Positions 1-42,442 of a stretch of 42,442 nucleotides of DNA are shown here, one piece after another. The translations under genes were made by a program, and so were the position numbers. How positions within the stretch are numbered: position 1 is the stretch's first letter; each line of letters begins with the position of its first letter. Source of the DNA: Thermoproteota archaeon (GTDB taxonomy: Archaea; Korarchaeota; Korarchaeia; Korarchaeales; Korarchaeaceae); contig JAOZGP010000032.1 of the NCBI GenBank assembly GCA_027491735.1, positions 1 through 42,442 on the forward strand. The letters run 5' to 3'. Below the pieces are notes generated by a model. The model was not told the DNA's origin. It saw nothing but the letters and a program-made list of their open reading frames with translations, and did not search any database.

Positions 1-288
1 CATATTCATCGCTGAGAAGAGCCCCCTCTAGGGGGTTCTGTGAGGAGCCGGCTTGAAGAGCGCCAGCTTCAACATCAGGTGGGAATGGTTCCAGAGGGGC
101 AGCTGGTCGAGTGGATGCTGCGCCAGCGTGTGTGAACTGTGTCAAGTCCTTTTTTGGATCAAAATGGTCAGCGGAGGATTAATTTTTAATGATCGGATTT
201 ATGCTATCTTGAATCAGCTTGTTATAGCTTCCTTGCTCCCTTGAGCGAGAGTAAAGGAAGGAGTTAGTTCAAAGAGATCGAGAAGGGA

Positions 289-373
289 CGCCGGGGGTGG
301 GATTTGAACCCACGCGGCCCAACGGGCCACTGGCTCTCCAGGCCAGCCCCCTTCCGGGCTAGGGCACCCCGGC
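289..373 (-). tRNA. tRNA-Ser(GGA), long variable arm, no encoded CCA
   Basis: Reverse complement GCCGGGG...CTGGC-CTGGAGA-GCCAG...GGTTCAAATCCC...CCCCGGC-G folds as a cloverleaf with anticodon GGA and a GGCCC/GGGCC variable stem. Confidence 0.96.
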
Positions 374-460
374 ATCAGGCTAGGTTAGAACCATGTGTGA
401 TTTTAAAACTTAGCCTTTCGAACCTCATTCAGCCTAATGAAGTGGCGAGAATTGATCAAG

Positions 461-474
461 GAACAGTTTTTAAA
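461..474 (+). promoter_or_regulatory. BRE/TATA box of the rpl18e operon
   Basis: GAACAG-TTTTTAAA about 45 nt upstream of the rpl18e ATG, in the divergent gap after tRNA-Ser. Confidence 0.55.
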
Positions 475-517
475 TGGAGGGTAAGACATAACGAGGAAAG
501 TTGTGGGAGGACAACAA

Positions 518-883
518 ATGCCTCGAAGAACTGGGCCCACAAATCCTGCGCTGAGAAGACTGATAAATCACCTTGAAAAGTCTTCTAGAGAAAATAAGGC
601 TCCGGTCTGGAGAGCTGTTGCTGAGAAGCTGAAGAAGCCCACTAGGATGAGAGCTGAGGTGAATATAGGCAAGATAAACAAGCTTCATCGAGATAATCAC
701 ATACTAGTCGTTCCAGGAAAGGTCCTTGCTGGAGGAAATCTGGACAAGCCCGTTGTGGTGGCTGCGTTTAAGTTCTCAAAGCAGGCAGTTGAGAAGATAA
801 GGAAAGTGGGGGGAAAGGCGCTTAGCATAGAGCAGGTCGTCGTGGAGAACCCAAAGGGAAGGAACATCGTTATAGTAACCTGA
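518..883 (+). CDS. rpl18e: 50S ribosomal protein L18e
   Basis: MPRRTGPTNP, VNIGKIN and VVPGKVL motifs. Start moved to ATG 518, which follows a GGAGG SD. Confidence 0.96.
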   Translation: MPRRTGPTNPALRRLINHLEKSSRENKAPVWRAVAEKLKKPTRMRAEVNIGKINKLHRDNHILVVPGKVLAGGNLDKPVVVAAFKFSKQAVEKIRKVGGKALSIEQVVVENPKGRNIVIVT

Positions 884-896
884 TGGGGGTGGAAAC

Positions 897-1355
897 ATGC
901 ACTATGACATTATTGTTGATGCCAATAATAAAATCTTAGGGAGGTTGGCTAGCTATGTGGCCAAACAGCTGCTTAGAGGAATAAGAGTTGCAGTAGTCAA
1001 CGCAGAGAAGGCTGTGATATCCGGAGACCCTAATACAATAGTTACTAAATACGTAATGAGGAGGAGCATTAAAGGAAGGCCCAGACCGGAGAGGGGACCT
1101 AAATGGCCCAAGACGCCAGACAGAATAGTCTGGAAAGCCGTAAGAGGAATGCTGCCTATGAAGAAGGCTAAAGGTAGGGAAGCGCTGAGAAAACTCAGGG
1201 TGTTTATAGGAGTACCTGAGGAACTCCAGAACGTTAAGTTCCAAGAACTGGCTCCAGAGTACTCCAAGGAAAACTTAAAACCTAAGAAGAAAAGAAGGTA
1301 TATCACAGTGTATGAGCTCTCCAAGAACTTGGGTTGGAGGGGTGAGGTCACTTGA
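897..1355 (+). CDS. rpl13: 50S ribosomal protein L13
   Basis: DANNKILGRLAS, VNAEKAVISG and VRGMLP motifs; canonical L18e-L13-S9 order. Confidence 0.97.
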   Translation: MHYDIIVDANNKILGRLASYVAKQLLRGIRVAVVNAEKAVISGDPNTIVTKYVMRRSIKGRPRPERGPKWPKTPDRIVWKAVRGMLPMKKAKGREALRKLRVFIGVPEELQNVKFQELAPEYSKENLKPKKKRRYITVYELSKNLGWRGEVT

Positions 1356-1786
1356 GTGCTACTAAGATCGCTAGAAGAACTAAGAAGACTTCCCTAGCTT
1401 TTGCCTCCAGGAAGACCTCTAGAGCTACAGCTGTTGTCAAAGAAGGATTAGGAAGGCTGTACATAAATGGACTACCCTATGACGTCTACTTCCCAAACGA
1501 GTTCGTCCAAATGAAAGTTCTCGAACCTCTATGGCTTGCAGGTGAGGAGATTATCTCCAGCGTAGATATAAACGTCAAAGTTAAGGGAGGAGGATTTATG
1601 AGTCAAGCGGACGCCATTAGAATGGCAATAGGACGAGCTTTAGTTGAATATACGAGATCGGAGAAGCTGAAAAAACTTTTCAAGGAGTATGACAGAACTA
1701 TTCTTAAGGGAGATCCCAGGACTAAAGAGCCTAAGAAGTTCGGAGGTAGAGGAGCAAGGGCCAGATTCCAGAAGTCCTACAGGTGA
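1352..1786 (+). CDS. rps9: 30S ribosomal protein S9
   Basis: VKGGGFMSQADAIR and the C-terminal EPKKFGGRGARARFQKSYR. TTG start overlaps the L13 stop. Confidence 0.97.
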   Translation: MSATKIARRTKKTSLAFASRKTSRATAVVKEGLGRLYINGLPYDVYFPNEFVQMKVLEPLWLAGEEIISSVDINVKVKGGGFMSQADAIRMAIGRALVEYTRSEKLKKLFKEYDRTILKGDPRTKEPKKFGGRGARARFQKSYR

Positions 1787-1798
1787 GGAGGTGTTTCT

Positions 1799-2200
1799 AT
1801 GTCTGTTACTCATGGTACAGCTGGTGATCTTAAGAAAGGTAGCTATGTCGTTATAGATGGGGAGCCGTGTGAGGTTCTCTCTGTCTCCAAGTCCAAGCCT
1901 GGAAAGCATGGGGCTGCTAAGATAAGAGTTGATGCCAGAGGAATATTTGACGAGACGAGAAGATCTAAGATATTTCCCGCCGGAGCCTCGGTTGAGATAC
2001 CTATAGTGGATAAGAGAACGGGTCAGGTTACCTCGGTGATGAGCAGCACTGTGCAGATAATGGATCTAGAAACTTTTGATATATTTGAGATCCCACTTCC
2101 TAAGGACAAAGAGCTCGCCAACAAGCTATCTCCTGGAGTGGAGGTTGAATATTGGACCTCCATGGGGAGAAGAAAGATCGTCAGGATTAGAGGAGGATAA
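1799..2200 (+). CDS. eif5a: Translation factor aIF-5A
   Basis: Hypusine-loop motif SKPGKHGAAK. Confidence 0.97.
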   Translation: MSVTHGTAGDLKKGSYVVIDGEPCEVLSVSKSKPGKHGAAKIRVDARGIFDETRRSKIFPAGASVEIPIVDKRTGQVTSVMSSTVQIMDLETFDIFEIPLPKDKELANKLSPGVEVEYWTSMGRRKIVRIRGG

Positions 2201-2205
2201 CCCTC

Positions 2206-3516
2206 TTGATCCTAGGTTCGCTTGGGTCTAGGCTTAACAGAGCCATAAACAAGCTCTTAGGAAAACCAACTGTGGATGAAAGAGCGATAAATGAGTTTCT
2301 TCTGGAGATTCAGAGAGCTCTTTTGGAGGCAGACGTCAACGTAAAGCTTGTTCTAAAGATTAGCAGAAGAATAAAGGAGAGGGCCCTCAAAGAAAAGCTT
2401 CCCCCAACAGTTTCGAGAAAGGACTACGTCATTAAGTTGTTGTATGATGAGCTGGTTAATCTTCTTGGGGGGAAGAAACCCCTCTTCAAGATCAGAGGAA
2501 AAAGCACAAAGATTCTTCTGGTCGGTGTGGAGGGATCAGGAAAGACCACCACAGCCGCTAAACTCGCTAAGTACTTCAAGAAGAGATTTGGTAGAGTCGC
2601 TCTGATATCCTCCGATGTGATAAGGCCTGCCTCTCACATACAACTGGCCGACATGGTCCGAGAGGAGGAAATACCTGTATTTTGGAAGGAAAATGCGACG
2701 GCGGCGGAGATAATAGGAGAGGGTCTGGAGAGGTTTAAGAACTATAATGTGATCCTCATAGATACCGCTGGAAGGCATAAGGACGAGCAGGGGCTCATGA
2801 ATGAGCTGAGGGAATACTTTGAGATCACAAAACCTGATCACGTTCTACTCGTTCTGGATGCTACAATAGGTCAAGCAGCCCTCAAACAGGCCAAAGCATT
2901 TAAAGAGATGGTTCCTCTCGGAGGAGCAATCATAACGAAACTTGATGGATCAGCTAAAGGAGGAGGAGCTCTCTCAGCGGTCGCCGAAGCCGGTGTTCCA
3001 GTATATTTCGCCGGAGTTGGAGAGAAGATAGACGACCTGGAGAGATTTGACGCTGGAAAGTTCCTATCCAGGCTCATGGGGATGGGAGATCTGGAAGGTC
3101 TCATCGATAGGATAGATCATGCTATCGAGGAAAGTGAGCTCTTGGAGAAAATGAGCTCTGGCAAGTTTGATATGGACGACTTCAGGCAGTATGTAAAGGG
3201 GCTTGAAAGGATGGGTCCGCTTGATCATCTGATAAGCATGCTTCCTGGGATCAAGATTCCCAGCGATAGGATTCTGGCTGTGGGTGAGGAATCTCTGAGG
3301 AAGTGGGATGCAATAATAAACTCAATGACACCCGAGGAGAGGAGGGATCCCTCCCTTATAAGAGGAGCCAGGATAGCGAGGATAGCTAGAGGAGCAGGTG
3401 CCACCCAGGGAGATGTGAGAAACCTTCTCAGAGCATATAACCAGATGAGAGCTTTTCTCAGTGGAAAGAGAGTTCCCAGACTACTAAGAGGCCTAATGAA
3501 GAGGTATGGAATGTGA
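2206..3516 (+). CDS. srp54: Signal recognition particle protein SRP54
   Basis: GVEGSGKTTT, DTAGRH and TKLDGSAKGGG GTPase motifs; M-domain SMTPEER and RIARGAG. Confidence 0.97.
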   Translation: MILGSLGSRLNRAINKLLGKPTVDERAINEFLLEIQRALLEADVNVKLVLKISRRIKERALKEKLPPTVSRKDYVIKLLYDELVNLLGGKKPLFKIRGKSTKILLVGVEGSGKTTTAAKLAKYFKKRFGRVALISSDVIRPASHIQLADMVREEEIPVFWKENATAAEIIGEGLERFKNYNVILIDTAGRHKDEQGLMNELREYFEITKPDHVLLVLDATIGQAALKQAKAFKEMVPLGGAIITKLDGSAKGGGALSAVAEAGVPVYFAGVGEKIDDLERFDAGKFLSRLMGMGDLEGLIDRIDHAIEESELLEKMSSGKFDMDDFRQYVKGLERMGPLDHLISMLPGIKIPSDRILAVGEESLRKWDAIINSMTPEERRDPSLIRGARIARIARGAGATQGDVRNLLRAYNQMRAFLSGKRVPRLLRGLMKRYGM

Positions 3517-4694
3517 ACAGTCCGACGAAGCCGTTCTTTTTGGAAGAGAAGTTCTGTAGCTTCTGTCTTGGTAGTCTCATGGGTGCTCCAACCAAGATGC
3601 CTGGATGGATCCGGGGAAAAGCTCTCCTTTCGGTCTTAGGCCTAGAAGATGGGAATTGTTCATGTTGTGGGGATCTCTTTTTGTCCTCCATAGACGAAAT
3701 GCTCGAAGAAGCGCTCAAACTTATCAGAAAATATGAGTTCAGTTCGGTAAAGTCCGGCGCTGTTATCCCCCCTCTGATCATCGAGAAGTTGGATAGGTTG
3801 AGAGCTCTCCATGGACTGATGGATGCCGAATCCATTAAAGTCACTGTGACAGGATATCTGGACATGGAGCTCTTCAGGAGATTGAGGACGGACATAAGCT
3901 ACGATCCGGATGTCCTCCTACTCTTCGACTTTAAAAGAAGAAAGGTCTCTACCTGGATAAAGCCAGTGTACGTATACGGAAGATACCGAAAATTGAAGAG
4001 AGGAATCTCCCAGTCCAGATGGGTATGCTCTTGGTGTAGAGGGAGGGGTTGTGAGAGGTGTGGATATTCTGGATACAAGTACCCTCTATCCGTTGAGAGA
4101 TTAATAGGAGAGCCCATGAAGGAGATCTTCAAAGCGAGTGATTACAAGATCCACGGCGCAGGAAGAGAAGATATCGATGTCAGGATGCTGGGAAGAGGAA
4201 GACCGTTCATTATGGAGGTATTAAATCCCAGAAGAAGATCTGTAGATCTAAGAGAGTTGGAGAGAATCATAAATGAGAGAGGAGAAGGTAAAGTGGAGGT
4301 CTTGGACTTGAGGTTAACCGATAAAAAGGAGATAGTTTCCCTTAAGAGGGCTCACGCGCGGAAGATCTACAGGATCAAGGTACAGGTCGAGAACTTCACC
4401 GAGAAGGAAGCTAAGATTTTAGAGGAAAAACTCTCTGGAGCTGAGATAAGACAGAGGACGCCGATCAGGGTTTTAGGAAGAAGGGCAGATAGAATAAGAA
4501 GGAGAAAGGTTTACGAGTTTAGGGTGGAGAGGTTTGACAGGGATGGATTCACAGCAGTCTTATCATGTGATGGGGGTTTATATATTAAAGAGCTGATATC
4601 TGGAGATGAGGGAAGAACCTCACCCAGTGTGAGCGAGCTCCTGAACAAAAAGGCTAAATTTGTTGAACTGGATGTTATGGATGTCCTGATATAG
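3513..4694 (+). CDS. pus10: tRNA pseudouridine(54/55) synthase Pus10
   Basis: YGRYRKLKRGISQ, HGAGREDIDVRMLG, QRTPIRV and GGLYIKELISGD motifs. Confidence 0.95.
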   Translation: MNSPTKPFFLEEKFCSFCLGSLMGAPTKMPGWIRGKALLSVLGLEDGNCSCCGDLFLSSIDEMLEEALKLIRKYEFSSVKSGAVIPPLIIEKLDRLRALHGLMDAESIKVTVTGYLDMELFRRLRTDISYDPDVLLLFDFKRRKVSTWIKPVYVYGRYRKLKRGISQSRWVCSWCRGRGCERCGYSGYKYPLSVERLIGEPMKEIFKASDYKIHGAGREDIDVRMLGRGRPFIMEVLNPRRRSVDLRELERIINERGEGKVEVLDLRLTDKKEIVSLKRAHARKIYRIKVQVENFTEKEAKILEEKLSGAEIRQRTPIRVLGRRADRIRRRKVYEFRVERFDRDGFTAVLSCDGGLYIKELISGDEGRTSPSVSELLNKKAKFVELDVMDVLI

Positions 4695-4708
4695 TAGGGG
4701 GGTTTCCA

Positions 4709-5020
4709 TTGGGAAAAAGATCTAAAGGCTTTCTGAGTAGATCCAGAAGCTTCCTCTCCAAGACTCCGCGGGAAAGAGGCATACCTCCTATCAATAGGTT
4801 TTTGAAGGAGTTTGAAATAGGAGAAAAAGTGATAATAGATGTGGAACCCTCCATAAGGGAGGGCATGCCCCACAGGAGGTACCAAGGCAAGGTAGGAGTG
4901 GTCGTAGGCAGGAGAGGTAGGGCTTATCTTGTGGATGTAAAGGTGGGGAGAAGGAAGATCAAGCACCTAATAGTTCCTTCGATACATTTGAGAAGACACC
5001 TCTCGAGCCATCCTTCTTGA
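4709..5020 (+). CDS. rpl21e: 50S ribosomal protein L21e
   Basis: GMPHRRYQGKVG motif; conserved pus10-L21e-rpoF order. Confidence 0.96.
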   Translation: MGKRSKGFLSRSRSFLSKTPRERGIPPINRFLKEFEIGEKVIIDVEPSIREGMPHRRYQGKVGVVVGRRGRAYLVDVKVGRRKIKHLIVPSIHLRRHLSSHPS

Positions 5021-5033
5021 GGAGGGAGGCTAT

Positions 5034-5402
5034 TTGCCGAAGAAAATCAAAATGAATCCCTTGACCTTGAGCGAGGTTAAGACCCTCGTCTACGAACAGT
5101 GGAAGGGTAGACTGGAAACTATGACCTTAGAGCAGAAGAGGCTCTTCGAGTATCTAGCTAAGTTTGCAAGAGTGGAGGATGCTAAGATGGCCAGAAGAGC
5201 TGTCAAAAGACTGATGAAGGAGATTGGTCTCAAGGAGGAGGATGCTATAGTTCTAGTGAACGTGCTTCCCAAGAAAAAGGAGGAGATAACATCATACCTC
5301 TATAAGGACTATCCTCTCATGGGGGAGAAGGAGTACGAAAAAATTCTTAATATTTTAAAGGAAGTGAGAGGCTCTGGAGGAGAACGGAAGTGTGGAGATT
5401 AA
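5034..5402 (+). CDS. rpoF: RNA polymerase subunit F (Rpo4)
   Basis: LTLSEVK, EQKRLFEYLAKF and LVNVLP; sits after L21e as expected. Confidence 0.85.
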   Translation: MPKKIKMNPLTLSEVKTLVYEQWKGRLETMTLEQKRLFEYLAKFARVEDAKMARRAVKRLMKEIGLKEEDAIVLVNVLPKKKEEITSYLYKDYPLMGEKEYEKILNILKEVRGSGGERKCGD

Positions 5403-5980
5403 TTCCTCTGGGAGCTAAAAAACGACATCTCCCTCACGATGATCATGCTTATGTGCTCTCAATGGATGAGCTCAGGAGAAGAGTTCAGGTTCTGGGTGAC
5501 AGATACTTCATTTTAATGGAGTTTGCGATCCGTCCTGGTGCCAAGCTCAGTGGTAGAAAAAAGATTTACGTAGGGAAGGGGCCTAGGCATGAGGTAAGCA
5601 AGTTCATTAGGTACCTCTCCTATGAGGAGCTTAGGGAGAGCTCCAAGATCCTTTTAAGAGAGACTGTTGAGAAGATAGTTGTTGAAGGAGAAGCTTTTTT
5701 CGTCAAGTTTTTCAACGAAAGTGTGCCCTTGACCCCCAGATTACATCAACTTGAGCTTCTTCCTGGGGTCGGGAAGAGGCTTATGGAGAAGATCTTGGAG
5801 GAGCGGGCCAAGAAAAAGTTTGAGAGTTATGATGATGTGAAGACCAGGGCTGGCCTTAAAAACCCTGCTGAGTCAATATGCGGTAGAGTGATGGAGGAGC
5901 TTATGCAGGATCAGTCAGTTTACTTGTTTGTTGCTCCTAAGAAATTATTTGAGAGAGATAGAAAATTATTAGGCTATTAG
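5390..5980 (+). CDS. DUF655 family putative RNA-binding protein (HhH)
   Basis: FVKFFN and RLHQLELLPGVGK motifs; follows rpoF as in other archaea. Start position uncertain. Confidence 0.88.
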   Translation: MWRLIPLGAKKRHLPHDDHAYVLSMDELRRRVQVLGDRYFILMEFAIRPGAKLSGRKKIYVGKGPRHEVSKFIRYLSYEELRESSKILLRETVEKIVVEGEAFFVKFFNESVPLTPRLHQLELLPGVGKRLMEKILEERAKKKFESYDDVKTRAGLKNPAESICGRVMEELMQDQSVYLFVAPKKLFERDRKLLGY

Positions 5981-6712
5981 AGTCCCTCTCTCTCCATTCA
6001 AGATTCTGATCAGGTCCCCTCTCTCCTCGAACCCTGCTATAATTACTCTCACCCCTTTTCTAGCAAGTTCCTTGGCGATTGATAGCTTTTTCTTCATTCC
6101 TCCGGTCACATCGAAGGAGAGACTCTCCATCTCCGAAACTACTGCCTCACCGGATACCAACTTTCTTATAAGCCTCCCCTCATCGTTTAGAACGCCAGGA
6201 ACATCAACCAAGAAGATGGCTGTATCAAGTTCCTCTGCAAACTGTAAGGGAACATCATCTCCCGAAAATATCGCTACTCCTCTTTCCTGGTCGCAGACAA
6301 CATCGCCGTACATCACAGGAACGAGCCTCCTCTCTATCATCATCAACACAGTTTCCCTATACATGATGAATCCATCGCTCGTTCCATGCACAATGGATCT
6401 TGGTGAGATGGAGACTGCTGGCACGCCCCTCTTGATGAGTGAGCGCACCACAAGCCTGTTTAGCTCATCCACGGAGAGACATGTTTTAGAAATCCCGAGT
6501 TTGTTGTCCTTGAGTCCTTCGGATATCCCGTACTTCCTAGCCAGAGGATGTCCAAAGGATCCCGCTCCGTTGGCGAGAATTAATCTCCTCTCTCGGACAA
6601 TAGCTGCAAGATCATCGGCTATCAATTCTATCTTTTTCATGTTAGGAGCAGGGATAAGACTTCTCTTGTTTGTGATGAGCGAGCCGCCCAGCTTTATGAA
6701 GGTGAGACCCAT
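5969..6712 (-). CDS. ipk: Isopentenyl phosphate kinase (amino-acid kinase family)
   Basis: IKLGGSLIT, GAGSFGH (catalytic His), YGDVV, SGD and DVTGGM motifs. Confidence 0.88.
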   Translation of the reverse strand: MGLTFIKLGGSLITNKRSLIPAPNMKKIELIADDLAAIVRERRLILANGAGSFGHPLARKYGISEGLKDNKLGISKTCLSVDELNRLVVRSLIKRGVPAVSISPRSIVHGTSDGFIMYRETVLMMIERRLVPVMYGDVVCDQERGVAIFSGDDVPLQFAEELDTAIFLVDVPGVLNDEGRLIRKLVSGEAVVSEMESLSFDVTGGMKKKLSIAKELARKGVRVIIAGFEERGDLIRILNGERGTLIA

Positions 6713-6774
6713 AAGGTTAAACTTATGGGACCTCTAATTTAAATCGAGTATTGCCCTATGGTACGGGTGTCTCC

Positions 6775-8319
6775 ATGGAGAGAAAGGGATATGTCATAGA
6801 CGACACAGTTCTATCTTACGGACTGCTCTCTAAAACAGAGCTAAAAAATTATGACATAATAGTACCCCTCTCAACGATCAAACGCCTCGAAAAACTCGCT
6901 GAGAGAGGAGATAGAATCGCGGTAAATGGCATGAAAGAGCTCATCAGGCTCAGAAAACAACTAAAGGATCGGGTGCTTGTGGAAGAGATGAGAGGAGATG
7001 ACGTTGATTCCATTTACGAGCTTTGTAAGAAACACAACGCCACGGCCCTAACTGGAAACGCTCTTAGAGCTACAGCACTGCACTCCAGAGGAGTTAAAGT
7101 CATCTATCTCGGACCTGTGGAAAAAGAAAAGCCGTCTGTCCTTGATCTCTTCGATGAAGATACCATGAGTGTTCATCTCAAGGAAGATGCGCCGATCTAT
7201 GCTAAGAAAGGAGAGCCCGGAAACTTTAGACTGGTTAAAATAAGGGAGAATCCTCTCGGAGAGGGAGAGATTCTCAGGATGGCCTACGAGATCCTGGAAT
7301 ATGCTAGAACCAGCTCGGATGCCATGATAGAGATAAGATCAGAAGGAGCGTACCTCATACAGATAGGAGAGTATAGGGTTCTGCTGGCTTTTCCTCCTTT
7401 CTCGGATGGAATAGAGATAACAGCTGTTAGACCCATTGTCAAAGTATCCCTGGAGGACTACTCCTTGAGCGACAGGCTGATCAAAAGACTTAGGGAGAGA
7501 GCTGAAGGAATAGTCATAGCAGGTCCCCCTGGAGCAGGAAAGACCACTTTTGCCAGTGCCCTAGCCGAGTTCTATAGGAAAGATGGGAAGATTGTCAAAA
7601 CCATGGAATCCCCGAGAGATTTATTCGTCGGTCCTGAGATAACTCAGTATGGAAAGCTCGACGGCTCCTTTGAGAAGACGGCCAGCATCCTGTTACTGGT
7701 AAGACCGGACTATGTGATATTCGACGAAATGAGAGTCTCCGAGGACTTCGCTATATTCACCGACATGAGATCTGCTGGGATAGGCATGGTCGGCGTGGTC
7801 CATTGTGGAGCTCCGATAGAGGCCATACAGAGATTTATAAGAAGAGTGGACCTCGGTCTTCTTCCGCATGTGGTCGACACACTAATCTTCATAAAAGATG
7901 GGAGAGTGGAGAAGGTATACAGCCTGAAAATAGCTGTTAAGCTTCCACGTGGAATGAAGGATAGAACTCTAGCTAGGCCCGTAGTGCTGGTCACTGATTT
8001 CGAGACGGGCAAGCATGAATATGAAATCTATACCTTTGGAGATGAGATCGTGATCATGCCCGTCAAGGGGAAGGGAGAGAAGTATCTTGAAGAGGAGCAG
8101 CTCAGATTCAGTGTGATAAAGAGGAAGAACTCTGTGATCGTATCATTGGGTAGAGAGATGGCAGGAAGTGAGGTGACCCTCTACTCCGGAGAGGAGGAGC
8201 TCGTAACGACTAGAGCTGATGAGAAGGGGAGAATCGTGCTTGCCAGAAGAAGTCCTGTAGGAAGAGCTATACTAGATGCCGCCAAAAGAGGGACTCTTTC
8301 TGTCAAGGCGTCCTCTTAG
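6775..8319 (+). CDS. PIN domain + P-loop ATPase (PINA / COG1855 family)
   Basis: Degenerate N-terminal PIN domain, Walker A GPPGAGKTT, TMESPRDL, LLVRPDYVIFDEMR and GMVGVVH. Confidence 0.9.
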   Translation: MERKGYVIDDTVLSYGLLSKTELKNYDIIVPLSTIKRLEKLAERGDRIAVNGMKELIRLRKQLKDRVLVEEMRGDDVDSIYELCKKHNATALTGNALRATALHSRGVKVIYLGPVEKEKPSVLDLFDEDTMSVHLKEDAPIYAKKGEPGNFRLVKIRENPLGEGEILRMAYEILEYARTSSDAMIEIRSEGAYLIQIGEYRVLLAFPPFSDGIEITAVRPIVKVSLEDYSLSDRLIKRLRERAEGIVIAGPPGAGKTTFASALAEFYRKDGKIVKTMESPRDLFVGPEITQYGKLDGSFEKTASILLLVRPDYVIFDEMRVSEDFAIFTDMRSAGIGMVGVVHCGAPIEAIQRFIRRVDLGLLPHVVDTLIFIKDGRVEKVYSLKIAVKLPRGMKDRTLARPVVLVTDFETGKHEYEIYTFGDEIVIMPVKGKGEKYLEEEQLRFSVIKRKNSVIVSLGREMAGSEVTLYSGEEELVTTRADEKGRIVLARRSPVGRAILDAAKRGTLSVKASS

Positions 8320-8845
8320 GATCGCTGCATATCTTCTTTATTCTCTTCTCAAAGTTCAATTCATCCAAGAAAGAGAGTACAGAAGGTGGGACAAGATCTC
8401 TCCAGAGAGAATCGCCCTTTAGTATAAGGGTTCTTATCCTCGTAGCGCTGAGATCCTCCCTTCTGTAGAAGGGAATCCCTTCAACTTTAATCCCGACGGC
8501 TTGAAGGTCTCTCATGGTTTCGAAGTCATTGGAAAAAGCCATGTCTATCCTGGGAACTCTGTCAAGGACTATTTTCCCCCAGTTCTCGTTGGGACTTTCG
8601 GTATCCGGTATTGGAACTATAGATATTCTTCTTAGCGGAAAATTCTCGCCCCTCAAGGCTCTAACAATCATCTCCATTCTCTCTCCAACATCCAGTGGAT
8701 TTCTGGGTGTATGGCTGTGTTGGGAGCTTCCTATGCCTATTACCATCTCGTCGACCTTCTCGAGAACATACCTAAAACAATAGAGGTGACCGTAGTGGAG
8801 AGGTTGAAAACGACCGACCATAAGAGCTCTGGAGCACATGAACAT
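8303..8845 (-). CDS. nadM: Nicotinamide-nucleotide adenylyltransferase
   Basis: GRFQPLHYGH, GIGSSQ, NP...GER and SATRIR motifs. Confidence 0.93.
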   Translation of the reverse strand: MFMCSRALMVGRFQPLHYGHLYCFRYVLEKVDEMVIGIGSSQHSHTPRNPLDVGERMEMIVRALRGENFPLRRISIVPIPDTESPNENWGKIVLDRVPRIDMAFSNDFETMRDLQAVGIKVEGIPFYRREDLSATRIRTLILKGDSLWRDLVPPSVLSFLDELNFEKRIKKICSDPKRTP

Positions 8846-8862
8846 TCTTAGACCTCCCTAAA

Positions 8863-8919
8863 GGGGTCAGGAGAAGAGTTCAGGGCATGTCTTCCCGGAG
8901 TAACTCCTCATCATTCCCC
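8863..8919 (-). ncRNA. Candidate C/D-box sRNA or K-turn leader
   Basis: Minus strand reads GGGG-A-ATGATGA (C box)-37 nt-CTGA (D box)-CCCC, with a terminal stem. An AAAAAG-TTTAAT promoter-like motif lies about 25 nt upstream. Internal C'/D' boxes are not clear. Confidence 0.65.
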
Positions 8920-8969
8920 ACTGAGATGACCTAATTAACATTAAACTTTTTTGAAGGACATGGGAGTGA

Positions 8970-9776
8970 TTGGAGATGAAGAGGGTCTCCTTCGTTCAGA
9001 CTGTGCCCATCTTCGGAGAGGTGGAGAGAAATCTGATGAGAGTTGAGAGACTGCTTCCCCGAGATTCTGATCTTGTGGTTCTTCCTGAGTTATTCAACAC
9101 CGGATATTTGCTTCTGAACAAGGAGGAGCTCTTAAAACTGGCCGAGCCTATTGATGGAATAACCGGCAGGTTTCTCGCCAAGTTCTCAAAGGAGCACGGA
9201 ACATCCATAGTGGCTGGACTTCCGGAGAAATCGAAGAATGGAATATACAACTCAGCCATGGTTATAGACGAGACGGGAGACCTCGTGGGTGTTTACAGAA
9301 AAACCCATCTCTTCGGTAGAGAAAAGTTGCTCTTTAGACCAGGAGATACGGGATTTAGGGTCTTTAATCTGTCGGGAATGAGAGTGGGGGTCCTTATATG
9401 CTTCGACTGGATATTTCCGGAGGCCTCGAGGGTCTTAGCTCTTGACGGAGCAGAGGTCTTAGCTCACCCAGCCAACTTGGTTCTTCCTTACGCTCAGAGC
9501 GCCATGTTAACCAGATCTATCGAGAACAGGGTATTCACTGTAACAGCCAACAGATCAGGAGAGGATGACAGATGCGTGGAGAAACTTGAGTTCACTGGAG
9601 CGAGTCAGATAACCAGTCCGGACATGAGAATACTCGTCAGAGCTCCTGAGAGAGGGGAATACGTTGGCACGGCTGAGATTGATCCGAGAGATGCTAGAAA
9701 CAAAAAGATAACTGAACAAAACGACCTCTGGATGGATAGACGACCCGAGTTCTATGGGAGGATCATGAGGAGATGA
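8970..9776 (+). CDS. Carbon-nitrogen hydrolase (nitrilase superfamily)
   Basis: E-K-C triad in LPELF, YRKTHL and ICFDW. Confidence 0.92.
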   Translation: MEMKRVSFVQTVPIFGEVERNLMRVERLLPRDSDLVVLPELFNTGYLLLNKEELLKLAEPIDGITGRFLAKFSKEHGTSIVAGLPEKSKNGIYNSAMVIDETGDLVGVYRKTHLFGREKLLFRPGDTGFRVFNLSGMRVGVLICFDWIFPEASRVLALDGAEVLAHPANLVLPYAQSAMLTRSIENRVFTVTANRSGEDDRCVEKLEFTGASQITSPDMRILVRAPERGEYVGTAEIDPRDARNKKITEQNDLWMDRRPEFYGRIMRR

Positions 9777-10498
9777 GTGATCGAGAGTATCCCAGTAGAC
9801 CTATTGTCGCTGTCGGAATAGTCATTATAAGGGATGGCCGAGTTCTTCTCGTCAAGCGGGCTCACGATCCTGGAAGAGGTACCTGGGCAATACCTGGAGG
9901 AGTTGTGGAGGGCGAGTCTCTACAGGAAGCAGTTAGAAGAGAGGCTTTGGAGGAGCTTGGAGTGAAAGTAGCTCCTAGATTTCCAATTTGGGTGAGCGAA
10001 GTCATCCAGAGAGATGAAGGGGGGAGGAGAAGGTATCACTACGTTATAGTGGACTTCTTGTGTGATCTGGTGGAAGGAAATCCTTCTCCTCGAGATGATG
10101 CCCTCGACCTGGGATGGTTTAATATCGAGAAGCCACCTGATAAGCTAACTGAATCCACTAGAGAGCTGATAGGGGTTCTATCAAGAAGAATTCTCATCGT
10201 GAGGAACTCTGACGTTAGAGAGGTTCTCGTAGGAGCTCCAGAGGGCCATCTCCATAAGAGGACCGTGTTCGTTCTAAACGACGGGATGAAAATAGTTTTA
10301 CAAGAAGCGACCATGGAGAATGTCGCTAGGGCTATTGTAAATGTTGAGATGCATCCTTTTAGAAAATACATCCTGTTAAAAGGGAGGAGGATATCGAAGA
10401 GGGAGAGGAAGAGGGGATATGATGAGTACCAGCTATTGGAGGAGGAAGTTGATGAGGAGGACGTGAAAAGGAGGATATCGAAGGTTCTATGCGAGTGA
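9773..10498 (+). CDS. NUDIX hydrolase (ADP-ribose pyrophosphatase-like) fused to a conserved archaeal domain of unknown function
   Basis: Nudix box GGVVEGESLQEAVRREALEELG, followed by about 100 aa containing PEGHLH, QEAT and HP...YQLLEE. Confidence 0.85.
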   Translation: MSDREYPSRPIVAVGIVIIRDGRVLLVKRAHDPGRGTWAIPGGVVEGESLQEAVRREALEELGVKVAPRFPIWVSEVIQRDEGGRRRYHYVIVDFLCDLVEGNPSPRDDALDLGWFNIEKPPDKLTESTRELIGVLSRRILIVRNSDVREVLVGAPEGHLHKRTVFVLNDGMKIVLQEATMENVARAIVNVEMHPFRKYILLKGRRISKRERKRGYDEYQLLEEEVDEEDVKRRISKVLCE

Positions 10499-11502
10499 GA
10501 GTTAAGCGTCTGATCAGGATCGGTAAGGAGAGCTCCGTTCCACTTATAGGAACACCATTTTTCGGAGTGATAGATAGAGGAACGAACCTCATTCAGGTGA
10601 GACCTACATCAGTTTGTTCTCTGTCGTGTATATTCTGCTCAACCGATGCAGGTCCGAGATCTAGGATGAGGATAGCGGAGTATCTGGTGGATCTGAATTA
10701 CCTGATAGAGTATGTGGAGATGCTGTGCAGAATCAAAGGTGGTGGTGTGGAGGCCCATATAGATACCGTGGGCGATCCCTTCGCCTATCCCAAAATCGTG
10801 GAGCTCATCAGAAGGCTTAGGGAGATTCCCGAGATAGAAGTAATATCAGCCCAGACTCATGGCCCGCTTCTGACTCCCCGTCTCATAGAAGAGCTGGAGA
10901 AAGCAGGTATGGATAGAATAAACTTGAGTATAGACTCGCTGAATGAGGAAAAAGCTAGATATCTGTCGGGGACCGAATGGCTTAAGCTTAGCAGGATACT
11001 AGAAGTCGCTAAGAGAATAGCCGAGAGCTCGATAGACCTTCTGGTAGCTCCAGTGTGGGTTCCTGGGATAAACGATGAGGACATTCCTCAGATCATTCAG
11101 TTCGCTCTGTCCATAGGGGCCGGAAAGAAATGGCCCCCACTTGGCATCCAGAAATATGAGATGTATAGGAGAGGAAGAAAGGTCAGGGTCAGGGAGATGA
11201 GCTGGAGGAGATTCTATTCCGAGTTGAGAAAATGGGAGGAGGAGTTCGGGGTTAAGCTGATAATAGGTCCGAGTGATTTTGGTATAAGAAGAGCTCCGAC
11301 CATTTCTTCCCCCTATAAGCAAGGAGAAGTGATAGAAGTAAAGATCAAATTCCCAGGTCCAAGAAAGGGAGAGATTATTGGAACCACTCGTGAGCGGTCG
11401 ATCATATTGACCGGTCTAGGCTTCCTTCCCAGGGAGGCAGCGATCAGGATCAGGATCTTGAGGAGTCATCACAATCTCTTCGTCGGTATTCCAATAATTT
11501 AA
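10489..11502 (+). CDS. Archaeal radical SAM protein (COG2100-like) with a C-terminal TRAM-like beta domain
   Basis: FGVIDRGTNLIQVRP followed by CxxxCxxC (CSLSCIFC). Confidence 0.88.
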   Translation: MRVRVKRLIRIGKESSVPLIGTPFFGVIDRGTNLIQVRPTSVCSLSCIFCSTDAGPRSRMRIAEYLVDLNYLIEYVEMLCRIKGGGVEAHIDTVGDPFAYPKIVELIRRLREIPEIEVISAQTHGPLLTPRLIEELEKAGMDRINLSIDSLNEEKARYLSGTEWLKLSRILEVAKRIAESSIDLLVAPVWVPGINDEDIPQIIQFALSIGAGKKWPPLGIQKYEMYRRGRKVRVREMSWRRFYSELRKWEEEFGVKLIIGPSDFGIRRAPTISSPYKQGEVIEVKIKFPGPRKGEIIGTTRERSIILTGLGFLPREAAIRIRILRSHHNLFVGIPII

Positions 11503-11693
11503 ATTGAGGATTTTTGTATATATGGGGATGGAGAATTACTTACGTGAAGGAGATTTGGGGAGAGAGGTTAGGAGCTCGTGCTGCGCAGAATTAAACCAGA
11601 TGAATTATTTGAAGCTGATCTATATATCAATATAATTTCCGTAAACGTATGAGCTGTAAGCTTTATCATGAGTGGTGTATACAGAAGATTGGG

Positions 11694-12761
11694 ATGTGCT
11701 TCTCTGGGATAGCAGATCTTCCTCTTCATACAGGCAGAGCTCCGAAGTGGCTCTTCTCTAGGATGAAATCTCTCGGTAAGGAGATCATACGAATCATAGT
11801 TGATGAGTATGGGAAAAAGGAGCTCCTGCTCCGATTGGGGGATCCCTGCTGGTTTCAATCTTTAGGATGTCTTCTCGGTTACGATTGGCACTCCTCCGGG
11901 ATCACGACCGTTCTTACAGCCGTGATACGGGAGGCTCTAGAGGAACTGAATGCTGGAGTAGCTCTAGCAGGAGGAAAGGGAAGAAGGAGTTTGAGCACTC
12001 CAGAGGAGCTTTCCAGAAAGGCAGAATTCCTCGGTTTAGGATATGAGAAGATGAAAAAACTCCTAAGAATAAGCTTTATTGCAGCAAAAGTCGACAACGC
12101 CGTTCTTCAAGACGGATACTCCATCTATCATCACGCCATTGTCTTCTCTGAGGAGGGATACTGGACTGTCGTGCAGCAAGGGATGAACTCCAGCAGTAAG
12201 ATGGCTAGGAGATATCATTGGACTTGGCTCTCCACGAACAAGCTGGTAGTTGAGCCGCACAGTGGAATAGTATGTAATAGACGGGAGAGAGAGGTCCTCG
12301 ACATGACCTCCAGATCCTCGGAGGAGAACAGGAAGGCTTCTCTAGACCTGATAAAGGAAGGCCCTGGCAGGCTTAGGAGAATTTTCAGAGAAATCTATTA
12401 TAATCCTGAGGGGCTCAGTCCATTTTTAGGAGAAAGCCCGAAGGTTTTAGTAATGCCCAGAAGAATTGACTGGAAAGCTGTCGAGAGGGCATACGAGCTC
12501 GATCCTAAGGATTACGAGGAGCTTGTGTCTCTCAAGGGGATCGGTCCTTCCCTTCTAAGGGCTCTTTCTCTAACAGCAGAGGTTGTCTACGGAGCAAAAG
12601 CCAGCCGAAGAGACCCAGTCAAGTTTTCGTTCGCTTTCGGTGGCAAGGACGGCGTTCCATATCCTGTAGACGTGAGAAGGATGGATGAGGTCATCGAGAT
12701 CCTCAGGTCAGACGAGCTGACCTCCAAGTTATTAAGGAAGGTTATCCCGGAGAACTACTGA
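11694..12761 (+). CDS. DUF763 family protein
   Basis: GIADLPLHTGRAPKWL, DWHSSGITT, AKVDNAVLQDG and FAFGGKDGVPYPV. Start moved to ATG 11694. Confidence 0.9.
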   Translation: MCFSGIADLPLHTGRAPKWLFSRMKSLGKEIIRIIVDEYGKKELLLRLGDPCWFQSLGCLLGYDWHSSGITTVLTAVIREALEELNAGVALAGGKGRRSLSTPEELSRKAEFLGLGYEKMKKLLRISFIAAKVDNAVLQDGYSIYHHAIVFSEEGYWTVVQQGMNSSSKMARRYHWTWLSTNKLVVEPHSGIVCNRREREVLDMTSRSSEENRKASLDLIKEGPGRLRRIFREIYYNPEGLSPFLGESPKVLVMPRRIDWKAVERAYELDPKDYEELVSLKGIGPSLLRALSLTAEVVYGAKASRRDPVKFSFAFGGKDGVPYPVDVRRMDEVIEILRSDELTSKLLRKVIPENY

Positions 12762-12782
12762 GCTGATGATATAAAAGGAGGT

Positions 12783-14264
12783 GTGCTCGTCTCTATGGAG
12801 ATCAGACTCAGCAGAGCGGAGTACGATCTTATAAACAAGATAAGATCCCGTGATACCTCAGTAAGGATTGAAGAGTTGGGAGTTCCAAAGAGTACTGCCA
12901 TGGCGCTTATAGAACTTCTCAGAAGCAAAGGTTTAGTTGAGATCAAGGAGATCGTTCAGGAGAGTTACGCCCTCACTGAAAGAGGCAGGAGATACCTGGA
13001 GAAGGGATTTCCTGAGGAGATTCTTTCAAAGATCTCAAGGAATAGGAAGATTTATCTCTCCGAGGCCAGTGAATCCCCTCCTTTTAAGAAGGAACCAAAG
13101 CTCCTCGAGGCTGCTATCGGAGAACTGCGAAAAAAAGGCGTGATAGAGTTCGGAAAAGATGAGAAAGGTTTTTTTATCTTCTTCAAGTCCCCTCCTGAAG
13201 TTCCTGAGAGAGAATTGCTCAAGAGACTTCAGGCGGGTGAGAAGCTCAGCAAGAAGGATATATCACTTCTCGCTAAGAGAGGACTCATTAAGCGTGAGGT
13301 GAAGAAGACTCTTCTCATCAGACCTCTCCCGGTTAAGGCTGAGCTGGTGGTGGAGGTAGCCAAGCTTAACAGAAGACTTCTCGAAAGTGGAGAGTGGAGA
13401 AACGTTCGGCTCAAGAGATACGACGTCAGTGCCTCACCTCCCGAGGTATTTGCTGGAAAACCTCACCCCTATGCCCTGCTATTGGATGAAGTGCGGGATA
13501 TCCTCATCGGGATGGGGTTCAGGGAGGTCAAGAGCCCCATAGTGGAGGCCGAGTTCTGGAACTTTGACGTCCTGTTTCAAGCTCAAGATCACCCAGCCAG
13601 AGAAGTGCACGACTCTTACATGATCGCTTGGCCGAACAGACCTGCCGATCTCGAACAGTATAAAGACCTCATTGAGAAAGTTAGATCTGCCCATGAAAAT
13701 GGTTTTACAACAGGATCTTCTGGATGGGGGTACTCTTGGAGCTTTGACATAGCTAGAAGGCTAATTCTGAGGAGCCAGATGACCGCTGCTTCCGCCAGAT
13801 CCCTGGCAGAGGGTCTGGAAATCCCATCAAAGATCTTCGCTATAGATAAAGTCTTCAGACCTGAGAACCTCGATAGAACACATGCTGCTGAGTTCTATCA
13901 GTGTGAAGGAGTTGTGTTGGCGGAGGATCTGAACGTGCGACACCTGATGGGATTCCTCAAGGAGTTCGTGCTTCAGCTTGGTTTTAAGGAGGTGAGATTC
14001 AAACCTGCTTACTTTCCGTTCACGGAACCGAGTGTTGAAGCTTACGTCAAGCATGAGGATCTTGGCTGGCTTGAGATAGCTGGTTCAGGCCTCTTTAGAC
14101 CTGAAATGATGGTTCCCTTGGGATATGACTTTCCCAGAGTGCAGGCACTGGCTTGGGGAATAGGAATAGGGAGGCTTGCTATGCTCAGGCTCGGACTTGA
14201 CGACATAAGGGACCTCCACTCCCAAGACTTGGACTACCTTAGGAAGCACCCACTGATCTTCTGA
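12783..14264 (+). CDS. pheS: Phenylalanyl-tRNA synthetase alpha subunit
   Basis: WNFDVLFQAQDHPARE, YFPFTEPS and GLFRPE motifs. Confidence 0.97.
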   Translation: MLVSMEIRLSRAEYDLINKIRSRDTSVRIEELGVPKSTAMALIELLRSKGLVEIKEIVQESYALTERGRRYLEKGFPEEILSKISRNRKIYLSEASESPPFKKEPKLLEAAIGELRKKGVIEFGKDEKGFFIFFKSPPEVPERELLKRLQAGEKLSKKDISLLAKRGLIKREVKKTLLIRPLPVKAELVVEVAKLNRRLLESGEWRNVRLKRYDVSASPPEVFAGKPHPYALLLDEVRDILIGMGFREVKSPIVEAEFWNFDVLFQAQDHPAREVHDSYMIAWPNRPADLEQYKDLIEKVRSAHENGFTTGSSGWGYSWSFDIARRLILRSQMTAASARSLAEGLEIPSKIFAIDKVFRPENLDRTHAAEFYQCEGVVLAEDLNVRHLMGFLKEFVLQLGFKEVRFKPAYFPFTEPSVEAYVKHEDLGWLEIAGSGLFRPEMMVPLGYDFPRVQALAWGIGIGRLAMLRLGLDDIRDLHSQDLDYLRKHPLIF

Positions 14265-14276
14265 GGAGGTGATGAT

Positions 14277-15929
14277 ATGCCAATCATCGAGGTGGACAGA
14301 CTGGACCTCTCCTCCCTCGTCGGTGAATGGTTAGATGATGAGACTTTGAAAGAGACTCTGGATAGGACCAAGATGAGCTTGGAGGATATAGCACCTGATA
14401 AGATCGTTATTGAGGTCACCAGTGATAGGATGGACCTTCTCACAACCGAGGGAATTGCAAGAGCGATAAGGGGAGTATTGGGTAAGGAGAGAGGGATTCC
14501 CCGTTATGAGATGGTGGAGACGGATATAACCCTCTCAGTGGATAGCAGCGTGAAATCTATCAGACCGTTTGCCGTTGGAGCTGTTGTGTTTGATGTGAAC
14601 CTGACTGATGAGGTGATAAGGTCCCTGATACAGGCTCAGGAGAAGCTTCACGACACCATAGGAAGGAACAGAAGAAGAGTTGCTATAGGCATACATGATC
14701 TGGACAAAGTTGTGCCCCCGATAAAATATGCTGCTAGGCCCATGGATGAGGTGTTCTTCGTGCCCTTGGGCCAAGATGAGGAGATGAGCGCTAGAGAAGT
14801 CCTTGAAAGAACAGATAAGGGAAGGAAGTACTCCCATCTCATTGAGAATGAGCAGGGACTTGTTCCTCTTATACTGGACTCCAGGGACAGAGTTATGTCC
14901 TTACCTCCTGTGATAAACTCTGAGATGACGAGAGTTACCGATAAAACGAGAAATCTGTTCTTTGATGTAACAGGAACCGATGAGAAATCTATAAGGATAG
15001 CTCTCAACATCCTGGTGTACTCACTTGGTGAAAGAGGGTGCAAAATAGGTAAAATCCAGATAATGGATGGTGAGAAGAATTTCCACCAACCTGAGAGAGA
15101 TCCTAAAAGAATGAGTGTTCCACTTGATTTTGTGAGGAAAATGTCCGGGTTGAATCTAAGCTCCTACGAGATCATTGATCTGTTGAGGAGAGCCCGTCTT
15201 GATGCCGCAATCTCCGGAGATAGAGTGGATGTCTTAATTCCTCCTTTCAGACCGGACTTTCTTCATCCAGTAGACGTCATCGAGGAGATTTTAGTTGTAA
15301 GAGGGCTTAATGAGATGGAGCCCGTCCTGCCTGAAAGGGTGAGCACCATAGGAAGAAGACATCCCATAGAAACCCTCTCCCTCAAGGTGCGAACCTTGAT
15401 GATCGGTCTTGGGTATCAGCAGGTGCTCAACTATGTACTCACTGACGAGGAGATTCTCTTGAGGAGGATGAGAAGAAATGATATGCCTGTGAGATTGCTT
15501 AATCCTGTGAGTTCGAGTTTCTCTGTAGTGAGAGATATGCTTCTACCAGGACTTCTGAGCTTTTTGTCGAGAAACATCCACTCCAAGTACCCTCAGAAGG
15601 TGTTCGAGGTCGGGGACGTGGTGAAGCCGGAATTGAGCAGACCTACGAGGGCGAGAACGGAGAGGCACTTGGCCGCCGTCTATTCAGATGATTCCGTGGG
15701 GTTCGAGGACATACAGTCTCACCTGCACTGTCTGCTGAAATCACTAAAAGTAAGCTTCGAGCTTGAGGAGAGGGCTTTCTCCTTTCTCATAGAGGGGAGA
15801 TCGGCTTCTATTATATCGAAGGAGAGGTCTATTGGATTTATTGGGGAGGTCAGACCGGAGATCTTGAAGGACTTCGGTCTTAATACCCCAGTGGCAGCAT
15901 TCGAGATAGTGCTGGGTGAGATCATATGA
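14277..15929 (+). CDS. pheT: Phenylalanyl-tRNA synthetase beta subunit
   Basis: DRMDLLTTEGIARA, QEKLH, SLPPVINS and RPDFLHPVDVIEE motifs. Confidence 0.97.
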   Translation: MPIIEVDRLDLSSLVGEWLDDETLKETLDRTKMSLEDIAPDKIVIEVTSDRMDLLTTEGIARAIRGVLGKERGIPRYEMVETDITLSVDSSVKSIRPFAVGAVVFDVNLTDEVIRSLIQAQEKLHDTIGRNRRRVAIGIHDLDKVVPPIKYAARPMDEVFFVPLGQDEEMSAREVLERTDKGRKYSHLIENEQGLVPLILDSRDRVMSLPPVINSEMTRVTDKTRNLFFDVTGTDEKSIRIALNILVYSLGERGCKIGKIQIMDGEKNFHQPERDPKRMSVPLDFVRKMSGLNLSSYEIIDLLRRARLDAAISGDRVDVLIPPFRPDFLHPVDVIEEILVVRGLNEMEPVLPERVSTIGRRHPIETLSLKVRTLMIGLGYQQVLNYVLTDEEILLRRMRRNDMPVRLLNPVSSSFSVVRDMLLPGLLSFLSRNIHSKYPQKVFEVGDVVKPELSRPTRARTERHLAAVYSDDSVGFEDIQSHLHCLLKSLKVSFELEERAFSFLIEGRSASIISKERSIGFIGEVRPEILKDFGLNTPVAAFEIVLGEII

Positions 15930-15979
15930 GATCCGATTAGGTTAATAGGATCATGCGCTTTCCTCCCATTGGAGAGGCT

Positions 15980-17257
15980 ATGTTTGAGATCGCGGATGTT
16001 ATGGCCATGGAGATCCTGGATTCGAGGGGTAATCCTACTCTTAAGACGATAGTGAGGACTAAGGGCGGATATGGATTTTTCTGTGTCCCTTCGGGAGCTA
16101 GTAAGGGGAAAAGAGAAGCTTTAGAGCTTAGAGATGGAGGCAGAAGATTTTTAGGTAGAGGAGTTCTACAAGCAGTGCACAACGTCAATACAAAGATCAA
16201 GAAGCTTGTTCTTGGAAAGGACTCCAGGAGACAGGCCGAGATAGACTACCAGATGATAAGAGCTGATGGCACCCCCAACAAGTCAAGATATGGAGCGAAC
16301 GCTATACTTTCTGTCTCAGGAGCTGTCGCTCGGGCTGCGGCGGATACGTCTGATCTTGAGCTCTACGAATATCTAGGAGGAGTGGGAAAGGTCGTGCTAC
16401 CAGTCCCGTTTATGAATATAATAAATGGAGGTCTTCATGCGGGAAATGAGTTGAACATTCAGGAGTTCATGATCGTGCCCGCGAAGTTCGACACCTTTAG
16501 AGACGCCCTAACAGCTGCCGTTGAGGTCTATCAGACCCTTAAGACTCTATTAAAGGAGAACTTCGGCAAGAATTCTGTAAACCTCGGGGATGAGGGGGGT
16601 TTCTCTCCGCCTATGAGAGAAACTAGAGAAGCCTTGTCCTTCCTCGAGAAGGCAATAGAAAAAGCAGGATACTCCGATTCCGTGTATATGGCCCTTGATT
16701 CTGCAGCCAGCAATTTTTACGATGTAAGCGAGGAGGTCTACAGATTAGACGGAAAAATCCTCAGTTCTGGAGAGCTTCTTGAATTTTATATCGAGCTAGT
16801 GAATGAGTTTCCGATAATAAGCTTGGAGGATCCATTTCACGAGGATGATTTCGAATCGTTTGCTGAGATGACCAAAAGGATAGGAGAGGATGTTCAGATA
16901 GTCGGCGATGACATATTCACAACGAACATGGATAGGTTCAAGGAAGGACTCAGGGTTAGAGCTGCCAACACTCTTCTAGTGAAACCGAACCAGATAGGTA
17001 CAATAACGGAGACAATGGAGGTCTCGAGATTTGCTCAATCTAATGGATATCGGATCATGATAAGCCATAGGTCTGGAGAGACCACGGATTCCTTTATAGC
17101 TGATCTGTCAGTTGGTTTGAGATCCGGTGAGATAAAGGCCGGAGCTCCCGCCAGAGGGGAGAGAGTTGCCAAGTACAACAGACTTCTTGAAATAGAGCTC
17201 ACCCGCCCCGACTCTGAGTACTTCGGAGAGAAAGTCCTTCAGCGAGGAACCTCGTGA
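15980..17257 (+). CDS. eno: Enolase
   Basis: ILDSRGNPT, PSGAS, GDEGGF, SHRSGET and RGERVAKYNRLL motifs. Confidence 0.98.
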   Translation: MFEIADVMAMEILDSRGNPTLKTIVRTKGGYGFFCVPSGASKGKREALELRDGGRRFLGRGVLQAVHNVNTKIKKLVLGKDSRRQAEIDYQMIRADGTPNKSRYGANAILSVSGAVARAAADTSDLELYEYLGGVGKVVLPVPFMNIINGGLHAGNELNIQEFMIVPAKFDTFRDALTAAVEVYQTLKTLLKENFGKNSVNLGDEGGFSPPMRETREALSFLEKAIEKAGYSDSVYMALDSAASNFYDVSEEVYRLDGKILSSGELLEFYIELVNEFPIISLEDPFHEDDFESFAEMTKRIGEDVQIVGDDIFTTNMDRFKEGLRVRAANTLLVKPNQIGTITETMEVSRFAQSNGYRIMISHRSGETTDSFIADLSVGLRSGEIKAGAPARGERVAKYNRLLEIELTRPDSEYFGEKVLQRGTS

Positions 17258-18641
17258 AAGGCTCCCTCTTCACCAGTTCCTTTTTTAGAAAAGTCCTGAT
17301 CCCTCTTGGTATTCTCCTGGATTCTCTTTGAGTGAAGATACGTTTTTTTGTTGATGATAATAGCTTAGGAAAACTCCGATCATGTATGTAGCTGGAGATC
17401 AAAGCTACAGCATCCCTCCCTCGTCTGGTCCTGACCACGTACCATCGATCTTCATGTATATATGGTCCGGAGAATACATCAGAGCTGGAGGAGTATTTCT
17501 TCAGAAATTCCTCTTCTCCAAGACCGTTTACCCTTGGACCCTCCCTGAGAACTGCTTTAGGAAGAACCGAGCTCTCAAGCTCAACGGCCACTGCTATTGT
17601 GCTCTTCTCGTCTGTCCATCCAGAGCACCATATAACCTTAAAGTTGTTTTCCTTTAGAAGGATGTTTATCCTCCTGGAGAGGGCTTTAGCCTGGGTCCAC
17701 ATGATTTCTGGGGGAAGATCCACTTCCGAGATCACCACCACGATCAAGTCAGTCCCTCTTGAGGTCATCACAGTCCTGAGCTCCGCCGGAGACAGAGGTT
17801 CCTCCTCTTTCTCTCTGCCGGGTATGGCGAACAAGTCCTCCGTGGGATAGAGAAGCAATGCTCTGCAAGCTGTTGTGAACCTGTAGAACTGAGTTCTGGA
17901 GAGAGGAGCGGCCACATTTCTATTCGGATCTACAGGGTCTATGACTATGAGAGGGTCTCCTTCAAACCTCTCCTCAGCTATAGACCTCGGAACGTTTTTC
18001 TCTATATCTATGTAGACAGGTTCTCTCCAACTGGAGGCTGAGCGTATGAGATCTTCAAAGCCACCATGAGAGAGTATGAGAAGCTCCGTGAGATAGCCGC
18101 TGAATCCCTCGATCTTGGATTCTGCTCCATAAACTCCTACAGCTTTTGCGAAGGACTTTAAGAGCCTAACCTCATCTTTTAAGTGAGGATCAAGTTTTTC
18201 CATTAGATATCTGTGGTGAAGAGGTGTTCTGTCCACCTTGCTCTTCAGGGGTTCTCCGGGATTTATCCTATAGGCGGGGACAAGCTCCACCTCCACACCT
18301 TCCACCAGAGAGATTGTGTAGGGGTGCTCAGCGTACCTTTGTGTGAACGACCCGAAGGCCTCGCGAGCGATGCTCATCACCGTGGTTCCCAAGAGGTTCT
18401 CCGGAAAATTCTTTGGAAAGAGAAGGAATATGTCTATATCAGCCGAGCCAGCTAGCCAAGTATCTCTGGGGACCGATCCAAGTGGAACCACCTCTACTTC
18501 TATATCCCTAGAGGATACCACCTTCTTAACTCTCTCAATTGAGTAGTTCAAAACGCGAAGAACTTTCTTCCTCTCCTCGAGAGAGGGTTTTATCAGTGGA
18601 AGAACATGACTGATAACTTCTCTAAGGTTAGAGGGAGGCAT
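17199..18641 (-). CDS. cca: Class I CCA-adding enzyme
   Basis: GS...DIDIF, YAEHPY, VDRTPLH, GFSGYLTELL and DPVDPNRNVAA. None of the four tRNAs here encodes CCA. Confidence 0.95.
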   Translation of the reverse strand: MPPSNLREVISHVLPLIKPSLEERKKVLRVLNYSIERVKKVVSSRDIEVEVVPLGSVPRDTWLAGSADIDIFLLFPKNFPENLLGTTVMSIAREAFGSFTQRYAEHPYTISLVEGVEVELVPAYRINPGEPLKSKVDRTPLHHRYLMEKLDPHLKDEVRLLKSFAKAVGVYGAESKIEGFSGYLTELLILSHGGFEDLIRSASSWREPVYIDIEKNVPRSIAEERFEGDPLIVIDPVDPNRNVAAPLSRTQFYRFTTACRALLLYPTEDLFAIPGREKEEEPLSPAELRTVMTSRGTDLIVVVISEVDLPPEIMWTQAKALSRRINILLKENNFKVIWCSGWTDEKSTIAVAVELESSVLPKAVLREGPRVNGLGEEEFLKKYSSSSDVFSGPYIHEDRWYVVRTRRGRDAVALISSYIHDRSFPKLLSSTKKRIFTQRESRRIPRGIRTFLKKELVKREPFTRFLAEGLSLRSTQSRGG

Positions 18642-19227
18642 GCCTACTCGCCATGTCCTCCTCGCTCTTGCCCAACCTGTAAGCCAGCTCTGATATCAAA
18701 GCATCAAGGAAGATCATCGAGCTCAGCTCGAAAAGCGTTCCCAAGGGGGTTAAGGGCTCATGCTCACCCGAGATCTGCCTAGCCTCGTAGTCTCTAGTAG
18801 CCGAATCGAGAACTCTACCGGGTATAATGACTTTTAAGTCAGCTGTAGATCCTAGCATTGATTCAGGATAGCTCGTTATCGCAACAACATATGCTCCCAG
18901 CTTCTTAGCCTCCTGTGCGATCGTTGTCGTATATCTGGTCTCTCCAGATCCGCTTATGGCGATGAGAAGGTCACCCGTCTTTATCGGAGGAGTTATCGTC
19001 TCCCCAACAACATACACGTTGAGACCTATGTGCATAAGCCTCATCGCAAAAGCTCTGCCGACAAGTCCGGACCTTCCGGCCCCCACCACGAATATCCTTC
19101 TGTCTCCTGTGGTCCTGAGAATCGCCTTTATCATCCTGTTCACAGTAGTCTCATCAATCAAGCGAAGATTCTCACTTATCTTCTCCATAAGCCTGATAAC
19201 CTTTTCCTTTACTGACGCGGAGACCAC
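18628..19227 (-). CDS. hxlB: 6-phospho-3-hexuloisomerase (SIS domain)
   Basis: GAGRSGLVGRAFAMRLMH, ISGSGET and PLGTLFE motifs. Confidence 0.93.
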   Translation of the reverse strand: MVSASVKEKVIRLMEKISENLRLIDETTVNRMIKAILRTTGDRRIFVVGAGRSGLVGRAFAMRLMHIGLNVYVVGETITPPIKTGDLLIAISGSGETRYTTTIAQEAKKLGAYVVAITSYPESMLGSTADLKVIIPGRVLDSATRDYEARQISGEHEPLTPLGTLFELSSMIFLDALISELAYRLGKSEEDMASRHASL

Positions 19228-19323
19228 CCAGTAACTTAACCAGCTCAGTTAAAAAATAATGATCACCGAGCCATGCAGCCTGGTTGGTCTCGAAAAACTC
19301 GGGGGTTTGGAGACTTCCAGGAG

Positions 19324-21150
19324 CTATTTTACTGTAACACTTTTTGCTAGATTTCGCGGCTTATCCGGATCTCTGCTCAGTGAAACTGCCGTGTGATACG
19401 CTAACAACTGAAGTGGAACTACCTGAAGGAGTGGAGACAGCTCCTCCGGAAGTCCTCTCGGACCAACCTCAAGCTTAGTTGTGTATGGAAGCTCTGAGTC
19501 TTTAGTACAGACCAGAATTATGTATGCCCCTCTGGACTTCAGTTCCATGATGTTGCTCAGCATCACATCTTGAAGATCTTTCTTTATAGGAGATACAACA
19601 ACGGCATAAGTTCCTTTTGATATTAGAGCTAGAGGGCCATGCTTATACTCACCAGCCGGAAACCCCTCAGCATGTATGTAACTTATCTCCTTGAGTTTCA
19701 GTGCCCCCTCAAGGGCCGTTGGATAGTTTATCCCTCTACCCATGAAGTAGATGCTGCTCTCCTTTTTCAAGCTTGATGAGAGCTTTTTAGTCTCAATATT
19801 GCTGCTGATTGCGGCTGAAGAAAGGAGATTGGGTATCTTCTTAATCCATGACTTTATCTCATGGGTTCTCTCATCCGGCGACAAGTTCTCTGAGAGAGTG
19901 AGGAATGAGAGGAGTAAAGATAGAACCTCGGCTATGTATGTTTTAGTTGCAGCTACACCTATCTCTGGACCGGCGGATATGAAAAAGACTTCATCTGATT
20001 CCCTAGACAAGGTGCTGCCAGGGACGTTCACGTAAGATAACACCTTCACACCCTTCTCCCTGACCTTCCTGACTGGGGTTAGAACGTCTGCTGTCTCCCC
20101 TGACTGGCTCACAGCTATTACCAAATCGTCATCGTTGAGGGAGTTGTAGTTCCACTCGAGAAACTCAGAAGCAATGGAAACCTCTGAAGGATAACCGAGC
20201 AAATCATTCAGCAGGTATTTTCCTACCAGAGACGCATGATAGGATGTTCCAGCAGCTATAAACACGATTCTACCACCAGATCGGATAGTTCCCTCCAGAA
20301 GATCGGTCACGCGCCTCATGTAACTTTCGTAAGATGTTAGCAGCCTTCTGGCTACATCTCCCTGCTCAAATATCTCCTTGATCATGAAATGAGGAAATCT
20401 TCCCCTGTCGGCCATGGAGAGACCCCAGCTTACCTTGTTGATTTCTCTCCTAACCGGAGTCAGCTTTTTGTGAAGTTTCCATATCCGAACCCCGTCGGGG
20501 GTCAGGGCCGCTATCTCATCTTCGTGCAGATATATGAACTGGTTGGTGAAGCCGAGAAGAGCGGTTATGTCGGATGCACAGTAGTTCTCGAATTTTCCAA
20601 TGCCAACGATCAGAGGCATATGTCTTCTGGCGAGAAATATCCTGTTTTCCCCCTTTATCATGCAAGCAACAGCATACTCTCCTCTCAATCTTTTGATAGC
20701 GTTTATAAAGGCGTCTAGAGGTTCCATACCATTATCAAGAAAGAGCTCGACTAGATGGGGAATGACCTCGGTGTCAGTCTCAGTTCTGAAGATGTGTCCC
20801 TTGAGTTCCTCCTTCATTTGTCTGAAGTTATCTATTGTTCCGTTGTGGACAATCACGACGCGTCCAGAGCAGTCCGTTATTGGATGAGCATTCTCATCGC
20901 TGACTCTTCCATGTGTAGCCCATCTTGTGTGCCCTAGGCCTATCTTACCGGTAAGGCTCATTATTTCCGGATATCTGGAAACGAGCCTCTCTACTGTGCC
21001 TACAGACTTTCGTAGAAAGAGATCTCCGTTCTTAAAGACTGCCAGACCTACAGAGTCGTAACCTCTATACTCCAACAGTTTAAGTGCCTTTACCAGCTTT
21101 TCACCAACGGTAGTTGTATTAGAGGAGATAAGCCCAACTATGCCACACAA
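19324..21150 (-). CDS. glmS: Glutamine-fructose-6-phosphate transaminase
   Basis: N-terminal CGIVG, EYRGYDSVG, GHTRWATHG, SQSGETAD and the C-terminal PRNLAKSVTV. Confidence 0.98.
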   Translation of the reverse strand: MCGIVGLISSNTTTVGEKLVKALKLLEYRGYDSVGLAVFKNGDLFLRKSVGTVERLVSRYPEIMSLTGKIGLGHTRWATHGRVSDENAHPITDCSGRVVIVHNGTIDNFRQMKEELKGHIFRTETDTEVIPHLVELFLDNGMEPLDAFINAIKRLRGEYAVACMIKGENRIFLARRHMPLIVGIGKFENYCASDITALLGFTNQFIYLHEDEIAALTPDGVRIWKLHKKLTPVRREINKVSWGLSMADRGRFPHFMIKEIFEQGDVARRLLTSYESYMRRVTDLLEGTIRSGGRIVFIAAGTSYHASLVGKYLLNDLLGYPSEVSIASEFLEWNYNSLNDDDLVIAVSQSGETADVLTPVRKVREKGVKVLSYVNVPGSTLSRESDEVFFISAGPEIGVAATKTYIAEVLSLLLSFLTLSENLSPDERTHEIKSWIKKIPNLLSSAAISSNIETKKLSSSLKKESSIYFMGRGINYPTALEGALKLKEISYIHAEGFPAGEYKHGPLALISKGTYAVVVSPIKKDLQDVMLSNIMELKSRGAYIILVCTKDSELPYTTKLEVGPRGLPEELSPLLQVVPLQLLAYHTAVSLSRDPDKPRNLAKSVTVK

Positions 21151-21157
21151 GAGGGTG

Positions 21158-22462
21158 TCACCCTATTTCTGTAGCTTTTCTTCTCCATACGACAATTATA
21201 ACTGTTATTGTGAGAAGAATTGAAAGCATAGAAACCGAAAGTAGAACAAAGGTCTTTACCAGGTTCTCCTGACTTATCTTCCTCTTCAGAGAATTTAGGA
21301 GCTCTTGAGCTTTGTGGATCTTGTTTAAGTTCTGATAGTAGCTCTTATTGAGATCCAACGGAGTGTCAAAGGTTTTATTCATTTCTAGAACGGCACTCCT
21401 TATGTATTCCTTTATGGCGTTCACGTCCTTACCGCTCGCCCCTAAATACATGAGCTTTGTTAATGAGAAGTTCAGAAAGCTTATCTTGTAGAGTATGTCC
21501 TCCCTGAAACTGGAGATTACTCTAGAGGTCACCTTTTTAGATAAGTTAGTCGCTCTGCATGCATCATTGATTACCGAAGGATTTTCATTTTTGAGCTCCT
21601 GAGAGGCTCTATGAAGTAAGGACTCTGCTTCGCTTAGCATGCTCACAGTTTGATCGTCCACCGAGATTCCCAGTTGAAGGGCCAGATTATAGAACTGTTT
21701 TGATCTGTTAAGCTCTTGAGAGGCTTCCACTATGAATTCAAGAGCTTTTTCGTACGGAAATGATCTCTTAACAGTTACTACAATACTTCTCTCCATCCTA
21801 CCTGATCTATAGTCCAGAACCACACTTATATTCATCTTCCCCTCACGGTTGGCGAGTAAGTCCACTGAGAGGGATCCTGTGGTCTCATTGAGGAGTATGA
21901 TCTTCTGAAGCGATCTGTTGACCATCACATATATGGAGGGCGCGAAATCATCAGGCATGCCCAGGACCGAATAAGTGATGAGTATCCCCAAATGCCTGTT
22001 GACTTGAACCGTTGTGGCGTTGCTCGAGACGTTCAGTTCAGCTGCTATGTTGGGTTCGGAGACAGGAAGAAGATATTTACTCCCGATCAGACTCAACTTC
22101 CCGACATATCGTGGATCGTAAAATGCTGCCTGTGGATACACAGCGTACGCTGAGGGAGCCACCTTCGCCGATATCTTGAAGGTCACCGTGAAGGAGGCGT
22201 TATCGCTGGCGTTGACCACGACCCCAGGCTTCAGGCGCCTGCCAAAAGTACCCCAGGGAGTTAGTATGTAAACCTCCACAATGGTTATCTTGACAGGATT
22301 TTTGTTGACGAAAGTCACGTTGATTGAGCAGGGAAATCCTCGATAACATCTACTACTTCCTGAGATGAAGACCTCAGCGCTGATGTGGCCGCATGAGATG
22401 GTTGATGCGCTTACAAATAACAAAAGCATGAGAAGAAGTGTAAAAACTTGCTTGCCTTTCAT
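21158..22462 (-). CDS. Secreted protein with a C-terminal membrane anchor (hypothetical)
   Basis: Signal-peptide-like N-terminus, beta-rich region with many N-x-S/T sequons, helical region, then a C-terminal TM helix followed by RRK. Confidence 0.75.
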   Translation of the reverse strand: MKGKQVFTLLLMLLLFVSASTISCGHISAEVFISGSSRCYRGFPCSINVTFVNKNPVKITIVEVYILTPWGTFGRRLKPGVVVNASDNASFTVTFKISAKVAPSAYAVYPQAAFYDPRYVGKLSLIGSKYLLPVSEPNIAAELNVSSNATTVQVNRHLGILITYSVLGMPDDFAPSIYVMVNRSLQKIILLNETTGSLSVDLLANREGKMNISVVLDYRSGRMERSIVVTVKRSFPYEKALEFIVEASQELNRSKQFYNLALQLGISVDDQTVSMLSEAESLLHRASQELKNENPSVINDACRATNLSKKVTSRVISSFREDILYKISFLNFSLTKLMYLGASGKDVNAIKEYIRSAVLEMNKTFDTPLDLNKSYYQNLNKIHKAQELLNSLKRKISQENLVKTFVLLSVSMLSILLTITVIIVVWRRKATEIG

Positions 22463-22525
22463 AGGGCCCGCTTATATTCCCAGCATGTTTTTATAAACGA
22501 TTGCCGAACCGTATACCGGATACCT

Positions 22526-24538
22526 TTGTCGGGGACTCCCAGGAAACATCCTGTCGTCATGGGGGTCGACCTGAGATCTGGATCCCCTAGAGCAAAGAAA
22601 GGTGCTCGTTATTCAGTGTGCATAATAAGGCCAGATAAGAGAGTTGAGTTTGAGTCAGCAACACTCTATGATGTTGTGAAGCTCGCTAGGGAATTCAAAC
22701 CAGAAATCCTGGCTACGGACAACATATACGAGCTTGTTAAGGACGTGAAGGAGATATATCATCTCGTGTCTCGTCTGCCGAAGGATACTAGACTTGTGCA
22801 GGTGACCTTCTCTGGATCGAGATCTATGAGCCTGAAGGAGCTAGCTCGTGAGGAGGATATAGACCTCAACCCATTGGATCCCCTGGATGAGGCTAGGGCC
22901 ATAGCTGTTTTAGCCCTCAGAGGGTATGGTAAGGAGATCCTCAGCCTTAAGCCTGAGTGCAGAGTTGTTATCACCAGAAACAGGAGCATAAAGCAGGGGG
23001 GCTCTGGAAGAGAGCGCTGGATGAGGTCTATTGAGGCAGGGATCCTCGAAGAAACAAGGAGGGTCGAGAACCTTCTACAAGAGAAGGGAATAGACTATGA
23101 TCTCTATGCTGTTAGGTCTGTGGGCGGGTTGCGCAGAGCTGAGTTTATAGTTTATGAAGATTACCGTTCTGTTAAGACAAAACTCTCTGGAGAGCTCAGA
23201 GAGAACAACTGGACCCCTGTGAAGATAGCAGTTAAGCCGATATGGGAGAATCGGCTCAAATTCGTGAGCAAAAACATGAGCAGATTTGAAAGGGGGCTCA
23301 TAGTAGGTCTCGATCCCGGTCTCAACTTCGGTCTAGCGATCTTAGATCTGGAAGGCAGAGTGCTAGATCTTAGAACGCTGAGACGCGCGTCAAGATCAGA
23401 GATCATAGAGAGCATATTGGAGTATGGATATCCTCTTATCATAGCAACAGACGTTGATCCTCCTCCCAAGAACGTTGTGAAGATAGCTAAAATCCTAGGA
23501 GTTCGTGTAGAGGTGGCCAAAAGGGACATGAGGTCAAGCGAGAAGTTGGAGCTTGTCTCCAGTTTCTTGGAAAATTCGAGTGTTAGAGCGAAATCTGCTC
23601 ACGAAAGGGACTCTCTGGCAGCAGCGATCAAAGTGTACAAGAAGTTTAAACCTCTTCTCAGTAAAGCCCTGAGCAGATCAGCTGAGCTTGGTTTTAACGT
23701 TGATAAAGAGCTCTTATTTAGAGAGCTCTTGAAAGGAAAGAGTGTTGATGACGCTATAAAATCAGTGGTGTCAAGGAAAACCCCAAAGAAACCCAAAATG
23801 AAGGAGGCCGATAAATCAAAGGAGCAAAGAAGCGAAAAATCTCAGGAAGCTCTCCTCAAAAGGATTGAGGAGCTGGAACTCCTACTGGAACACTATAGGG
23901 AGGAGCTAAGAAAGAAGAATAGAGAGATCCTTGATCTCAGGGAGAGAATTTCCGTGCTTGAAGATAGGAGGTCATTAGAGATTGAGAAAGACAGAAGAAT
24001 AGCTATGAGAGATGAGAGAATAAAGGAGCTCACCAAAGTCCTGGAAGATCAGAGGAGAGAAATAGAGGAGCTAAGGAGGAAAGTGAACGAGGTGAAGGGC
24101 GGCAATGAGTCTGAGGACCTCAGAGACTGGGTTCCTCTAAAAGTTTTGAGTACTCTTTCCGTAAATGAGATGCAGAAACTAGCCCTTGAGGGGAGGATTG
24201 AGAGGGGAGACGTGATCCTCGTCAAGAACATAAGCGGTGCTGGTCTGAGGGCTGCTAGGATGCTCAAGGAGATGGGGGTTTTAGGTATTATTTATAGGTC
24301 CGGAAATCCCTCTCATGAGTTTCTCGAGGAGTTGAGAGGCTATGTGAGGGTGATAGACGGAAGGGATCTTGAGATTCGATGGAGAGGTCTGATTCCATAT
24401 GTTAAGGAGGAATGCATGTTTGATATAATCTCTCTAGACGAAGGAATCCTATTGGATGATTTCGAGAGCATATTAATGGAGATAGAGAACTACAGGAGCA
24501 AGCTTACTAGGACGATGAAGAGACGGTCCTCAGAGTAG
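22526..24538 (+). CDS. DUF460 / COG2433 protein (RNase H-like domain plus coiled coil)
   Basis: MGVD, ILATDNIYEL, IVGLDPG, IIATDV and HERDSLAAA, then a long coiled coil. Start moved to TTG 22526, downstream of a TATA at about 22490. Confidence 0.88.
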   Translation: MSGTPRKHPVVMGVDLRSGSPRAKKGARYSVCIIRPDKRVEFESATLYDVVKLAREFKPEILATDNIYELVKDVKEIYHLVSRLPKDTRLVQVTFSGSRSMSLKELAREEDIDLNPLDPLDEARAIAVLALRGYGKEILSLKPECRVVITRNRSIKQGGSGRERWMRSIEAGILEETRRVENLLQEKGIDYDLYAVRSVGGLRRAEFIVYEDYRSVKTKLSGELRENNWTPVKIAVKPIWENRLKFVSKNMSRFERGLIVGLDPGLNFGLAILDLEGRVLDLRTLRRASRSEIIESILEYGYPLIIATDVDPPPKNVVKIAKILGVRVEVAKRDMRSSEKLELVSSFLENSSVRAKSAHERDSLAAAIKVYKKFKPLLSKALSRSAELGFNVDKELLFRELLKGKSVDDAIKSVVSRKTPKKPKMKEADKSKEQRSEKSQEALLKRIEELELLLEHYREELRKKNREILDLRERISVLEDRRSLEIEKDRRIAMRDERIKELTKVLEDQRREIEELRRKVNEVKGGNESEDLRDWVPLKVLSTLSVNEMQKLALEGRIERGDVILVKNISGAGLRAARMLKEMGVLGIIYRSGNPSHEFLEELRGYVRVIDGRDLEIRWRGLIPYVKEECMFDIISLDEGILLDDFESILMEIENYRSKLTRTMKRRSSE

Positions 24539-24591
24539 TTTTAAATAAGGGAGAAACCCTCTAGACTTGAGCTAGGAGGGGGTGATATAGC

Positions 24592-24759
24592 TTGCCGAGA
24601 GGTACACATGGTGCGCTCAATAAGGCGGGTAAGGTCAGATCTCTTACTCCTAAGGTTGAGAGGAGTCCTAGAAGAAGCCCTGTTCCTCGGATCAGAGTAA
24701 GGAACAACTACAAGAAGAGATATGTCTTAGGTAGAAAGCCAGGACAGAACCCAACATGA
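24592..24759 (+). CDS. rps30e: 30S ribosomal protein S30e (not in the ORF track)
   Basis: Manual translation: MPRGTHGALNKAGKVRSLTPKVERSPRRSPVPRIRVRNNYKKRYVLGRKPGQNPT (55 aa). GGGGGTGA SD, TTG start. Confidence 0.95.
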   Translation: MPRGTHGALNKAGKVRSLTPKVERSPRRSPVPRIRVRNNYKKRYVLGRKPGQNPT

Positions 24760-24775
24760 ACTCCGGTGATCCCTT

Positions 24776-25921
24776 TTGAAGGCCTATTTTTCCATAACTC
24801 CATTGGGCGTCTGTCTGTTGGATTCCTCAGGTGAGATACTGGAGTTTTTTCCCTTTCCTCTAAACCCTGAGGAGATTTCTAGGAGATTCATGGCTTTACA
24901 TCAGGGAAAAGTCCCGAAAGAAGTACGGGATCTTCTGCAACGCTGGGAGAAATCTATACAGATCCTGTATGTCGAGTCATCGGATGTTAGAAGAGTGATA
25001 AGCTCCGAGTTCTCAAAGAAGGTTGTGTCTGCTCCAAATCTGGAGGTCTTCAGGAAGTTCAGAGCAGAAAAGGCGACCAAGCTTTCATCATTGATGGGAA
25101 TCAGTGAGAGAGATTACTACGACCTCTTGGTGAAAGCCTCCATAGAGCTCACGTCAAGCCTGATAAAAAAAGAGCTCTCGAGGAGGGATCTTTTAGTAAT
25201 AAAGGCTGTAGATTACTTGGATCACCTTAACAAAGCGTTGAATATATTGATTCCGGCTGTGAGAGAGTGGTATGGAATCTATTTCCCTGAGCTCAACGAG
25301 CTCGTTGAGGATCATGAGGTCTTCATAGAAGTGATAAACCTTGCGAGAAGAAGAGAGGAGCTCAGAAAGGAGGATCTAGTATCGTTAGGGGTATTGGAAA
25401 GCCTAGCTGACGTTATAGTGAGCGCCAGCAGGAGGTCCATGGGAGGCGATCTGGGAGAGCGTGATCTGGGAGTTCTCAGGGAGATCTCCTCTGTGGTGCT
25501 CTCACTGTACAACTCGAGAAAGATGGTGGAATCTTACATAGAGGAGTTGATGAGGGAGATAGCCCCCAACATGTCAGATGTAGTACATCCACTTGTAGGT
25601 GCCAGACTTGTAGCCTTAGCCGGGGGCTTGGATAAGCTAGCTAGGATGCCTGCTAGTACTATACAGGTTCTAGGAGCTCATAAAGCAATCTTCATGCACG
25701 TAACAAAGGGCACCAAGCCTCCCAAACACGGTATACTCTTTCAGGCCAAAGAGGTCAGGACCGCTCCTAAGAAGGTTAGAGGTAAGATCGCACGCTTGTT
25801 GGCAACAAAAATAGCCATAGCCGCCAAAATGGATGTCTTTGGCAGAGAGAGGGATCTAGGAAAAAGGCTTAGAGCTGAGATAGATGAGAAGATCTCCAAG
25901 ATAAGAGGGGAAGCTAAATGA
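24776..25921 (+). CDS. nop5: C/D box RNP protein Nop5 (Nop56/58)
   Basis: REWYGIYFPEL, APN, MPASTIQVLGA and PPKHGILFQ motifs. Confidence 0.96.
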   Translation: MKAYFSITPLGVCLLDSSGEILEFFPFPLNPEEISRRFMALHQGKVPKEVRDLLQRWEKSIQILYVESSDVRRVISSEFSKKVVSAPNLEVFRKFRAEKATKLSSLMGISERDYYDLLVKASIELTSSLIKKELSRRDLLVIKAVDYLDHLNKALNILIPAVREWYGIYFPELNELVEDHEVFIEVINLARRREELRKEDLVSLGVLESLADVIVSASRRSMGGDLGERDLGVLREISSVVLSLYNSRKMVESYIEELMREIAPNMSDVVHPLVGARLVALAGGLDKLARMPASTIQVLGAHKAIFMHVTKGTKPPKHGILFQAKEVRTAPKKVRGKIARLLATKIAIAAKMDVFGRERDLGKRLRAEIDEKISKIRGEAK

Positions 25922-26607
25922 GGATAGAGCCCCATGAGAAGTTTGAAGGTGTGTTCTGGATTGTTAGAAAAGGCAAAAGGGTGCCTCTAACGAAAAATCT
26001 GGTCCCAGGATTCAAGAGCTATGATGAGTCCGTAGTTAAATTCAAGGGAGAGGAATACAGAATCTGGGATCCATATAGATCTAAGCCTGCTGCAGCCATA
26101 GTTAAGGGACTCAGAACGTTTCCTATAAGGAGGGGAATCAAGATCCTCTACTTGGGAATAGCTTCCGGAACTACTGCATCACATTTCAGCGATATAGTGA
26201 GGAGAGAGGGAATCATATACGGGATCGAGGTAGCTCAGAGGGTTATGAGAGTTCTTCTCAATGTAGCTGCGACTAGGAGAAATATCGTTCCAATATTAGC
26301 ATCTGCCAGAGATCCGGAGAAGTACGCAAGACTCGTGGAGGAGGTTGATGTTGTTTACACTGATGTTTCTCAAAGAGACGAAGCGGAGATCCTGGTGAGG
26401 AACGCCGATATGTTCCTGAAGGATAGAGGTTTTGTTATTATCGCCATAAAGGCTAGCAGCATAGACGTTCGACTTCCCCCCAGGAAAGTCTACAATTTGG
26501 TTGAGAACGTGCTCAAGGAGAACGGCTACAATCCAATAGAGATGGTAGATCTCTCCCCTTTCGACCCTAAACATGCCATAATAGTCGCAAAAAAGAAGAA
26601 AAGGTAA
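25918..26607 (+). CDS. flpA: Fibrillarin rRNA/tRNA 2'-O-methyltransferase
   Basis: YRIWDPYRSK, LYLGIASGTTASH and IKASSID motifs. Confidence 0.97.
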   Translation: MRIEPHEKFEGVFWIVRKGKRVPLTKNLVPGFKSYDESVVKFKGEEYRIWDPYRSKPAAAIVKGLRTFPIRRGIKILYLGIASGTTASHFSDIVRREGIIYGIEVAQRVMRVLLNVAATRRNIVPILASARDPEKYARLVEEVDVVYTDVSQRDEAEILVRNADMFLKDRGFVIIAIKASSIDVRLPPRKVYNLVENVLKENGYNPIEMVDLSPFDPKHAIIVAKKKKR

Positions 26608-26620
26608 CGAGAGGAAGCTT

Positions 26621-27778
26621 ATGTCCCGAGAGGATGTTTTAAACATTAGATTCAGAGTATATAAGGAAGGAAGTGCTCTATTTTATGCTTCTGATCTTGA
26701 TGAGTTTTTTAGAATGGAAAAGTCCTGTACAAAGGCCTATCTGTTTTACAATCCTAGGATGAAAGTCAACAGAGATATCTCCGTAAGCGTGGCCAGAGTT
26801 GAAGAGAAAGGCGGCCCTTTCATTGATCTCATGGCTGCATCCGGTGTCCGTCCCTTGAGATGGATCCTAGAGGCAGAGGCTCAGGAGGTCTTTGCTAACG
26901 ACATAAACCCCCTAGCGGCCTACATGATGAGAAAATCTGCCTCCCTGAACAACGTCCGCATGAGGGTTTCCTGTGAAGAAGCCCGTTATCTCGCCAGAAA
27001 GTTACGCAGAGAAGGGATCCTGTTTAATTACGTTGATCTTGATCCCTTCGGCTCGCCAGTTCCTTTCCTCAAGGAATCACTGGCCTTAACCAAGGCTGGT
27101 GGGGTGCTCGCGGTGACATCCACTGACACGCCCACGATCTTCGGCATCAATCCCAGCAAGCTCAAAAGATATTACGGAATTTTGGGTGTAAGAACTCCCT
27201 TCTTCAGAGAGTTTGGAATAAGGGCACTCGTACAATCTGTCGTATCGACGGCTGCATCCTTGGATCTGGCTGCTAGGCCCCTCCTCGCATATACTCGTAT
27301 GCATTATGTTAGAGGTTATTTTAGGGTTGAGAAGGGCGCTCTTAGAGCAAGAAATTTGATCGATGAGGGGACTGGGTGGATCTCTTACTGCACAAGATGT
27401 GGGAGTTTCGAGTTGACCAAGGAAATCGAGGCTGCAGCTAGAAGATCCTGTTGTGGTGATGTCAGGGTTCTCGGACCCATTTGGATAGGAAATACGACGG
27501 ATCGGAAATATCTAGTGGATTGTGTTGAAAGAACGCCTTCAGCTGATGGAGCTGAGCTGCTTAAGAACCTCTTAAACGAGGTAGATGTCCCCTTATACTA
27601 CAATATTGATTGGATGTCAAGTAGGCTAGGGATGAGCCCTCCCAGGGTAAAGGATGTTATAGAGACCCTCAAGACTCTTGGATTTCAAGCTTCGAGAGCT
27701 CATGCCGACAGAAAGGCAATTAAAACGAATGCTGACCTTAGAACTTTAAGAAAAATTCTTCTTGAGCTTTCTAGATAG
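26621..27778 (+). CDS. trm1: tRNA (guanine-26-N2)-dimethyltransferase
   Basis: FYNPRMKVNRD, AASGVR, NDIN, DLDPFGSP and GPIWIG motifs. Confidence 0.93.
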   Translation: MSREDVLNIRFRVYKEGSALFYASDLDEFFRMEKSCTKAYLFYNPRMKVNRDISVSVARVEEKGGPFIDLMAASGVRPLRWILEAEAQEVFANDINPLAAYMMRKSASLNNVRMRVSCEEARYLARKLRREGILFNYVDLDPFGSPVPFLKESLALTKAGGVLAVTSTDTPTIFGINPSKLKRYYGILGVRTPFFREFGIRALVQSVVSTAASLDLAARPLLAYTRMHYVRGYFRVEKGALRARNLIDEGTGWISYCTRCGSFELTKEIEAAARRSCCGDVRVLGPIWIGNTTDRKYLVDCVERTPSADGAELLKNLLNEVDVPLYYNIDWMSSRLGMSPPRVKDVIETLKTLGFQASRAHADRKAIKTNADLRTLRKILLELSR

Positions 27779-28033
27779 AGCTCTCCATTCTCCCCTGGAT
27801 ACTGAATATATCTTCTTACCGATCAATTTTTGAGCTTCTTCTAACGGAATCACAGGCTTTACCAACAGGAAAGGAGAGTGAACGGGTCCAATGACATCCT
27901 TCACGATGCCTACAAACTTGCCGTCCTTAAGAAGAACCGGGGCCTCCTTCGGATCTCTTATCAAAGGCGCTTCCATCCTGAGGAGAAGCCTTCTGGACTT
28001 GGTAATCTTCTCTATTACTCCCAAGTACTTCAT
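27746..28033 (-). CDS. gar1: H/ACA RNP protein Gar1
   Basis: VGIVKDVIGPVHSPFLLVK; follows srp19. Confidence 0.88.
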   Translation of the reverse strand: MKYLGVIEKITKSRRLLLRMEAPLIRDPKEAPVLLKDGKFVGIVKDVIGPVHSPFLLVKPVIPLEEAQKLIGKKIYSVSRGEWRALSRKLKKNFS

Positions 28034-28326
28034 TTTCTGCCTCTCTCCCTAATTTTTCTTATTTCTGATGCAATTGCCTTTAACAGCTCTGTTTTTGGTT
28101 TGTCAGACGAGATGAGAACGCACCCTTCCCGATAGAACCACCTGGAGGGATGATCATCCTCCTCTGCAAGTACAGCCCTCAGGTTGAGGTTTTTGGCCGC
28201 TTGCAGTATCTCCTTTGCTCGGGGCTTCTTAAGAGCGAGATCCCTGGGTACTCTCCTTCCCTTTGACCTAGAGACACGGCTATCTAAGTAGAGAGGATAT
28301 ATCTTCTTGGGACGATTGGATCTCAA
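28030..28326 (-). CDS. srp19: Signal recognition particle protein SRP19
   Basis: IYPLYLDSRVSRSKGRRVP and HPSRW motifs. Confidence 0.93.
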   Translation of the reverse strand: MRSNRPKKIYPLYLDSRVSRSKGRRVPRDLALKKPRAKEILQAAKNLNLRAVLAEEDDHPSRWFYREGCVLISSDKPKTELLKAIASEIRKIRERGRK

Positions 28327-28727
28327 TTCGTTCCTTCTCCTTTCACCAGAACAGCGTTAAGGGTTCCATCCTGTCCTGGTCTTGAGGTCACCATGGCCAA
28401 GCCAAGCTCCGTTTTTATCAGCGTGCCCTTAGTTATTATTTTCCTTCGGGATAGCTTCACATCGGAGGGATTCTTGACAACGTCCAAGATCCTGACGTTT
28501 CTGACCTCTCCATTACTAAGAGATAAGTTGACTTTGTTGCACCTCAGGAGTCCCAGCTTTCTGTTTCCTCCCATAACTCTTCTAACCTTCACGAGCTGAG
28601 GACCTAGGACTGTGAAAGCAGGGTATCTTCCCAATTCCCTTTTCCTCTTTCCCCTCGTTTTCCTTAAGATGCCTCCTGTTGGCTTTCTACCTTTCAGAGC
28701 CACCGGGCCATGATAGTAATATGGCAT
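28323..28727 (-). CDS. rps8e: 30S ribosomal protein S8e
   Basis: RKPTGG, KRKRELGR and TSRPGQDGTLNA motifs. Confidence 0.97.
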   Translation of the reverse strand: MPYYYHGPVALKGRKPTGGILRKTRGKRKRELGRYPAFTVLGPQLVKVRRVMGGNRKLGLLRCNKVNLSLSNGEVRNVRILDVVKNPSDVKLSRRKIITKGTLIKTELGLAMVTSRPGQDGTLNAVLVKGEGTN

Positions 28728-28737
28728 TCCTGGAAGA

Positions 28738-29925
28738 TCACCCGGAGAATTCCGGCGATATGAATTTAAAAACTTCCCTCTTGGAGCGAGAATCCCTCTC
28801 CATTCTGATCAGGGATACATGAAAGGAGAGGGCAGGGATCATCAGGAGGTCCAGCTGTGAGAATCCTATCTCCATTCTAGTTACCAAAAGGGCGAGCAGT
28901 ATTGAATAATCCTCGATGTAATCTTCAAGGGAATTGGTGAACAGCCATCCACTAAACACCCCCATCAACAGGCTCATGAGGATCATCTCCACAGGACCGA
29001 AATCCAGCATGAAGTTTCCGAACATTGTCATAGTTATTCCAGTGCTTCTACCGAACACCGCTCTACCCACGAACTGTGTTGGGTGAAACCCTATCCTGAA
29101 TATCCAAAGCGGATCTCTCATGAGGCCCCATGGAATGCTGGAGCTCGCTATCAAGTTGAAGTAATATACGGTAGAATAAAACCTTTTCATTAAGTTAAGG
29201 GCTGAAGGAGGCCTGTTGATCAGGCTAAGTGCCACGATGACGCTTGTTGCCAGTACAGCTAGAAAGAGCAGGACTCTTCTATCTGGATCGTGGTACATAA
29301 CAGCTATAACCAGCGATTCTATTATGATGAGTAGAGGATCCGCCCTGAAGCCTGTGAGGGATGCGACTGCTATAACCACAGCTGTGACCGCTAGGAATTG
29401 TTTTAATCCGATTTCCGCCGTCCTCCGGGCTACTCTTGGATAGGATATCGCTATAAGCCCCATGCTGAGGGCAATCTCTGTTGGTATCGAGATGGACCTC
29501 CTCCAGGAGAAGAGACCATGGCTCACAGCTGAGTAGCTCAGCACACTCGAGGAGGCAAAGAGCACCAACGCTGATAGAGAAGAAATCCTATCCCTCGGTA
29601 TCGTGAGATCTATATAGGAAAGGAGGATTACGAGAAGAACTGCAGCTAAGGACACCAAAGCAGCCTCTGGGAAGGAGAGTATTCCCGAAAGAGAGTTTGC
29701 CGATAGGATCAACAACATAAAGGCTGAGAGGTACAGCATCAGGCGGACACCAATTCTCCTGCCGAGCAGATACCCAGCTGACATCGATATAAATCCTAAA
29801 AATAAGAACAGAAAGCAAGGATTGAGAGAACCCCTTGAGAGAAGAATATAGGACAGGATCATGACAGATAGTAGTATCCCAGGCAGAAAAAGCGGGTTTA
29901 AGATCCACAACCTTAGTTGTTGCAC
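28738..29925 (-). CDS. Polytopic membrane protein, archaeal oligosaccharide repeat-unit polymerase (Wzy-like) family
   Basis: About 11-12 hydrophobic segments; GFR motif and TxTxFGxxxxDFG motif. Confidence 0.7.
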   Translation of the reverse strand: MQQLRLWILNPLFLPGILLSVMILSYILLSRGSLNPCFLFLFLGFISMSAGYLLGRRIGVRLMLYLSAFMLLILSANSLSGILSFPEAALVSLAAVLLVILLSYIDLTIPRDRISSLSALVLFASSSVLSYSAVSHGLFSWRRSISIPTEIALSMGLIAISYPRVARRTAEIGLKQFLAVTAVVIAVASLTGFRADPLLIIIESLVIAVMYHDPDRRVLLFLAVLATSVIVALSLINRPPSALNLMKRFYSTVYYFNLIASSSIPWGLMRDPLWIFRIGFHPTQFVGRAVFGRSTGITMTMFGNFMLDFGPVEMILMSLLMGVFSGWLFTNSLEDYIEDYSILLALLVTRMEIGFSQLDLLMIPALSFHVSLIRMERDSRSKREVFKFISPEFSG

Positions 29926-31244
29926 TTTTTCACCATCAATGGGAGTAGGAGAAGGGCAAAGAAGTAGAGAAGGTAGAGGTAAGGATGAACAGGTCCTGAC
30001 TCTATCCAGACCAGCATGGCTGTAGTTAGGATCGAGTAAAATGCTGTGAACACTGGACTTCTGCTTCTAGAGATCCTGTAGAAGATTCCTGTCAGTCCGC
30101 CTATCATCAGTGGAACCACCATCGTCCCTATAACACCGAAGTCTGCCCATAGAGGACCCACGAAGCTTGAGGTGTAGGCCTCCGGTAGGCCCACAATGAC
30201 CCTCCCAAGAAATGGTCCTACCAGCAGTCTGGGAACGCCGAACATTGTTAGGAGAGGATTTACGAAAATCAGTTTTCCGTAAGAGAGACCTGTCCAGTTG
30301 AAGTGCTTTATTATAAGGCTTAAAGCGTAGAGAGTGAAGCCGGCCCGACTCACTACAATGTAAAGAGGATCGGCTGGTGTTCCTGCTCTAACTGTGAGAA
30401 CATACTTCTGTCCCACAAAAGCAACGGCTAAAGGGACCAACAAGTAGAAGACTACTGTTCTCGCTTTTATGATCCTGTAAGACCAGAGAACTATGAGAAG
30501 TGTTATAAGAGCTACGAAAATGTCCAATCTGAATCCTGAAGGGAAGGTGATCACTGCAGTGATTAATAAAACAGTTGAGGAGGTCTCGTAAAGGAATCCC
30601 TTGGATATCCTTCCCTCCTCCAAAGCCTTAGCCAGAGAGGCCAGAAAGATCGCTGAGAATAGAAGATATGTGTCATAGCTCACCATCCATAGTAGATTAT
30701 GCCTTCTTAGCTCAGGATTTAGGAGAGGAACAGTCCCTATTGTGACGTAGTTGTATATTAAACCGAGGAGCCCTGAGAGCATTATAGGAAGCGAAAAGTG
30801 CGCTAAGGAGATGGAATCAACGCTTACGGAGCATAAGGAGGAGGAGATCTTCTCCCCAAGCCATGATCCGATCAGGTACATCGCTGTAGCCATTATCCAA
30901 ATTAGCACCCCTAGCTCGAGCTCACTCATGAAAGGGAATGGTATGTTGCTGACCAGCCCAAGCAGGATGTAGATTCCTGTGACTAGAGGAACCAGAACGT
31001 AATGAGAGAGAGTTCCAAACCTTTCAACAGAGATTCTTAGTGGGTATAGGAGAATGCTTGAATTAAATGGCTTAAGAAGAACGTTTGGATATCTGCTGAA
31101 CTTGAAAAGGAACTTCAGCACTGCTTTCTCCTCCTCATCCCCGAGATGAGTCCTTTGGAAAGCTGTGAGGAGGATCATTCCGATTAGTTCTGTGAAGCGG
31201 AAGATCTTCCTCAAAGTCAGTTCAAGGATGTTCAAAAAGATCAC
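29913..31244 (-). CDS. Polytopic membrane protein, Wzy-like polymerase family (paralog)
   Basis: GTVPLLNPELR, GFR, RAGFTLYAL, TSSFVGPLWADFG and WIESG motifs. Confidence 0.75.
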   Translation of the reverse strand: MIFLNILELTLRKIFRFTELIGMILLTAFQRTHLGDEEEKAVLKFLFKFSRYPNVLLKPFNSSILLYPLRISVERFGTLSHYVLVPLVTGIYILLGLVSNIPFPFMSELELGVLIWIMATAMYLIGSWLGEKISSSLCSVSVDSISLAHFSLPIMLSGLLGLIYNYVTIGTVPLLNPELRRHNLLWMVSYDTYLLFSAIFLASLAKALEEGRISKGFLYETSSTVLLITAVITFPSGFRLDIFVALITLLIVLWSYRIIKARTVVFYLLVPLAVAFVGQKYVLTVRAGTPADPLYIVVSRAGFTLYALSLIIKHFNWTGLSYGKLIFVNPLLTMFGVPRLLVGPFLGRVIVGLPEAYTSSFVGPLWADFGVIGTMVVPLMIGGLTGIFYRISRSRSPVFTAFYSILTTAMLVWIESGPVHPYLYLLYFFALLLLPLMVKKCNN

Positions 31245-32098
31245 CCCTGGGGAAACTCCGAAAGCACCTTAACATAAGATACTTCTGGAATCTTTGAGAT
31301 CTCAGAGATCACCTTCGAGATCTCCGGTCCCGAGAGCTTCCTATCCAGTATTATCTTTATCTCAATATTTGAAAAAAAGAAATTAGTGTACCCTCCCTCC
31401 TTGAGGAACCTCCCGACATCATGGATCAGTGAGGGAAGAGCATCCTCGTATGATAGATAATATGGGCTTGTTGGAGAAATCACCAGCAGAAGATTCCCTT
31501 CATGGAGAGAGTTAGCATAGTTTAGCAGATACTCCACCGGGAAGTCGTTGTTTTTCACATCATGCATCAGCCTGTCGTTGAACATATAGGCGTCCATTAA
31601 GAGGACTTTGACTGGAATTTTTTTCTCTGAAAGCTTGTTTCTTATCTTATTGCATAGGGAGAGGAGTAGGTCGGAGCTACCCGAGAGAGGGTTTACCCTC
31701 ACATAAACTCTGTCCATCTCCTTATGTGATTTGAGATATAGGTAGATGGGCTCTATTCCCTTCAGGTAGGAGTAATCCTTTACCTTCTGCTCGTCTGAGT
31801 AGATGTTGTATATCATCCCGTCCATATAAACGGTTATGCTTGCTCTGTGGGAGTCCACCACTATGCCTGAGGAGTTCACTATATTTTCCTCGTTATCCAC
31901 ACCGTAGACATGAATTAGGAATGAGGAACCCCTCTTCCTGTAATAATTAGTTATGTATCCTGCAGATAGACCGCTCTGCATAGTTCCCTCGTAAGCAGTG
32001 GAGCTTTTCTCATCGATGACATAGCACAGGATCACCGCAGCTAGCATAATTAATACAAGAAGGTAAGCCCGCACATCGCGCCCCCTTACTTCTAACAC
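31241..32098 (-). CDS. Single-pass membrane-anchored hypothetical protein
   Basis: One N-terminal TM segment (AYLLVLIMLAAVILCYVI) and a soluble domain. Start moved from 32236 to GTG 32098 (32074 is an alternative). Confidence 0.7.
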   Translation of the reverse strand: MLEVRGRDVRAYLLVLIMLAAVILCYVIDEKSSTAYEGTMQSGLSAGYITNYYRKRGSSFLIHVYGVDNEENIVNSSGIVVDSHRASITVYMDGMIYNIYSDEQKVKDYSYLKGIEPIYLYLKSHKEMDRVYVRVNPLSGSSDLLLSLCNKIRNKLSEKKIPVKVLLMDAYMFNDRLMHDVKNNDFPVEYLLNYANSLHEGNLLLVISPTSPYYLSYEDALPSLIHDVGRFLKEGGYTNFFFSNIEIKIILDRKLSGPEISKVISEISKIPEVSYVKVLSEFPQG

Positions 32099-32895
32099 CT
32101 CTCCTGAACAACTATTGGGAGACCCCTCGCTTGAGTTCTCAGAGCATTTATGTAGGGCTCTCTCCCTACAATCACAAGAGTCAGGTTTGAATGGTGCTCT
32201 TCTCTGATTTTCATCCCTTGTGTGTTCATCAGACATCTGAGATCCTTCATAGCTTTAATTAACCCTCCCAGAGGGACCATGTTAGCACTGATCACTATCT
32301 CCCTTCCAGCAGTAACCAATGAGAACAGGCCACCTGGCATATCTTGACGTAGAAGGTCTTGAAGGGTATTTGAGACGAGGGGAGATCCCGATTTATACCA
32401 TATCCCCACGATCCCGCTTACATAGCAGGCTTTATCTCCTCCTCTGACCAATGAACAGTAGCTTTCAGCGGTGGAAAGAGCTTCATTTAAGGATATGTTG
32501 ATGGGGATCTCTATGAGAACTCTCCTAAATCCATCGTCTCCGCTAACCCTAAAGGTTATCCTGGTGGGAATCCCCTGAACCAAGAGATCAGAGAAATCTT
32601 GGCCTAAGAGAAACGTGGTATTTTTCGCTGGATCAAAGACCATCAGATAACTGCTTGTAGTGTAGACGACCTTGCCGGTTATGTTAAGATAGCCCCCTTC
32701 TCTCATGGCTGCCTTGATGGATATCTTCACGCTAAGGTTGTTGCTTACCTGTTTATAATATGTGGCGAAGGCGCCATTTATGTTCGCCCCTCTTATATCG
32801 AAGAACCTATCCTTGGGCGAGGTTATCACGAGGACACAACAAAAAAGTAGAAAGATTAGGATCAGGTCGGTGACTATCCCGAAGAGCGACCTCAA
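32092..32895 (-). CDS. Single-pass membrane-anchored hypothetical protein
   Basis: One N-terminal TM segment (DLILIFLLFCCVLVI); similar size and layout to its neighbour. Confidence 0.7.
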   Translation of the reverse strand: MRSLFGIVTDLILIFLLFCCVLVITSPKDRFFDIRGANINGAFATYYKQVSNNLSVKISIKAAMREGGYLNITGKVVYTTSSYLMVFDPAKNTTFLLGQDFSDLLVQGIPTRITFRVSGDDGFRRVLIEIPINISLNEALSTAESYCSLVRGGDKACYVSGIVGIWYKSGSPLVSNTLQDLLRQDMPGGLFSLVTAGREIVISANMVPLGGLIKAMKDLRCLMNTQGMKIREEHHSNLTLVIVGREPYINALRTQARGLPIVVQERC

Positions 32896-32917
32896 AGAAA
32901 TACCTCTTCAGTTGGGC

Positions 32918-34582
32918 TTAGAATTCTGGGGTTTTACTGCCGAACTCCTCTTCCTCCTCTCCTTTCTCCTTCTTGCCACCTTCGGTCTTCTCATATGGCT
33001 TGGCAGCTATTATGTCATCGGTCTTTATTATCAGTGTAGCAGTCTCCGTTGCAGAGGATATAGCGTTCTTAACAGCCCTGAACGTGTCCACCACGTCTAT
33101 CTCAGACATGTCCCTGACCTCTCCTTTTATTGGATCTATGCCGTAGGAGATTCTTCCGTCGGAATGCTCTTTCCTGAGCCTAACTATGGCCTCTATTGGG
33201 TCCATTCCAGCATTCTCAGCTAAAATCCTGGGAACGCTCTCTAGGGCATTAGCGAAGGCTTCTATGGCAAGCTGCTCCTTGCCACCAACCTTATCAGCGT
33301 ATCTCCCCAGCCTGACAGCCAAGCTCTCCTGAACCGCTCCTCCACCCCAGAGAACCTTTTCATCCTCTACTAAGTTCCTGACAACGTAAAGCGCGTCTTT
33401 TATTCCTCTCTCAGCCTCGTCGAGTATGGTGTCGGCGCCAGCTCTTACCAATATGGTCACAGCCTTGGGGTTCTTGCAGTTCTCGACAAACACAACCCTG
33501 TCATCTCCTATTTTCCTCTCCTCTACGAGACCAGCATAGCCGAGGTGTTCTGAGGAGAGATCATCCAAGTTACTTATTATCTTCCCCCCAGTAGCCTTCT
33601 CGAGCCTGTTCATATCCTTTTCGCTTACCCTTCTGACGGCCAATATTCCCTTCTTGGCTAGGAAGTGCTGAGCAACTTCATCTATTCCCTTCTGACAGAA
33701 CACCACGTTAGCTCCGGTGGCAGCTATCTTCTCAACCTTCTCCTGAAGTATCTTGGTCTCCTGTTCTATGAACTCCTTGAGCTCTTGTGGAGACGAGACC
33801 TGTATCTCCAGGTCTATCTCAGGCTTTTTGACCTCAAGAGACAGGTTCAACAGGGCTATCTTGGCGTTTTCCACCCTCTTGGGCATGTTACGGTGGACCA
33901 CCTCCTTGTCCAGGACGACCCCTCTTATGAATTCTGTTTCGGCCAAGCTCTTGCCCTTCTTCTTCAATATTTTCACATTATCTATGTCCACGATCTTTCT
34001 CCCATCGTGCTCCTCTGCTATAGCCTTCACGGCCTCGACGGCTACCTTAGCTAAGAACTCCTTTTCCCCCTTGATCAGTTTGCTCGCCATAGCAGTAGAG
34101 GCGACCTTCACCGCCCATTCCTCGTCGTTCGGATCGACCTTTATCGCCAAGTTCTCGAGCTCCTTTTCAACGAACTTAAGAGCTTTTTCAAATCCCTCTA
34201 TGATTATCGAGGGGTGGATGTCCTTCTTGAGTAAGTTCTCGGCCTCGCTTAGGAGTTCACCGGCGAGAACAACACTTGTTGTTGTTCCGTCACCAGCCTC
34301 TTTATCCTGTGCCTTGGCCAGATTTACCATGAGCTTGGCGGCAGGATGGGCAACCTCCATTTCCTTTAGAATCGTCGCTCCATCATTGCTGACAGTCACA
34401 TCTCCTATGGAGTCCACTATCATCTTATCCATTCCTTTAGGGCCTAGGGAGGACTTTATTATCTCAGCGACCGCCTTCGCAGCTGTTATGTTTATCCTTC
34501 TTGCCTCATCTCCCCTGGTCCTTGAGGTCCCCTCCTTCAGGATGAGGACCGGCCTTCCACCTAGGGTAGCAACTGATGCCAT
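32918..34582 (-). CDS. ths: Thermosome (group II chaperonin) subunit
   Basis: SLGPKGMDKM, NDGATIL and GDGTTT motifs. Confidence 0.98.
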   Translation of the reverse strand: MASVATLGGRPVLILKEGTSRTRGDEARRINITAAKAVAEIIKSSLGPKGMDKMIVDSIGDVTVSNDGATILKEMEVAHPAAKLMVNLAKAQDKEAGDGTTTSVVLAGELLSEAENLLKKDIHPSIIIEGFEKALKFVEKELENLAIKVDPNDEEWAVKVASTAMASKLIKGEKEFLAKVAVEAVKAIAEEHDGRKIVDIDNVKILKKKGKSLAETEFIRGVVLDKEVVHRNMPKRVENAKIALLNLSLEVKKPEIDLEIQVSSPQELKEFIEQETKILQEKVEKIAATGANVVFCQKGIDEVAQHFLAKKGILAVRRVSEKDMNRLEKATGGKIISNLDDLSSEHLGYAGLVEERKIGDDRVVFVENCKNPKAVTILVRAGADTILDEAERGIKDALYVVRNLVEDEKVLWGGGAVQESLAVRLGRYADKVGGKEQLAIEAFANALESVPRILAENAGMDPIEAIVRLRKEHSDGRISYGIDPIKGEVRDMSEIDVVDTFRAVKNAISSATETATLIIKTDDIIAAKPYEKTEGGKKEKGEEEEEFGSKTPEF

Positions 34583-34723
34583 TTGAAATCACCCCCTAGT
34601 AACCATCAAGTTAGGAGAAGCTTCAGCTCACTCGACAACCGCGAGATCTCTGTCCACGTCCTTAGGGAGGAGCTTCCCAAATATAAAGTTAAAGCCCTAA
34701 TCAACTTGGAGGGTGTGTGGTTC

Positions 34724-35545
34724 ATGCCCAAGATCGCCATAATAGGGGGTAGTGGCTTCTACTCGCTCCTTGAGAACTTCGATGTTTTGAATATAGAGAC
34801 GCCCTTCGGGGAGAGCATGGTCGAGGTTGGGAGCATTGAGAACGTGGAGGTGGCGTTTCTCAACAGACATGGAAAGGGGCACAAAATACCACCTTTTAAG
34901 ATCAACTACAGGGCTAACATATATGCTCTCTCGGCGATAGGGGTGGAGAGGATAATCGCTACGAATGCCGTAGGAAGCATCAGACCAGAGATAAAACCAG
35001 GAGACTTTGTGCTTCCTGATGACTTCTTGGATTTAACAAAGAGAAGAGATTACACATTCTACGATGGGGAGACCGAGATCTTCATACAGGGTAAGGCTGT
35101 GAGAGAAGTTGTTCACATCTCCATGACACCGAGCACCTACTGCCCGGAAATCAGAGATGCCGTCTTAACGGCTGCCAAAAATATAGGATTGAGCATTCAT
35201 GATGGAGGAGTTTATGTAGCCACTGAAGGAAACAGATTTGAAACTCCGGCAGAGATAAGAGCTTATTCCTCCTTAGGAGGAACTATCGTTGGCATGACAG
35301 GTGTTCCAGAGGCTGTACTGGCTAGAGAACTGTGCATATGTTACTCAACCGTATGTCTGGTCACCAACTATGCTGCCGGCATCTCCGGACTAGTTAAACT
35401 AACTCATGAGGAGGTAGCTAAAACTTACGCTGAAAAATTGAAGGAGTTGAGAAGGCTTATAACCACAGCGATCAAGGAAATCCCTAAAGATCGTTCGTGC
35501 CCATGTAAGGATGCTCTGAGAGGTGCTCTTGTCGAATCACCTTAG
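34724..35545 (+). CDS. mtnP: 5'-methylthioadenosine/inosine phosphorylase
   Basis: IAIIGGSG, RHGKGH, NAVGS, EGNRFETPAE, VGMT and VTNYAAG. Start moved to ATG 34724. Confidence 0.92.
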   Translation: MPKIAIIGGSGFYSLLENFDVLNIETPFGESMVEVGSIENVEVAFLNRHGKGHKIPPFKINYRANIYALSAIGVERIIATNAVGSIRPEIKPGDFVLPDDFLDLTKRRDYTFYDGETEIFIQGKAVREVVHISMTPSTYCPEIRDAVLTAAKNIGLSIHDGGVYVATEGNRFETPAEIRAYSSLGGTIVGMTGVPEAVLARELCICYSTVCLVTNYAAGISGLVKLTHEEVAKTYAEKLKELRRLITTAIKEIPKDRSCPCKDALRGALVESP

Positions 35546-35731
35546 AGCCCTGCTGGCCCTTTTTATCATGGAGTAGTGCTTCTTACACACCTTAATTGGT
35601 CTTTTTTTGGTTTTCAACCTTAATTTGAGTGATTGAAGAGCAGGTATGAGAGAAGAATCCAGTTCCTTGACCGCCTCCCCATCACACCCGATTATATAAC
35701 ATTTTTCCAGCTCCTGTTCTTCCTCATCCAA
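35537..35731 (-). CDS. Small hypothetical protein, possibly Zn-binding
   Basis: CxxxxC...CKKHY pattern; fills the gap between genes and has an upstream purine-rich SD. Confidence 0.7.
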   Translation of the reverse strand: MDEEEQELEKCYIIGCDGEAVKELDSSLIPALQSLKLRLKTKKRPIKVCKKHYSMIKRASRALR

Positions 35732-35816
35732 GCTCAGGTCTCCCCCTCATGCTTCTGTAGGAGGTGAGTAATAAAGATTTAAGAAAACGAAAGACAGAAA
35801 ATTTTATGAATCTTAG

Positions 35817-35892
35817 CGGGCCCGGCGGGACTCGAACCCGCGACCTACGGCTCCGCAAGCCGCCGCTCTAGTCCTTGCTGAGCTACGGGCCC
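35817..35892 (-). tRNA. tRNA-Arg(GCG)
   Basis: GGGCCCGTAGCTCAG...GCGGC-TTGCGGA-GCCGT...GGTTCGAGTCCC...CGGGCCC-G cloverleaf. Confidence 0.96.
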
Positions 35893-35922
35893 CTAAAAAC
35901 GTAATTACCATGAGAAGACTCA

Positions 35923-36087
35923 TTATCTCCTCACAAGCTTAGTGTGCTTCAGCCTTAAATTCTTGCTCTTGCATCTTCTACATCGAGTAGCTGACATGGG
36001 GTTTCTAGCCCCGCAATCTCTGCATATCTTGTGATCTAACAGGGCCTTGGAGGCTATTCTCTTTTTCAGGGGATCCTCTATCGGCAT
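35923..36087 (-). CDS. rpl40e: 50S ribosomal protein L40e
   Basis: KICRDCGARNPMSATRCRRC. True start is ATG 36087, inside the listed 123-aa ORF. Confidence 0.95.
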   Translation of the reverse strand: MPIEDPLKKRIASKALLDHKICRDCGARNPMSATRCRRCKSKNLRLKHTKLVRR

Positions 36088-36169
36088 ACGAGTCAACACC
36101 TCTGAGAGGTTTACTGAACCTGGATTCATAAATTTAAGTTCGAACCAATGAATAAAAACAGGGGGATCC

Positions 36170-36406
36170 TTGTCCGCTGAGGAACTCATCTCATACCTGG
36201 AGGAAAACAAAAACCGCGCTGTCAGCCTTAGAGAGATAGTTTCCAGCTTAGGTCTGAGCGCTAAAAGTGCACGGGCCTTGTTGGACTCTCTCATAAAGGA
36301 AGGGAGAGTGGAGAGGTACTTTCACGGGGGATACACCTTTTACAGACTGATAGATCGCCGTCCGTCGGGAGAGGATACAACACCTACCTCCTCAGAACCT
36401 CCTTAA
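36170..36406 (+). CDS. Small winged-helix DNA-binding protein
   Basis: [12 protein letters not shown]...[16 protein letters not shown]...FYRL fits a wHTH pattern. Confidence 0.7.
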
Positions 36407-37259
36407 GGAGCCTCACCACCTCCGAGGGTTTCTTGGCCACAGGGACGTTTGCCTTCTCGAGGGCTCTTTCCTTGGCCTCTACGGTACCTGCCGAGCCCAT
36501 TATTATGGCTCCCGCATGACCCATCCTCCTTCCTGGAGGAGCCATCCTTCCTGCTATATAGGCGACCACAGGTTTTGAGTACCCTCTAGCTATGTACTCG
36601 GCGGCCTCCTCCTCAGCGTTGCCGCCTATCTCTCCAACCAGTATGACTGCCTCCGTTTCGTCGTCCTTCTCGAACTCCTTGAGAACATCCACGAAGTTGA
36701 GACCTGTTATGGGATCTCCTCCTATTCCCAGCGTAGTCGAAGTTCCGTAGCCCTCTCGAATTATCGACTCCGATATCTCATAGGTTAGAGTGCCGCTCCT
36801 GGAGACGATCCCTATGGTCCCAGGGGAGAAGGAGCTCGCTGGCATTATTCCAATCTTCACTCTCCTCATGGGGGCGATTATTCCTGGAGTATTCGGCCCT
36901 ATCACTGTCACTCCTTTTGACCTGGAATATCTAACGAATTTGGCTGTGTCCTTCACGGGAATGTGCTCCGTTACAACCACCACTAGCTTTATACCGTTAT
37001 CCACCGCCTCATAGACGGCATCCGGAGCGAAAGGTGCTGGAACGAATATTATAGAGGCGTTCACCTCTCCGATTTCCTCTTTAGCCTCGCTTATGGAATC
37101 AAACACAGGAACTCCGTGAACCTTCTGCCCTTTTCTACCGGGAGTTACACCGGCCACTATGTTGGTGCCGTATTCGAGCATGAGCTTCGTGTGCAGGCTG
37201 CCTTGCCTACCTGTTATACCCTGGACAACCACCTGCACATCTTCAGGAAGAAGAATCAT
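36384..37259 (-). CDS. sucD: Succinyl-CoA ligase (ADP-forming) alpha subunit
   Basis: [20 protein letters not shown] and MGHAGA (phospho-His) motifs. Confidence 0.97.
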
Positions 37260-37324
37260 TTTTACATTAACCTCCCGCAGGGTTATATTAGTGGCAACTT
37301 AAAACTTTCTGAGAGGGAGATCCC

Positions 37325-38413
37325 ATGAGATTACTCGAGTATAAATCCAAAGGAATTTTAAGGCAGTATGGAATACCAACACCAAAGGGAGAAGTTGCTT
37401 TTTCTCCTGAAGAGGCGGTCGAGATAACTGAGAGGTTGGGAGGGAAATCCGTACTTAAGGTACAGATACCTGCCGGCAGGAGAGGGAAAGTAGGGGGAAT
37501 AAAACTTGTTGGCTCTCCCCAGGAAGCTGGATCTATTGCTAAGCATCTTCTGAGTACAACCTTCTATGGATTCAAGCCGGAATGTCTCTTGGTTGAGGAA
37601 CCTGTGGATGTGATGGAGGAATACTACCTTGGAGCCATAGTGGACAGAAGCTCCAGGTCCCTTACCTTCATATCCAGCTCGAAAGGTGGCATGAATGTTG
37701 AGGAGATGGCTAAAGAGTACCCTGAATCTGTGCTTAAGGTTTCCATAGATCCTTTCATCGGCATGCAGCCATACCAGTCAAGAATGCTGGCTAAGAACAT
37801 GAATGAATCCACAGATATCTGGAAGACGCTCACCAAAATAGTTCTTTCACTGTGGAAGGTTGCTGACGACTACGACTCCTTCATGCTGGAGATAAATCCT
37901 CTGGCTGTATGTGAAGGAGGCCGAGTTCTCGCCCTGGACGCCAGGATAGAGATCGACGACAATGCCCTTTTCAGGCATCCGGAGCTTGGCGGGGGTGAGG
38001 AGGGGCTTGCTTATGTTGAACTTGACGGAAACGTTGGTACTATGGCTAACGGAGCCGGATTAGCCATGGCGACTATGGATTTGGTGTACTTACTTGGAGG
38101 TAAACCCGCCAACTTCTGTGATGTAGGCGGGGGTGCAAGCGCAGAGGCGGTCTTCAAGGCTCTTAAGAGGATAACCTCTAACTCTCGAGTGAAGTCTGTG
38201 GTGATCAACACGTTATGTGGCATAACAAACGGGATAGAGGTAGCGAAAGGGATAAAGAGGTTTTTAGAGGAAGGCTGTACTGTCCCGATAGTGGTTCGAC
38301 TAGCGGGAAACGGCGCCGAGGAGGGCTCCAAGATCTTAGAAGAAACAGGGGTAATCCATTACTCTGAACCTGAGGAGGCCGTCAAGGAGGCGATTCGTCT
38401 GGCAGGAGCCTAA
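37325..38413 (+). CDS. sucC: Succinyl-CoA ligase (ADP-forming) beta subunit
   Basis: RGKVGGI, EINPL, DDNALFRH, NGAGLAMATMD and PANFCDVGGGA motifs. Confidence 0.96.
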   Translation: MRLLEYKSKGILRQYGIPTPKGEVAFSPEEAVEITERLGGKSVLKVQIPAGRRGKVGGIKLVGSPQEAGSIAKHLLSTTFYGFKPECLLVEEPVDVMEEYYLGAIVDRSSRSLTFISSSKGGMNVEEMAKEYPESVLKVSIDPFIGMQPYQSRMLAKNMNESTDIWKTLTKIVLSLWKVADDYDSFMLEINPLAVCEGGRVLALDARIEIDDNALFRHPELGGGEEGLAYVELDGNVGTMANGAGLAMATMDLVYLLGGKPANFCDVGGGASAEAVFKALKRITSNSRVKSVVINTLCGITNGIEVAKGIKRFLEEGCTVPIVVRLAGNGAEEGSKILEETGVIHYSEPEEAVKEAIRLAGA

Positions 38414-38423
38414 AGTTTTTAAA
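38412..38423 (+). promoter_or_regulatory. BRE/TATA box for tRNA-Lys (and possibly tRNA-Gly)
   Basis: AAAG-TTTTTAAA ends 20 nt before the tRNA 5' end. Confidence 0.6.
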
Positions 38424-38443
38424 CACTTCTCGGTAAACTACGC

Positions 38444-38517
38444 GGGCCCGTAGCTCAGTATGGTAGAGCGCCCGGCTCTTAACCGGGAGGTCGCGGGTTC
38501 GAAGCCCGTCGGGCCCG
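38444..38517 (+). tRNA. tRNA-Lys(CTT)
   Basis: GGGCCCG acceptor stem, CCCGG-CTCTTAA-CCGGG anticodon arm and GGTTCGAAGCCC T-arm. Confidence 0.96.
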
Positions 38518-38579
38518 CTCTCCACACACATTCGGCAAAGTATCAGATCCTTCTCCAGAAGTGATTTGGGAACCTTCGC

Positions 38580-38666
38580 GCGGCCGTGGTCTAGCCTGGA
38601 CAGGATGTGGGCCCCCCATCTCCTGGGGGAGAGCCCAAGACCCGGGTTCAAATCCCGGCGGCCGCA
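38580..38666 (+). tRNA. tRNA-Gly(CCC) with a 13-nt intron at 37/38 (38619-38631)
   Basis: GCGGCCG/CGGCCGC-A Gly-type acceptor and TGGGC/GCCCA anticodon stem. BHB motif: CCCC:GGGG central helix with CA^T and AG^A bulges. Confidence 0.9.
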
Positions 38667-39146
38667 TAAGTACGATTTCGTTAGTTTGTAGAACCTCCAT
38701 TAGGACTCCTTTGCTCACCAGCCCCACACCAAAAGCCTGCTGAAGAGGACCATTATGTAGTGGAGGAGACCAGTCTTCTCCGCAACCAACCAGCCAAAGG
38801 TGTTTAGCGAATTGGTTTGACTGCTAAAGCCCCACTACGACATGTAGCCACGACCCCTTCATGCTGAAGCCCGATGCAGGGCATTTGAAGCCGACGAACT
38901 ACTCCAATTTCCAACTCATCCTCTCGTTTTAACAAGGCGACTTTCTGTAAGAAGAAGGACGACTGGAGGCTACCTGCTCAGATAGATTGCAGTTTCGAAT
39001 CTCGTTTTGTAGCGCTTCATTCGTCTATCGTCATTGAAAGGACACCATGGTCAGATTGATCAAATAACTCCACGGATAGAGAAAATCATCGTGACTGGAT
39101 GACTGAAAGAGCGATTATGTAGACCTATCTTTGGCTCAGAACATGA

Positions 39147-39167
39147 TGCGGGGGGAGGGACTTAAAC
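39147..39167 (-). repeat. tRNA-Leu-like 3'-end fragment (att-site remnant)
   Basis: Minus strand GTTTAAGTCCCTCCCCCCGCA(TCA) resembles the T-loop and acceptor 3' end of archaeal tRNA-Leu. It coincides with the start of the AT-rich DNA. Confidence 0.6.
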
Positions 39168-39214
39168 ATTATTTTGCCGGTAAATTTTAAGTACATTCAA
39201 GCTTAACTAATTAC

Positions 39215-39496
39215 ATGCCTAAACCAAATCTTGGAAAAACTGAAACAATTAAGAAGAGAACTGTCTACATTTACCTTCCTTCTGAAGAGATGATGAAGGA
39301 ATGGAAGGAAAGAGCTGAGAAGGAGGGAGTCTCGCTATCAAAATTTGTTATTGAGAGGGTTGAGGATTCAATAAGGAAAGAAGAAGATAATGCTTATCTG
39401 GCAAGACTTGAGTTAATAAATAGGTTAAGAGAGATTGAAGAAGAGAACAGAAGATTGAGAGAGGAAAACAAAACTGGTTTGTGGAGGGCTGGATGA
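39215..39496 (+). CDS. Ribbon-helix-helix-like DNA-binding protein with coiled coil, possibly truncated
   Basis: Beta strand TVYIYLP, then helices EWKERAEKEGVSLSKFVIERV, then a heptad-rich tail. Confidence 0.65.
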   Translation: MPKPNLGKTETIKKRTVYIYLPSEEMMKEWKERAEKEGVSLSKFVIERVEDSIRKEEDNAYLARLELINRLREIEEENRRLREENKTGLWRAG

Positions 39497-39505
39497 GGTG
39501 GTGGG

Positions 39506-39751
39506 ATGGATTATCTGATCCTTATTGTCGGTCTGCTTTTGCTTGCTCTCCTAATTTTACTTTGGAAGTATGCTGAGCTTAAAGGCAGGATAGAGCAGAG
39601 AGCAAGACAGATATTTGAAGAATGGCAAGAAAGAGAGCTTGAAATCATATCAAAAAGGAGAGCAGAAATTCTTTTGCATGTTGTTCAACAAACTTTCTGT
39701 GTAATTTCCCCAGATCATGAATTAAAGCCCCAATCTCAGCAAGCAAAATAG
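39506..39751 (+). pseudogene. N-terminal fragment of a membrane-anchored Holliday-junction-resolvase-like endonuclease, truncated at about 39675
   Basis: TM segment and RIEQRARQIFEEW helical segment typical of that family (recalled). The last ~24 codons are the antisense strand of the cas10 stub, and no nuclease domain follows. Confidence 0.55.
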
Positions 39752-39800
39752 CATCCCTGTTTTCCACCAACTTCTTCAGCTTCTCACTTCCCCATAGCAC
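39645..39800 (-). pseudogene. cas10: cas10 (type III-C, Csx11) N-terminal HD-domain remnant (not in the ORF track)
   Basis: Manual translation: GSEKLKKLVENRDAILLAEIGALIHDLGKLHRKFVEQHAKE, with HD at 39714-39719. It matches the recalled Csx11 N-terminus and is cut off at about 39670. Confidence 0.8.
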
Positions 39801-40553
39801 ACCACCCAGAAACCTCATTCACATCATCAAAAACTGCATTGAAATCAGGCAGATCCTTTAACTGATGCCTGAGCGAGCTTTCCCAGGCATTTCTGAAATC
39901 CTCTTTTCTGTTCAATAAACCATCAAAATCAGGTTCAACTCCTTTAAACCTGGACTTTTGGTTCACAGCAGAAACATCAAGCCCGAGTTTTGAAAGATAC
40001 CATACATCATATAAGTCTCTTGGTCTCATTCTCTGAAATAATGCCCTGATCTTCTCTGCAAAGATCTCCTGAAGTGTGTAAGTCAAAACTTCTGCATTGC
40101 AGTCATCAGAATAAGGATGGATGATTTTTCTTCTCTCCAGCGGGAGAAGTATAACTTCATTCTCCCTTTTTGTTATGTCTATTTTTATCCTTAAGGGATT
40201 GCCTGCTCTTCTCAGAATTCTAAAATAGACTGCAACCTCATATCCGTTCTCGACTTCCCTAAACTTAATGTCCTCATCAAAATCAATTCCACTCCTCCTT
40301 TTTGCCTCTCTCACAGCTTTAACAATTAATTCCTTTACTTTATCTACTTCCATATCTTCAAGCAATGTGAAATCCAGATCATCTGAGAATCTATAATCTC
40401 CAATATACACCTTCCTAATGCCTGTTCCACCTTTTAACGCCATATTAAGCGATAGAGAAGATAAAAGCCAGTTTTGAGCGTAATCTCCTCAACAGTAGTT
40501 TCCGGCACACCACTTTTCCTTGCAAACTCCCTTATTTCAAGTTCGGGGATCAT
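39784..40553 (-). pseudogene. abiEii: AbiEii-family nucleotidyltransferase toxin, frameshifted at about 40487
   Basis: ATG 40553 overlaps the abiEi stop. MIPELEIREFARKSGVPETTVE is followed, one base out of frame, by DYAQNWLL...LKGGT...YRFSDDLDF...EKIRAL...RDLYD. Confidence 0.88.
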
Positions 40554-41296
40554 TCTAACTCACCGATGTCAAGGTTGATTATCAACCTCCACCTGCCATT
40601 AGCTTTGCCCTTCTTAGGCATCGTAGGATCAAGAAGCAGGTAATTCTTCGCCCTAACTTCAGGCAGACCAATCTGCAGGCCAAGAACATCACACAGGTAA
40701 CCAAGCCTTCTTATAACTCCAGAATTTCCGATTTTTAGGGCATATCCTGATAATTTTTCAAAATCAAATTCACCATTACTTAAAGCCTTTGCAACCTCAA
40801 TCACTCCCCCGCAGTATTTTGGCTTATCCAGACAATCAACGATTGTTTTTTCTCTGTCTGTCACATTAACCTGAAATTCATCAAGCCATACTCTCTCAAT
40901 CCCAAAGAGCTTCTCTTCCTTTATTTTAACAATCTTATACCTTACCCCAAATATCTCCAATTCCTGCCTCTTCTTCCTCGAAGTTGTTTGAACAAAAAAA
41001 GTTGTGGGTATTTGCTCCGTTAAGCCATGATAGTTGAGGGCTGACCAGTAGGCAATCGCCGATGGATTTACAAGCAAGGAACCAATAACGAATTCGTTCA
41101 GTGTGTATTCTCCCCTCCTCGCACCAAGCGGTATCACCATGTATTTGCCTTTCTCTATTCTCTCAACCCATCCCTTCTTTTCCAATCTTGAAAGGAGGAC
41201 CTTCAGAACATTCTTATCGATACCGCTGATTTTCACAGCTTCTTCAACCGTGAATACCTTCTTTCTTGCTAATTCATCAAGCATCTTTATTCTCAT
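40550..41296 (-). CDS. abiEi: AbiEi-family antitoxin / transcriptional regulator
   Basis: N-terminal wHTH (RLEKKGWVERIEKGKY), AYWSALNYHGLTEQIP and TDREKTIVDCL. Intact ORF. Confidence 0.9.
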   Translation of the reverse strand: MRIKMLDELARKKVFTVEEAVKISGIDKNVLKVLLSRLEKKGWVERIEKGKYMVIPLGARRGEYTLNEFVIGSLLVNPSAIAYWSALNYHGLTEQIPTTFFVQTTSRKKRQELEIFGVRYKIVKIKEEKLFGIERVWLDEFQVNVTDREKTIVDCLDKPKYCGGVIEVAKALSNGEFDFEKLSGYALKIGNSGVIRRLGYLCDVLGLQIGLPEVRAKNYLLLDPTMPKKGKANGRWRLIINLDIGELE

Positions 41297-41323
41297 TTTG
41301 ATACACCATAATTAACAATTCTG

Positions 41324-42426
41324 TTAACTTTGGTGTATGATGTTGAGAATTTCCTTAACTTCATTGCTTTTGAAACCATCTACCTTGATGTCATTATTGT
41401 TTATTTGTTCAACAACTCCGAAACCGCTCGACTTTTTGGCTGAAAAGCCGATTTCGTAAAACATCTTTCGCAGTGCTTTTGATAGAAATTCTAAATCCTT
41501 TTGAACTTCTGATTTTTCATGTTCTTGAGCGTTGGGATTTATTCTAAATTCGTTAAACTTTCCTTTAGCTATTAAGTCGAATGGGTAGTAGAGCAATCTG
41601 AACACACCTTCCGCTCTTTCAGGAACTGTTTCAAAGTAAATTGGTCCTTTCACAGGTGTTCTGGTTTCTCTGCTTAGAGGTGTTATAACATCAAGTGAGA
41701 TCTCTTCAAAGAAGGTTGGGTAGAAGAACAGCCTTCCAGATCTTGAGGGAATATCTTTTGAAACGATTTTTTCGTCAATAAGCCACTTATCAAATTCTTT
41801 GTTAATCTTGTCGATTTCTTCTTTTAGCTTTTTCCCTGCTGGAAGCTCTCCTTCTATCGCCAGCAAACACAACTTTCCCAAATACTCTTCCTGGGAATCT
41901 TTTTCGTTACCGAACAGCTTTACAATCCTCACTCTTTCCCTGAATACAGTTTCCTTATCGAGTTTTGATTTGTTCAGTTTTTCGTGTATCTAATCCTCAA
42001 AAACCTTTATTGCAGCGAACCTCAAAGCTCCTTTCTATGTTGTCGCCCTAACCATCGGAAGCTTGAAGACCTTGTCTTTTACGGTTGGATTATCTATTAT
42101 GTAGAATTCATCGTCGTCTCTGCTGAGGTATGGTTTTTTGAGGATGAATTTGATTTGAATGTAGGTTGAATATTTTGGTAAACCACTATTTGTGATTTTT
42201 AATGTAGTATCTGCAAGCTGTTTTTTTATTCTTTAACGTTATTCTCCACTTCTTTTGTTTAAACCAGTTCATGTATCTTTCTCTTGCTCTCTCCTTAATT
42301 TTTATTAAGCATCAACAAGTGCGACCTAAGCCATAACTCTTCTATGTCGATTCTTTCCAATACCTGAAAGTTAACTCCGTATTTACTGTCCCAAAACCAA
42401 GAATAGATATCATATACATCATTCAT
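41324..42426 (-). pseudogene. cmr6: Type III-C Cmr6-like RAMP (Cas7 group) pseudogene
   Basis: GAGGTGA SD and ATG 42426 (MNDVYDIYSW). Then FILKKPYLSRDDDEFYIIDNPTVKDKVFKLPMVRATT*KGALR, LFFYPTFF, GPIYFETVP and the G-rich loop GFSAKKSSGFG. In-frame TAG codons at 42035-42037 and 41990-41992, plus frame disruptions at about 42230-42300. Confidence 0.87.
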
Positions 42427-42442
42427 TCTTACTCACCTCTAA

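Follow-up and report, generated by a model that had tools for sequence, protein, structure and literature searches.

An AbiE toxin-antitoxin pair between cmr6 and csx11 in a probable remnant of a type III-C CRISPR-Cas operon

Background

[quoted passage not shown] Autoregulation acts via inverted repeats upstream of abiEi. The archaeal gene pair examined here resembles these systems because it belongs to the same two Pfam families, forms a bicistronic unit with an ATGA overlap and carries a palindrome upstream of abiEi, as would be expected if its product is an autorepressor. Unlike the bacterial examples, it sits among the genes of a CRISPR effector operon, and its end overlaps the start of cas10. 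In the DNA studied here the toxin gene is frameshifted, and the system is a predicted one.

That CRISPR loci have toxin genes and TA modules as neighbours is a familiar observation. To our knowledge, cas genes have one guard whose mechanism is understood, the RNA-based CreTA of type I systems. It is described as a pair of RNAs, CreT and CreA, in which CreA needs Cascade to repress the toxin (PMC9458426), and as a CRISPR-regulated RNA TA module that makes cells addicted to Cascade (PMC9458426, PMC8501985). The original prediction likened the AbiE pair to CreTA, and this analogy is a loose one. Both are TA modules placed inside a cas locus whose loss they could punish. However, CreTA consists of RNA parts and is described as punishing any cas mutation, whereas the AbiE antitoxin, like its toxin, is a protein, and the pair has a putative operator of its own. 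The RNA toxin and crRNA-like antitoxin flanked by degenerate repeats that mark CreTA have no counterpart, since both AbiE components are protein-coding. Among the loci compared below, cas genes have decayed beside an intact pair (L021), and a pair has decayed beside intact cas genes (L023).

MNT-HEPN modules, including the type VII MntA-HepT pairs with which an AMPylation mechanism is associated, are the second point of comparison. They are described as toxin-antitoxin pairs (PMC3710099). In sister III-C loci, modules of this kind take the place of AbiE at the cmr6/csx11 junction, and in III-B operons they occur at other sites. They too are two-gene modules that include a pol-beta-type nucleotidyltransferase. 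In MNT-HEPN, however, the transferase is the antitoxin and HEPN is the toxin, whereas in AbiE the transferase is the toxin, and the families are unrelated except for the transferase fold.

Growth-arresting RNase modules of the Csm6/Csx1 CARF-HEPN kind are likewise encoded inside type III loci, and a coupling of immunity to dormancy or suicide has been proposed (PMC3506569). Csm6/Csx1 proteins are activated by cyclic oligoadenylate (cOA) made by Cas10, whereas AbiE and MNT-HEPN have no CARF sensor, and the Csx11-type Cas10, a subfamily termed 'inactivated Cas10' (PMC3150331), lacks the cyclase motif in our motif search. Archaeal type III modules have been reported to co-evolve with TA gene pairs that lie next to them (Shah & Garrett 2013, cited in PMC6546367), and the loci described here are similar in that TA pairs travel with such modules. 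The accessory-gene screen in PMC6546367 contains no TA pairs, only a three-member 'nucleotidyl trans.' cluster for III-B and III-C.

A broken operon at a contig end

The DNA analysed (the window, 42,442 nt) is an entire contig of a metagenome-assembled genome (MAG) that is 88% complete and comprises 41 contigs, so the operon runs past the contig end. There, the minus strand carries cmr6, abiEi, abiEii and an N-terminal stub of Csx11 (Cas10) (Table 1). All four co-oriented units that had been predicted are present, and their close packing is borne out by the sequence. The cmr6 TAA (41326-41324) is 27 nt from the abiEi ATG at 41296, the abiEi TGA (40552-40550) and the abiEii ATG (40553-40551) share an ATGA at 40553-40550, and abiEii ends at 39784, within a 57-aa stub ORF (39818-39645) that begins inside abiEii.

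Three of the four units (cmr6, abiEii and csx11) are broken. Because abiEi alone is intact, the operon presumably does nothing in the host genome. Remnants of the cas operon in the window are limited to a cmr1 tail, a cmr6 pseudogene and the cas10 stub. GC content is 0.39-0.40 at 39-42 kb and 0.42-0.53 in the rest of the window. Neither a CRISPR array nor direct repeats were found in the window; the sole array detected in the genome is on contig C27, beside an intact III-B locus.

Table 1. Features at the end of the contig and next to it
Feature	Position	Strand	Evidence or remark
cmr1, last codons and stop	42427..42442	-	remainder past contig end
cmr6-position RAMP (Cas7-like) pseudogene	41324..42426	-	Pfam RAMPs, tblastn
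Putative AbiEi operator and promoter	41308..41327	-	conserved palindrome and TATA-like octamer
abiEi, intact, 248 aa	40550..41296	-	Pfam AbiEi_4, AbiEi_1
abiEii nucleotidyltransferase toxin pseudogene	39784..40553	-	Pfam AbiEii PF08843
csx11 (type III-C cas10) 5' stub, start of HD domain	39703..39818	-	TIGR02682, DNA alignment, tblastn
Endonuc_Holl-like truncated ORF	39506..39751	+	Pfam PF10107 1.7e-5, positions 2-49 of 159 only
tRNA-Gly	38580-38666	+	ARAGORN; flanks low-GC relic-bearing block
tRNA-Lys	38444-38518	+	ARAGORN; flanks low-GC relic-bearing block

Remnants of cmr1, cmr6 and csx11

The cmr1 tail overlaps the cmr6 ATG and ends, in its frame-0 translation, with EVSKNE before the stop. 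By eye this resembles the EVSKER end of the Cmr1 protein at L022, a comparison too short to score. Read through its stops, the adjacent pseudogene matches the Pfam RAMPs family (8.1e-14), and the Cmr4, Csm3 and Cmr6 models match it weakly, below cut-off. Its predicted identity as cmr6 holds by place, as this RAMP occupies the cmr6 position of canonical III-C relatives. With the intact L022 Cmr6 protein as query, tblastn returns three frame segments (75% identity, 301 residues). The reading frame shifts at two A-runs, near 42300 and near 42225, and is further interrupted by two TAG codons (42037-42035 and 41992-41990), each at a site where relatives have Trp.

The stub had been taken for the start of cas10/csx11. 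It does match the NCBIfam Csx11 model TIGR02682 (E 6.1e-9), over positions 2-38 of 1007 only and with 34.7 bits against a cut-off of 248.95, which relatives exceed (for example, 364.7 bits in G056). DNA alignment with six relatives places the canonical csx11 ATG at 39795-39793, followed by a 7-nt insertion that separates it from the body of the gene. Homology to the G056 Csx11 protein ends near 39702 (tblastn), leaving about 30 codons, with the HD motif retained and about 1000 of roughly 1070 codons missing. The 3' part of the Endonuc_Holl-like ORF is antisense csx11, and reading of the sequence sets the deletion junction at about 39680-39702. This stub is the one Csx11 match in the host genome. 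Remaining csx11 sequences, cmr4, cmr5 and cmr3 are absent from the assembly, in which the three other RAMP matches all belong to the C27 locus.

The AbiE cassette and its putative promoter

The abiEi product matches AbiEi_4 (PF13338, 2.6e-9) and AbiEi_1 (PF09407, 4.6e-5) above the Pfam cut-offs, and scores 20.9 bits with NCBIfam TAA_AbiEi, whose cut-off is 150. An N-terminal wHTH domain and an AbiEi C-terminal domain suggest an antitoxin that is also a transcriptional regulator. The gene is 85-90% identical to embedded copies at L015, L021, L025 and L089, and its dN/dS is 0.05-0.08 against five other copies. A 219-aa ORF of abiEii matches Pfam AbiEii (PF08843, 5.9e-32). Its lesion is a 1-nt deletion at codon 23 (about 40486-40487) in non-repetitive sequence; a tblastn search with G056 AbiEii recovers the first 22 codons in frame -3 (40553-40488) and then codons 24-251 in frame -2 (40485-39805). 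The AbiEii ORF is intact at L015, L021 and G056, and the ATGA overlap recurs at these three loci and at L025. RefSeq labels 48%-identical plasmid homologues AbiEi and AbiEii.

The original prediction saw little room for an abiE promoter of its own. This proved mistaken: the 27-nt spacer and the last cmr6 codons carry a conserved palindrome and a TATA-like box, as in standalone abiE operons. The palindrome (41327-41312) has 6-nt arms and a 4-nt centre, and overlaps both the cmr6 stop and the TATA-like octamer (41315-41308). The pattern is at the same place in eight of nine embedded copies compared, and the G001 copy has one arm mismatch. Among embedded copies the arms are invariant and the centre is variable. 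Standalone abiE loci (L007, L008/L012 and pTBMP1) have different arms at the same position that are still palindromic, that is, covarying. This conservation points to an AbiEi-controlled promoter and operator that belong to the cassette.

Recurrence and likely capture of the cassette

A synteny survey, which had been suggested as a check, found the order cmr6-abiEi-abiEii-csx11 in 11 places, scars included. The arrangement is thus not specific to the window and, because it is found again in other contigs and genomes, it exceeds chance. Other archaeal genomes have the layout with hardly a break. In the least damaged, G056, cmr6-abiEi-abiEii-csx11-cmr4-cmr5-cmr3 are all open and joined by 4-nt overlaps, the cassette included on both sides; its cmr1 alone is interrupted, leaving ORFs of 179 and 237 aa. 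At L021 cmr1 and cmr6 are fused and cmr6 is truncated, and the csx11 gene at L015 stops at 196 aa. None of the occurrences combines an intact AbiE pair with a demonstrably complete operon. Given such tight overlaps in G056, co-transcription of the pair and the cas genes is plausible.

The published classification gives the type III-C gene order as cmr1-cmr6-cas10-cmr4-cmr5-cmr3. This full order is present at L016, L023, L026 and G056, where Cmr1 and Cmr4 exceed NCBIfam cut-offs. Position in the operon is the basis for naming cmr6, cmr5 and cmr3; no model matches the presumed Cmr5, and the general RAMP superfamily model is the sole match to the presumed Cmr3. In six Csx11 relatives searched for motifs, five have HD and none has a GGDD-like motif in the Palm region.

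The left and right boundaries of the cassette are identical in every copy, so a single capture is likely. Six AbiE-bearing loci fall in one Cmr6 clade (SH-aLRT 92). Its sole AbiE-less member, L029, keeps a 57-nt scar derived from both cassette ends; the 86-aa Cmr6 fragment at L089 lies outside the clade. The closest Cmr6 relatives are found in Archaeoglobaceae MAGs, and Csx11 occurs in none of the 39 other genomes of the host's class, which together with the low GC content suggests that the operon is foreign. Consistent with a live TA module, the 15 pairs compared for abiEi give dN/dS values of 0.05-0.21 and the 10 pairs compared for abiEii give 0.10-0.24; dS reaches 1.3. The pair has been lost or broken in five lineages (the window, G001, L022/L023, L029 and L089) and hence is dispensable and no strong guard. 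At the two loci with just one broken AbiE gene, the window and L089, this is the toxin gene; an intact toxin beside a broken antitoxin was seen in none of the 11 occurrences.

TA pairs across archaeal type III operons

At least 22 of the 69 III-C loci in which the gene after cmr6 can be seen have a TA pair there, MNT-HEPN in 16 and AbiE in 6. Detection relied on phmmer with seed proteins of our choosing, and such counts are lower bounds that cover the seed families only. As a control, 12 III-B operons were examined, and at least seven contain an MNT-HEPN-type pair. The host genome's own III-B locus also embeds one. TA embedding is therefore general to archaeal type III modules, which contradicts a pattern peculiar to III-C.

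Two junctions are preferred. TA pairs occur at cmr6/csx11 in 11 of 51 loci and at cmr5/cmr3 in 4 of 33, and none was found at the other three junctions (0/66, 0/37 and 0/38). Embedded HEPN proteins are 70-87% identical between III-C loci whose Cmr6 and Csx11 proteins share 53-63% and 35-61%, respectively, and both the embedded HEPN and its MNT partner are better conserved than the Cas proteins. Other HEPNs in 96 genomes reach no more than 47% identity to the embedded ones, and the embedded HEPNs of archaea form one lineage.

Origin and possible roles of the embedded pair

The explanation that we favour, with moderate confidence, is that 39.6-42.4 kb of the window is what remains of a now dead type III-C effector operon acquired by horizontal transfer, and that a complete AbiE cassette with its own regulation had entered the ancestral operon, a single time, between cmr6 and csx11. 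In an operon like that of G056, the cassette would be read through from the cas promoter. It would retain, judging by conservation, its AbiEi-controlled promoter and operator just upstream of abiEi, and transcripts from there would continue into csx11-cmr4-cmr5-cmr3. The pair would be a live TA module that travels with a mobile type III module and probably makes it more stable; its role may be that of an addiction module, of a selfish rider or of an abortive-infection device. AbiE would represent one variant of a general tendency of archaeal type III operons to contain a TA pair, most commonly one of the MNT-HEPN kind. In this host the toxin gene, cmr6 and csx11 would have decayed while the antitoxin and regulator gene abiEi survives, leaving defence to the III-B locus on C27.

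What the window itself yields is modest: a piece of foreign DNA in decay whose antitoxin gene has lost its partner. This relic led to natural loci where protein TA pairs lie within type III effector operons with overlapping reading frames, are co-inherited with the operon, and where one TA family, AbiE, stands where MNT-HEPN stands in sister lineages. They provide a testable system for how horizontally mobile CRISPR modules are stabilised, and for whether type III systems without cOA signalling reach dormancy by another route.

The decay itself could be only apparent, with an intact operon hidden by a chimeric contig end or by homopolymer and consensus errors. The lesions lie in the final 3 kb of a contig from an 88% complete MAG of 41 contigs, contig breaks are frequent at foreign or repeated DNA, and both cmr6 frameshifts could be assembly errors in A-runs. 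The remaining lesions, however, are not in homopolymers (two TGG-to-TAG changes, the 1-nt abiEii deletion and the 7-nt insertion), csx11 is fused at about codon 30 to a truncated gene on the opposite strand, the rest of the operon is nowhere in the assembly, and the more eroded copy in G001, of the same genus, decayed independently. Such an artefact is very unlikely. Even harder to credit is an operon that works in this host through TAG readthrough or recoding and bypassed frameshifts. That both in-frame stops in cmr6 are TAG might hint at recoding, but TAG is an ordinary stop that terminates 118 of 543 long ORFs in the host genome, and both TAGs replace a conserved Trp codon. At least four further lesions break the frame and most of csx11 is gone. 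This candidate was rejected on these grounds.

A more serious contender, although doubtful, is that selection maintains the embedded pair as a working arm of III-C immunity. It could serve as an abortive-infection back-up or as a guard triggered by silencing or inhibition of the effector operon, or its AbiEi-controlled promoter could set the expression of csx11-cmr4-cmr5-cmr3. AbiE and MNT-HEPN would then be interchangeable occupants of a functional slot. Two unrelated TA families at one junction, stop and start codons that overlap on both sides, the strong junction bias, and the conservation and single lineage of the embedded HEPNs are consistent with such an arm, and a cOA-independent toxin would make sense beside a Csx11 that keeps HD and lacks a GGDD-like motif. 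On the other hand, the pair is often absent in close sisters (L014/L018 versus L019; L026 versus L028) and is reduced to a scar beside intact cas genes at L023 and L029. Compensation for lost cOA signalling is not a specific explanation, because III-B operons with a Csm6-type CARF-HEPN effector also carry MntA-HepT. A selfish addiction module predicts purifying selection and co-inheritance equally well, and contact or dependence between TA and Cas proteins is without support. It is also conceivable, but unlikely, that a conserved toxin-antitoxin slot exists in archaeal type III operons, whose resident pair is integral to the operon and co-evolves with it, ties operon expression or integrity to dormancy or suicide, and in the AbiE case drives csx11-cmr4-cmr5-cmr3 from the AbiEi promoter. 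The residents of such a slot would be MNT-HEPN, MntA-HepT or, by displacement, AbiEi-AbiEii, all better conserved than the Cas subunits, and the slot would be a protein-level counterpart of CreTA or CrePA.

The cmr6-abiEi-abiEii-csx11 arrangement is real, has been kept by selection and has decayed repeatedly; it is one variant of a broader tendency for toxin-antitoxin (TA) pairs to sit inside type III operons, which appears little described in the literature consulted. In the window itself it has become a pseudogenised relic whose antitoxin gene is an orphan. The window is one complete contig (C29, 42,442 bp), and the relic takes up its final 2.8 kb.

Gene content and damage in the window

The spacing given in the original prediction is exact on sequence reading: 27 nt separate the stop of the RAMP gene from the abiEi ATG, an ATGA at 40553-40550 links abiEi with the true abiEii start, and the stub begins inside abiEii. 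The stub was also rightly taken for the start of a Cas10/Csx11 gene. It matches the first 38 of the 1007 positions of the Csx11 model (E = 6.1e-9), and is the sole Csx11 match in the genome bin (1.36 Mb, 41 contigs, 88% complete). The proposed Cmr6 identity holds at family level. When read through its stops, the RAMP gene matches Pfam RAMPs (8.1e-14), but its matches to the Cmr4, Csm3 and Cmr6 models are weak and below threshold. It is named cmr6 because its position equals that of cmr6 in canonical relatives.

Reading frames of the relic and MNT-HEPN pairs embedded in other type III operons
Feature	Location	Strand	Evidence or size
43-aa ORF	window 42426-42295	-	ORF list and sequence
RAMP ORF, 202 aa	window 41932-41324	-	ORF list and sequence
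abiEi, 248 aa	window 41296-40550	-	matches AbiEi_4 and AbiEi_1
AbiEii ORF, 219 aa	window 40443-39784	-	AbiEii family match, 5.9e-32
57-aa stub ORF	window 39818-39645	-	begins inside abiEii; Csx11 match
MNT-HEPN at cmr6/csx11 (III-C)	L019 2339-3051; L028 2321-3030; L030 6804-7522; L114 (G090) about 10157-10839		
MNT-HEPN at cmr6/csx11, further loci	L045, L055, L057, L058, L061, L062, L066, L087, L090-L094		
Related MNT-HEPN pair at cmr5/cmr3	L035, L036, L037 (about 7145-8386); L042 6858-7527		
III-B pair between cmr2 and cmr3	L156, L157, L159 (G134, G130, G132)		MNT 167-169 aa, HEPN 112-145 aa

Damage was mapped by tblastn against intact relatives and by DNA alignment. The cmr6 gene (42426-41324) is broken into three frame segments by shifts close to 42300 and 42225, each within an A-run. 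It also carries TAG codons at 42037-42035 and 41992-41990, where relatives have Trp. Recoding of TAG is rejected, because this codon terminates 118 of 543 long ORFs and both copies replace Trp codons. In abiEii, a 1-nt deletion near 40487 leaves codons 1-22 and 24-251 in different frames. The csx11 gene has its canonical ATG (39795-39793) followed by a frame-breaking 7-nt insertion, and its homology stops near 39702. Past this point the sequence is antisense to a plus-strand ORF (39506-39751) that covers no more than the opening third of a gene of the Endonuc_Holl family (profile positions 2-49 of 159), so two truncated genes have been joined by a deletion. By-eye comparison indicates that the last 16 nt of the contig resemble the end of cmr1. 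The two A-run frameshifts in cmr6 may be assembly errors. The other apparent lesions, the junction near 39700 among them, do not resemble the mistakes that assemblers make.

Recurrence of the arrangement

Species genomes were scanned with the RAMP protein, giving three loci, and metagenomes with a four-sequence Cmr6 alignment, from which the best 80 of 82 loci were taken. Genes were annotated by tblastn and phmmer. Seed proteins were drawn from the same loci, and since detection used these only, all counts of TA pairs in III-C and III-B operons given here are lower bounds. Metagenome and genome counts are not independent, because the samples overlap (L014 = L017 = G052:C20; L016 = L034 = G054:C136; L030 = G115:C37).

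The AbiE genes directly follow cmr6 in six of the 83 loci (L015, L021, L022, L023, L025 and L089). In the class to which L014 belongs, 10 of 96 genomes searched have Csx11, and two of these, G053 (on two contigs) and G056, carry the AbiE pair. On a 170-kb contig of G056, cmr6 (399 aa), abiEi (248), abiEii (254), csx11 (1078), cmr4, cmr5 and cmr3 are all open, and neighbouring genes overlap by 4 nt at cmr6/abiEi, abiEi/abiEii and abiEii/csx11. The Csx11, Cmr1 and Cmr4 proteins of this genome exceed the NCBIfam cut-offs. Its cmr1 (L113 6041-7290) consists of two overlapping ORFs of 179 and 237 aa, split by a frameshift or through faulty assembly. Upstream, the same locus has type I cas genes and another two MNT/HEPN pairs, and cas3 lies downstream.

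Including the window, the copy in G001 and a scar in L029, the arrangement occurs 11 times; it is more than a one-off and predates the window's genome. The pair is intact and fully visible in L015, L021 and G056, and open as far as visible in L025 and G053:C26. It is broken in the window, L089, L022, L023, G001 and L029. In L089 the toxin gene is cut at codon 59 and the downstream cas genes are replaced. L022 and L023 share the same internal deletion, and L023 retains open csx11-cmr4-cmr5-cmr3 genes. L029 keeps a 57-nt scar composed of both cassette ends. The original observation is confirmed, in a copy that is pseudogenised; its interpretation is partly supported, as described below.

Capture, selection and decay

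A quick maximum likelihood tree of Cmr6 was built with 69 rows (15 near-duplicates with ≥95% identity left out; 68 clusters). The window, L015, L021, L025, L022 and L023 fall into a single clade (SH-aLRT 92), within which L029 is nested. An 86-aa Cmr6 fragment from L089 is placed elsewhere, but this placement is unreliable. The left and right cassette boundaries are identical across every copy. Among embedded copies, AbiEi identity is 85-92%; against standalone copies in relatives it is about 54%, and against a plasmid copy 48%. We interpret the AbiE cassette as one capture, followed by maintenance and loss.

Both genes have been under purifying selection. Nei-Gojobori dN/dS ranges over 0.05-0.21 in 15 pairwise comparisons of abiEi and over 0.10-0.24 in 10 of abiEii, and dS reaches 1.3. 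Where a single gene is broken, as in the window and L089, it is always the toxin gene, and none of the occurrences combines an open toxin with a broken antitoxin. Such toxin-first breakage is the decay that a live TA pair should display.

A putative control region upstream of abiEi

The original argument that the junction leaves little room for an abiE promoter fails on closer inspection. Conservation in the 27-nt spacer and the final cmr6 codons exceeds that of the flanking coding sequence, and these stretches hold a palindrome that overlaps a TATA-like octamer. The two 6-nt arms of this operator-like site are invariant in eight of nine copies, with one mismatch in G001, while its 4-nt centre is variable. 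A conserved block extends from the octamer to the ATG. Standalone abiE operons have the same layout. Their palindromes, observed in G028 (L007), G022 (L008 and L012) and a Thermococcus barophilus plasmid, occupy the same position and have other arms that are nevertheless self-complementary, followed by the same conserved block. Covarying arms around a free centre are the hallmark of a site for a dimeric DNA-binding protein. AbiEi, which we take to be a winged helix-turn-helix autorepressor, is the obvious candidate.

The TATA-like box ends 23 nt before the second abiEi ATG, a spacing that fits an archaeal promoter with a leaderless or near-leaderless mRNA. The final codons and stop of cmr6 fall inside the imported region. 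In G056, cmr6 enters this region in another frame and terminates on the abiEi ATG. The G056 locus (L113) has the pattern once, and the idea of another such palindrome ahead of its cmr1 is rejected. The pair is probably transcribed both by read-through from the cas promoter and from an internal start under AbiEi control.

Other TA pairs at the same junction

In 69 of the 83 loci the contig shows which gene comes after cmr6: csx11 in 40, a gene for an MNT nucleotidyltransferase in 16, cmr4 in seven and abiEi in six. A HEPN gene follows the nucleotidyltransferase wherever the contig continues, and Pfam confirmed the assignments for 10 proteins. TA pairs separate cmr6 from csx11 in 11 of the 51 loci with both genes visible, and 11 more loci have a contig end inside or after the pair. 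The cmr5/cmr3 junction is occupied in four of 33 cases. No pairs were found at cmr1/cmr6 (0 of 66), csx11/cmr4 (0 of 37) or cmr4/cmr5 (0 of 38). AbiE stands where sister lineages have MNT-HEPN, and direct replacement of one by the other is plausible.

The MNT state requires at least six changes on the Cmr6 tree. Within the archaeal clade, repeated independent uptake of MNT-HEPN from the pool of the host itself is not favoured. The archaeal embedded HEPNs form one lineage and are 70-87% identical to each other, compared to 53-63% for Cmr6 and 35-61% for Csx11 from the same loci. When 96 genomes were searched with the L019 HEPN, two embedded copies shared 87% and 80% identity with it, whereas the next best of about 70 matches reached 47%. 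This conservation speaks for long co-inheritance with the operon, accompanied by many losses. In the HEPN tree, the cmr5/cmr3 pairs are sister to the cmr6/csx11 pairs, a topology that suggests relocation within the operon.

Several variations on this theme are observed. In the archaeal cmr6/csx11 HEPNs, D replaces the motif His. Four high-GC III-C loci (L090 6641-7582, L094 6641-7852, L093 and L061) have two nucleotidyltransferase genes before the HEPN gene, one of which is often a 67-70-aa remnant; this looks like serial TA insertion and decay at the same junction. A separate clade (L069, L071, L080, L084-L086 and L095) has a different operon layout, with cmr4 directly after cmr6 and no cas10 between them.

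TA pairs in type III-B operons

One could suppose that III-C operons acquired TA pairs as a replacement for lost cyclic oligoadenylate signalling. Csx11 belongs to a subfamily that has been termed 'inactivated Cas10' (PMC3150331), and a motif search found no GGDD in six of six Csx11 sequences, with HD kept in five. This explanation is weakened by type III-B operons, some of which carry such a pair beside a Csm6 gene. Cmr2-type Cas10 occurs in 19 of the 96 genomes; of the 19 regions fetched, 12 show the operon all the way from cmr2 to cmr4. In seven of these 12 operons an MNT-HEPN-type pair is embedded, four times ahead of cmr4 and three times at cmr2/cmr3, the third of the preferred junctions. 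No other part of these operons is as well conserved as the pair (HepT 68-82% and MntA 65-77% identity, compared to 40-73% for Cmr proteins). Since III-B operons also embed pairs, carrying an internal TA pair is a widespread trait among these archaeal type III modules.

The III-B locus of the window's own genome is one example. Genes for a Csm6-type CARF-HEPN protein, MntA (99 aa), HepT (114 aa) and Cmr4 lie in a row (C27:67892-69769; L145 9893-11770), and HepT overlaps the start of cmr4. Contig C37 of G115 (L110 and L150, the contig of L030) carries both kinds of operon, III-C with MNT-HEPN at about 19.7-26 kb and III-B with MntA-HepT at about 38-45 kb.

Proposed working and earlier descriptions

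The gene order, overlaps, boundaries, purifying selection, decay pattern and conserved operator-like site, all directly observed, are the starting point for a model of how intact loci might operate. The abiEi-abiEii genes would be transcribed within the effector operon and also from their own AbiEi-repressed promoter. AbiEii would be a growth-arresting nucleotidyltransferase restrained by AbiEi. The pair would persist with the operon because the antitoxin cannot be lost safely, and would tend to stabilise the operon as it moves between hosts. A role in immunity could take the form of an abortive-infection back-up, a guard against operon silencing or a promoter for csx11-cmr4-cmr5-cmr3 that responds to stress. 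The pair is often lost cleanly (L023, L029 and sister pairs), which argues that it is dispensable.

That CRISPR loci couple immunity with toxins is an accepted concept (PMC3506569, PMC3710099), and CreTA is the understood example of a cas-resident addiction module (PMC9458426, PMC8501985). In a screen for type III accessory genes, no TA pairs emerged, earlier evidence for co-evolution of TA and type III systems is cited, and a three-member 'nucleotidyl trans.' cluster is listed for III-B and III-C (PMC6546367). The portions seen of a 2025 review on TA-CRISPR coupling do not mention AbiE or MNT-HEPN inside type III operons (PMC12737573). No description of either pair inside III-C operons was found in the literature searched; supplementary neighbourhood tables of these papers and of those on CRISPR classification may already show such pairs.

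Genomic setting of the relic

The relic block has a GC content of 39-40%, compared to 42-53% in the remaining window, and is preceded by two tRNA genes. A 93-aa plus-strand ORF (39215-39496) with weak ribbon-helix-helix or Arc-like matches sits in the low-GC block just left of the deletion junction, and may belong to that piece of foreign DNA as well. There is no CRISPR array in the window. The sole array detected in the genome lies on contig C27 (about 49.8-58.9 kb), adjoining the separate, open III-B locus.

Csx11 is found in none of the 39 other genomes of the organism's class, and in the species-genome scan the closest Cmr6 relatives are from Archaeoglobaceae bins. A scan of viral contigs for AbiEi relatives gave two pattern matches, neither of which was confirmed. 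AbiEi matches 55 plasmid records, all at less than 60% identity, the best being the T. barophilus plasmid. The same-genus genome G001 has a more eroded copy, in which the RAMP C-terminus is kept and abiEi is reduced to its two ends. In this copy (L011 1861-2853) and in L089 (1871-3253), two independently eroded relics, a similar protein with a putative DNA-binding or ATP-binding N-terminus is encoded beside the AbiE remnant. L089 also carries a separate MNT-HEPN-like pair at 3425-4002.
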